From Callorhinchus milii (taxonomy: Eukaryota): 64,000 nucleotides of DNA. The notes below the pieces were generated by a model. The model worked only from the letters and a program-made list of their open reading frames with translations. It made no database searches and was not told the origin of the DNA. This document shows positions 1 to 64,000 of this stretch, piece after piece (the stretch's first letter is position 1; each line of letters opens with the position of its first letter). Location of the stretch: positions 96,970,001 to 97,034,000 of the forward strand of contig NW_024704742.1 of assembly GCF_018977255.1 (NCBI RefSeq), read 5' to 3'. Position numbers and translations under genes: made by a program.

Positions 1-1181
1 TTGAGGGATACGTTGCTCAATTGGAATGTACAAATTTAATCTGTTATCCAGCAAGACTAATGCTAGCCAATGCAGAGATTTTCCATGAAGCTATAATAGG
101 TAATTTCTCCAATTCGCTGAACTGATGATTGAATTATAAACTGGGAAATCAACTTCCTGGTGTTAGCAATTCTGTCTCCAGAGATGTGTAATTTTAGATA
201 CATGAATTTTCTCCAACTCATTGGCTCATCTCCCATAGAGTACAAGTAAGGGCAGATTGCTATTCAGACTTGTACACAGTATACTCTTTAGCACAGGGGT
301 AACTATTTCATATACTTTCTTATAGCACTTTTACCATGGCAAAGTCACTTAGGCAAGAACTTCTGCCATTTAAGTTTCACTTTGCTTCCTTTTGCAAACT
401 TGAAATGGGACATACAAACATGAAACAAAGATTGGTCATTCATCTTATCCTGTTTGTAGGACATTGTTGGCACATGTAGGTTAGCTCCTGCAGTTCTTTA
501 TAGAAATCACCATCCTTTATAGTTGCATATTGTTGAGGTGCTGTGTGATGCTTTGATGTAATAAGCACTGTACCAAATGCAAGTATTATTATTTGCTGTT
601 TGAAAAGATGAACAAGAATATATGATTTTTGCCACTAAACTATTTTGATATCTCAAAGATTATTCTCCTTTAGGTAATTATTGCTACTTTTATGAGGTAG
701 TAGCTATTGTCACTTCTGAAGGAAAATATTGTCATCTTTGGAGACAACAGCATGCTACTGGCAAGCTAATTGCCTGCTGCTTGATCCATGACTGCTGGTT
801 TCATGGCTGTCATATTTTCTGCCAAGGGTAGCTGACCATTCAATTTGCAGTTTCAGCATTAACAGCCTGTTTGGAGATATCCAACAGGCAGAAAAATACG
901 ATAAAGAGTTGGAACTTAGAAAACACCACACATGGGCAACTAAAGTTCTATACAATAAACAGGTAAATGTCAGGCATTAACACCAAATGTTAGTTTATGT
1001 AACATAAACTAAATACAGCATTAATGCATTTAAACCTGTTACCACAAGGTTGCTGTGCTTCAGTCTCCCTGATGAGATGATCAGCCCTTGAAATTATAAG
1101 CAAGTTAAAGTGACACACTTTCTAAAACAAGGTTTTTACTTCTGAGACCACAGAAGCTCCTTCCTGCTTGTTAAACATGTC

Positions 1182-1792
1182 AATTAAGAGATGGTGACAT
1201 GCTTCTACTGGCAATTCTAACCCTCCAGGGTCTTGCCCCACCCTACCTCTGTGACCTCCTAAAGTCTTATCAATCTGCCTGCTCCCTCTACTCACCAGGC
1301 ACTGGCCTGCTTCACATTCTCTGCCCTGCCCATCCCACCATTGACAGTTGGGCCTTCAGCCTTTCTGCCCTCACTCTCGGGATCTCCATCCTGGAGTCCC
1401 TTTACTGCTTTTCTTCCCTCGCCTCCTTCAGGGTCTGTCGCATGACCTTCCTTTTTGACCAGCTTCACGGTCATCTTCCCCCCACCCCCGTGGCCGCCAA
1501 CCCTCTGAATCCAACCTTGTTCTTGTTGAACATTACATGATTTGCAAATAATACGCAGCGTAACCAATTCTCTGCAACCATTGTGCTATGTTTCCATAAC
1601 CTTGTGCTTTTTTATAATGTGTCATGGCATCAGCAACTTCATATGAAATATGTTAATATTTCTAACTTGTCAGCATGCAGATATAACCTTGTAACTTGCA
1701 GATTGATAAGACTTTAGGAGGTCACAGAGGTAGGGTGGGGCAAGACCCTGGAGGGTTAGAATTGTCAGCAGAAGCATGTCCATCTTTTAATT
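1182..1792. repeat. Inverted duplication; arms 1182-1278 and 1698-1792
   Basis: The reverse complement of 1698-1792 matches 1182-1278 with about 3 substitutions and a 2-nt indel. Confidence 0.92.
1225..1500 (+). mobile_element. L2-clade LINE 3' fragment
   Basis: Translates as GLAPPYLCDLL..Y......GLLHI..PTI..WAFS, like the ORF2 C-terminus of the other L2 copies here. Confidence 0.85.
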
Positions 1793-1989
1793 CGCTCAGG
1801 CTGATTTATTTTACATATTAAAAGATGGCTCAGTTGATGAAACCACTGCCTAAATGTGACTCTTGATTTAAGCAGATCAAAACATAATCAAATGTGAAGA
1901 TTGTTGTAAGCTCTTAAGATTTGATCTATGATCCGTGTTAAGTGATGTTAATTGGAGCACTAGGTAAGGTATCAGCCTGGCAAGGTATC

Positions 1990-2200
1990 AGCCTGACTCA
2001 TTCAGAAGCCCTCTTGTCTCTGTTGTGAGTTCAAGACCCACATTGGGACTTTGAGCTCATAGTCTGTTGTCACATTATCAGTACTGATGAGCGCTGTATT
2101 GTCATCGGAGATGTTGTTTTTGGTTCAGGTGTTAAACCGAGGAATACATAATCCTGTTTAAGTGGATGTTAAAGATCCCTTGGCACTATTTGAAAAGAGA
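1990..2200 (+). mobile_element. Deu-domain SINE fragment (SacSINE1/AmnSINE1-like)
   Basis: gagttcaagacccacattgggacttt...gttaaaccgagg...gtggatgttaaagatcccttggcactatttga, shared with other copies in the window. Confidence 0.75.
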
Positions 2201-2444
2201 ACAGCAACTTGCATTCATATAGAGTCCTTTAAGTAGGATAACATTTTACTACTTTGAAAGAATTTGAATAAGGAGCTATATCACATGCAAGGATTAATAT
2301 TAATCTGTCAATGTCGCCGTACAATTGGCCTCAGAGCTCCTGATCAAGGACAAGATAAAACTTAGGTGGAGTAGCCCCCATTTAAATACCCCAACAACTC
2401 TCTCTATCTTGGTTAATACATAAAAATAGCTTCTTGGAAAGTAT

Positions 2445-2560
2445 TGAAAATATACAGTCAATTCACTTTACAATATAATCTGTGAAGCGCTTTGAGATGC
2501 CTAGAAGACGTGAAAAGCGCTATATCAAATGCAACGATTATTATCATTATTATTATTATT
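2445..2560 (+). mobile_element. SINE 3' tail fragment
   Basis: atatacagtcaattcactttaca...gaagcgctttgaga...tatatcaaatgcaacgattatt(att)n. Confidence 0.85.
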
Positions 2561-2712
2561 GGCATCCATTGAATCCCAGCATGACCAAGACCAAGAGAGT
2601 AAATCGAGAACATTCATTGAAAAATGATTTATTGCCTCCTCTCAGGTTCCACTGAGCTGCACTACATTCCTTCCTAAACCATCTGTTAATGTTGATACTA
2701 ACTAGTTTAGCT

Positions 2713-2945
2713 ATAGAAGCATAGAAATTTACAGCACTAAAGAAGACCATTCAGCCCATTAAATCTGCGCTCTGACTCTTAGAAAGAGCAATCCAATTAG
2801 TCCCATTTTCTGTTATTTCCCCATACTGACATGAATTATTGTTCTTACATATCAATCTAGTTCACTCTTCAAAACTAGGTGCGGTGGTGAACCTTTCCTC
2901 CACCACCACACCCAGCAGAGCTATTCCACATCCTAACAGCTCATT
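2713..2945 (-). mobile_element. CR1-like LINE 3' end, degraded
   Basis: atagaagcatagaaatttacagcac..gaagaccattcagcccat is the reverse complement of a CR1-type tail like that at 28251-28302. Confidence 0.65.
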
Positions 2946-4582
2946 CCCTTTGCTGGCAACACAGAATAACTTACCTTCAAACCTTAACCTTTTTGTTTCC
3001 TTTCTTTATAAGGCAGATGTCCAGAGCCATTTCCTGATTTTCTCAGTTGCATCACTGAGATTAGCATTGTTTCTGCACTCTCCCACCCTTTAGCCATGTG
3101 AGGGAGAGTACAGAGAAAAGTGTCACTCAACTCATCAATTTAATACCTTGAAATAGATTTATTAGACTGTAGCCACAGTTTATTATCAAGCACTTTAGAA
3201 ATTGCTGATGTCTTTTTTTTCTATTAGTCAGGCCGATGTCTCAAAAATGCAAAGCCCATCACCATGCTTATGAGTATCCACCAGAGTTCCACATACGTAT
3301 AGCACCTACACATGGATATTTGTTTGTGTCTGGAATGGAATTTGTACTCTCTCCCTGGAGGGACACATCCTGCTTACCTAATTCTGGAAAGTATTGGGTT
3401 TAGGTTGACAAGAGCCAAGGCTAAGAGTCCCTAGACTATATATAAGGATACCGCTGCAGATTAACCAGCTAAGATTGCATAGCTTGCCATTGACAGAACT
3501 TTTTGGCAAGCCTCCCAGGTAGGAATCATCCTCTCGTTTAGGCTTTGGCTTGCAGGGTTAACAGGAGCCAATTGGGAAGAATAACTGTCCCCATTATGCT
3601 GGTGCTTGGCACTGTGATTGAACGTATGTATATCTGATAGCTGGATTTCCAATTTCACAAAGTAATAATACAATTCTACCAATGTGTCTACCTGCCAATA
3701 TGAAAGGTACTATATAAATGTAATTTGTTGTTATTTTTTAAATTGTGAAAGGATAAAGCAACTGTGTAGTTTTTAAATGTAGGCTAAAATTTTGTAAACC
3801 TATTTCTATTGATCAAATAGGTAATCATTTTTAAATTCAGAAAGTCACTGAAGGCAAGCTTGTTTCTTAGTGTGGTACATTTATTCCTGCATCTTAGAAA
3901 GATCAAACTGTAATGAAACATTGTCTTTAAGCTGCAGGAATAAATTCAATATTCAGCAAAAGGAGCGGAAATGGAGTGGTGATCATCTTGAAAATGCAAT
4001 CAATATGGATACTATTTTGTTTATTTTTAGAGTTAATCCCCTGTTGTTCAAGAGCCAGAAATTGGGAACCTCTTGAACCAACTTCATTTATGCAGCTCTA
4101 AGAATTCCTTCAGCAGCAATGAAATCTCACTAGTACAGAGCACTTCGCTCTCTGCTAATGAAGAAGCTTGCATTCCATAAAATGCATGAATGATTCCAAG
4201 TAGTAAAGTTGAAGGAGTAATGCAAGCCAGTGTAAATACATGACGCTGGCAAGGAAATTGGCTTAAAAACAGGAAATGGAAGACAGACGTACTGTAATTT
4301 GGAACATTTCAGACTAGAAGGCAATTACAAGCATGGATATGTTGGCACTCTGAATCTTGCTAAGTCTAATGGATGGAAGCCATGGAGACAAGAGTAAACT
4401 AAACAGGTTTGTGAATTATAGCGAAGAAGGAGCCTAGGGGAAATAATGCTAAAGAATGCAGTCAGATTTAGAACAGCTCAAAACTTTTGTGCAACTGAGC
4501 TGATACAGGTGCTAGCTGTGGTTTAATGTAAAAATGTAAAACGATTAGTATGGGAGCAAGGGAACAAAAGAAGAATATGCAG

Positions 4583-4905
4583 CAACAACAACAACAAATT
4601 ATATTTGTATAGTTTCACATTGGGAGGACGTCCCAAAGCGCTGGGGAGACAGGGATCCACACCCGAGCTGGTGGTTGGGATCAGGAACGCTGGAGGGTAG
4701 GGTGGGTAGGGGTAGGATGGTGACCGAAGGCACGGACAAAGAGATGGGTCTTGAGACGGGTCTTGAAGTTCGTAAAGGTGGGGGTGAGGCGGAGGGACTT
4801 TGGGATGGAGTTCCAGAGGGTGGGGGCAGAGAGGCTGAAGGCCCTCCCACCAATGGTGGGGGGGGCTAGGTGGAGGACGTGAGCAGTCTGGAGCCCGCTG
4901 AGTGG
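4583..4905 (-). mobile_element. L2-clade LINE 3' fragment
   Basis: (caa)n tail plus reverse complement of the PTIGGRAFS..APTLWNS region. Confidence 0.88.
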
Positions 4906-6479
4906 AATAGAAAAGATGCCTGACTAGTAGATCAGAAATGAGATCCAGAGGTTATTGTGGATAATGGATAACATAATCAGTCCAATGTTTTGTGATATTA
5001 AAAAAACAGTCAGTAAAGAACCTGCATTAATTGAGACCAGCTGCTTTGTGGATAAGAAAAACATACAGATTTTTGTACACACGTCTTTTTTTTATGTATA
5101 TATGTGTATCTCTCTCTCACTTGCTCTAATCTGTATTCCCCTGGATCTTATATTCAGTTTTTCCTAATTAACATTATCATCCTGGATATCTTGTGCTCAT
5201 GCTTGCAACTAAAGCATAATCCTGATATTGCAGCCTAGCTTGACTTCTGCATCAGAGTCAGATGTGGATAACTAGCGTGCAGATATGCAGTGTTCTACTG
5301 CACTGGCTTGCATGAGTAAAGGGTTGGGATACAAATTAAAAAGAAGTTGTACAGATTTTTCCAGTCCACTGCAGGTTATCCTTCATCTGAACATACGTGA
5401 TGACTCTGTGCTAATGCGCCTTGATTTAGCATGGCTCTGCTTATAGTGTGGGTGTACTGTAAACCTGCACTATACTGGAAATGCAGCACGCTTCTCGTGT
5501 TGTCTGGCTAGCTTACTCGGTGCTATGCATGTGTGCCCTGTGCAAGAAGCACCATTGACATCACTTGGTGAAGGAAGTGACATTAATGCTGTTATAGCGC
5601 AGATGCACAGTACCGAGAAAATTACCTCAGCTGTGACCTGGCAACCCAGATACACTGACCGGCAGCGGGCTCTTTTTATATCTTCTTGTTACAGTTCAAA
5701 GTGACTGAGTTTATGGTTTCAAAACATCTTTTTATAGTGGGTTTGGCCTATAGTATTATCTTTGGTTACTGATTTTATGTTGCTGAAATGTTTTTTTCAG
5801 GTTTTCCAGCTAAGTTTCTCTTCACATACCTGTCAACCAACTCATCTTGGAGGGAGGGAATTTGCCACCAATCTTAAATTGACCATCATTATCACCTCCA
5901 CTAAAAATCTAGTACATTCTCTCTTTTCTGAGCATTTTGTGCCCAACATTTCTGCATTGTGACTCACTGGGGTGAAGGGCGTCTTTTCCATTTCATTGTG
6001 AAGGCTATAATTTCAAGTCTGTTGTGATTCCTGAGTATGATTATTTGTGCTTTTGCATGACAAGATGTCAAGATTGTACCTAAAGCATTTTCTGTGATAA
6101 TGATGAAGAATTCAGGGAAAATGCTGACTTTCAAATGCATTTAAAATTCACCCAAGGCGGATTTCGCTGAACAGCTGTGAGTGTGTGTTGGTGGGAGTGA
6201 GAGAGGAGGAGAGGTTGTAATTCATGATGCACTAATATAGGTTATAATGCAATATTTTTTGGTCCATAAAATTGGACACCTCATTATAAAATGGCCAATG
6301 CTGACATCACTTCCTATAAAATGGCCACTACTGAAATTTCCAGTGTGCAGGAAGCCAGTAACTTCTCTAGCTAGCATTTTCAGTGGTTACCAGGAATACT
6401 GCAAGGCATTAAGAGAGCTTCAGATCTATATACTTTGACTCAGGAAGCTAGCAATTCAGCACAAGAAATGTATTCATCC

Positions 6480-7292
6480 CAGCCTGGCTCATTTAGTGGC
6501 ACTCTCAATCTCACCTTGTGAGTAAAAAGATTGTGAGTTTAAACCCACATTGGGACTTTAAGCTCAGTCTAGGCTTACACTCCAGTACAGCAATAATACT
6601 TGCAATTGATATAGTGCCATATCACGTCTTCGAGGCGTCTCAAAGCGCTTCACAGAATTTACTGTAAATTGAATTGACTGCATATTTTGTTGGCGAAACG
6701 TGGCAGCCAGTTGCACACAGCAGTGTTCCACAAACAGTCGTGGATTGAAGTGAACAATTTATTATTATTTTTTTTGAAGGAGTTATTGCCCCCGGAAAAG
6801 TGATCTGCCAATTGACAAACTATTGGGTTCCTACTCACTACTAGGTAAAAAGAGATGTGTGAAGAAAGGAAACTTGCCCAGTGTTTCACCCTGCCGGGAA
6901 TCGAATCCAGGTCTCGCACTTGCGAGGCAAGTGCTCTAACCACTGAGCTACAGGACTCCACTATACATTAATGCTAGAACGCCACATTGTTGGAGATGCC
7001 GTCCTTCAGATGAGATATTAAACCAAGGGTCCATCTGACTGTTCGGGCGGACATTAAAGATCTCGTGGCACTATTCAATAAGCAAACAAGAATTTCTCCT
7101 GTGCCCTGGCCAACAATTCTTTAAATAAAATTAGTCAATCATTTCAAGACTGTTTATGGTACATTGCTCTTCCCAAATTATCTGTGACGTAGACCTACAA
7201 ATGCACAGTCACCATACTTTTCAGTAAATCCTGTAAATCCTGAGGCATTCTCTTGATGTGAAAGGTGCTGTATCAAATGTAAGGATTATATT
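6480..7292 (+). mobile_element. Deu-domain SINE interrupted by a younger SINE (6592-6961)
   Basis: The 5' half (6480-6591) and 3' half (6962-7292) join into the same element seen intact at 40810 and 58368. Confidence 0.8.
6592..6961 (-). mobile_element. tRNA-Ala-derived SINE, full length
   Basis: Reverse complement begins gtggagtcctgtagctcagtggttagagcac (A box)...gattcgattccc (B box) and ends in an L2-like tail with (att)n. Confidence 0.9.
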
Positions 7293-7481
7293 TTTTCCCC
7301 ACACTTCTGCAAGCCAACTGTGTAATACCCAGACATGTATTATAGCGAGGCATGTTATAATGGGAGTTGTTGAGTATTAACCTCAGCAATAAAACAAAAA
7401 AGTCTGCTGCTACCATTGGATTACATTCCATGCAATTCATCAGTTTGAAATATTAAGGTATCTTAGATTCTGTGCAATTGC

Positions 7482-8475
7482 TGACATCGCCCAGTTCCAC
7501 CACTGTATCACACCACAGGCTGCCGAGATCCTCATACACGCATTTATAACATCCAGTGGAGTCCTGTAACATGTGGAGTCCTGTAGTTCAGTCATTAGAG
7601 CACTCGCCTCTTAAGCGAGAAACCTTGGTTCGATTCCCGACATGGCAAAATGTTGGACAAGTTTCCTTACAAGCCTCTGTTTACCTAGCAGTAAATAGGA
7701 ACCTGATTGTTAGTCGATTGGCGGATCGCTTTTCCAGGGGTAATATCAAAAAAAGAATAAATTGGTCACTTCAATCCACGACTGTTTGTGGGACACTGCT
7801 TGTATGCAATTGACTGCCGTGTTTCACCCACAAAATATACAGTCAATTAACTTTACAGTATATTCTGTGAAGCACTTTGAGACGTCTTGAAGACATGATA
7901 AGGTGCCATATCAAATGCAACGATTATTGTTATTATTATCGAGGGTCACTGCTAATCAGCCTCCCCAGCTCATCCCTCCATAGGCTGCACATCATCCAGA
8001 ACTTTGCAGCCTGTGTCCTCTCCTGCTCCAGGCTCCACGACCCTATCGTCCCAATTCTCGCCCGACTCCACTGGCTTCCCATCACACAGAGGATACAGTT
8101 CAAGATTCTACCCTTATGACTTCCTAACTCCCCTACCAAGCTGCCCACTCCCTCCTCTCAGCAGACTCCAGCCTGCTTCACATCCACCTGCCTCGCTCGC
8201 CCTACCATTGGTGGGTGGGCCTTCAGCCACTCTACCCCCACCCTCTGGAACTCCATCCAGCAGTCCCTCTGCCTCGTCCCTTCCCTTGCTTCCTTCAAGT
8301 CCCGTCTCAAGACCTTCTTGTTCGACCGTGCCTTCGGTCGCCCTCCTTCCCCCCTGCCCTCCATCCTCTCCGATCCCAACCCCCAGCTTGGGTCTGAAAC
8401 ACTGATTGTCCAGTGCCTGGGATGTCCTCCCAATGTGAAAGGCGCTATAGAAATGTAATTTTTGTTTGTTGTTTG
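7482..8475 (+). mobile_element. L2-clade LINE 3' part interrupted by SINE 7556-7939
   Basis: LPSSSLHRLHIIQNFAA..LARLHWLP..RIQFKIL with (ttg)n tail. The 5' piece 7482-7555 is collinear with the 14.3-14.4 kb L2 sequence. Confidence 0.85.
7556..7939 (+). mobile_element. tRNA-Ala-derived SINE, full length
   Basis: gtggagtcctgtagttcagtcattagagcactcgc...ggttcgattcccg...atcaaatgcaacgattattgttattatt. Confidence 0.9.
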
Positions 8476-8807
8476 ATAATATGAATAGTGGTGTTAGTGA
8501 GCGAACAGTCCATCCTTGGAAAGTGGTGTTAATTAATGGTCAATGACCTGACAAAGGGGATAGTCAGGGAATTTTCAATAACTGGATAGAGGAATGATAG
8601 TTAGGGAACGGTCAATGAGATATGTGAACCTATCCAAGAAGAGGGAATAATATAATGGGTAAAAGCAAGTTGTAAGAATTTTCATTGGGTTTCATGACGG
8701 TTTTCCAAAGTAAGCAATTGGTTTCTTTTGATATTAAATGAGCCTGAAATCTTGCCCACATACTATATATCCACGCAATTATAAACACTTAGTTGTGATA
8801 TTAGTAG

Positions 8808-8888
8808 ATTTTATTTATTTATTATTTATTATTTATTTATTATTTATTTGTTATTTATTTGTTATTTATTTATTTATTTATTTATTTA
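8808..8888. repeat. (ATTT)n imperfect microsatellite
   Basis: Direct reading. Confidence 0.95.
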
Positions 8889-10272
8889 ACAGTACTGTGA
8901 TGCATATTTAGTTTAGATTTGGTTTGGTGCTGCAGTTAAAGTGATGCTGTATTTTGCAATCCAATATTACATTACAATATTTTTAAGTCCGAATTTCAGC
9001 TGCAGCTATACTTGCCTTCCCAGAGGTAGCATTATGAAAGGTATTGCTGCACAGTGGACAATTGGCTGTCAGACTCCTGACCAATACTCAAACTGTTCAA
9101 CAACATTTGTAGAACCCTTCAAATAGAGGCTTGTTTTCTTTAACCCTTTGACCTTTTAACGGTTTCATAACCATTTCTGTTACTACTGTTTATTTTGATA
9201 TTGTATTGTGTACAAAATTACAAGGAAACTCACAAACAGTAAGTGAGAGAGAGAGTGAGAGAGAGGCCAATACATACTGCAGTTGTAAAATCCGATATGC
9301 AACAGTCAAGCTGTTTGTGATCACAATTGATAACTGTGGTGCAGTCATCTTATCAACGCTGGATCAGTGCTAGAGCTGCAGGGAATTCCTGCTACCTGCC
9401 ATTCACTTGGTGAGGGCTCAAACCTGTACTTGTGAGAGGTCAAATGACCAACTAGCAATTATCCTCTGGGGCGGGGAAGGACAATTGTTTAATGTCAGAA
9501 GTGAGCAGTCTCGATCAATATATGTGCATGCACTAATAGTGTATATGGCATCTGCAGCAATTCAAAGAGTTTATATACAGTATTTTACCAATGTTTTTAA
9601 ACCCATGTTTTTCTTTTTATTAACGTGGAATGCATATAAACATTAAATATAACAAAAATGATGAACACAAACATGTAATATGGGTAATTCTCCTTCAGTT
9701 ATTTAATGTGAATTTGAGGGACATTTACACCTCTTGGTAACTTAATTCCCAGGATAGAATCGCCAGCAAATTTGTTCTGGCAAAAAGTTCATATCTGCTT
9801 AGCCATACTCTCCCGCTCTGACTTCCTTCAATCCTACCGACTCAACCCTACCGACTCAGCCCTCCCTTTGCTCAGTGAGCACCAGCCTGCGTTGTGTCTC
9901 CTGCCCTATCCCCCCCCACCCCATCATCGGCAGGTGAGCTTTCACTCATTCTGCTTTCTAAAATTCCATGCCAGAGTCTCCAACTCTCCATAACCTCGTT
10001 CAAGATGTTATGGAGAGTTGACTGTGTTGTCGATCATCTTTCCCTTCCCTGGCCCCCTTGTGTTCCATCCCCAGACAGCAGCCCTTTGAGATGTCCTTCT
10101 GACAATAAATGTTAGTTGTACAGCAAAAACATTTACCATGTGGCTTTTTAAAATAAAATTATTTAAAATAGTTGGGAAGAAAATCATTGTGTTGTTTAAG
10201 TTTTGCCCCCTCACCCTAACTTACATAATTCTCCTTATTTAGTGATTTGTTTTTTTCTTTTCTGTCACACAG

Positions 10273-10427
10273 GCAAATGCACAGTTAATTCGTGACATTG
10301 ACGTAGAGAAGGTGTCGTCATTCTCTAACCCATATGTAGATGCAATCAAATGTTTATGGATCGACCCAGGGATCCAGGAATCCTATGATAGACGGAGAGA
10401 ATACCAGCTCTCTGATTCCACCAAATA
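10273..10427 (+). CDS. GNAQ: G protein alpha-q, coding exon 3 (155 bp)
   Basis: Hand translation gives [51 protein letters not shown](Y). Acceptor is pyrimidine tract + cacacag, donor is TA|gtaagt. STKY is GNAQ-type (GNA11 has SAKY). Not in the ORF track. Confidence 0.97.
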
Positions 10428-11804
10428 GTAAGTATTTGAATCACTGACTTTTCCACTATTATTGGAACAATTTACACCATAACATTGAATCTTCCTGGGC
10501 TAAGATGAAATCAAAATCTTGATCCTATGATATGGAACCACATGTGGAGTAAGAAGGTTCTTTTACGTTTATGATAAACTTCCTAATCGAATGCACTGAT
10601 AACATAGTCCCATCTCTTTGAAGTGCCAGGGAATAGATACAATTGTAAGAAATAAACTGGAAGTAACGGAATACAGTATGAGGTTATTGTAAACCATTTA
10701 AATTCCTAACATCATGCTGTGGGCCTGGTTTGAGGAATAGGAACTGCGATTGACTGTCACTAAGTGAATCGGAAAGATTTATTGTACACTGTTACGCCAG
10801 TGAGGAATTCTGCCCTTATTTCTTGTGTTCTTGTGTTCTTATGATAGCATCGCAAAGCACTTGGCAGTGCCGGAGCATGACAGTTGCAAGAGGGTCACCT
10901 ACCCTTCTCCCTTCTTACTTTCTCAGAATCCAACTCCAACCCTATAAAATGTACTTGAAGCATCATCCTACAGGAAGGGTGCTATTTAAATGCAACATTT
11001 TGTTGGTGTACCACGATATTATACCCTGTTTTCTTTCACACTTCCAAAAGCAGGTTTAGACATCAATCTGATTATTCAGTGGGGGAGTGTATTTATTTTG
11101 TGCTCGTCCAAGTGATGGTGGTTAATGCTGGGCGTAAGTAGAACCGTTTATGGGCATCGACTGCCAGCAGTAAGAACTCCCAATGCTGATCTAATTTGGG
11201 TTACGTTTAGAATAAAGCTGCTACAGCCTCAGAAGAGCTCCCTCTACTGTATCAATGTGTCACATCCTATGCCATGACCTGTCTGAGCAAGGTTGGTAGT
11301 TAATCCATATTAACGGCTTTGTCCACTGTCCCCAAGAACTGGGCTGCTATACAAACACACTGGCAGTGTAACTTCTCAGCCATTTGATTTGTTTAATTTC
11401 TGTTTCAATCTTTGGCATTCGCAACACTGCCTGATATCCTGAAGCTTTTGCCTATCAAATGATGTATGATGAATACATACTTAGGAACATCTTACAGCTG
11501 ATAAAATGAAAGAAAGACATACACAGAATAATGGAGTCTAAGTACAGTCAAATAAAAGGGTCATTAAAGTACAAAAATATTTACATTCAATCAATAGGAA
11601 ACATATGCTAATTAATTTTCATGTTATTTCTATGGACAGAAATAGGTGACCCAAGGTTAACAAACACTGCCATCTATTGATTGGAGTTCTCATAGAATTT
11701 AGTTATAATTGTCTTTATTTTTTTTGCTCAGCCAGTGTTTGACAAATAGGAAACTCATCAACATGGTTAAAGAGTATCTAAATCAAACTGAGAATTTCAC
11801 GAGA

Positions 11805-11946
11805 ACCAGTTCTGACGAAAGGTCATTGACTTTGAAACGTTAACTCATTTTCCTCTCTCCATGGATGCTGCCTGATCTGCTGCGTGTTCCCAGCAACTTC
11901 TATGTTTATACCAGAATTTCCAGCATGTGTATTACTTTGCCTTTTC
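11805..11946 (+). mobile_element. Penelope-like element terminal fragment with minimal hammerhead motif
   Basis: cagttctgacgaaaggtcattgactttgaaacgttaactc...ctctctccatggatgctgcctgatctgctg...ccagca resembles chondrichthyan Penelope-like ends as recalled. The CTGANGA...GAAA core is seen directly. Confidence 0.7.
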
Positions 11947-11969
11947 TCATTATCTTTCTTATTTCACAG

Positions 11970-12088
11970 TAGCCTTAGTGATATTCAGCACTAGATTATC
12001 TGCCAATCAAATAGGATGTTCTGCAGGTTAGAGTGCCCACAAGTGGTGATATTCAGTGTTCATTTGACATGAATAATTTAATCTTCAG
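11970..12088 (+). pseudogene. GNAQ: Degenerate tandem duplicate of GNAQ exon 4 (exon 4*-like pseudo-exon)
   Basis: Boundaries ttcacag|T ... ATCTTCAG|gtattg. Reads SLSDIQH / DYLPIK*DVLQVRVPTSGDIQCSFDMNNLIFR versus exon 4 [43 protein letters not shown]. Length 119 bp versus 129 bp. Confidence 0.9.
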
Positions 12089-12543
12089 GTATTGATTGGG
12101 GCATAGTGTATATCTCCTATCTTCCACCGTTTTTGCAGTATGTTCTGATTTAATATTAACATGATCACATCCGCTTTAACTCTGAACTTTGGTTATGGGA
12201 TAGTGTAAAAAATTATATCTTGTGCTTATTCTAAGTAAATGTATTGCTTCTACCAAAACAAATTTTGGTTTAAAACAAAACTTTCAGGAATTTTGTAAGG
12301 CAATACTGAAAAAATACATCCCTCATCTGTGGATAGTGTGCACAATCTGGTGAGGAGTGGAAGTGAGATGTAAATATATTTCACATGTCACCTTTCTGAA
12401 TAAATGGTAATCTGGGGTAATTCTCTAGGACTTTTAGAGGCAATGCGAATGGCCATCAACCCAATCACACCCATTCTGTTTTGTCTCCCAAGGAATAATC
12501 GGGTCATAGTCTTTGCATTCCTGTTGTTTCTCCCTGTTTCCAG

Positions 12544-12672
12544 CTATCTTAAAGACTTGGACCGTATATCAGAACCTTCCTATCTACCCACTCAACAGGA
12601 TGTGCTTAGAGTTCGAGTCCCAACAACAGGGATCATTGAATACCCCTTCGACTTACAAACCGTCATTTTCAG
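12544..12672 (+). CDS. GNAQ: G protein alpha-q, coding exon 4 (129 bp; switch I, catalytic Arg183)
   Basis: [43 protein letters not shown]. Acceptor tttccag, donor AG|gtagaa. Phase matches exons 3 and 5. Confidence 0.98.
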
Positions 12673-13265
12673 GTAGAAGAAAAGCTGCTGAAAGACAGTG
12701 ACTGTTTTTAAAACTTCGATTTTTAGGAAATTTGAGCATCATTCAGTAAATTTCACTTTCTGCAGTACTGTAGTTGATTTGAATAGAATGAAAAGCACAT
12801 GCGAGAATAGTTTGGACCATAATGATTATTTAGATTATATTGAATGCTTATAAAAGTTAACCAAACATTTTAAAAAATGTTTATGAATTATAAAGTCAAA
12901 TTATACAATCTAAAGTATGTTTACATGACATTCAAATCTGATGTGAATAAACTATGAAATGTTTTGATTCTGCATTTCAAGATTGTAGATATTTCCCTAG
13001 TAAGAAAATGTGCAATGTTTATAGTGATTTTTTTACCATTTGAACGAGTGCAGAGTCACTGAAAATGATGCTCTTCAATGTTTTTCACTTCTAACATTGC
13101 AAATGTAAACTGGATGTAAAGTAAAATTTAAAGATTTCTTATAGATTGTACATCAAATACAAGAATTATTATTACATTGTGCTCTTTGTTTGATGTTTAG
13201 CTCATCGTAGCTCATTTTATTTTCACGAATAATTAACATTAGCTCAGTGAATGACGTGGTCGTGA

Positions 13266-13472
<207 letters not shown>

Positions 13473-14057
13473 TAGAAATCCATGAGAGTTTGAATATGCT
13501 GAACCGTGAGCATAATGTACTTTTTTTTGTAATTTTCAAACATTTGGCTTTATCTTCCAGATTAAGTAAGACTATTTGTTCAAATGTGAAAACGTATTCC
13601 TACCATAACTCTTGTCAGGCTGATTTTTCAATACTCCAGTGCATTGCACTCCCTGAAACCACAGAAAGGCTTGTAAAAATACATATATTTAAAGAACTAT
13701 ATTTAGTTATCAGACAGATGCTGCTAGGGAATATTAACATTGAATTAGCATTCTATGGCTGCTTTTATATTTTGAATGTATTTATATTACAATAACTAGA
13801 AGGATAGATACAGCTATTGCTCAGTTTCCACGCTCAATCAGCTTGAATCAGCTGTTACAAGCTGAAACTGATCACCATGTATTTTCAGAGCATCCAAACC
13901 GATCAATTGAAAGTTTAACATATACATGGGAACTTCTGTTTGTCTAGAATGAAATGCACACTGTTCTTTCCAGAAGGACGTAATCCCAGAAAGTTTAGGT
14001 CCAGTTTGACAAGAGCGAAAGTATAGGGATGTCAGAGTGTGCATTGGGTACTTCCTT

Positions 14058-15018
14058 GACACCAACTCTATCTTTCTGCTTCCACCCTCAACTCCAGGAC
14101 CACTGCTGTCCTGACAGACTGCCTGTCAGACATCAAGTCCTGGATGAGGACAAATTTCCTACAGTTGAATGTGAACAAGACTGAGGCCCTCCTGATTGGC
14201 TTGTGCCAGCGCCTCAGCACCTCAGGCTCTGGCAGCATCAACCTCCATGGTTGCACACTTCAACTCACCAGCCAGTTAGGAACCTCGGTGTCTTGTTCGA
14301 CCCTCAACTGTCTTTTCTTCCCTACATTCAAGCCATGATCTGCTCTGCCCTCCCTGACCTCCGTAACATCGCCCGACTCCGCCACTAACTCAACACTCAG
14401 GCCACTGAAACTCTTGTTCCTGCCTTCATCACCTCCAGGCTCGACTATGCAAACGCCCTGCTTGTCAGCCTTCCCAACTCCTCCCTCCACAGGCTGCAGA
14501 TAATCCAGAACTCTGCAGCCCGTGTCCTCTCCCGCACCAAACTCCATGACCCCATCTCCCCCCACTCTCGCCCGACTCTATTGGCTCCCTGTCCTTCAGA
14601 GGATCCAGTTCAAGATCCTGGTCCTCACGTACAACGCCCTCCACGGCCTCGCCCCACCCTACCTCTGTGACCTCCTAACCCCCTATCAACCTGCCCGTTC
14701 CCTCTGCTCAGCCGGCTCTGGCCTGCTCCACATCCCCCGACCCACCTGCCCCACCATTGGCGGGAGAGCCTTCAGCCACTCTGCCCCCAATCTCTGCCCC
14801 CATCCCCCATCACTCCACCTCGCCCCCTCCTTAGCCTCCTTCAAGTCCCGCCTCAAGACCCTCCTCTTCGACCATGCCATCAGCCATCCCCCTTCCCCTC
14901 CCCTCCCTTCTCCCCCCCTGACCCCAGCTCAGGTCTGAAATACTGTACACTGTCCAGCACTTTAGGACGTCTTTCCGACATGAAAGACGTTATACAAATG
15001 TAATCTTGTTGTTGTTGC
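14058..15018 (+). mobile_element. L2-clade LINE, 5'-truncated, relatively young
   Basis: Starts at the end of the RT YADD motif; ..WMRTNFLQLNVNKTE..LARLYWLP..; tail cttgttgttgttg. Highly similar to the 41.7-42.5 kb copy. Confidence 0.95.
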
Positions 15019-18000
15019 CTTGTAATATCCTGAAAGTTGCTTTGAAATCTCTCAGAAAATAACATTTTGTAAAGTGTTGCTACTCATTTTTGTTCCCGCA
15101 CCCCCACAATTGTTGCTCTATAAAACATCTCTAAAAGGTGTGACAGTCGACTTATCCTGCCTTCTCCCAATTTGGAAACAACTGGTCTCTGCTCTATGCC
15201 TCCCCAATTTGACATGGTTAAGATCAGAACCTTACCAACTTAAATTGATGGAATGCATCAGTTCTGAAAAGGAAATTAGCAGGTCTTAGATGGGGAGGGT
15301 GAAATCGAGTGAGAAGGGAAGAAACTTGATGCAAATTCTTTTCCGTTGAATGTTATGGGTTTGCTGCAAGATCGACTTGAGCTTTGATATCAAACTGCAG
15401 TTTGTGGACATGCATCTGTGTAGCAAGTTTCCTCTTTTGTTTATCTTTCTTCCAACAGGCTTCTTGTATATTTGTTAGTGCACTTTGTTCCTCACAACTC
15501 ACTGCCTGCTCATCCTATATGTTGGTGTCTTGTCATATTTATTGGTATATCACCACTCTTGTCTGTCTTATGTCTTCCTCACTTCCTGTTAGATTGTGAA
15601 TATTCCCAGTGTGCAGTAGTTTCCTGTCCAGTGCAACTGATAACTCTGGCTATTTCTCTTTGCTCTTGCAGTTCCAAGTCTATTGTCTGCTATTTTTCGT
15701 TCACCACCCTCTCTCTCTTCCTTTCTAATAATTACATTTCTGTAGTTACACAACTAAGTCATATGGGTAAATTGCAAGTGAGGAAAGAAAATTGGAATAT
15801 TAAATTGTAAGCAAAAATGAGCAAAATGGACAAAGACCATACAGTAGTAAGCAAGTGTGCACCCAGGGGAAAGGGAAATTATGTTGACAAAAGAACAATT
15901 TGAGAATAGTATTTTTTTTCCGGAATTTTTTAGCTGTTAATGTATCCATATTTTGTATTGAATTAGATTATAACATGATTCTTGATTTTTTAAAGTGAAT
16001 TGAAATATTCTAGTTCAATTTTAATTGTCATGTTCCGATCTATTTATAAAATTCATGATCAGTGTGGATAACTAATGCAGAAACTGATGCACGTTTTATT
16101 GTTTAGAGTTGTTGAGTCCATAGAAACATAGAAATGTTCAGCATCATTGAGTTTGTGCTACTCCCACTTGTACTATTAAGTCATCTTTTTATTAATCCCA
16201 CCTTCTATAATGTTCTTCTCCTTAATGTGCTACTGCCCAGTGTTTATCCAATTCCTTTTTGAATGATTCCATTGAGACAGCTTCTATTGTCACTTGGGAC
16301 AATTCATTCCAAGTCCTAACAATTTTCCTCTAACCTCTCTTCTATTTTTCATATTAACAATTCTGAGACCCAAATATTAGCTTAAAGGTGAAGTTATTGA
16401 TCTAAATGTTTATGAGCTATGCAGCTGCAAAAGCTTGTTTATTGTTGTATATTCAACTAGATTCATTAAATGGGCTTCCCACATTGCTGCTAGTGTGTGC
16501 ATGGTATGCATCTTGAAATAGAGAGGCTCACTCTCAGTGTGCCCCGTGTTTGTGTAAAAATAAATCTGAAGGGCATTAATGTTCTGGCCTTTCTGGTAAT
16601 TATAGGTCTACAATTGCTCATCAGTAACGCTAGCAAATGTTTTATTCCATATTTATGAAGAGAAATGTAAAAGCTTACTGAGTATGGCTAATAATGGTAG
16701 GAAAGTTTATTCAGCCTCACAATATAATTGTTGAATTAACAACAAAAATATTTTTTTAACACAAAATGTTGGAGCTGAATTATTCCAGGATATGTTTCTG
16801 TAACTAATTCAGTAATTTATTTAACCCACTGCTTCTGAGCATTCATAAAACAAATATTTGGAAGGACAAACACCCATATTGGACAGAGCAGATCAAAAAA
16901 AAAGATAATTCCTTGAAAACTCTTGTAAACTTGGAGGTGATATTGGTGAAACTTATTTAAAGAAATTTCTTCTCATGGCGGTGGTAATATGCAGTGATGT
17001 TAGCAATGAAGCCTTGCTGTCTGCATTTATGTGTATCCGATAAGATTGTATGTTGGTTAACTGCAAAACGTGTATCAGTGTTACTATAATTGTTCCAGCA
17101 CAAAGGAAAACTACAGTCATGTCCTGGTATAGCACATCTGCTTATAGGTTTATGCAATACACCTCTAGCTTTCAGCAGTAGCTGGCCAGCCTCCTGTAAC
17201 GAGAAAATTACATTAACAGTCATTGACATTGACCACCAGGAAGTGATGACTGGCTGGTATTTCTTAACATGCCACCTTATAACACTGGTCTGATTTTTGT
17301 TAATCAAAACAGTGTGTTATAATGGGGGATTACCGTATAAATAACAATTATATTGTGAGGCTGTGATTTTAACAATACATGTTCCTTACGGTTGATTACT
17401 TCATGGATGCCTCTTCATAAAAATTGTTTCAGATTACTGTTTCTTAAATGGTTTAAAACCAAAAACCAAATTAGTTACAGCAGCAGCTGAGCAAGAGGTA
17501 GGTGGAGAAATTGATAAAATCAAGTGAATGTACTAAAGTATATCATGTTGTGTTAACCATTCACATCATTGCTTTACCTAGTAACCAGTGTGTGTTCACT
17601 TAATTTCTCTCCTTGTTGCTCTGATGTATATTTTAGTATATTCTGTCTAATGTAATAATCTGTTTCATGTGTTTTACAAACGTAGCTTCTTTTAAATTTA
17701 ACCACGTGATAAGTGGATTTGCTATATAACTTATTGAAGACTTTCAATATCCGTCTAAAAAAATGTGCCTTTGGATGCATCTTCCCTCCCCCACCCCCAA
17801 ATCCTCTAACTCCCATGCAGCTTGAGCTCCCACTCCACCTAAATTTAAAGCGCTTTGACATTTTTTCCTACATGAAAGATGTGGGTAATTTGTTATTGAA
17901 TAGTAAGGACCTAGGGAGCGAGTTAGAAGACAGTGTGTGAAATTTACAGAAGAGTGAAAATTGAATAGATAAAAGCTTCACCTGGAGATTCTATTCCCTT

Positions 18001-21000
18001 CCTGTTGTCTCCTTATTTTATATTATGCAAGTTTTGCTGTTAAATCTTGGTACAACATGTTTGTTTTCTAGAGCATTGTAGTCTCAATGTGGTGCTGAAC
18101 AACGCACATACACACACACAACATTATACTCCCTTGTGATGCAATTACTGTAAGTTTGATAGGAAACCTTTAACATTTTCAGGAAAGTATTTGGGAGAAT
18201 AGTGCTGTTTGTACATGTGTACACATAATTGTATCTAAACATTTATTTTAAAAAGAGTACTCTGTGCTTATTAAATGAAAAGGTATTTTAATAGAGTTTT
18301 CAATAATGAGTACCATTGTTCCACACCTCATTTTCTCATGGAGAAAAATAAATATTTCTGTATCACTGATGATTTTGACTTGATACTTGGAATGGCAGTA
18401 GAGTCTCCAGAGATCAGACCCACAGAAGTTCTTGAGGCCTGAATTGTTTTTCAAAAAAACTGCAGTAAATCAGCTTCCAAATTAAAGCAATTTTTGCAAA
18501 ATTCTGCAAAAAAATTTTAAGACAACAATTTCAGGCCTCCCACTGGTATTGTTTTGGTATTGTAACTTGTCATCTCTAAAGACTCAGCTTAATGGTGTGT
18601 TATTCTGGGTGGTAAACACTGCAGATGGAATTATCGTGAATGGTAGCCTGGAGTGCTAAGTAGGTTGTCACTAGTTGTTATTAATGCAAACTGAGGATCA
18701 GGGACTGTAGGAGCAATGGTGTGCAGAAAAGGTCTGGAATTTGACACCCACTTCATAAAGCAGCAGGAATCAATAGATAAATGAGAGATCAATCTGCTTA
18801 GCAGCAGGTGGGTACAATCCTATAGGTCAGCAGTGAATATCCACAGCAACAATCTTAAGTGTATCAGTTACATAATCCAAACCAACATGGTACTTTGTCT
18901 TGAACAAGCTACCTTAATTGACCTCCTGGCATCCTCAAGTATTAATGCTAGTAAGTTGTCTTTAATTAACATAGGTCTACCTAAAGCCTTCATTGCTCTG
19001 CCCTTATTTCCTTCAGTATTCATTGCATCCTATATGAGAGAAATATATTTGCAGAAGTAAGTTAAATTTTAAACCAGATTTCTTTCTATCAGCCTTTCTC
19101 AATTGATAGCACTCTCACCTCCAAGTTAAACGGTTGTGGGTTCAACTCCACATTGAAAATTAGTATCGGTCTCTGACTGTCTGTTTCCATCTGTCTGTCT
19201 GTCCCCTTTTAAACTTTCCAATTGATTCTGCACCCATTGCTTTCTGGGACAGTGTATTCCAATTTCTCACAACGTTTTGTGTGAAGAAGTGTCTACTGAC
19301 GTGTAATTAATTGATTGAATTTGGGGCATGGCAACTCTCCATGTTGGATTTCAGCTTTTGGCACCACAAGGTGGTGGGAGGCAGGTTTGATTCTCAATCT
19401 ACTGCGTTCCTCTTTCAATAATGGGAAGGTGCCTCCTCGCAGAAAAGAAGAGAAAATTACTGCAGACATAAACAGAATTTTTTTTCCCATCAAACTTATG
19501 GTTCTTTCCCTCCCAACTAATTCTCAGTTCATAAGATACATGGGTTGCTTGCTTCCAAGTTCCAGTTACTACTTTTGCCAGATCCCAGAAAATTAATGGA
19601 GGTGACAAACACCCTGTGGTCATCATCTTCTTTGATTCCAAGGACCTGTTCAGTTTCTTCTTAAAATGTTTGGATTATTAGTAAATGTGCCTGTCTGGTC
19701 ACTCAATCTAAAGAGATCCCACATATGGACCAGCCATGAGGTCATCATGTACAAACACTGCCCCTCGTACTAGTTGTTGAGATACACTGACTTAACCCAG
19801 TTAAAATAAGAAGTCTGCAAATACTACTAAATGAAATACATTTCTAATTGACCTTCGGAAGTGAGTTTACTCTTTGCTTCAGGGTTATAGACTAGGAACT
19901 AAGTGAGAGAGGTTTATATGCTTTGGTAAATCAACAAACTAGGAAACTAAAACCATTAAAACTGCTTTTGCAAGGAAGGCTCGGCGTGCCCATGGTCTGT
20001 CACACTTACTGAGATAAACCATGTTCAAGCTGCTTACTGTAGTACATAAACATACATTCTTGATTGTGCTCCAAAGTAAATTCTGGCTTTGTGGCTGAAT
20101 TAGTCCACGTTAATTTCCAGTATAATTTTGATTGCTCATTCATTTATTCATTCATTCATTCATTCTCCACATACCACTGGTAATGATGTAAAACCGTATG
20201 CTAATAGAGGATGTTTTTTCAGGATCCTTGTCCCTTTGAAGTACATATATGTCCTTCTCCTTTCCACTTTTTATTAGGGGAGAATGCACTTGGCAAGAAG
20301 AATAATCCTTGCATTTGATATAATGCCTTTCAAAAGGACATCTCAAAGCGCTTCATGAGATTCACTGAAAAAACAACCAAATTACATTTGTATAGCGCCT
20401 TTCACGTCAGGAGCTTCATGGAATTCACTGAAAAGTGTTGACTGCATTTTGCAGTTGAATGCAGCAGCCAATTTGCACAAAGTAATGTCCCACAAACAAC
20501 TGTGATACGAATGACCATGCAGAGGTGGGATAATGATTCTGCAGAGTTTAGTGAGGCAGAGGGTCTGGGCTGCAGAGTTCCGGATGAGCTGGAGCTCATG
20601 GAGGCCAGGAAGTAGTGTATTTGAGAAATCAAGTCTGAAGGTTATGAAGATGTGAATATGGAATTAGGCAGTAGAAGGCAAAGATAATGGGGACCCACAG
20701 AATAAATAATAATCCTTACATTTGGTATAGTGCCTTTCACGTCAGGATGATATCTCAAAGTACTTCGCAGGATTTACTGTAAAGTGTAATAACTATATTA
20801 CGGTTAAGGCAGATGCCAATTTGTACACAGCAAGATTCCACAAACAGCCTTGAAGTGAATTACCAATTTTAACGAAGAGATTATCCTTGTGAAAGGTGCT
20901 ATAAAAGTGTAAAATGTTTAATTAAAATGGTCTTGTACATATTATTGCCCACTTCTCAGTTGCATTGAGGAATTAAAAAACATTAAAGTTGTGAGACTAT

Positions 21001-23097
21001 TTTATTTTTGGAATGATGCTGATACTGTTGTAATAATAATACTTGCATTTTGAATAGCATCTTTCATGACAGGAGGATGTCCTAGAATACTTCCCAGGAT
21101 ATATTGTCAAGTAAAGTATGTCTGTGTTTTTGTCGCCCTAAAATGTAATGCACTGGTTATGTAGAAAGACTTGGGAATTTAGGAATAGCAGAAGGCCATT
21201 CAGCTCACCGATCCTGCTCTGCCACAGACCATTCAGTTGTACTACATATTATCACCACTTCCCTGCTTTCACCCACAAAATATACAGTCAATTCACTTTA
21301 CAGTATATTCTGTGAAGCGCTATGAGACGTCTCAAAGATGTGATAAGGTGCTATATCAAATGCAAGGATTATTATTCTCACCATATCCTTTAATAATCGT
21401 TTCTTGTAAGGAAGTATACGCAACGTATGAGTGATTCCAAAACAAAGCAATATAATTAATATTCAGTACGGTTAAAGGAAAAGCTATAGGTACGCGCTGC
21501 ACAAATAATTACAAAACTAGTTTTAGTTAAAAAGTAATAAACTTCCCTGTGTACTTTTCCTTGTTTACCCTTTATTCTCCTGAAGGTGGCATCTCAGGAC
21601 TAGATACAGTTGGCAACAGTTTTTTGGTGTCTCGCCAAATGACTATTGTGTGATCCTGCACAATAAATATTGTCAGGTTGTTTAATTATTCAAGGAAGAC
21701 AGTCCTGTCCTCACTTCTTCTCCTCACAGGTTCATTCCATTGGCCTTGGTCACTGGATAGAAATTGAGAACAGGAATCTTGTATCCTCTTTCCCTTCTCA
21801 GCGTCGGAGAGTCAAGGCCAAAAAGCCCCTCCAACTACAACCGAAGCCAAGTTTGATTTAAACAACACAGACTGAAATTTTCCTGGGTTATATCCAATAT
21901 AATGTAGTGTTTTGTGGAAAATGCATGTATTTGCAGTTCAGTTTTATTGTCTTATGCAGGTTAGAACCATTCATTTTGCTTGGAAGTGAAGCAATAAAGT
22001 TCCTTACAAAGTCAGGAACCGAATGAAAAGGCTTCTATTTTCTTTGTGTGCCATTACATCTAAAGGAGCCCATTGCTCCAAATTGGCACATTCATTGTAC
22101 TGCTTTGAAAATGTGTAGTATTCTCAGTGGCGTAATAGTCCTGGAACACCAACACACAATTCCCTGGAGTGATGGGTTGTAGGAACATGAATACCCATGA
22201 AACCTACTCACTCTACCTCCTGATCACAGCGTGTTGCTGTGGGGAAAAATGCTAAGTGAATGCTGAGTGCTGAGTGCACCTCCACAGGGAAAAAAGGAGG
22301 AGTCATATTTGGACTCCATTCTCATGCCTTCTCAGTTTCTAGTGATAAAAAAAGCATTTTCAGAGCTCTGGGAGCAATTTAGCTGTAAAACTGTTGCAGA
22401 TCCATTAAGCGGATAGACCCAACTAAGCATAAAGAAATACTTAAAATAGAAATGGTACTGTAGGTAATAAGTATTAAGCTTATTCACTTGTTGCACAAAA
22501 TATGTTTTAAAAAGCTTCTGCAAATGTTTTTGTGTACATTAAAGCTGCAGATCTGGGAGTCTCTTGTCTAGTTTTGAACCCTTCTATTGAACAGCTAAGC
22601 GAGCAAATAATGCAAACAAAACTTCCTGAAAAACACAATAGTGATCTGTCCCATCCTGGCACCAAATTTACAATCTGGAGATAACTTGTGTAAACAGTTC
22701 TTCAAGGTGATTTAGAGCCTTATGGTTTTTTAAAACCTGAGGTCTGGTATCAGTTAGACCACTAACGCAGCTTTGTCAGTTGCTCAGCTTTTAAAAGAGC
22801 AAAAGTTCTGGAAATCAGATTCTTCCTCATTTATTCACCCTACATACAACAGAATATTTGCCTTTAATCTTTCAGAGAAAAGTTATGTGAGGACACTCTC
22901 CTGTAAGTATTTTCCTCCTCAAGTGTTAGCTAACCTTACCCTTCCCTTCCCCTCCCTCCCCACAGTGTGTACTTAGTCTAATTTTGCAATTATCACCAGT
23001 ACTCTTGACAGATGATTACTTCCTGGCTGGCCTTGAATCCATGTCTTCAGTGATAAACTGCAGTGCCTCAGCACTTATCTACTTTCCGTTTCTGTGA

Positions 23098-23286
<189 letters not shown>

Positions 23287-23450
23287 TAAATTGTGGTACA
23301 TAATGATTCTGCATTGCCTCCCAGATCCCCATTGTTTCTGTGAAGCATTTGATAAATTCATTCCATATTACACTTCTGTACAAGAAAAAAATAATACAGC
23401 TGACCAGATGTATTATTATACTGTTCAAAATGCTGTGAAAGCAGTAGGTC

Positions 23451-23580
23451 TATTATGCACCATGTGTAAATACAGAACTATTATGCGCAATGTGTAAAAA
23501 CAGGAGTAACATGCGCAGTGTGTAATAATAGGAGTATTAATGATGTGTGTAAGGATAGTATAATGCACCATGTGTACAGA
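23451..23580. repeat. Degenerate ~28-bp minisatellite, 4-5 units
   Basis: tattatgcaccatgtgtaaatacagaac / tattatgcgcaatgtgtaaaaacaggag / taacatgcgcagtgtgtaataataggag ... Confidence 0.75.
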
Positions 23581-23894
23581 GAATTAAAGGTGCACTTGAT
23601 TATTAGTTAACCCTTGGAAAGGATTTATTAATAATGTAACTTACCAATCTTTTTCATTTCTTTAATGATATAAGTACATCTATTTGCCAGTCAGCTGATC
23701 TGTGCACATAGTTTGCACGTGGTGCACAATGCAAATACAAACATATTTGATCACCTACAGGTAATTATGACGAATTATAGAAAACGGAAGCACTTTGAGA
23801 TTTTTCGATTTGAGAAGGTACATCAAGCGCAAAGATTATTATTATAATAGACACAACTAATTCGGTAAAATTCCATAGATGAAGCAAATGATCA

Positions 23895-24312
23895 GGTAAA
23901 CTGGGTATGTTCATGCTGTTGAAGAGAAGGTTGAGTGGAGGTATGATTACCGTCTTTAAGATTCTAAAGGGACTAGATAACGTAGACCATGATTAGCTGT
24001 TTTAACTTGTGCTGAACAGTAGAACCATAGGACACGGCCTGCGATTGAAGGAGGGTAAATTCAGAACGAATCTGCAGAGACATTACTTCAGTGAGAGAGT
24101 AGTAAACTTATGGAACAGGCTCCCTAGGGAGACAGTGGAAGCAGAAAGTGTTGTTTGTTTCAAGAACAAATTAGGTAATTAATATCTAGAAAATAATATC
24201 TTGGAATACAGCATGTAGTTTGGGACACAACATGTCATGTGAGTGCCAGGATGATGGAAGGCAAACTCGATTGACCCTGGTCTTTTTTCTAGCTAATTTC
24301 TTATGTTCTTAT
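23895..24312 (+). mobile_element. CR1-clade LINE 3' fragment
   Basis: Encodes KRRL.G.MITVFKILKGLDNVD...HYFSERVVNLWNRLP; ends ttcttatgttcttat. Confidence 0.85.
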
Positions 24313-27049
24313 CATCCACTGAGATTCATTGAAGGGAGTAATTTTACCAAAAATTAAACTCATGAATTGTAAAACATTTTTGGAGCAAGTAGGAGAGTAG
24401 GATTCAATTGGTTAATATGGAGAAAAGCACCAGGGCAGAGTGGATGGGCTGAATTGCTGTTTCTGGCATAACATTCTTTGATTCTATGACCTATGTTCCT
24501 TTTTTAAAAAAAATCAAAATATTTGTGAATGAACACACCGTTAATGTTCCATTCATTTCTGTTTTGGATATTTTAACTTCAATTGTCGGCACCGATTCCC
24601 CTGAGATAATCAGCGTGAATGAGTTATCATGTCTGTGGTTTACAGAGTTCATTTGCTATCAATAGAGTTAATCATTAACCTAAGGGTGCAGTGTTAACTC
24701 TATATTAATTCAGACTGAATAACTTTTCCAAGGGCCAATAATATCCTCCTTCCCAATTTAAGCAAAAATGCTCAACAATCCCTGCAGTTGGTCAGAATTC
24801 TTCAATGGATTATTAAAATGAGCCCTGGTGATGAGATGCTCTTTAAAAGAGTCACAATTGCATTTGTTCATTGTCTCACACAAGAATGGGGTCATTTTAG
24901 TGAACCATCCTATACTCCCTTATTCTCCACCTCCCAATTCCATTCTCAATGACAAAGGCAGGCCCTTGGCACTGGATTTCAACCTGGCTGAGCGTGAGCT
25001 TCTGCTAGTTAACAGGATATCGTGCTTTAGTAAATAAACCACATATTTGAAGAGCTGACCTGTTCACCGTTGGGAACAACTTGATTCACATGAAATAGTG
25101 TCGCGAAGTGCTTAATAGTGGCAGTGTCGAGGGGACGTCCATAACAAGTACATCCAAATGCATTCAATTCTCTAGATATCAAGCACCAAATTGACCCATT
25201 GAATTTAAAATTCCTTAAAATATTCACACATTTTTAGAAGTTTTTTAAAATTACAATCAGTGCATAAGTCAGCTCCTAAAGCAACAACAAATAAAATCAC
25301 ATTCCATTATATTTTTGTCATTAGGATACTAATGACTTGTGGAAAGAACCTGAAATCAATTTGTATTTTACCGCACAACAGAATAGTTAGCCACAACTTG
25401 GCACCGAATTTTGAATGACTCGTGTTTCAATAGGAGAGTTTACACTGCTACACTTCTTTTGCTGGGGTTAAGTCACATTGGAAGCAGAGTTGAGAGAATT
25501 TTGCTCTGCATCAAAGTGTCCTGTGTTTCAACAGGAAATTTGCTGGCAGCCCAAAGTAAGTGAAAATATGTTCATTTTCCACGCAAACAACTTCACTTCA
25601 GAAATCACTGAAAAAAATATTAATTTAATAGTGTCGCAAGAGTGTGTCTCAGGCTGGAAGATGTAATCAAATACAAAAGATCATTGACATAGTTGCACTA
25701 ATGTGCTTCACTGAAGAGGAATAAAGACAAAATTCTGCTAAATTATTCCTCACGTGTGAGCAATGAGGCAGTGAAGTTTATTAATTTAAAATCAAGTCTC
25801 TTGTCTCACACACTCTTCCTTCTCTTCACTGTACTGAAATCAAACCTCATCACACTGTTTCAACTTCTAGACTGATTTACTTTTCCCAGGATCTGAAGAC
25901 TGGAACTCCTAGTCTCCCCATGCCTTCCATTCCTCATATAATTTATAGACTTTGAAAACCCAAGCTTGTCGTCCTCTAACTATTTCATTTTGACTTATGG
26001 AATTTTGTTGCGTTGCTGCTCTTTTCAGGCTTGGTGATGTATTGCACTATTCCACTTGACCCTTCAGCTCCTGAATTTAAATAAAGGGAAAGTTAATTTA
26101 GACTGTGCATGCCATAAATATAAAGGGAAAATTCATTACATTTGATCTTTCTAAGTCCGCTAAAGTGGGAACTCTGCTGTTCAGAGGGGAGTGATACAAT
26201 GGGAGGGGGATTTCCTTAAAGCCGATAAGGAACACTTTAGACAAGCACCCAGCAATGTGGGTGCTTAACTGCTTAATTAAGTTCAAAGGGTTGGCTTAAT
26301 CAGAATTTAGAAGGACATAATAGTGACTATCCTTGCCTATATGACTGCTGCTCAAACTAAGAATTTAGAAGCAAACTGACATACATGCATTTTGTCCCAG
26401 TTTAAGGCAAATAACTAGTTCAGTGCTCATCAGTCAGTGTTTGAACTCAGAGTCATAATTCAAAATGGTCCAATTTGGATTCTTCTTAAAAATATAAAAA
26501 ATTGTAAAAATGTAAAAATATATGTATTAACAATTATATAAAAAAAGGCATTAATTTGACATAGCTATACTCGTAGTTGAATTCCATATTTTAAATTCAT
26601 GGCTGTCTGCAATCTCTACTCAGAAGGAACTGGAGGGGATTGGTACATGGCTTGATTTTTCACCTCAGATCTGGGCTAATAAAAGTCGTTGTTTTAACAG
26701 AGATGAGATAATCCAGTTACAGCCCAGTTCCCATAGTATATTTACATAATACAATAATTCATAGTTTGGCACATATTAATACAGTGAGTGTAGATGGAGG
26801 GTTTCAATATTCAGACACCACTGATTAACCAGTCATCTTCCACGTGCTGAGTAAAGGCTTCCATTTTTCTGAGGAATCACAGCAACTGGATGATTGGAGT
26901 CCTTACACATGAGTCACTCCCAACTGTTTCTAAAGCACTCCGTGAAATTTGCTTCACTCCATATTGACTTGGGTACTACTTTAACATTCTATTAGATCCA
27001 ATAATTGTGAGTGAGTAACATTGGCCAGAAAGCCCATTTACTTAGGGCA

Positions 27050-28302
27050 AGTGGAGCAGGTTTCAATAGGAGAGCATCTGGACAACAGTGATCACAACAT
27101 CATTAGGTTTAGAATACTTATGGAAAGGGACAAGGAACAATCAAAGGGGATCATACTCAACTGAAAGAGGACTAATTTCAGTGAGTTAAAAAGGGACCTA
27201 GCCAAGGTGGACTGGAAAGAAAGATTGGCAGGTAAAACAGCTAACAATCAATGGGAAGCCTTCAAGAAGGAGATAGTTCAGGGACAGAACAAATACATTC
27301 CCACAAAGGAAAAAGGTAGGGCATCCAAACCTCCCTGGATGAATAAGGAAATTGGGATTAAAATAAAACAGTAAAAGGAGGCTCATGATAAATGTCAGGT
27401 CCACAATACAGAAGATAATCAAATAGAATATAGAAAGTAGAGAGGAGAACTGGAAAAGGAAATAAGAGGGGCAAAGAGATTGTATGAGAAAAGATTAGCG
27501 GGTAACATAAAAGGGAACCCTAAAGTATCTTATAGGCATATACAGAATAAATGTTTAGTCAAAAGTAGTGTGGGCCTAATTAGGGACCAAAGAGGAAATA
27601 TTCTTGTGGAAGCAGAGGGCACGGCTGATGTACTGAATGAGTACTTTGAATCTGTCTTCACAAAAGAAGAGGGTGCAGCCAATGCCACAGTATCGGAGGA
27701 GCGGGTAGAGAAATTGGATAAGAATAAACTGAGAGGAGATATTAAAAAGGTTGACGGTGCTCAAGGTAGATAAGTCGCCCTGTCCGGATGGGATGCGTCC
27801 TAAGTTACTGAGGGAAGTAAGGGTGGAAATAACGGAGGCTCTGGCCACAATCTTTCAATCCTCTTTGGACACCAATGTGGTGCCAGAGGATTAGAGGATT
27901 TCAAATGTTACTCCTCTGTACAAAAAGGGACAGAAGCATAAACCCGGGAACTACAGGACAGTCAGCCTAACGTCAGTAGTGGGGAAACCTCTAGAGACTA
28001 TAATCCAGGATAAAGTAAATTTTCACTTAGAAAATATGGGTTAATAAAGGACAGCCAATACGGTTTTGTAAAAGGCAAATCGTGTCTAACAAACCTAATA
28101 AGAGTTTTTTGATGAAGTAACGGAGGGGGTGGATGAAGGTAGTGCAGTTAATGTAGTTTATATGGATTTTCAAAAGGCATTTGATAAAGTGCCACATAAG
28201 AGACTTGTAATCAAAATAGAATCCCGTGATATTAAAGGGTCAGTGGCAGCATGATGGGCCGAATGGCCTCCTTCTGTGCTGTATAATTCTATGATTCTAT
28301 GA
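27050..28302 (+). mobile_element. CR1-clade LINE ORF2 fragment (endonuclease end to RT) fused to its 3' tail
   Basis: SDHNII.F at ~27088, KGNPK..Y, KSP.PDG..P, YMDFQKAFDKVPH at 28159-28197, then gatgggccgaatggcctcc...(attctatg)2. Contains stops and frameshifts. Confidence 0.93.
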
Positions 28303-31300
28303 TATTGATAGTCGTTCTCTAGTTCACATTTCTTCTGTTGAAATAAAACATTATCCATTAATAATCCCTGATGCATTAATTAAATTGTACAGAGCACTAG
28401 CCTTTTACAAAGATAGAACAAATGAGCCACATCAATCCAGGAATTTGTTCATTTCCTTTGAGACCAGGGTCTCAGTTAGATCCTGACCGAGGTTGGCAAA
28501 TTGAGCAATGTATTGGATCTACCCCTGATCATTCTACACATTTGTTCAATGAATATCTCAGTCGTACAGTTGGAAAAAATTTAATCTTGTTTGTGTTGCT
28601 AGTTGATCCAAGCTGTGACAGCAAAACAACTTGCATTTATATAGTGCCCTTCACATGGAGCAGCATCTCGGAGCGCTTAACAGTCGCTGAGCTGGACGCA
28701 CCAGGACTTTGATAGTTGGCCTTGAAGCCTTAGTTGAATGTCTTCAGTGGAAGAAAGAAAAAGAGAGAAATATAATAGACTGTGAAGCTCCTGGTGAGGT
28801 GGGATAAGCCAAAATACATACCATAGCTTTTTTGACCTAAAATACAGAAATACAGAATTCCTCTCAGGGTCAATTGCAAGACCGTGATCTGGAGTGGTAT
28901 TTACCCTGTCTTTATTGATGACAATACTTGGTGCTGCTGTTCTCTTACGTTATCCTATAAATGTAGTTTATCAAGCTCACACTGAGAATTGTTATACATT
29001 GCTATACTTCTATTTGTTTGAGGAAGCATGTTAGATGACTTATGTGGATCTGATCTTCCTCATTCTTTAAAAAAAGTTTTAAAAAAATTATACATATAAT
29101 ATCCTGAGCCTCATTGCCTCCTATGGGCAAATAATTAAAGTTTTGCCACCGAATGAAGGTTTATATACAACAGAATAGGAAAGATCATTTGACATAGCCT
29201 GAACATCATTTTGACTTTCCCAGTCTGTAAGGCGCAGTTGCTGACAGACTAACCTGGCTGAGCCATTGGGGAATTCGCCATTCTCCATTTCTGTGGGAAG
29301 CTGAAATTCTGTCAAAGAATGAGGAAAGCCGTACCGAAAGATAAACAGTGATAATGTTTGAGACTTTTTCCAAGGTACCCACCTTTCTCTTCCGTCCCCT
29401 TCTCCCCACACACATCCAAAAACACACAACCCAAAACAAGATTTCCTGTTGATTTTTGGTAGCATGTTTTTATTTTGAGAATCATTGCCATGTCATGTTG
29501 GTTTCGACTGTCCCACTCAACTGCTCTGACGATGTGTCCTGGAGTAAATCCATTAATGTGTGTTCTCTTTCACCCCACCCCAACCCTTCCCTCAAGTCAT
29601 TGACTTTTTGCTGGGGCTCATTGCACTGGCACAGTGGCTACTTCCTTGTATCTTGCAAAGTAGCCATTCTTCATGTGCAAAACCAGACAGTGAATGTAGG
29701 TAAGTTATCTGACCATGGGGCAGAGAGAAGAAATCACAGCCAAGTACAGCCTGTTCTTACCCAACGTCCACCTAGGCATTGTTTTCCAGAAGGATCCAGT
29801 GTAAATCAATTAAGACTTTAAATCCTAACGAATATTATCCCACTTGAAATCCAGTAGCTCTTAGATAAGAAACTGTGTTGGGGAATAACAGGAGTGAGCT
29901 GCGTTGTGATGCTTTCAGGGTCACATAGCATTGTCAGCTCTCGAGTTCAGGCTCATCCATGAGATCGGATGCTTCCCTGCGGGGAACCTGTGCCTGTGGA
30001 TCCAACACAAATCAACAACTTCACAAGAGATAAAGAGAGTGGCAATATTATATGGCGATAAAGAGAGTGGAAATATAGATACAGTGCCTTATCATATCAG
30101 GATATATTGTGGAGTGGTTCGACTGTGGGTGAAACACACGAAATGTAGAAGTGTGAAATATGTCAGACATGTAAAATATTCCTGGAGTACTGATGATGAA
30201 CAATTTTTTGAATCTGGTTACAGAGAAAGTTTATCCATAGTGATGTTCCAGGCTGCCTCCCACCCCTGATTTTCCACTCTGGGTTTGATGGGGCCAATTC
30301 TGGCACACTCCTGTCAATCTTCAGGGTTTTTAAGCTCTCAATGGCTGCAAAGTTAGTCAGGCTATTTTTGTGCACGATATAACAAAACCTTGCTTCCCAC
30401 CTTCCAGAAAGAATGGTGAAAGCTGGAAGAAAGAACAAAGATAATAAACTGAATTTAAGATGTTCTGGAAATAAAATCTGTAATGGATAGATATTGGTAA
30501 AAATAAAATTCAAGTTGCAATTAAAATATGACCAGGTAAAGCAAAGAGGACAAATGGGCCAAATACAAGCAAAAAAATGTTTTATGGTATAAATTATGTC
30601 TTTATGCAGTTATGTAAATGGGTTAGAGAGGCTATTGTTTAGCCTCTCTAAAGTAATATTGATGTTTGAGTAGCTTTTTTGGTTGTAATTTCAGTGGAGA
30701 AGATTCAGCGACATCGCACATGATCTGAAAAGGTTCAGAACTGGTTGACACTCGAGGGTTACATTTTTGGTGCATGTTAAGTAATTACCTTTCAGCAGCT
30801 ATTGGATGCCTTTTAATAAATGACCATGCTGGGAGTGCCCTGTCCTCCACTTCAAACAGATCCTAGAACAGTCGATTGTCACCTCAGCAACTCAGAAATG
30901 CTTTATTTTTCACCAACATTGACAGATGACTTCCTGTCATTGTATTTAATCCTTGTTAAAAATGGGAGCAATATTAGAAATCATGTGAGGATCCAGAAGC
31001 ACTAAAATGTCACTGGGTTTCTGTGCTGTATACAGACTTAAGGTGAAGCAATGATCTTTACTTGTGATTTCACACAATAGCAAGTCTGGCTCATTTTCTG
31101 TTGTCAATATCTTGTAAATTGCAATATCGATACATCTCTTTCTAGACACAGTATTGCTTCTACTGATGACTGATGTTCATAACTGCCTGTCAGAGAGATA
31201 ACATTTATGGCAGAGAGGTGGGGTTATGTCTTACCTCTTGAGCATCGAGGAAGATGATCAGTCCCAGATGACAAGACAAATTACTGATTTGAGTGACTCA

Positions 31301-31610
31301 AGGGAGACGGGGAGAGGGGTCAGAGAAAGAACCAATTTTTTTTGTTCTAAAAATAATTTTTCAACCATTGTCTACAAATTCCGAGTTACTATTTGAAACC
31401 ATTTTACTGCCAAGTTTGCAGTTTAATGATTTACATACTCATGATGCATTTGCATAAACACTGCAAATATAGACATTCAATTCACATTGAAAAGCTACTA
31501 TTTGGAATCGAACACTAAATACAGATCTTGAAGCTCCAGGTATTCTTGCAGTCTTAGCAGTCCACTATAGGCGTGTATGAGGACTCTTTGATAGGTGTTT
31601 ACCTAACTAA

Positions 31611-31832
<222 letters not shown>

Positions 31833-34800
31833 TTCATTAACTCGACCTGGGAAAAAAGTAAAAGCAACTGTATTATCTGTGAAAATGAGTTGCGTAATGC
31901 TAATTTATTGCCATCCTGGACTCTGTGCACTCACAGGGTTTTAGTAAATATTGCGATTTTATTTAAACAATGGGACAAAAGATGCTGACATAACTTTGCA
32001 GCACTGGTCCTCTTTTTAGGCAAAATGTTGTGACTTTGTGTAAGATTTTTTCAATTTCCGTTGTAAATTCCATTTATGCATTCAGAAGTTAGGGGTTTAC
32101 TTTTGCTTCTCTGAGCACCCCCTACCTCTTTCCCCCACCTCCCCCCACTTCCTCCTCCTGATCCCCTCCTCCTCCTCCGTTCCCTCCCCCATTTTCACCC
32201 CCCCTCCCTCCCCAACCCCACTGAAAATGTTTGAGGTACAACAGCCTTTATTTTGTGATCTGTTCCTCTTGACACTCTGGTACAAAGTTAATATAGTAAG
32301 AAATTTGTTTTGGTTGAAACCAAGCCATCAGTTATATAATTTATGTACTACTATTTTCTGATGGATGAGAAGTATTGATCCTGTGATTTTTAAATTATTG
32401 TTATATATAATTTAAACATCAAGTTTGGTACTACGCTACCTGTCCTCATCTTGGGCTATGAAGTTGGGAACTTATTAAGCAATAGTTGATTGCCATCATG
32501 ACTCATCTTTGGAAGTTGCCATACTTGGATTCCCCAAAACACGGATGGATAGATGTACGACAGAGTACAATATTGAGAGAATGTTATGTATTTGTAAAAT
32601 AGTATATAGGGTTTCATTTCTATTTATTATGTGCCACTATTACTATTGCTAGACTTGTTTTATTAAAAAAAATGCCAAACATAATGTCATGTACACTACA
32701 TTTGCAGATTCTTGCAATCTGAGCGTTACATTTCTTCTCTCCCTTTAGAAGTGTGGCTGGAGACATCATTGACATGCTTACTTTGCTCCAGCATAATTGT
32801 TCAATGTCACTTTAGACTTTTTTTTATTGAGTGCAATTTTAATACTGCCACCCGTGTGGCGTTTTTCCTGCTAGCTTCAACATTTCATTTAAATGAATAT
32901 TATTTTGTTAAAAATGCCTGAAGTATGTGGATTGTATCACAGGGATAGGCATGACCAGAATATTGATGGATTGTAAGCCTCAGCTCATAGGGTTCTTCTA
33001 AAAGCTATTTTGATGGACATATGCCAAAATAAATGTGAGAAGAAAACAATATATATTTGGTGCTCTTCACAATGTTTAGTATTTGTGATTAGTTGTATAC
33101 CATTCTTTATCATCACTTAGTGTCTGTGTCCAACTTTGTATCAATTTTTTTTAAACACACCCATGTTACATGGTACAATATTCATGTTTTTACTCTTATT
33201 AAAGAAACTTTATTTGTTTGGTTATATTCTCGTGAAATTCATACCAAAATAGTTTTATTCATAACTCACTCTGGAAAGTTACCCTGTATAATTGATTTTG
33301 TCCTACTGTAGGCATGTGTTGCTAACTCCGGATTTCTGAAGGAGTTTGTTTTAGAAAATAAAGTTTTCTTGTGAAGAAAGTTATTTGAATGGCTGCCAGA
33401 GAATCCCTTGAGCTCCTTAGTTTTTAGATTTCTGACCTATGAACTGATAGCAAAGAAATTACGAGTAGGACCAAGGTCAACCAGCTGGATGAGACGATCC
33501 ATTCTGTCCACCAGCAAAGCGTTGGATATCTCTGTACATGATATTCTGCTTGAGAAAAGCAGTTGGGACCCCTTTGGTTGTGGAGTACCAAAGTTAATGA
33601 GTTATGATTGCTTACCTTAATTCCTACCCCTCCACCTAACATGCATTTGTACCCTCACAGACAAAAATCCTGTAATTTGTAAAACCTGGTTGTAGGTATA
33701 GTGAATTATGAATGCTATAATCATTGTATATACATCTCTCTCTCTCTTTATATACATACATGCATACATATATATATGGCAGTATCCATATTGGCTTTGT
33801 GATAATTAATTTTGGCAGATTGAATGTGCTGTATTGATAATATGTATCTATGTAATTGTAATGTATGTCTTACAGCTAATTAACTTTGAATAATGTTAGT
33901 TACTTTTTTAAGAGAAGAGAATGTAAATTTTTGCCAGTTTATTTCTCAGCTGGGGATCTAAAAAAAATAATTTGGGAAGGAAAGATAATAATTCGTACAG
34001 AATGGTATTCTGGTTAATATATACATTGCTACATGTGTTTCTGATCATAGAATTCCTCTCAATAAATCCTAAATTCTCCTTCCACCCATCTTTCCCTCCG
34101 AGATACTTTTTATACAGAGTTAATTAAAGATTGGGCTCACGGAACAGACCAGACACTGGCTTCTGCATTACTTCACAGGACTGATGCACGTTGTGAAAAA
34201 TGCATCATCCAGGGGGGAATTCTATGTGATTCGCCCTCAAAATGAAGCCAATCCTTAAATTCATTGGTGATGTGAGGATGCAGTATACCGATTGCCTGTA
34301 TTATATCTGTAGTGTTTCTGAAATGATTGGTTACAGTTTATCTATAGAATGTATGAATTACCAGTAAATACATCTGAAATTTTGTGTTTTCATGCCTTAT
34401 AGAAGTAGAGTCAAGAACCTTGTGCCTCAAAACCCCAAGCCTGAGACAATGGACGACTTCTTGACTTTGCTGAAATATATGTGCTGTGTTGGATGTTACA
34501 ATTTGAAATTTTAGATGTCAGCTTTTACACTACCGGTAACACACCGGAGGGACCAATGCAGTGTCATTAATTCCTTTGAAAGGATAAACGACCTTATTTA
34601 TATTGTCAATATGGAGTAGCTACTTACCATGTGCCCATTCAAATCACTGACCGTAAACAAATAAATGAAGTTAGGCTTGATGCAAGATGCTGTATGTAAA
34701 ATCGTGAGGATGGCCAGCTGCTTGGTCTATTATTGTAACATCTTAACTTTTCTATATGAATGAGGTGTACATACACAGTATGTTAACTTGGCCTACCAAA

Positions 34801-35410
34801 GACCTGCCTTCATTTATTTTATTTCACTGCTCTGTCCATTGGTCTTTCTGGGATTTCAGCATGTTGGCACTGCCAGATAAAAAAACGCGAGCAAATAGTA
34901 TTTAAGTAGTTTAATTGAAAATCATGAACTGTATCATGGTGCCAGGTCCAATTCTGCCTGTATGATCTTAGACTTGATTAAGATCCAATCGTGCAGGAAA
35001 GTGAAAACCCAGAGCGTGCCATAGTCACTTTCCTGCAGCCCCAGTTTCTTTTTAAGTGCCAATGTGGTGGAACCTCTGGTAGGACTTGTATATTTAATTC
35101 CTTGTTGGATAATTTTAACATGCAGTATTTAAGAATCATATTTGCTGTTTTTTAAATTGTCACTAAAATGCATGTATTGTCATATTATTTGGGGAAGGGA
35201 AATAGTTTCTTTTTTGAAGAAAACTAACATTGTATATTAATGCCCCAAATGATCTTGCTGGTTACAAATATAGTATTTTTTGGCCATAATTTTGTACTGG
35301 TTTCATTTGATGTCTCCTGCTTCATTCTTGCAAAAAGAAAAACTATTTGGTTGTAAATTTCTTCTAAACTGCTTTTCATGATACTGTACTTGGAATAAAT
35401 TTTTATTCCA
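31833..35410 (+). other. GNAQ: GNAQ 3'UTR (predicted extent)
   Basis: AU-rich stretch with no recognisable SINE or LINE, following the stop codon. Ends at AATAAA (35394-35399); an L2 insertion begins at ~35488. Confidence 0.7.
35394..35399 (+). terminator. Probable distal polyadenylation signal of GNAQ
   Basis: AATAAA with TGTA just upstream, CA about 10 nt downstream, then GT/T-rich ctgtgtttt. Confidence 0.6.
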
Positions 35411-35487
35411 CTGTGTTTTAGTCCATCGTCTTCACTAAACGTCTTGTCAATTTATTACTTAGATGAGGATTTGTTTTTCAAGGGAGG

Positions 35488-36535
35488 CAACAACAACTTG
35501 CCTTTATACAGCACCCTCCACACGTGGCAGCTTACTGGAGCGCATGACAGTGGTGGAGTCTTGACACCAAGCCAGGGGGAGAGGGAGGGGAGAGATGACT
35601 GTAAGCAGGATCAAAAAGGAAGGTCTGTAGCTAGGATTTGATACTGGAGAGTGAGGGGGCAAGGCGGAGGGATTGAGGGGGAGAGTTCCAGAGTTTCAGA
35701 GCGTAGTGGCTGAAAGCACAGCCCCGGATGGTGGATCAGAGGAGACGAGAGACAAACAGGAGGCCGGAGCCAGCCTGGCGGAAGCAGTGGGTGGTGGAGT
35801 ACGAGTCTAAGTGATTTGAATATGTAGGGAGATGCGAGGGTATGAAGAGATTTGAAAACAAAAGGATCTTGAAATCAATCTGTTCGGTAATTGGGAGCCA
35901 CTGGAGCCTGACAAGGACTGGTGCGGGTGAGTATCCGGGTGGCAAGTTTTGAATTAGTTGAATTTTGTGCATGGTGGTACTGGGAGTCCAGTGAGGAGGG
36001 CATTGGAATAGTCCAGCCGGGATGTGAAGGTGTGGACGAGGGTTTTGGCTGCTTTGGTTGTAATGTACGGATAGAGTGAAGATGTTGACGGGAGCTAGAG
36101 TATGGCTTCTGTCTTGCCAACATTCAGCTGCAGAAAATTTGCACTCATCCTGGCGTTGATATCCATCAAACAAGCTGACCAGACATCAGGAAGTTGCAGC
36201 TGGAGGAGAAGTAGATTTGGGTGTCTTCCGCATGCATGTGGAAGCTGACCCCATGTCTACGGATGACATCGCTGAGAGGGAGCATGTAGATAAAAAGAAG
36301 GGAGCCAAGGATGGAGCCTTGGGGTAACCCGCAGGTGACTGGTTGAGGGCGGGAGAAAAAAACATTTGACAAGATGTATTGTTGGGAGTTGGTTAAGTAG
36401 GACTCGAACCATGTGAGTGCGGTCCAATAAGGTGGATGAGAAGTAGAGTCGATGGAGATGGATGGCCTAATTGACTGTGGAGAAAGCGGCAGAGAGGTCC
36501 AGGAGAACGAGGAGGCAGAGGGAGCCCTGGTCACA
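35488..36535 (-). mobile_element. L2-clade LINE fragment, diverged
   Basis: Minus-strand ORF has WFESYLTN..GLPQGSILGSLLF.IYMLPL..HMHAEDTQIY (decayed YADD); (caa)n tail at 35488. Confidence 0.9.
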
Positions 36536-36634
36536 GAGAGAGAAGTAGATTTCGCATACTTTGGTGGGTGGTGGGGGGAGGCAGTATTCTCTACTGGAAT
36601 ATTTCTAGGTTAAGCAATACTAATTCAATATGGA

Positions 36635-36960
36635 CACATTTATATTGTGCATTTCACGGGAGAACATCCTAAAAGTTTAACAGTAATGGCCTGGCATCTG
36701 AGGGCATGTGGGGTGGTGGTGGGGGGGGGGGGGGGGGGGAGAATGGTGAGGAAGAGTAAAAGTAAGCAGTAGGTCTTGTGATGGACCTTCAACAAGGTGA
36801 TGAGGGAGGGAGGAGGGAGGGAGTCAGATAGACTCCGGAAAGGAGTTCCAGAGAGTGGGGGCACAAAGGAGGAAGATCCACCTGCTAATGGTGGGCCAGG
36901 CAGGGTAAGCAACATGAAGCAGGCCAGTATTCGCTGAGTGAAGGGAGCAGCTGAGTCGGT
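36635..36960 (-). mobile_element. L2-clade LINE 3' fragment containing a G19 run (36721-36739)
   Basis: Reverse complement of the L2 3' region and tail. Confidence 0.7.
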
Positions 36961-38060
36961 AGGCTAATGAAGTACTATAAAATTCATTTATACCTTGGTT
37001 ATTTTCTGTAGTTCCACATGCTCATTCCTAGATTTTAATTAAGTTAAATTGTACTAGTATGGAACCACTCTGGGTCCATTCCAGTTCAGTTGACAATTTT
37101 TGAATTTTCATCACAGAAAGAGGCTATTCAATCTATTGAGTTTGCGCTACTTGCACCTTTTTTTTAACGTTGTCTTGATTGATCTTGGTCCCCAGGGTTT
37201 CACCTTATCCCTTAATACTGTCATTACTCATGCTTTTCCACAGCCCTGATTATATTGATCCAACCTCAGTACTCACTTGAGGTAATGAATTTCACATTCC
37301 AGCAATCCTTACCCTTTCCCCTGATTTTTCTCAATTTTGGCATTCTCCCTTCGCGGCAGAATATGTGAAATTAAAAACTCATTGCAACAGCAATACAAGA
37401 TGATGTTTATTCGTTCCCCTCTGACACCGCTCCTTAGTACAGTGAAACATGTCTCTACGTCAAGCTGTTTGTGATGCTATTGAGAAGAAGGTTATTTCAC
37501 CCTTGCCTTCCTCGCTCATTACTTTATTGTGTTCACACAATGATTTGGGATGCAAATAGCCCAACTGTCAAAATTAATACAATCAAGTCCAGGAGCAGAT
37601 AATATTCAAAGAGCAAAGGAGAATACTGTAGTGAGTATGGGCTCAGGTAACTACGGTAATGTAAACGGTATAATTGGCCATTATGAAAGTAACTGAAGCT
37701 ACAGTAAGGGGGAAAAAAAAACGTATTTATATGAAGGAAATGGTAAGGTCTCCCTTTCAGACAGTGAATTTTGGGCTTGAGTTCATCCTAATGGAATCCT
37801 GATTGCTCACGTAGTTTGGCTGGTAAGTAGCAGAACCCAGTTGCTCTTATCTGGGTTTATTTAGCTACTGGTGGTATGTTAGAATTTGCTTCTGTTTGCT
37901 TTTGCAGGGAGTAAAAAGAAATATAAATCAGTCAGGATCATCCTTCTGATTAAATGTTGTTGACCTCTGCTAAAAGTTCATGGGGGTGGGGAGAGAAACA
38001 TTTAAGGAAAAATAAGATCCAACTTGGTTGATACATCCCTCCATACCTCTGGACTCGAAC

Positions 38061-38281
38061 ATGAAGATGGACCACTTGTGTGAAATCCCGGAGGGCTACA
38101 AACAATCATTGAACCCAATCTCAACTTAATCATTGAGTTTAAAAGAGGATATTGATTACTAAAAAAAAATGAAGATGGACCACCTGTGTGAAGTCCCAAA
38201 GGGCTATAAACAATCATGGAACCCAATCTCAGCATAGTCACCACCTTTATAAGAGGAAAGGTTACATTGATTACTAAAAAA
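38061..38281. repeat. Tandem duplication, ~108-bp period, 2 copies
   Basis: atgaagatggaccac.tgtgtgaa.tccc..agggcta.aaacaatcat.gaacccaatctca...attgattactaaaaa starts at 38061 and again at 38169. Confidence 0.92.
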
Positions 38282-40809
38282 CTAAGGAGCATAGTTAGTT
38301 TCCAAAAGATGTAAAGATAGTCCTTCAGGGTTATGTCAGATGAATGGAATTTGCTTTTCAAATTAGGGAGAGTCTGTTAGTGCATTTTCTGCATGAAGTA
38401 AAGCATGAAAAAATAATGTTGCATTTCTGTAAGGAAGTAAAGAGAAATTTTCAATCGGAACCTGGTCAATTGTTTATTACTGCTGTCACCATCAGAAGCT
38501 TTGCCTTCAGCAAATGGAGTGAGAGGTAAATGAGACAGTGCTGCTGGTACCTGAGCATGAACAACCTTGAGCCTTCAAGACAACCTTAGAGTCTTATTTA
38601 GAAGTTAGATCAGAAAACATTGGATGAAGGGAGGGATGGACAGACAATTAGGAAGTATATTTTACAGTTTATGAATAAAAAGGCAAGAAAAATTATACTA
38701 AAAAATCTGTCAATCTATTAAATTTGTGGGACAAACTGAATGACTTGCTGTTCCTATGGTAGCTCCACTGTAATGTGAATGAAAAAAGGGTTGGAAATGG
38801 TGCAACAGAGTGGCAACTTGCCAATTAGTGAACCTGTGAAAGTTATTTTGCAAGAAGGGGTGGGCAAATAGAGAGACTATTGTTTCCATTGTAAGGAAGT
38901 GTGTTGTACTTGATATATTAGAAAAAAGCAGCATATTTGCAGAGTGGCAATGTTAGGCTTATTTTTAAAAGAATATAGATGTTTGAAAAGCACAAAGAAT
39001 TGTGTACTCAAGGTGAAAGCAGGTTGGCCTTCTAAATTGTTGAAGTGCCAGCATTCTTTCTTTCGTGAAACTGGTTTGGCTTCTTAATGCGTGAACAACA
39101 TGAGAGCCAAACCTATGCCCAAAAGTCCATAGTGCCACATATCACATTACAGTGTCATTAGCTTCCATTTCCATAAACCAAATTATTTGAATATAATATC
39201 TCCATCTTAGCTACAAGGAACAATGACTTTATGATATTCTGCCAGCCTTGCTCTTCTCATTGTCAATGTGCACAGGTGCTGAAAGCAAATTAATTTCCTT
39301 TAAAAATCCATTGAGTTTCCTCATCAGCTACACAATGGACATCTGCCTTCAATGTGGTGAGATGACCTTTACAGTATAGAGGACGATAAGTCAAAAACCT
39401 TAATGTTCTGGACGTCCAAGTCCAATGCCACTTACCAGGATTACTTAAAACACTAACTGCTTAATCCAGGTCTTCAAACCGGGGGTGGTGGGGGAGGTGC
39501 TTTAGCAAATAGACTTGCCTGTCATGACTCCCAGTTGCAGGGTCCTCAGCAATAGGTAAGTGTAGCCTGGAGCTCTCTATTCCTGTAGCCACTTTGCCTG
39601 TTCACCACAAAACCACCTCGCTGCTTCGTCCTGGACTTCAACAAGTGGCCCAAAGGAAAATCTCTTTGCTGCATACCCAAGAGCTCAGAAGCACGAAAGA
39701 GAATTGTTTGGGCATGATTCTTCTATGCCAGAAGCTTAGCCTGCACTGGAACCTTGCTGTCCTTGAACAAAGGTGAAAATCACCAGAGTGCTCTTCACCC
39801 CTTCCTAGGATAGTGTCCCAGCAAAAGTTGGATGTCCACCACAATCGCCAGCTACTGATAAGAATTAACAATTGGGACTGATGCTTTTATATCTTCCAAT
39901 CAATAACTTCAAGGTGCCCTCTCTAGCCATGTAGAGCCATAAGATCCCACTTGGGAGCAGCCACAATAATGTTCCACTGAGTGGCCCAGTAATATTCAGG
40001 ATGTTGAGTACAGTACATGAGATCCCCAGGTGAGTCTACCAGCAGCACAATGTCACCTGCAAACAAGAGTGTCAAATCTGTGCATCCCCGTGAATGCCAT
40101 CCAACACATTGATAAGTACATTGAATAAAGTGGGTGACAGCAGACAGCCTGGTCTTAACCCCCTTTTCAAGATGGGTAGGCTGGGTGATTCTACCATCAA
40201 GCCTTACACATATCTCAAAGCTCCAATATACATACGTATTGCCACAGATTAATGCATGTGGTACTTGCTCATTATCTGGAAAACGTAAAATGTGTTATTT
40301 ATTCCACATCCATGAGATAATGACCTGACTGGGTTAAAAATAAAACAGCCAGCTCTGTGCTTGCTTTTTCTATCAATGAGTGCTTGCTGTAACTATGGCA
40401 ACTGCTTTGCTGTAACCATCTCAAAGCTTCAGCTGCACTTGCAAAGCAAATGGGGTTGAAATACCTCTTAAGGCTAAGTGCACCTATTTCCCCACTATAA
40501 GCACATATTGTGAAAGTGGCTACTCCTAGCTGCAGGAGGATATCTTGCCCATAGTAAATCATTATTATTACCACACGGCTTGTTCACACAATTCTATGCA
40601 AACACCAGCCAACGTGCACCAGGAACAGACAAACCTTTTCAAGAACTGTCAATCTGTATTTGTACATACCTGCGCATTGCATAATTTTTATTTTTAATAA
40701 TAAAAGAAATCAAGACAAAAGGTAGAGTCCACTAATAAGCAGTCAAAATTGTGATCAATATTAACCGGGAGACAAAAATCAATTGGTGTGTTACCAACAA
40801 TGAATGATG

Positions 40810-41224
40810 AGCTTGCTCAGTTTGTAGCACTCTTGCCTCTGAGTCAGAAAGTTGTTGGTTCAAGCCCAAAGTTGGGACTTTGAACTCAAGGTCGAGGCTG
40901 ACATTCGAATAATGCTACGGGAGCTCTGCATTGTTGGATGTGCCCTCCTTCAAATGAGGCATGAAGCTAAGGTCCTGTCTGCCTGATCCCATGGAACTAT
41001 TCCAAATGACAAGGGAGTTTGCCCCAATGTCTGGACAATGATCCCCTAGCTAAAAATGATCCCTTCCTAGTTGTTTGTGGGCCATTGTGTGTGGAAATTG
41101 GTTGCCATGTTTGCTTACAAAATACACACAGTGATGAAACTGTACAGTAAATTCTGTGAAGCTTTTAAGGTATCCTTCTGTCATAAAAGGAATTGGATCA
41201 AATGCAAGGATTATTATTTATTAT
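40810..41224 (+). mobile_element. Deu-domain SINE (SacSINE1/AmnSINE1-like), near full length
   Basis: gctcagtttgtagcactcttgcctctgagtcagaaagttgttggttcaagccc...gatcccatggaactattc...caaatgcaaggattattatt. Confidence 0.82.
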
Positions 41225-41317
41225 AGATGTTGGAATTAAGAATGGATGAGGGATCTGTCTCTGGAATATTTGGGTAATTCATTCTTGTTCTATACTTGAG
41301 AGAAGTTTCTAAACTTA

Positions 41318-42550
41318 ACGAAACTCCGCTCCTTTCTCTCTCGCCATTCCCTCTTTGAACCCCTCCAATCCGGTTTCCGCGCTGCCCACAGCATGGAAAC
41401 AGCCCTGGTCAAAGTCACTAATGACATTCTGAACATCTGTGATCAGGGCTCCCTCTGCCTCCTTGTCCTGCCTTCGACACTGTCGACCACTCCATCTTCA
41501 TACATCGCCTCTCCGCTTTATTCAATCTTCACCGACCTGCCCTTGCCTGGTTCGATTCCTCTCTCTCTCACCGTCTCCACTTCGTTGCCTCTAACGGTTT
41601 CTCCTCCAGCCCTCGCACTGTCATATCTGGTGTCACCCAGGGCTCTGTCCTTGGCCCTCTCCTCTTTAATATCTACATGCTCCCCCTTGGTGACATCATC
41701 CACAGACAAACTCCATATGTATGCGGATGACACCCAACTCTATCTTTCTGCCTCCACCCTCAACTCCAGGACCACTGCTGTCCTGACAGACTGCCTGTCG
41801 GACATCAAGTCCTGGATGAGGGCAAATTTCCTACAGTTGAATGTGAACAAGACTGAGGCCCTCCTGATTGACTCGCGCCAGCGCCTCAGCACCTCAGGCT
41901 CTGGCAACATCAACCTCCATGGCTGCACACTACAACTCACCAGCCAGTCAGGAACCTCAGTGTCTTGTTCGATCCTCAACTATCTTTTCTCCCCCACATC
42001 CAAGACATGACCTGCTCTGCCTTCCCTCACCTCTGTAACATCGCCCGACTCCGCCACTGCCTCACCCTTCAGGCCACTGAAACTCGTGTTCAGGCCTTCA
42101 TCACCTCCAGGCTCGACTATGCAAACGTCCTGCTTGTCGGCCTTCCCAACTCCTCCCTCCACAGGCTGCAGATAATCCAGAACTCTGCAACCCATGTCCT
42201 CTCCCACACCAAACTCCGTGACCCCATCTCCCCCACTCTCGCCCGACTCCACTGGCTCCCTACCCTTCAGAGGATCCAGTTCAAGATCCTGGTCCTCACA
42301 TACAAAGCCATACATGGCCTCGCCCCACCCTACCTCTGTGACCTCCTAACCCCCTACCAACCCGCCTGTTCCCTCCGCTCAGCCGGCTCCGGCCTGCTCC
42401 ATGTCCCCCAATCCATCCGCCCCACCATTGGCGGGAGAGCCTTCAGCCACTCTGCCCCCAACCTCTTGAATTCCTGACCCAACTGTACAGCGCCTTGGGA
42501 CATCCTCCCGACGTGAAAGGCGCTCTATAAATGGAATCTTGTTGTTGTTG
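41318..42550 (+). mobile_element. L2-clade LINE RT fragment
   Basis: QSGFRAAHSMETALVKVTND, YADD at 41720-41731, LARLHWLP; tail atcttgttgttgttg. Contains frameshifts. Confidence 0.96.
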
Positions 42551-45500
42551 ATACGAAGAATTAATAATCAAAAATATTTAGTCTTCCCGAATTAATACAT
42601 TTTTCATAAACAATGTTTGAGTAGAAACTTGACCAATCATTAATATTCTGGACTATTTCTACTCTGGAATAATTCAAAATTATTCAGATTTACATTGAAA
42701 TCACGATGCGTATATATTTATATGCTGCTGCTTTACATTTATTTGCACCAAATACAACTTCCCTTTAAAAATAACACAATATGAAGGTTTGTGGATATCA
42801 AAGATTTACATCTCTGAGTAGAATGGGTTTGAGTATCAAACATTAAATGATTTATGGGAGTCTGGAGTGTCAGATCTAGCAGCTATTTCCTCAATATTTT
42901 CAAATGTTCATATTATAACCACACTTTCACAAATTGTCAACAAAAATACTCAGGCTTTGAAAGTATTACTATTACTGAATGCAATTCAAGAAATGTAGAA
43001 TTAATTCCTCACAGTTGATAATTTTTTTTAAAGAAAACTTTATCTTGAACTGTATTTTCTTTTTGATGCAAAAATACTTTTGCCAAAAGGAAGAGCAGAG
43101 AATTACCAGAAATCATGACAGCCATCTGTGGTGTCATATACTTATTTTAACCTACAACATTATACATGTGTTCTTTGCATATACTTTATTATAGAAACAT
43201 TGTTAATAAGAAACCTCCAAATGACATTAAATACTTAAAAGACAATGTTTTTAAACTTTCCTTTTCAATAAAGCCTATTTATTTCGTTGGAAATAAATAA
43301 ATTCTCTCAGTTAATAATTGTCCATTCCAGTGCTGATTTAACAGACTGGATTTGGATAGGACAATCTGGAACCCAGTAGCATGAATTAATATGTTTTGTT
43401 GCCTGGGTTTTTAAGATTGTGAAATTAAATGAAGTTTTAGAACTGAAGAAGTTTCATACTTTTGCCTAACTTTCTTTATTATGCCTTTTTATTGTAGCAA
43501 TCAAATGAAGAGCTGCTTAAGGCGAGTATTCTGTCTTTGTGCACTAAATTGCTACTTTAGAGTACTAGAGATTGGATGTTAACTTGTGAAAGCCATGTCC
43601 ATAGGCCACATTAACTGTTTGGGCAATGTTTATACCAAACAGTTCCATTGAATATAGCCATTTTTTTGCTCAGTAGTTGTGATCCCACCAATTTTTTACT
43701 GTGAACTTGACAAATATGGTTTCTTACATTTAAAACAGTGAGAATATGTAACAGTATATTTTTCTAGAATCAAGCTTTGCCAGCAATTCACTTATAAGTA
43801 AAAATGTTAGTGATGTGCTGAGCAAAAATGAAAACATGACTCATTTACCTTTTTAAGATAGAGATGAAGAACAACTAAATCCTTTGTGATTTCAGCACAG
43901 AAGAATCATTGCATATACGTATCTATCATTTAATTGATGTGATTGCAAAAAAACTGTTTCCTATGACAATATTTAAAGTTAGGTGATTATTCAAGTTCAG
44001 TGAGTTGCGTCTTAAGTTTCAATAAAACTAAATTCAAATCCAAGGATTCTGCCTGATCTTAAATTTTAAAGAAAAAAATGGTCTTATAGGCTCAAGCTAA
44101 GTCAATTTTGGACCTTGGATATGAATCAATAACATCTGCTTGAGTCTGTAATAAACAATCTGGCTGAAAAGTTTTTCTTTTCTCATTTCTCAACATTTTT
44201 CACTCTCATTGGTGAATGTTGATATAATAGTCCTCTTATCCTAACCAGAAATCCTGTGTATGCCCTCCATTCTCTTGGAGGCTTTTATGATCAAGGTTAG
44301 ATCCAGAGGTGGGTGATGGATAGATAGTTCACAGTGGAACAAAGAGACCCTGCAAAGTGCAGTCCACCAGTCTTTTCCATACAATGGGTGTTAAGATTGG
44401 TGCCTATACAACAACTGAAACAAATGAATTAAAGAGGGGTCCGTTTGTGCCAAGGACTGTAATAGGGACGCATCTGAGACCTAAACTGCTAAAACGAATA
44501 ACATTCTGAACACTGTTTACATGGAGCTGAAATGGTCTCCAGTTGGATGAGCTAATAACATATCAGGAACCTCTGAAAGTGGTTTGATATTTCATGATCT
44601 GCCTGTGAGCCTCCAGGAAGGATTTTGGAAAATGATCAGTGGACATATACTGCACTCGCCCACACGAGAGAGAAAGAGAGACTAAAGAGAAAGATGAACT
44701 GGTTGCATAAGATATATTCACCTCCCCATTGCAATACAAGCAAGAAAAGGAAGCAAAGGAATGCGCTCAGCACGGAGTCAATGTTACAACAACAACAACA
44801 ACAAAATTACATTTGTATAGAGCCTTTCATGTTGGGAGGATGTCCCAAGGAAGTGGACAATCAGTATTTTGGACCTAATCTGGGGGGTCGGGATCGGGGA
44901 GGATGAAGCAGGCATTTTAATCGTTACTTACCAGATTATGATTTTTTTTTAAATTCCATTCATTAAACTGAAATGATCTGTATGTTATGAAGCTGGGCTC
45001 CATTTTTTAAAAACCCCTTTCAGTTATTGTAGTAAAAACAATGTTTTTTTAAAAAAAGTTACAATTATTCTGACATTGATTGGACCTCAGAAATGAATGA
45101 CTTCAAGAATGGGTGGTAATGATCTTCACTGCTATTGCAATCTTGTTACTTCTTTCTGGAGGAAATAGGAGAAAGTTCACAAAGTAGTGTTCACTTCCAT
45201 TCAAATAACACTGGAAAAGGTTCTCTCACAGATGTCACAAGGCTGGTTGGTCACTCATGCTGGAAAAGGGCTGAGTAAATGTTCACCAGCAATTTGCTGC
45301 AGAATATTTCCAGGAGGCCTCTTTTTGTAATGTGGCTTGGTATTATTATGTATTGCTGAATATGTAACTGTAGCACTCCAAACCCTTATCCCTGATCAGG
45401 AAGAACAGGGAAGAAAATCCTCGCTATCCCAACAGGACAGTGACAGGAGACTAGCCTGAAATGGTAACAGAATACTGTATTGATGCATCATTTTTCACAG

Positions 45501-45619
45501 TGTTAAAAGGGCAACAAATCACATAAGAGCTGTCATGAAAATACTGTATAAGTACTCCCCCTACAAATACAGGTTTGGTGTGGTCAGCGCCTCCTGGTGG
45601 CTAATAATTTGTCCAGCTT

Positions 45620-45800
45620 TATAATAATAATCCTTGCATTTGATATAGCGCCTTATCACGTCTTCTAGATGTCTCAAAGCGCTTCACCGAATATACTGTA
45701 AAGTGTAGTGACCGTGTGTATTGTGGACGAAACGCGGCAGCCGATTGTCCACAGCATTGTCTCACAAACAGTCGTGGATTGAGTAACCAAATTATTATTA
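45620..45800 (-). mobile_element. tRNA-Ala-type SINE 3' half
   Basis: ataataataatccttgcatttgatatagcgccttatcacgtc... is the reverse complement of the SINE tail. Confidence 0.88.
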
Positions 45801-47301
45801 CTAATATTATTTTGCATTGTTTAAAGAGATTATTATCCGAATTTACCTCTGAGCTGGGAATGTATCTGTACAATAATAATAATCGTATGATGATAATAAT
45901 GATAATAATCATTTTCTGTGTAATATTTGAAATGTATGAATAAAGTATAATGGGAGGTGGACATGGATTGCTGAAATAAACAGTAAATCAACCTTACAGT
46001 AACAGAATACTTTATTGATGTTTTATTTTACCTGGAGCCCTCGGATACATCCAGTGAGCCCTGGCTGCAATGAATTGGCTACGGATCAAAAGGGAGCAAG
46101 AACTGAGAACCACATTATTGTTGGATTCCGTGCATTTAGATGGAGTCTAAATAAGTAAGTATAGATTAAGTGTAGAATACTGTTATGCACTACCACTCAG
46201 TACAGTAATCTGTCTTGAGAGAAAAGGAGGGAGGTACCCATTAGCAATGATTTTGAGCTGTCTGAATGTGATCGCAGCGACCTGTGGGTGAGGGAGGGAG
46301 GTAATGCCATTGAACTGTTGCTGTGAGTAATACTTGCTTTAAACACAACCCTAACAATCCGAAAGATAATTATAATCTGGAAAGCAAAGAGCGCTTCTTG
46401 ACGCAGCACGTTCAGACATGAGGAAGGGAGCACGTTGTATCCAACATTTAGTAGTGGGAAATCGCAAGATTGGGATAAAGGCTGGAGTACAAGTGTAATC
46501 ATAATAATAATAATCCTTGCATTTGATATAGCGCTTTTCACGTCGGAAGGACGTAATCATATTATCATGTTATCATGGACGTAATCATGTTTAATCATAT
46601 TAAACATTGAGAGATGTCCGTATATGCTGCCCTAATAATGGTCGAGTAACACAAACCACAGGTCACAGGTTCGATCCCTGGTCCCTCCTGAGTCAGATGA
46701 GCTCAGGGGCAGCAGTTACAACCCAAGTCTCTGCATAATTATAATTATACAACTGCTGCAAAATGCACATTCCTAAACATCTCCCTCTCTCAGACAGTTT
46801 TGCCTGCACAGTATTTGGGTTCAGTCCTGGCCAAGTACCAGAAGGGACCTGAAACCCTGCAAGTCAACGCCTTCATTAGAGAAGTACTGGAGAAGAAAAG
46901 GGGTGGAAATAAAAGAGAGTCGACCTGATGGCAGAGCAGAGTAGGGCAACGAAGGTTAAAATCACTCACGCCAGAGCAGACCGTTTCAAAAATATTTTTT
47001 TTGGTGGGGCAACTGATAGTAAGTAGCGAAATAAAATAAAATGGAATAAAATAAAATGAAATGAAAGGAGGAAAGAAAAAGAAAAAGCACTAGAAAGAAA
47101 CACTGGAAAGTTTTAACCTCAAAAGATGTAGTCAGAAGACACAAAAATCACACCAGCTTTGTCGGGGTGGGTGGTATTTGCATCAAGTATTTGCAAACTT
47201 TTTAAGGATTGGCCAAGCTTTCCCTGGGCTTTTTATTATTATTATTATTATTTTTGTGTCCCGACGCCTCTCTTTTATTTCTTTAGAGTTAATAACTTTG
47301 C

Positions 47302-47640
47302 AGAGTCCTGTGGCGTTGTAGAGTCCTGTAGCTCAGTGATTAGAGCACTCGCTTTGCAAGCGAGAGACCTGAGTTCAATTCCAGGCAGCGCGAAACCTTG
47401 GGCAAGTTTCCTTACTCCACACAGAGCCTAATAATAATCCCTCCAAAAACCCAAAAACAATAATAAATTGGTCATTTTCAATCTACGACTGTTTGTGGGA
47501 CATTGCTGTGTGCAATTGGCTGCCGCGTTCGCCCACAAATGTATAGTCAATTCACTTTAGTGTGTTCTGTGAAGCGCTTTGGGACGTCCTCCCGACGTGA
47601 AAAGCGCTATATCAAATGCAAGGATTATAGGATTATTATT
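47302..47640 (+). mobile_element. tRNA-Ala-derived SINE
   Basis: tagctcagtgattagagca ctcgc-tt-TGC-aa-gcgag agacctgagttcaattcc: intact anticodon arm (TGC) followed by SINE body and tail. Confidence 0.9.
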
Positions 47641-48024
47641 CTGGATGTCCTGCGAGACGACTCCCAGACTCATTTATTTCCTCCTCCCCCCACCTCTTCG
47701 TGTTTGTATTGGGTTGAAGTTAATGAACTCCTCTCCTCCCCCTCTTTTGTGTGTGTGTGTGTGTGTGTGTGACAACACCCTCCCACTCTGGAGTTCAGAG
47801 ATCTACTCTCTCTCTCTCTGTCTCTCTTGAGCAGTATCTCATAGTATTGCCCTCTCACTGGGCTCCATCCACTGAGACGGGAGTGTCGGTAACTTTGTTT
47901 TGTTGTGTTGGGAGAGAGGAGGGGACAGGAAAGAAGTGAGTGGCTTCTCTTTTGAGAGTACAGAGAGCAGAGTCCAGTCAAGGCTCTCATGTGGTGACTG
48001 TGTTTGTGTTGAGGAGAGGCCCCT

Positions 48025-48033
48025 TGAGTGTGA

Positions 48034-48071
<38 letters not shown>

Positions 48072-48486
48072 GTGAGAGAGTGAGTGAGTGTGAGAGTGTG
48101 TGTGTGTGAGAGAGTGAGTGAGTGTGAGAGTGTGTGAGTGAGTGAGTAACTGAGAGAGAGTGAGTGTGTGAGAGTGTGAGTGTGTAAGAGTGAGTAACTG
48201 GGTGTGAGTGAGTGAGTGAGTGTGTGAGAGAGTGAGTGAGTGTGATTGAGTGAGAGAGAGTGAGTGTGTGAGAGAGTGAGTGTGAGTGAGTGAGTGTGTG
48301 AGTGAGTGAGTGTGTGAGAGAGTGAGTGTGAGAGTGTGTGTGAGTGAGAGAGTGAGTGTGAGAGAGTGAGTGTGAGAGAGTGAGTGTGTGAGAGAGTGAG
48401 TGTGAGAGTGTGTGTGAGTGAGTGAGTGAGTGAGAGAGTGAGTGTGAGAGAGTGAGTGAGTGAGTGAGAGAGTGAGTGAGTGAGTG
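48025..48486. repeat. Compound (GT)/(GA)/(GAGT)n microsatellite upstream of GNA14
   Basis: Direct reading, ~460 bp. Confidence 0.97.
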
Positions 48487-48705
48487 GCTGTTGGGCTCTG
48501 GTTGTCGGGAGCTCAGAGCAGTTGAGAAGAAAGGGGGAGAAGCAGCTGAAGTCCTCTCTCTCTCTCTCTCTCTCCCTCTGTGTGTGTGTGTGAGTGTGTG
48601 TGTGTCCCTCTCTCCCTCCTTACCTCACCAGCTCAGCTCAGCTCAGCTCAGGGCGGGCGGGGGCCGGGGTCGGGGTGTGGGGGTCGGGGTGTGGGGGCTG
48701 TGATC

Positions 48706-48826
48706 ATGGCGGGGTGTTGCATGTCCGAAGAAAACAAGGAAGCTCAGCGGATAAACGCCGAGATCGAGAGGCAGCTCCGCAGGGACAAGAGGGACGCTCG
48801 GCGGGAGCTGAAGCTGTTGCTGTTGG
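48706..48826 (+). CDS. GNA14: G protein alpha-14, coding exon 1 (121 bp, phase-1 donor); exon 2 not found in window
   Basis: [40 protein letters not shown](G). The MAGCC N-terminus is GNA14-type. Kozak context atcATGG, donor G|gtgagt. Lies directly downstream of GNAQ as in the known tandem pair. Confidence 0.93.
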
Positions 48827-48948
48827 GTGAGTGAGTGAGTGAGTGACTTAGTGACTTAGTAACTGCATTCAAGTCCAGGTCAATGCAAAACGCTATATCA
48901 AATGCAAGGATTATTATTAATGCAATGCACTCCCCCACTCCCACCCCA

Positions 48949-49026
48949 CTTTCCTTCCTTCCTTCCTTCCTTTCTTCCCTTCCTTCCCTTCCCTCCTTCC
49001 CTTCCTTCCCTCCTTCCTCCTCTTCC
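48949..49026. repeat. (TTCC)n-type pure pyrimidine tract
   Basis: Direct reading. Confidence 0.92.
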
Positions 49027-49873
49027 AACACCCGGGGAAATAACGGGGAGCCGGTCAGTGCCATCGAAGCTGCCCGACGCAAACCGCAGGGAAAACCCAC
49101 CGGGTGACCCGCGGCAGCGAGTGTGTCCTCTGGGGAGGGAGGGAGTGTGTGTGTGTGTGTGTGGGTGGTGGGGGGTGTGGGGTCTCTGAGCTACTTTGTG
49201 GCGCAAAATTGCTACTTTGTCCCATTTGCATTCGCTCCCTCTCCCCGTGTATCCCCGACTGCATCCATGTCCATCCCCCCTTTTTCGTGCCTGCAACTTT
49301 ACCCGCTTTGTTTTTTTGTCTATTGATATTATTATTATTATTTAAAAGAAAGAAATCCGCTTCGACTTCATTTCCCCCCCCCACCCCATCCCTTCAACGT
49401 AGAGAAAAAAATGTGTATATGTATGTGTGTGTGTGTGTGGGGGGGGGGGGGAGGAAGGAAGAGAGAGAAAGTAGAAGATTTCTTCCACCAAAGTTGTTCA
49501 AAGTAAATGCTTCTTCAAATCAGGTTGTTGTGTATGGTCAAGTATTGTGTGGCTGTGTGTGTTTTTGTGAGCTGTAGTTGTTAGTGACTTCCAAGTGGTT
49601 AAAGTCAGTGGCTGTGCAGCTGTTGCTGTTGTACTAACAGGCGGTGTTGGTGTGGGTGTGGGTTGGGGTTGGGTTGGGGGTTTGGCTGGGGCTCAGGGGC
49701 TCGGGGGCTGGTGCTGACGGCCTGTTCTCTCCTCCTGTAACCTGAGCCTCAGGTGGAAGGAGAAAGCCGGGAGGGAAGGAGGGGGGGCGAGCAGCAGGTC
49801 CAGAGCCCAGCGGGGTTTCTTGTGGTAAAGTGCGAGAACTCAGGTTAACTGTTTGCCCCCAAGCAGCCAGCCA

Positions 49874-50205
49874 GCACTCACCCACCCACTCACTCACCCA
49901 CCCATTCACTCACCCACCCACCCATCCACTCACTCACTCACCCACCCACTCACTCACCCACCCATCCACTCACTCACTCACCCATCCACTCACTCACCCA
50001 CTCACTCACCCACCCACCCATCCACTCACTCACTCACTCACCCATCCACTCACTCACCCACCCACTCACTCACCCACTCACTCACCCACCCACCCATCCA
50101 CTCACTCACTCACCCATCCACTCACTCACTCACTCATTCACCCACCCACCCACCCATCCACTCACTCACTCACCCATCCACCCACTCACTCACCCACTCA
50201 CCCAC
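49874..50205. repeat. Compound (CACT)/(CACC)/(CATC)n tetranucleotide repeat in GNA14 intron 1
   Basis: Direct reading; explains the HPLTHS-type ORFs. Confidence 0.97.
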
Positions 50206-51069
50206 CGACACAATAAATGCAACTTTTTCTCATTTCATTGATTTCTGTCCAGTATTAGCCTATTTCCTGTTTGATGTTTTAGGGACTTTTTCATTCTGAT
50301 CTTACCCCCCCCCCCCCCACACACACACACACACACAAACCCCCTTTTAGTGTCACCATTTATCTACTTCACTGACCCTCCAAAAACAGAATCGTTTATA
50401 TGACATTAAACATTTCTTTTTAACCTTTAATTTACAGAGCAGTTCCCATCCCCCCTCTCCTCCCCCCTCCAGGGTTTGACTAACTGGACAAGTGGGCTGG
50501 GTGTGGCAGTGAAGTAGCCAGGAACAGAATGGTTTCCTTGATTCTTTATCTAATGTTAAGCATTTTTTTTCTCTCTCAAATTTGGTTTCACTTTTCCATT
50601 GCAGGCCTTTTTGAAGTAGGTTCTTCCGTTTTCAAATCATTGCTGTTCCCCATTCCTGTTAGTTGACAGAAGTTTTGTTATCCTTTCAATTAAAAGGATC
50701 TCTCTCCAGTGACTTGTCATTCCCCTCCCTGTCTAAAGTTTGTCTTGAATGTCTTCAGTAAGCTTTTTCTCATACTCTGGATGGCTGGAAATACAGTGTT
50801 TAGGGAAGACAGTGTTTCGCCCACAAAATATAGTCAAATCATTTGACAGTATATTCTGAGACTTTTCAACGATGTGATGAGGCACTATTAAATGCAAGGA
50901 TTATTATTTTATTACTTATTTTGCTTCAGATATTCAACCACTTTATAGACCAAGAGAAGTCCATTAATACAGTAACAGTTATGCTCATTAGTCTTTTTAT
51001 AGGAGTTGAATGAGTGAGATCCTGTTGGTACATTCTTAATTTTCTAATTTCTTTCTCCGTGATCCCAGA

Positions 51070-51238
51070 ATAATAATAATAATCCTTGCATTTGATTTGT
51101 GCCTTACCACATCTTCGAGACGTCTCAAAGCACTTCACAGAATTCAATGTAAAGTGAATTAATTGACTGTATATTTTGGAGAAATGGGGCAGCCATTTGT
51201 GGGACACAGCAGTGTCCCACAAACAGTCATGGATTCAA
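51070..51238 (-). mobile_element. SINE 3' half
   Basis: Reverse complement of the SINE tail with (aat)n. Confidence 0.85.
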
Positions 51239-52007
51239 TGTGCAAAATAATATTTCCAGAGCTTAATCAGGACAGCCAAAGAGTCGCCCACACAAGCTTT
51301 CTATAGAGGAGTGAGGCACATGCCATTCGGAGACTGTAGAAATATTTTGATTGCATTTTTTGACGTAAACTGGGAAGGAAAAGGTGTGGGGATAGGAAAC
51401 AAAGTCAGTCGAGTGTTACAATTTACCTAATGTGGGGAAGGAGAGAATGACCTACTAATCATCTACCAACCAATTCCATCTTGGGGCCAACAGAAGGAGA
51501 ACAATCAATTTTGTTTATTGGGTGTATTGGTATGTACAATAATTGCAATGATGGAAAGGATATGAAAAACGTCAATTTATTTTTATACATTAAACTGGGA
51601 CATACTATTAAGTGTCAAAAACAGTTTCTGCTTCTTTGCAAAAGAGAAAAATAATATCTTCAAAGGTCTGGGTTGGTAGTCTCTTTAGGTTTACATTCCT
51701 CTTTAATTATTAACCTCTAAGATGAATGTGTACTGGATGTACAAAGTCTGGGAAACTCATTATTAAAATTGAGTGGTTTCTGGAAATATTATAAAGTTAA
51801 ATACCAAAAGTTAATAGTTTAACAGAATTCACATGATCTTTAGATGAGTGGTTTTCAAGGATTGAAACATTGATTGGCTGTAAATTCAACATTTGCTTGT
51901 CTGTTTCATTTAAATTAGCCAAAACTATGTACAAATTTCAGATACTTGTACAGGCAAATTGTTATTAAGTGACCCAGTTTCTTTCTAACTAACTTAGTTT
52001 GAATGCA

Positions 52008-52128
52008 ATAATAATAATAATAATAATCCTTGCATTTGATATAGCGCTTTTCACGTCTTCTAGACGTCTCAAAGTGCTTCACAGAATATACTGTAAAGTC
52101 AATTAACTGTATATTTGTGGGCGAATGT
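52008..52128 (-). mobile_element. SINE 3' tail
   Basis: (aat)n ccttgcatttgatatagcgcttttcacgtc... Confidence 0.85.
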
Positions 52129-52439
52129 ACCTTTTCTTGTTAATGACAATTTTTCTGGTTACATTCAGTTATTATTTTTAAGAAGTTTACATGATGTGTG
52201 GTTAAAGCTAACGTACAATGACTTTCCATTTGTGTGTTACACTCACTTCCAAGAATCTGAGCTAAATTGAGTTGCAATTTCCTTCCATTGGCTTACAATC
52301 TCTATTTAAACCTATTTTGCATAATAAGCCAGTGATGAATTATATTCAACTATTTTCCCTAATGGAGATAACAAATGGAAGTGAATTAAAGCAACAAGAA
52401 GTTATATTGTGTCTCCAGCACAATTATTTTTTGTTTTAA

Positions 52440-52760
52440 ATAATAATAACAATACAGTTTGCACACAGTAATGTCCCACAGACCCATGGAATGAATGATG
52501 GGTTTCATTTGGAGGAATTGTTGGCCAGGAGAAAGTCCCTCCTGTTTTCGAATAGTGCCATGGAATCTTTAATGTCCACCTGAACACGCAGATGGGACTT
52601 TGGTTTAAAGATGGCACCTCAAATAATGCAACACCCCCTACCACTGCATTGGAGTGGTAGACTCACCTAGACTAGGTGACTCCAAGTCCTGATATGGGGC
52701 TTGAACCCAGAACCTTCTGACTCAAGAGTCAAGAATGCTACTATCACTGTGCCAGGCTGA
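52440..52760 (-). mobile_element. Deu-domain SINE
   Basis: cgaatagtgccatggaatctttaatgtccacctgaac...ggggcttgaacccagaaccttctgactc is the reverse complement of the family. Confidence 0.8.
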
Positions 52761-54955
52761 CACACATATTGAACAAAATACACCCTAGAGGGTGTTTATT
52801 CTTTTTATTTACATGGATATCATGGTTTTGTTTGATCAATAAAGTGTTTTGTTCTGTAAATGAATAGTCCTTGAGTAACAGAATTTGGAAATGTATCAAT
52901 ATGAAAACATCCAACTACAACTTATAGTGCCTTTGAGGAGCTATAATGTCTCAAAGTTCTTCACATAAACACAGTGGAGGTGAAGCTAGGTGGCCAAAGT
53001 TGCACTCAAAGAAGCATTTCATTAAGAAGAGCTTTGAAAATAGAAAGGGAGGTTGTGAAGTGAAAGGATTTGGGGAGAAAGTTACAGAAAGTGGGGGCCA
53101 ATGGGGCAGGTAGAGTTAGCAGAGTTCTGCATTAGCTGGAGCTTGTGGAGGATTCAGCTGGGAAGGCTGGTGAAGAGGCCAGTGGATAAATCAAGCCTTG
53201 AGGTGGCATTCAAATTGAATGAACATGGGAACAATCCAATACAGAGCTACTCTTATAAGGCACCTTTCCTTATGCAAGTTAAAGGTGGGTGCTCTGAAGA
53301 TATGTAATTAGCTTTGGCGCAGAGACCATTTCATTCCCCTTGAGCTTTATTTAGCGATAAAGTTCTCCTTCTGGGTTACCAGATCATCACTGATGTGGCT
53401 TCTTGTCCACTGCATGTGTGCAACACACAAGAACCTGACATTAGTGGCCTGATACCCCAGATGTTGGTCGTTTTGCTGCACTTCATTATAACGTGGGGTG
53501 TGAGGCAGTGTCGTATATAACTATATGTCACACATAATCTAGTGTTCTAATGACAATTCTACATGAGGAAGAAATGGTTGTTCTGAATATATATTTGTAT
53601 ATTGTTTGTAACATTAAAAACAAGTATATTGTGGTTGTTTCATTAATATACATGAGTCATTCTGTGAGTTCTTTAATTGGAAGAGCTACAGTATATCCAC
53701 AAGCTTCAATGCGGAGTACTGTAAACTAACCTGCAGACGTTTAGTATAAAATCTTCACATCTGTTGGAAACTCATTTTCCTAAGATGTGTGTTGCCATGT
53801 AGGGATGTGAACCCAAGTATGTACTTTTGATCGGTATCACATTTTTCCAAGTAAAAGGACTGTCTGGTAAGAAGACAGTCAAGATCATTAGTGCTGTTAG
53901 AGTGGAAGGTTGAAGTCAATAACCATATACCTGTAAAAGACTTCAAAGGTGTGCTAAAGAGTCATGCTTTTTTTCTTCTTGTCGATTTATTTTCCTTTTT
54001 TATCTGCTCTGCTGTCTTTTCCTGGTGTTCAGTTTATTTTAGCGTGTCACTCTCTTGACACTTTACTCAACTGGCATTTATTACTGTGCTTGCCTTGATA
54101 GTGAGTGTCGAAAGACTGTTCCATACTGGCAAACATTGCAGCCAAGCCCTATCTGATCCAACTGTGATATCCACTGGCACGCTTCTCCAGCAGTGGTTGC
54201 TGGACAGTCATCTGTAGCAGGATTTCCTCTCATTTTCCCTTCTCTTACCTGGGGCAATGCGACTTTGTACACCTGCTGCTGCAGTCTTGTCTGAGTTCAA
54301 CTAACTACGTGATTTATCATGGACCTTGGGACCTACCCAGTCTTTATAAGCCATGCTTACATATACAATATATTGGCTGTAATATGGTTGAATCTCAACA
54401 ACGTGTATTTCCAGGTAAACCAGGTAATGAGTTTAAGTGGGCCAGTAAACTCAGAGCATAATTTTTGTTCTCGGTTAATATCCACACATGCAGGAGGCAA
54501 AATAGTACTAGTAGGATAAGGTATCTTGGCTGACTCCTACTGCCTGTCTGTGAATTCACTCTACTAACTTAAAGAAATTCTATATGTTTGAACTCATTAA
54601 AATTTCCATAGGAAAAAAAATCATTGTGGTGCATCTGACTGGTTCCAAAGTTATTTTTTAAAAACAATAAATCCTGCCCTACTTTATTACATGCAGCTGA
54701 ATTGAATTCTTTGATAAATAGCAATGTTTCAATTGTAAGATCTTTTTAAGACTGTGTATTTAACAACTCTAACCTGCAAAAAAAAATATTTTGGTTTGAT
54801 TGGAACAAGCTTGGGCGAGTTGGTATTTCTTCTGCCTTTTAAAACAGAGTAGGAGTGCAGCATGCATGGGTCTACGTGGAATCTGGTAAATTGAAGGACT
54901 AGTAATTAGTTCCGAAAGACACCCACCACAAGTAAGTGTTAGAAAGTGTATTTGT

Positions 54956-55315
54956 GAAGTCCTGTATTATAGTGTTTAGTGCGCTTGCCTCGCAAGTGGG
55001 AGGAGCTGGGTTTGATTCCAGGACAGGGCGAAACTTTAGGCAAGTCTCCTTAATCCACATGTTTACCTAACAGGAAGAATACAGTTGTTAATTGATTGGT
55101 GGATCAGTTTTCTGAGGGTAATAATCCCTTTAAAAAAATGTGGTCACTCGATCCATGACTGTTTGTGGGACACTGCTGTGTGCAATTGGCTGCCACGTTT
55201 CACTGACAAAATACACAGTCACTACACTTTACAGTGTATTCTGTGAAACACTTTTGAGACATCTCAACAACATGTTAAGGCGCTATTATTAAATGGAAGT
55301 AGTATTATTATCATT
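54956..55315 (+). mobile_element. tRNA-Ala-derived SINE, diverged full length
   Basis: gtcctgtattatagtgtttagtgcgcttgcctcgcaagt...ggtttgattcc...tail. Confidence 0.85.
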
Positions 55316-55418
55316 AATTAAGTTTTAATTGAAAAATGAAGCTGGTGAAATTGCTGATATTTTCTTCTCTGATAAACAAGACTGAATAGCAAAATTTTAG
55401 TTTGTGAATTGTCTGCTC

Positions 55419-55464
55419 CGAGCCGGTCTGTGATTGTCAATCGAGCCGGTCTGTGATTGTCAAT
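55419..55464. repeat. Perfect 23-bp tandem duplication
   Basis: cgagccggtctgtgattgtcaat occurs twice. Confidence 0.95.
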
Positions 55465-56984
55465 CGTAGCTTCAACAAAGCAGCACACACCACAACAGGA
55501 GTGTTACTGGGAACAGCTAAAATTTGTAGCCACTTTAAGTGGATTATGGAAGCCATTCTCACATGAATTTTCAACAGGTGTCAATGTCTGGGGAGCAGAT
55601 AGGCACGTTTTTTATTTGAATTGGGTCATTCATAAAATGCTCCACTGCCAATTCCCTCCCCACTATCAGACTGGCTGGGGTTGGCTAATTTGAGCATAAT
55701 TTGCATGGTTTGTGTATGATGCAGAATGGGCAGTTACTTTTTGTGTTTGGGAGGGCACTGTGATTGACTTAACTTGGTTAAAGGGAGGACAGATGAAATC
55801 CTCATTGGAGAGAAATGTCTGTGCATTGTAAAATGAGAAATCTCTCATAAAATAATAGAAAAAGGCCAATGCGGAGGAGCTGAATGATGTGTGATCACAA
55901 TTTCAGTGTGAATATTACGTTTTGGAATTGACTGTATGGAATTTTATAGATATTAGTTTAGTTGTCATGGAAATAGGATACATTTTCCCAGCCCAGTGGA
56001 ATAGTTTCTTGTCTAAATTGCTGAACTTGATAAGAGCACGCTGACAATTTAGATCCAAACAGTAGTTGCTTATTTCCACCTGTGCTATCACATTAGTAGT
56101 TGCCTTTGTCACTGCACCAGCATCTGTGTTGGTTTGACTCCCTGTATTTTGTGGTATTAAAAGAATGTTTCACTGCAGAAGACAATCGGTTGCTAAAAGC
56201 GATGATTTATGGCTCTGTTGAATGTGATGGATTTCTTGGATCTGCTTCATAGGAGCTTCTGTTTATTCTGAGAGCTGGAGATGATCCATTTTTCCAATGA
56301 GTTTTAAATATAAAACAGATTACCCAGAGCGGTCCTGCCTATTGATTTTACCGTTTAGAAGGGGAGAATAAGTGCAGAGCAACCCAGTTATGTAACGGTG
56401 CTATGTATGATTATATATGTGTCTGGTGTGTACTTCGCAATGTATTGCTGGTGTTTCTCTTCTCTCTAAAATAGCCCTTACATTTTTGGTTCACAGATTT
56501 TTTTTAATCTAACTGTAATTGTGTTATGAAGCCTGGAACAATAACATTAGATTAAAATCACACCAATAGTTATTGAAATTATTGTAATTGGGTTAAGCAC
56601 CCTACCTCTGCTTCCTGTTTGCCCAAAAATTGCACCTGTGGTTCAGTCATTTGCAGGAAGATCGACTGATTGAAATAAAACCCAGATTTGAATCAAACCT
56701 AAAATAAACGCATAAAAAGGCTTCAGTCTCTGCCGGTTTTCAAGTGAAACAAATTTAGGTTGTTTCAGATCCATCTCGTCAGCCCAACTGTATAGAACCA
56801 CGTATTGCCCATAAATCAGTATCCTAACGGCTCCAGAGAATGGAACCTTTTACCCACTTCCAGCTCCAGAATTGAGGATTCTCGGGTCTCGTATAGAATG
56901 GAGATGCAGTAATTACAGAATAAACCAACTTCTGTTCTGTCTCAATGCACCTCAACTCCCACCTCAAAGAAACCTTCCTCCTAT

Positions 56985-57206
56985 TGTTCGTCGTTCGGTG
57001 GATTGCTTTCCAGAGGTAATAATCCCTCAAATTTGTTTTAAAAACATTGGTCACTCAATCCACGACTGTTTGCTGTGCGCAATGGGCTGCCGTGTTTCGC
57101 CCACAAAATACACTGTCAATCCACTTTACAATATATTCTGTGAGTCACTTTGAAATGACTCAACGACGTGATATGGTGCTGTATCAAATGCAAGTATTAT
57201 TATTAT
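56985..57206 (+). mobile_element. tRNA-Ala-type SINE, 5'-truncated
   Basis: Body and tail match the 7556 copy. Confidence 0.85.
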
Positions 57207-58367
57207 ACGTTTGTTTATTTAACAACTTAGTCCAGGTTACACATGGCACTGAATTATGAGCAGATTGTTTGATGGTGTTCAGCTCACTTGTCCGATTTGA
57301 AACTGCCCACATTCATTTCACTAATGGTGACAGAGATTAAAGACTGTTATCCCACCAACTCTGCCCCTCCCTCATTTCTTTCAAGGTCTGTCTCAAGACC
57401 TTTCTCTTTCACCGGGCCGTCAGTCATCTTTCCACTCCCCACCCCCTCGGCTCTCTCCCTTAGATCCTAAGGAAGGACTATCGAGCATCTTAGCATGTCC
57501 TCCCAACGTGAAAGGAGCTATATAAATATAAAATTGGGTTGTATTATTTTAGTCTGGATTCTAATCCAGGTCTTACTTTCCTCATGATCACTTCCTCCTG
57601 ATGACTCAACAAAGTTGGGCAGGAAGTAGAGGTCAGGTATTTTCCAAGGGAAAGGGAGAGTCTCTGTCCTGCTGCTTTTACAAGCCTCTTGATAGCTGTT
57701 TTGAGTGATCATTATGAACAGAGACTATAGAGCAGCACAGTTGCATTTGGTGAATAGCTCAGGACAATGTGAAGCAAATAAAATATAATTTAAGAAAAGA
57801 TGATGTGCCTTTGACTGTTTTTGGTAGTGCTCAGCTCAATGTGCTGCCCTGACTTGCTTATAGTCTTAGTGACTGTAATAGATATACCCTGTACTCATTT
57901 TATATTGACTGGATAAATAGAAACAACAACTTAATTTATATATCGCAACTTCCCACAAGACAGCGTCTCAGAGCACTTCACAATGGTATGGTTGGTCGCT
58001 GAGCAAGGGAGAAGGGTGAGGTGACCGTAGGCACGGTCAAAGAGGTAAATCTTCAGGTGGGATTTAAAGATCGATAAAGAGGAGGTGAGGTGGAGGAATT
58101 GAGGTCAGGAGTTCCAGAGTTTAGGGACCATGGTGATTTATATTAATTTAGAAACATGTTATTGGATTATAAACTATGGGCTGCTCATTTAAGGTGTTCA
58201 GTTTTTAACTGTAGGATTTATTTTAGGTTTCATCATGTAAAATAGTTCCTCTTAGATAAGGCTTGTGATTGGCAAGAATCAAATCTAGATTTACAAACAT
58301 TTGCACATAAGGAAATTCATGATACAAATTCTTATTATAACAGTTCTTTACCTTTTCGGGTTGTGTA

Positions 58368-58796
58368 TCAGCTTGGCTCAGCGGTAGAACTCTTGCCTCT
58401 GTGTCGAAAGGTTGTGAGTTTGAATTTCACATTGGGACTTGAACTCACATAGTCTAAGTCGACACTCCAATTCAACACTGGGGGTGTATTGCATTGTTGG
58501 AGGTACTCTCCTTTGGATGAGACGTTAAAGGTCCTGTCTATCTATTCAGGTAGACGTTAAATATCCCATGGCACTATTCGAAAAGAAGGGAGTTTCTCCT
58601 GGGGTCTTAGCCAACAATCCCCCAAATAAAATTGTTCATTCATTGTTAACTGTTTGTGGGACATTGCTTTGTGCAATTGAGCATTTGCCTACAAATGCAC
58701 AGTTACTCCATTTCACATTAATTCCTGTGAAGTGCTTTATAGTTTCTCGACGACGTGATAAGGCTACACCAAATGCAAGGATTATTATCATTATTA
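58368..58796 (+). mobile_element. Deu-domain SINE, near full length
   Basis: tggctcagcggtagaactcttgcctctg...ggatgagacgttaaa...cccatggcactattcgaa...caaatgcaaggattattat. Confidence 0.85.
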
Positions 58797-59298
58797 TACT
58801 ACTCCCAGCCACTCTATATATGTACAGGGCGGAAATCCGATAGGAAATTGGGTGTTTGGTTTGTTCCATTCCTATTGGGTAGTAAGGAAAAGAAGAGTTT
58901 TTAAGGAGGATTATTAACGTAATATATTCGCAGGACTTTTCTTCTATAGGATTTAACTTTAATTTTGAGATGAGAGTGTTCAAGAGTGGAAACAGAATTT
59001 CTTTTTGGTTAGCTGGATATCTGACGTATGTCCCATCAAGTATGGGAAATCCATCACCATGCTTGAGAATATTAGAATAAGCCTTGCATTTGATATATCG
59101 CCTTATCACGGCATCGAGATGTCTCAAAGCACTTCATAGGAATTAATGTGAAATGGAATGACTGTGTATTTGTAGGCAAATGTACAATATAATGCAGGAT
59201 TTTACTCTAAAGTGTAGTAACTATTTTTCCAGGTGAACACAGCTGTCAATTTATCCACATACAGTCATAAAGCAAGTGAAAAATATTATTTGAACCTA

Positions 59299-59795
59299 GA
59301 CCACATCACTCCCACCCTCGCTCGCCTCCACTGGCTCCCCAGCCCCCAGAGGATCGAATTCAAGATCCTCATCCTCACCTACAAGGCCATTCACGGCCTT
59401 GCACCCTCCTACCTCTCCGAACTATTATCCCCCTACTTACCTGCTCATACCCTCCGTTCCTCTGGCTCTGGTCTGTTCCACATCCACCACCCCTACCGCC
59501 CTACCATCGGTGGGCGGGCCTTCAGCCTCTCAGCCCCGAGGCTCTGGAACTCTATCCCCCAGTGCCTTCGCATTGCCTCCTCCCTTTCCTCCTTCAAGGC
59601 CGGTCTCAAGACCTTTCTCTTTGACCGTGCCTTCAGCTCCCCTCTCGACTCTCTACCCCCTCCTCGCTCCCTCCCTTCCCTCCCCTCACCCTGACCATTT
59701 CCCCCAATGCTCGGGTCCTGACCCAACTGTACAGCGCCTTGGGACATCCTCCCGACGTGAAAGGCTCTCTATAAATGAAATCTTGTTGTTGTTGT
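59299..59795 (+). mobile_element. L2-clade LINE 3' fragment, well preserved
   Basis: DHITPTLARLHWLPSPQRIEFKILILTYKAIHGLAPSYL...FKAGLKTFLF; (ttg)n tail. Confidence 0.95.
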
Positions 59796-60744
59796 AGACT
59801 ATCATTCACTATGTGCATGCCTTTTACCCATGTGTCTTTCTGCATGTGTTAGACTGATTCAGAATAAAAACCCAGAAAGGTGTCCAGCACATTCTTCCCT
59901 CTGTGGAATTGTAGTGAGTAATTTCTGCAGGGTGCAGGTGTGCTGAAAGTTGGGTCAACCGCTAAAATTAAAACTGTGAAATTGTGGTTAAAATAGTGTA
60001 AGACCCAGTTCGTTGCTGCCCTGATGTTCTATTTTGGGCTTGTATGCAGATGTTTGTTGTGTTAATGTAGTATAGAATATTTTTGTATACATTACTGACG
60101 GTGCAATTATGTTTTCATTTTATATGTGAATGTCCTCCACAACAACTGTCCACATTTGGTGAGTCTAGTTTGGGGGATTCAAAGTAGTTGGGCATTGTTG
60201 GTTTGTGAAGTAGCCAGTCAGAAAATATATTTGCTGGTCTTTTTGACCTGTTCAGCAGAATGTCTGACAAATGTAGTAACCCTGTATCTGGAATGAAATA
60301 AGCACTCTATCCCTGGAGGGATACACCCTGGTTACCTTATTCCACAATATGTTTGGCACAGGTTGCCAAGAGCCAAGGTTTGGGGACCCCAGCAATTGTG
60401 TTTGGGGTACGACTGGAGTTTAACCAGCTAACTCCACATCCCTTACCATTGTGAGCATTATCTGACAAGCTATAAATATTTGGAACCCTCAATAGTTTTG
60501 TTTTGATGCTCCTAAGCAGAGTTCCTATATATATATAAACATATATATGCCTGATTTAAACAGGTCTGCCAGAGCTAAAATTCTCTTGGAGAGAAGAAAA
60601 TTAATGAGAGAAAAAAAACCTTGATGTCATTGTCACAGAATAATATACTGCTATCAGCCAAGTTACATTTTTTCCACATAATTCCAGTATTAGCGGTTTA
60701 AAAATAAATTTTGGCAAGATATTGATGAATATTGGAATGCTCTC

Positions 60745-61085
60745 CGTGTCAGGATTTTGAGCTCATTGTGAAGCCTAATACTCAAATGCTCTGTATTGTT
60801 GGCAATCCTTCAGGTGAGCTTTTAAACCAAGGTCCTGTTTGCCTGTTCAGGTGGACCTTAAAGATCTGTAGCACTATTTGAAAAGGGAAGGGAGTTTCTC
60901 CCAATGTCCTGGCAAACAATCTTCCAGATAAAATTAGTCACTCACTTCATGGCTTTTGTAGGACATTTGCTGTGTGCACAATTGTGTTTGCCTACAAATA
61001 CAGTCACTGTGCTTTGCAATAAAGCCTGGGAAGTGTTTAGCGACATTTCAATAAGGTGCTGTTAGTGAATGTACAGATTGCTATT
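60745..61085 (+). mobile_element. Deu-domain SINE, degraded
   Basis: taaaccaaggtcctgtttgcctgttcaggtggaccttaaagatctgtagcactatttgaa. Confidence 0.75.
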
Positions 61086-63399
61086 CTTCTAGCTATAAAA
61101 AGTGCATTGTTAATGTTGTATTCCAATCATGATTCTTATTGTTGGTGCTTCAAGGATTTCAGTAATCTATGATACAGTACACTGCAGTTCCCATGTCCCA
61201 TCAACATGTTTGATGCTATTGTTCTATTAGGATGTGCCCCCCCACCAAAAAAAAGTCTAGGAATGTATAGCTTTTCCCAAACTATAGCATGAATCTCAAA
61301 ATAAGTGTGCTTTTAATCAAAATCTCCCCATCCACCGCCCCCATGCTGTTTCCTAATTTATGTTTACTTCTCCATTGTGGGTGGAGGACTCGTCTTATCA
61401 TACTTTAGCTTTTTCTTCTTCCCTTCCCGCCCTCACTCAAAGCTGTTGAGAAGTAACCCATTTTGGAACACGTTAAACATAGTGAAAATAGTGAACGGGT
61501 TTAAATACCAGTTGTCTGTAGGGTCCAAACTCTTGATTGTCCATCGTATTAGAAGATACGGTTAGAACTTGATTCCTGGTTTCCTGCCCTACAACCTAAT
61601 AATATTGTTCACTTGCTTTATGACGGTAGATGTAGATGATTTGACAGTTTTTAAGATACATGTTTTCTCATTTTGTAAATCAGATAAAATTTGAATATGA
61701 TTTTAATATAGCGTGGGGTGCACCTTTGCATATTTCAGTGTATCAAATATCATTTAGCTTCCTCTATTCCACTTACATTGTTTTGAAATCATAGCAGCAC
61801 ATATGCTTTCATTCTTTAGTTGGAACTTTTTTTAAACAAAAGGTAGCTGTACAGATTGCTGGGCACAAGAGCCCAAATAGTCTGTTGAAAAATATAAAAA
61901 TTGATAATTTTTCCTAAAATGTTTTAATAATTATTAAATAGTTAATTATTTAATATTAATAAATAATAATATTAAATAATCAAATAGATACTAAATACTA
62001 TGAAGTCATTAAATAATCAAATAGATATATATATAAAATATTATACATTGCAAAAAATTATAATTACATAAATGTTAAACCATTCAATTTTTATGAGAAT
62101 TAAAAAATATATCATTATAACAATTGGAGATGCTGAAACTTGAGGCCGGATACTTTCACAGAGAGAGAGGCAAAAAGGAAAGTGTGTTGCTTTGAGCTTG
62201 TCGACTTTGTAGCTGGTTACAAAATAGTATTTGTGAAGATTGGGAGCATGCATTGTCTCTTGTCCTTTTATCCCTAAATGTGCTGTGCGTGGAGAATTAG
62301 GAGAGAAGGGGAGGGAAAATGTGTCAGATGTGAAAGTCTTTGTTTTGGGTGGTGTTCGTAATGTGAGTTACTAGTTGGGGTTTGGGGTAATGCTGATATT
62401 TAAAATTTACCATTTGATATAAATTTTGTGGGGGAAGAGGGAGCAATTCCATTGTATTAGATCGGTTACTGATTCCCTGATGATGATCCAATATGTAAAG
62501 ACACTCACTGTTGGGTCAATACAGTTTCAGACCATGCAAGTTGAAGGATCAAATCCTGGTCTGTGCTGATGTCCTGCAGAGAGGTGGGGAGAGCAATAAC
62601 TGGTCTCGTGCCCATGGACGAGGGAAAGGAGAATCTGCCAGATTTCCTGCTTCTGATCACTCGGTGCTGAGCCCTATTGGAGAGGACACGTTGGACACTG
62701 AGACATTCGGCTTGGCTGTGATGTTGCACAAGGTCAAAAAGCTTGTACAGATTTCAGTGTCAAAGCAAGGCTGGAACAGTGGCCACCAATGGTTAAGTGT
62801 GAATATATACAATTATATTCTGTTACATTAGAGCTCCTTTGTGCGGGGAAAGATGTATCTAATCTTAAATTGGACAGTAACTGGAGGAAAATAAAGTTTC
62901 AAAAGAACACAAGTTCTTTTAAGCTTCATGAATCACTGCATTCCAACACAATTATTAAGATGTATTAAATTGCAGGAGGAAATTGAGTTTTACTCTTCAA
63001 TTTAGAATAAATTAGAGAGCTTTAATAAATAAATATGTCGGAGACTAGAGAAGCCCAGAAAAGTTCCAGAAAAAAGACCAGAAAAGTTATATAATTGTGT
63101 ATTGTGTAGTTGTAAATTGGGTAGTTAGGTTTTTTTTTAGAATTTTGTTAGTGGTTACTTTGGTGTGGTTAACATCCAATGGTATTTTCTATGTATTCAA
63201 TTTCTGCCTTTCATGTTTGGAACAATGTTTCTGGTAATTTATCCACATATTGTATATACTCTGAGATTGCAGTTCAGTGTTGCACTTCTCTTTCATACCC
63301 TTATTTCACAAAGTTACTTAATTCAGTTTTTAATTTGGCAGTACTGTGAGCATCCATCAGCACCCTACGTATTGTTCATTCAACACACTACATTCAACA

Positions 63400-63670
63400 C
63401 TTTACATATAAAGTAGTTGACTCTAAACTATCTGTTCACCTCCAATACCTTTAGGATCTAAAATACTTAAAAATAAAATTTCCCCTGACCTTTCTGTTCT
63501 TCAATGTGGATATTCTCAGCTTCCCTACACTCTCTTTGTAAGTCAGTCACTATTTCCAGTAGCTCTTCCTGTTCCATCTCCGGTTCCAAGTTGTCCTTGG
63601 TGTCATTTGGCAGCCAGAATTGGGCATCTTCCTCCCAGTGGGACTGGTCCAGTGTCCTGTACAAACTTAA
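63400..63670 (-). mobile_element. CR1-clade LINE fragment, strongly decayed
   Basis: Minus-strand ORF YRTLDQSHWEEDAQFWLP..KD..E resembles the CR1 motif LYxxLVRPHLEYCVQFWSP. Confidence 0.65.
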
Positions 63671-64000
63671 TGTTTGTAGAAATTGTGATTTAACAACATC
63701 AAGGATTGGTCTGGGGAAAGATTTTGACCTGTGGACCTTGAGCCCACAGCACGTGAGGCCTAAAGGAATTCATCTGAATTGTGCAGCTGCAGCGCTCAGT
63801 CCTCCTCGATGGGTATATTAATGAAAAAGTCCAAAAGGGAAGTGCCATCAAATGCAAAGGATTTTTTCCTTTTTCAGGCAGTGCACATCTATGTTGCAGT
63901 ACGTTGTGCCAGATCCCTTTTATAAACTTCTGTAAAATGTGTATTTGATGATTTACCCCATTCTCGCCAACACCTCGGGAGAGCTGACTGTTTAGTCTAG

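Follow-up and report, generated by a model that had tools for sequence, protein, structure and literature searches.

The GNAQ locus and a second exon 4

The window, a stretch of 64,000 nucleotides from Callorhinchus milii, holds exons 3 to 7 of GNAQ on the plus strand, with exon 2 lying about 34 kb upstream of it and a GNA14-like gene, on the same strand as GNAQ, about 40 kb beyond its end. Exon 3 (10273-10427, 155 nt) carries a Pfam G-alpha match and ends in phase 2 (TA|). Its acceptor AG occupies 10271-10272, which moves the exon start from 10271 to 10273. The working exon 4 (12544-12672, 129 nt) is of what we call the downstream type ('4b') and ends in ...QTVIF. It is followed by exon 5 (13295-13424, 130 nt), exon 6 (about 23125-23286) and exon 7 (about 31641-31796), all on the plus strand. 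Contigs of four coded sequencing runs were aligned to 10200-13500; those of runs X1 and X5, which we call RNA-like on the basis of a guess about the nature of the runs, leave exon 3 at 10427 and mark the borders of exon 4 by their joints. A scan of 10400-13400 with Rfam (E <= 1) returned 0 matches. Further downstream, intron 5 contains long Pro/Ser/Leu-rich open frames on both strands at about 14000-15000 that resemble a decayed retroelement.

Within intron 3, on the same strand and ending 455 nt before the start of the working exon 4 at 12544, lies a 119-nt segment (11970-12088) that we interpret as a pseudo-exon, a decayed upstream-type copy ('4a') of GNAQ exon 4. It is entered through a pyrimidine-rich tract and CAG acceptor (11946-11969, with the AG at 11968-11969), and its terminal CAG is followed by the donor GTATTG (12089-12094), which matches the consensus at positions -3 to +3 only. 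A deletion of 10 nt falls between 11991 and 11994, the expected site of the four codons preceding the DYLP motif. The reading frame entered from exon 3 continues for eight codons and then meets a first TAG at 11992-11994. The 3' part of the segment (11994-12088) is in the phase of exon 4 and is interrupted by a single TAG (12012-12014), which stands in place of a Gln codon. Further on, an AGA codon (12030-12032) stands opposite the second Arg of the RVR motif in the alignment and is presumably the counterpart of Arg183 of human Galpha-q. The initial annotation had described a 119-nt segment 455 nt 5' of exon 4 with CAG and GTATTG borders, the 10-nt deletion, the stop at 11992-11994 after exon 3, the TAG at 12012-12014 and a surviving Arg183-equivalent AGA; all of these are present in the sequence, with the Arg183 equivalence resting on the alignment. 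At 119 nt (124 nt in a second haplotype described below), with a frameshift and two TAGs, the segment is not a working member of an exon-4 pair.

The segment is homologous to exon 4. A tblastn search with exon 4 finds it at an E value of 1.4e-7 in the window plus additional loci and at 0.0016 in the whole 991.5-Mb genome. Within intron 3 its local score is 104 against the shark-type upstream copy described below and 89 against the downstream copy, compared with a maximum of 41 over 300 Markov shuffles, none of which (0/300) attained the score of the relic. A protein search with the relic itself, its stops read through as X and a 40-aa reference used, yielded no candidate with three 5-residue words in common. 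A possible third exon-4 copy at 11359-11406, a weak similarity over 16 residues to the terminal part of the exon, was rejected as unproven: its score of 35 was attained by 8 of 300 shuffles, and the weak pieces at this site are not colinear and are probably due to chance.

Intact exon-4 pairs in elasmobranch GNAQ

Tandem duplicates of this exon have been reported before. The main text of Lokits et al. (2018, BMC Evol Biol 18:51, PMC5896119) describes duplicate exons 4.1 and 4.2 in both GNAQ and GNA11 of coelacanth and gar and, for teleosts, in GNA11, places the origin of the pair, as a proposal, before the 2R genome duplications, and proposes further that the duplicate exon was 'deleted' in other lineages. 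The pair is described there as altering a region in contact with G-beta-gamma, RGS proteins and PLC-beta. This is the comparative work on fishes to which the initial annotation had referred under the name exon 4/4*. The words Chondrichthyes, shark, Callorhinchus, milii and pseudo-exon are absent from that main text, and we found no paper on a chondrichthyan exon-4 relic in the literature searched, where only Lokits et al. covers the exon pair. The relic corresponds to the same 129-nt exon as the published 4.1/4.2 pair, involves the same switch I region and has the same tandem arrangement in the gene. It differs in its fate: the pairs in the main text of that study are intact, or one copy is 'deleted', whereas here the copy has decayed in place. 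The same text also describes exons 7/8 of GNAO, likewise a tandem duplication in a G-alpha gene that provides mutually exclusive versions of interface regions; that case concerns a different gene and exon, and both versions are kept in all major vertebrate clades.

A protein search with the working exon 4 produced 1,894 matches, the 120 best of which were examined, and 69 of these 120 contain, by pattern, two tandem homologues of exon 4. The best matches score about twice the single-copy maximum because they carry these two homologues in tandem. Among the matches listed are at least 12 GNAQ models from 10 elasmobranch species in which both exon-4 copies are intact (P0002-P0012 and P0026, annotated as G(q) subunit alpha isoforms), including those of Scyliorhinus canicula, Pristis pectinata, Chiloscyllium, Hemitrygon, Mobula and Narcine. 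In these models an upstream copy ending in ...ENIIF precedes a downstream copy ending in ...QTVIF. Other pair holders among the matches listed are GNA11 models of gar, coelacanth and teleosts, where one copy ends in ...ENIIF and the other in ...Q(S/T)(I/V)IF, and Gq models of arthropods. The elasmobranch models (402, 387 or 344 aa) contain both copies at once, and the frame is kept because 129 is a multiple of 3.

Callorhinchus milii shares with the elasmobranchs the gene and the order of the copies, and the downstream copies of the two groups are closely alike: the working exon 4 shares 95% identity with the downstream copy found in shark and ray GNAQ, compared with 81% for the upstream copy. 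In elasmobranchs, however, both copies are open and conserved, whereas here the upstream one is frameshifted and carries two stops. The upstream copy is identical in three (Pristis, Chiloscyllium and Hemitrygon) of the seven elasmobranch models included in our tree.

Several comparisons bear on the type of the relic. Positions 3, 5, 12, 38, 39 and 40 separate the upstream from the downstream type in 12 of 12 elasmobranch models, and at these six positions the relic has the upstream residue three times, the downstream residue never and neither of the two three times. Its tblastn bit scores are 43.5-45.4 against upstream copies versus 37.7 against downstream copies. By hand count over 38 codons, deriving it from the upstream type takes at least 20 nucleotide changes, and deriving it from the downstream type at least 25. 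A maximum-likelihood tree of 49 exon-4 peptides contains a branch, supported at 85/76, that separates the relic together with the seven elasmobranch upstream copies from the rest; this is weak evidence given that the alignment has 42 columns only and that the branch of the relic has a length of 2.25. On the same 42 columns, AU tests do not reject a placement of the relic within the clade of downstream copies (p 0.27) or as sister of its own exon 4 (p 0.11). From its position and the three of six type-specific residues, we infer that the relic is the orthologue of the elasmobranch upstream copy. Its counterpart is intact in 12 elasmobranch models, and the deletion and both TAGs occur in the window and in an independent contig of run X9, as is characteristic of a unitary pseudo-exon.

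Altogether, these results lead us to conclude that the relic is very probably a dead exon, the decayed upstream member of an ancient tandem exon-4 pair of Gq-class G-alpha genes. The proposal of the initial annotation that a once-alternative exon 4 had been left behind here is thereby borne out, both copies being intact in elasmobranch GNAQ models. We envision a scenario in which the ancient pair encoded alternative versions of the end of the helical domain, linker 2 and switch I. The upstream copy would then have lost constraint in the present lineage, probably the chimaera lineage, with sharks and rays keeping both. The 10-nt deletion, the two stops and at least 20 amino-acid-changing substitutions would have followed this loss of constraint, and the insertion of a repeat beside the acceptor of the relic would be a later step. 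GNAQ mRNA is now made by joining exon 3 directly to the downstream copy, and the relic itself probably has no present function.

Splice signals, constraint and splicing past the relic

The initial annotation had gone further and suggested that the relic may now act as a poison exon. According to this explanation, the relic is spliced into the mRNA in some cells or tissues, the premature TAG at 11992-11994 directs the transcript to nonsense-mediated decay (NMD), and selection keeps the arrangement to tune the dose of Galpha-q. Its splice signals are compatible with such a role. Both the AG and the GT are present, and the acceptor has pyrimidines at 14 of the 17 positions from -20 to -4, a count equal to that at the acceptor of exon 4. 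Judged against the splice donor consensus, the donor of the relic is as consensus-like as that of exon 4 (CAG|GTAGAA), which also matches at -3 to +3 only. The signals of the relic thus appear to be no weaker than those of exon 4, and its low-level inclusion as splicing noise is quite possible. The consequences of inclusion would also be as proposed. NMD is expected when a premature stop precedes the last exon junction by more than about 50 nt, and the TAG at 11992-11994 is in the frame of exon 3 with exons 4 to 7 after it.

These signals do not require selection for their survival. The relic carries at least 20 amino-acid-changing nucleotide changes over 38 codons, which contain about 86 such sites, corresponding to about 0.28 substitutions per site after correction. 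At 0.25-0.3 substitutions per site, chance alone would preserve all four splice bases (AG and GT) in about 30-37% of cases, and therefore the intact splice sites of the relic need no selection to explain them. The surroundings of the acceptor have also changed. An interspersed, SINE-like high-copy repeat occupies 11806-11945 in intron 3 and stops about 24 nt short of the relic's acceptor AG. A query of 11760-11969 against the animal's own genome yielded at least 4,515 first-look candidates, with copies mostly covering positions 47-186 of the query; the 40 that were scored are 84-92% identical, a range that is biased upward since these are the best copies. Depth reaches the thousands over bins 11754-11975 in all four runs. 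If both the relic and the repeat evolve neutrally, the repeat would have inserted well after the exon lost constraint. Within the species, two haplotypes differ by three bases and a 5-nt indel in the 119 nt of the relic. Taken together, the number of changes, the haplotype differences and the adjacent repeat give no sign of constraint on the relic.

The contigs that cross introns pass the relic by. The joint 10427>12544, from exon 3 to exon 4, is found in one contig each of the RNA-like runs X1 and X5, as is the joint from exon 4 to exon 5 (12672>13295; the aligner gave 12666>13289, and the cut is movable by 6). An 841-nt contig of X5 contains exons 3, 4 and 5 and skips the relic. In the spliced contigs of both X1 and X5, the only exon 4 in use is 12544-12672, with the qualification that contigs drop rare forms. 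The relic itself (bins 11976-12197) is uncovered by the contigs of the RNA-like runs X1, X5 and X8, and those of X1 cover the intron on either side of it, a pattern that is no evidence either way. None of the loose contig ends listed lies at 11970 or 12088.

The NMD-coupled poison exons that are known, for example those of SR-protein genes, are measurably included and usually conserved together with their flanks. The relic is like them in having a premature stop well before the last exon junction. It is unlike them in that one of its flanks has received a repeat insertion and its inclusion is unseen in the assembled contigs. A further point against the poison exon is a probable sister relic in GNA11, described below, that has no donor. 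With joints that bypass the relic, a repeat 24 nt from its acceptor and a survival of its splice bases by neutral chance in about one case in three, the poison-exon role is unsupported and, given the relaxed constraint that the sequence points to, unlikely. If it were true, the relic of an alternative switch-I exon would serve as a dose control for Galpha-q in chimaeras.

Age of the duplication, haplotypes and paralogues

How old is the duplication from which the relic descends? The 3' part of the relic and the working exon 4 are identical at 21 of 32 first, 25 of 32 second and 10 of 31 third codon positions. First and second positions combined (46/64) thus differ sharply from third positions (10/31; Fisher p 0.0003). 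Third positions are saturated and the first two are kept, and therefore most of the divergence arose while both copies were coding. The flanks of the relic and of exon 4 show no similarity to each other (blastn E >= 0.69). Third-position saturation and dissimilar flanks together argue against a recent local duplication. The exon-4 duplication appears to be ancient, in a manner that fits the pre-2R origin proposed in the main text of Lokits et al. (PMC5896119). The initial annotation had also favoured an ancient duplication, based on a resemblance of the end of the relic to GNA11 and GNA14; this idea is upheld, with the end belonging to the upstream ('...ENIIF') type that is common to GNA11 and GNA14 and with the third positions pointing the same way.

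Alternatively, the relic could stem from a tandem duplication of exon 4 that took place recently in this lineage alone, gave a copy without function that decayed in place, and had nothing to do with the old 4.1/4.2 pair. In its favour, the AU test does not reject a relic placed as sister of its own exon 4 (p 0.11). Against it stand the codon-position pattern and the dissimilar flanks, as well as the presence of an intact copy at the same upstream position in elasmobranch GNAQ and the upstream-type residues of the relic (3/6, versus 0/6 of the downstream type). A recent origin is accordingly disfavoured, and we regard it as very improbable.

Another explanation would be that the exon is intact in the animal and that the deletion and stops are errors of assembly or sequencing. 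The DNA-like run X9 speaks to this directly. A 770-nt contig of this run, aligned over 11884-12647, spans the relic, with no change listed at the deletion site (11991-11994) or at either TAG. It differs from the window inside the relic at 11972, 12007 and 12066 and has 5 extra nucleotides at 12063-12066, which bring the relic to 124 nt and leave it still out of frame. At 12007 the X9 contig has the residue of the intact copies (Thr), and therefore each haplotype has its own derived changes. X9 may come from the same sample as the assembly, but the differences from the window mark its contig as a second haplotype, likewise broken. The initial annotation had called for the deletion and the stop to be confirmed, and both are found in this assembled DNA contig. 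We found no support for an artefact, and with an independent contig that has the same lesions, differs elsewhere and is itself out of frame, we consider one extremely unlikely. The X1, X5 and X9 contigs also share a synonymous T>C change at 12613 in exon 4 relative to the window (GTT to GTC, Val), which is a polymorphism or an assembly-specific allele. Finally, a chance similarity between intron sequence and exon 4 is refuted by the score and E value given above (104 versus a null maximum of 41 in 300 shuffles; tblastn E 1.4e-7) and by the strand, phase and position that the relic shares with the intact elasmobranch copy.

The dead GNAQ exon may not be the only remnant of the pair in this genome. 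The animal's own GNA11, on the minus strand of contig C21, possesses only one exon 4, which belongs to the downstream type (...QSIIF). Its intron 3, which is 953 nt long, contains a relic-like stretch of 29 stop-free codons with upstream-type resemblance at about 9546588-9546674 of that contig, minus strand (positions 527-613 of the reverse complement of locus L018, and 2329-2243 of locus L003). About 610 nt separate the stretch from exon 4, and no GT follows it. Its score of 49 compares with a maximum of 45 over 1000 shuffles, and tblastn with upstream-type queries finds it at E values of 0.002-0.003. It probably represents another relic of this exon pair, one that has decayed further than that in GNAQ. 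A search for exon-4 relics in introns 3 and 4 of GNA14 gave scores inside the shuffle null.

The single copies that remain in different genes are of different types. Among the mammalian models (P0014 and P0097), GNAQ carries the downstream type (...QSVIF) and GNA11 the upstream type (...ENIIF). In Callorhinchus milii, the ending of GNA14 is upstream-like (...ENIVF) and that of GNA11 is of the downstream type (loci L003 and L004). The distribution of endings suggests that the two exon-4 copies have been lost reciprocally among paralogues and lineages.

These data extend the story of Lokits et al. (2018) to the cartilaginous fishes. The exon-4 pair would have been present in GNAQ of their ancestor and is retained by sharks and rays. 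In the present lineage it would have been lost by slow decay and not by deletion, with the GNA11 relic as an older-looking parallel. The present lineage could thus offer a natural 'one-isoform' case to set against two-isoform sharks in asking what the second version of switch I is for. As a dated pseudo-exon, the relic could also be used to ask for how long splice signals outlast coding sequence. Our understanding of Galpha-q signalling is unchanged, and the finding adds detail to a known story.

Two further observations concern other members of the family. Many insect and crustacean Gq models (396-432 aa, P0042-P0101) also contain two tandem exon-4 homologues, with the upstream copy ending in ...EEIRF and the downstream copy in ...DSIIF or similar. 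In a small tree the two arthropod types group together, apart from the vertebrate types, and the same exon has probably been duplicated independently in arthropods. The Callorhinchus milii GNA11 model P0120 is 100% identical to our own GNA11 translation over 60 + 39 residues and has 27 extra residues. We considered whether these could represent a relic exon and rejected the idea: they correspond to 81 nt of intron directly 5' of exon 4 that are read through (within 1420-1599 of the reverse complement of L003), and are likely the product of a mis-modelled acceptor.
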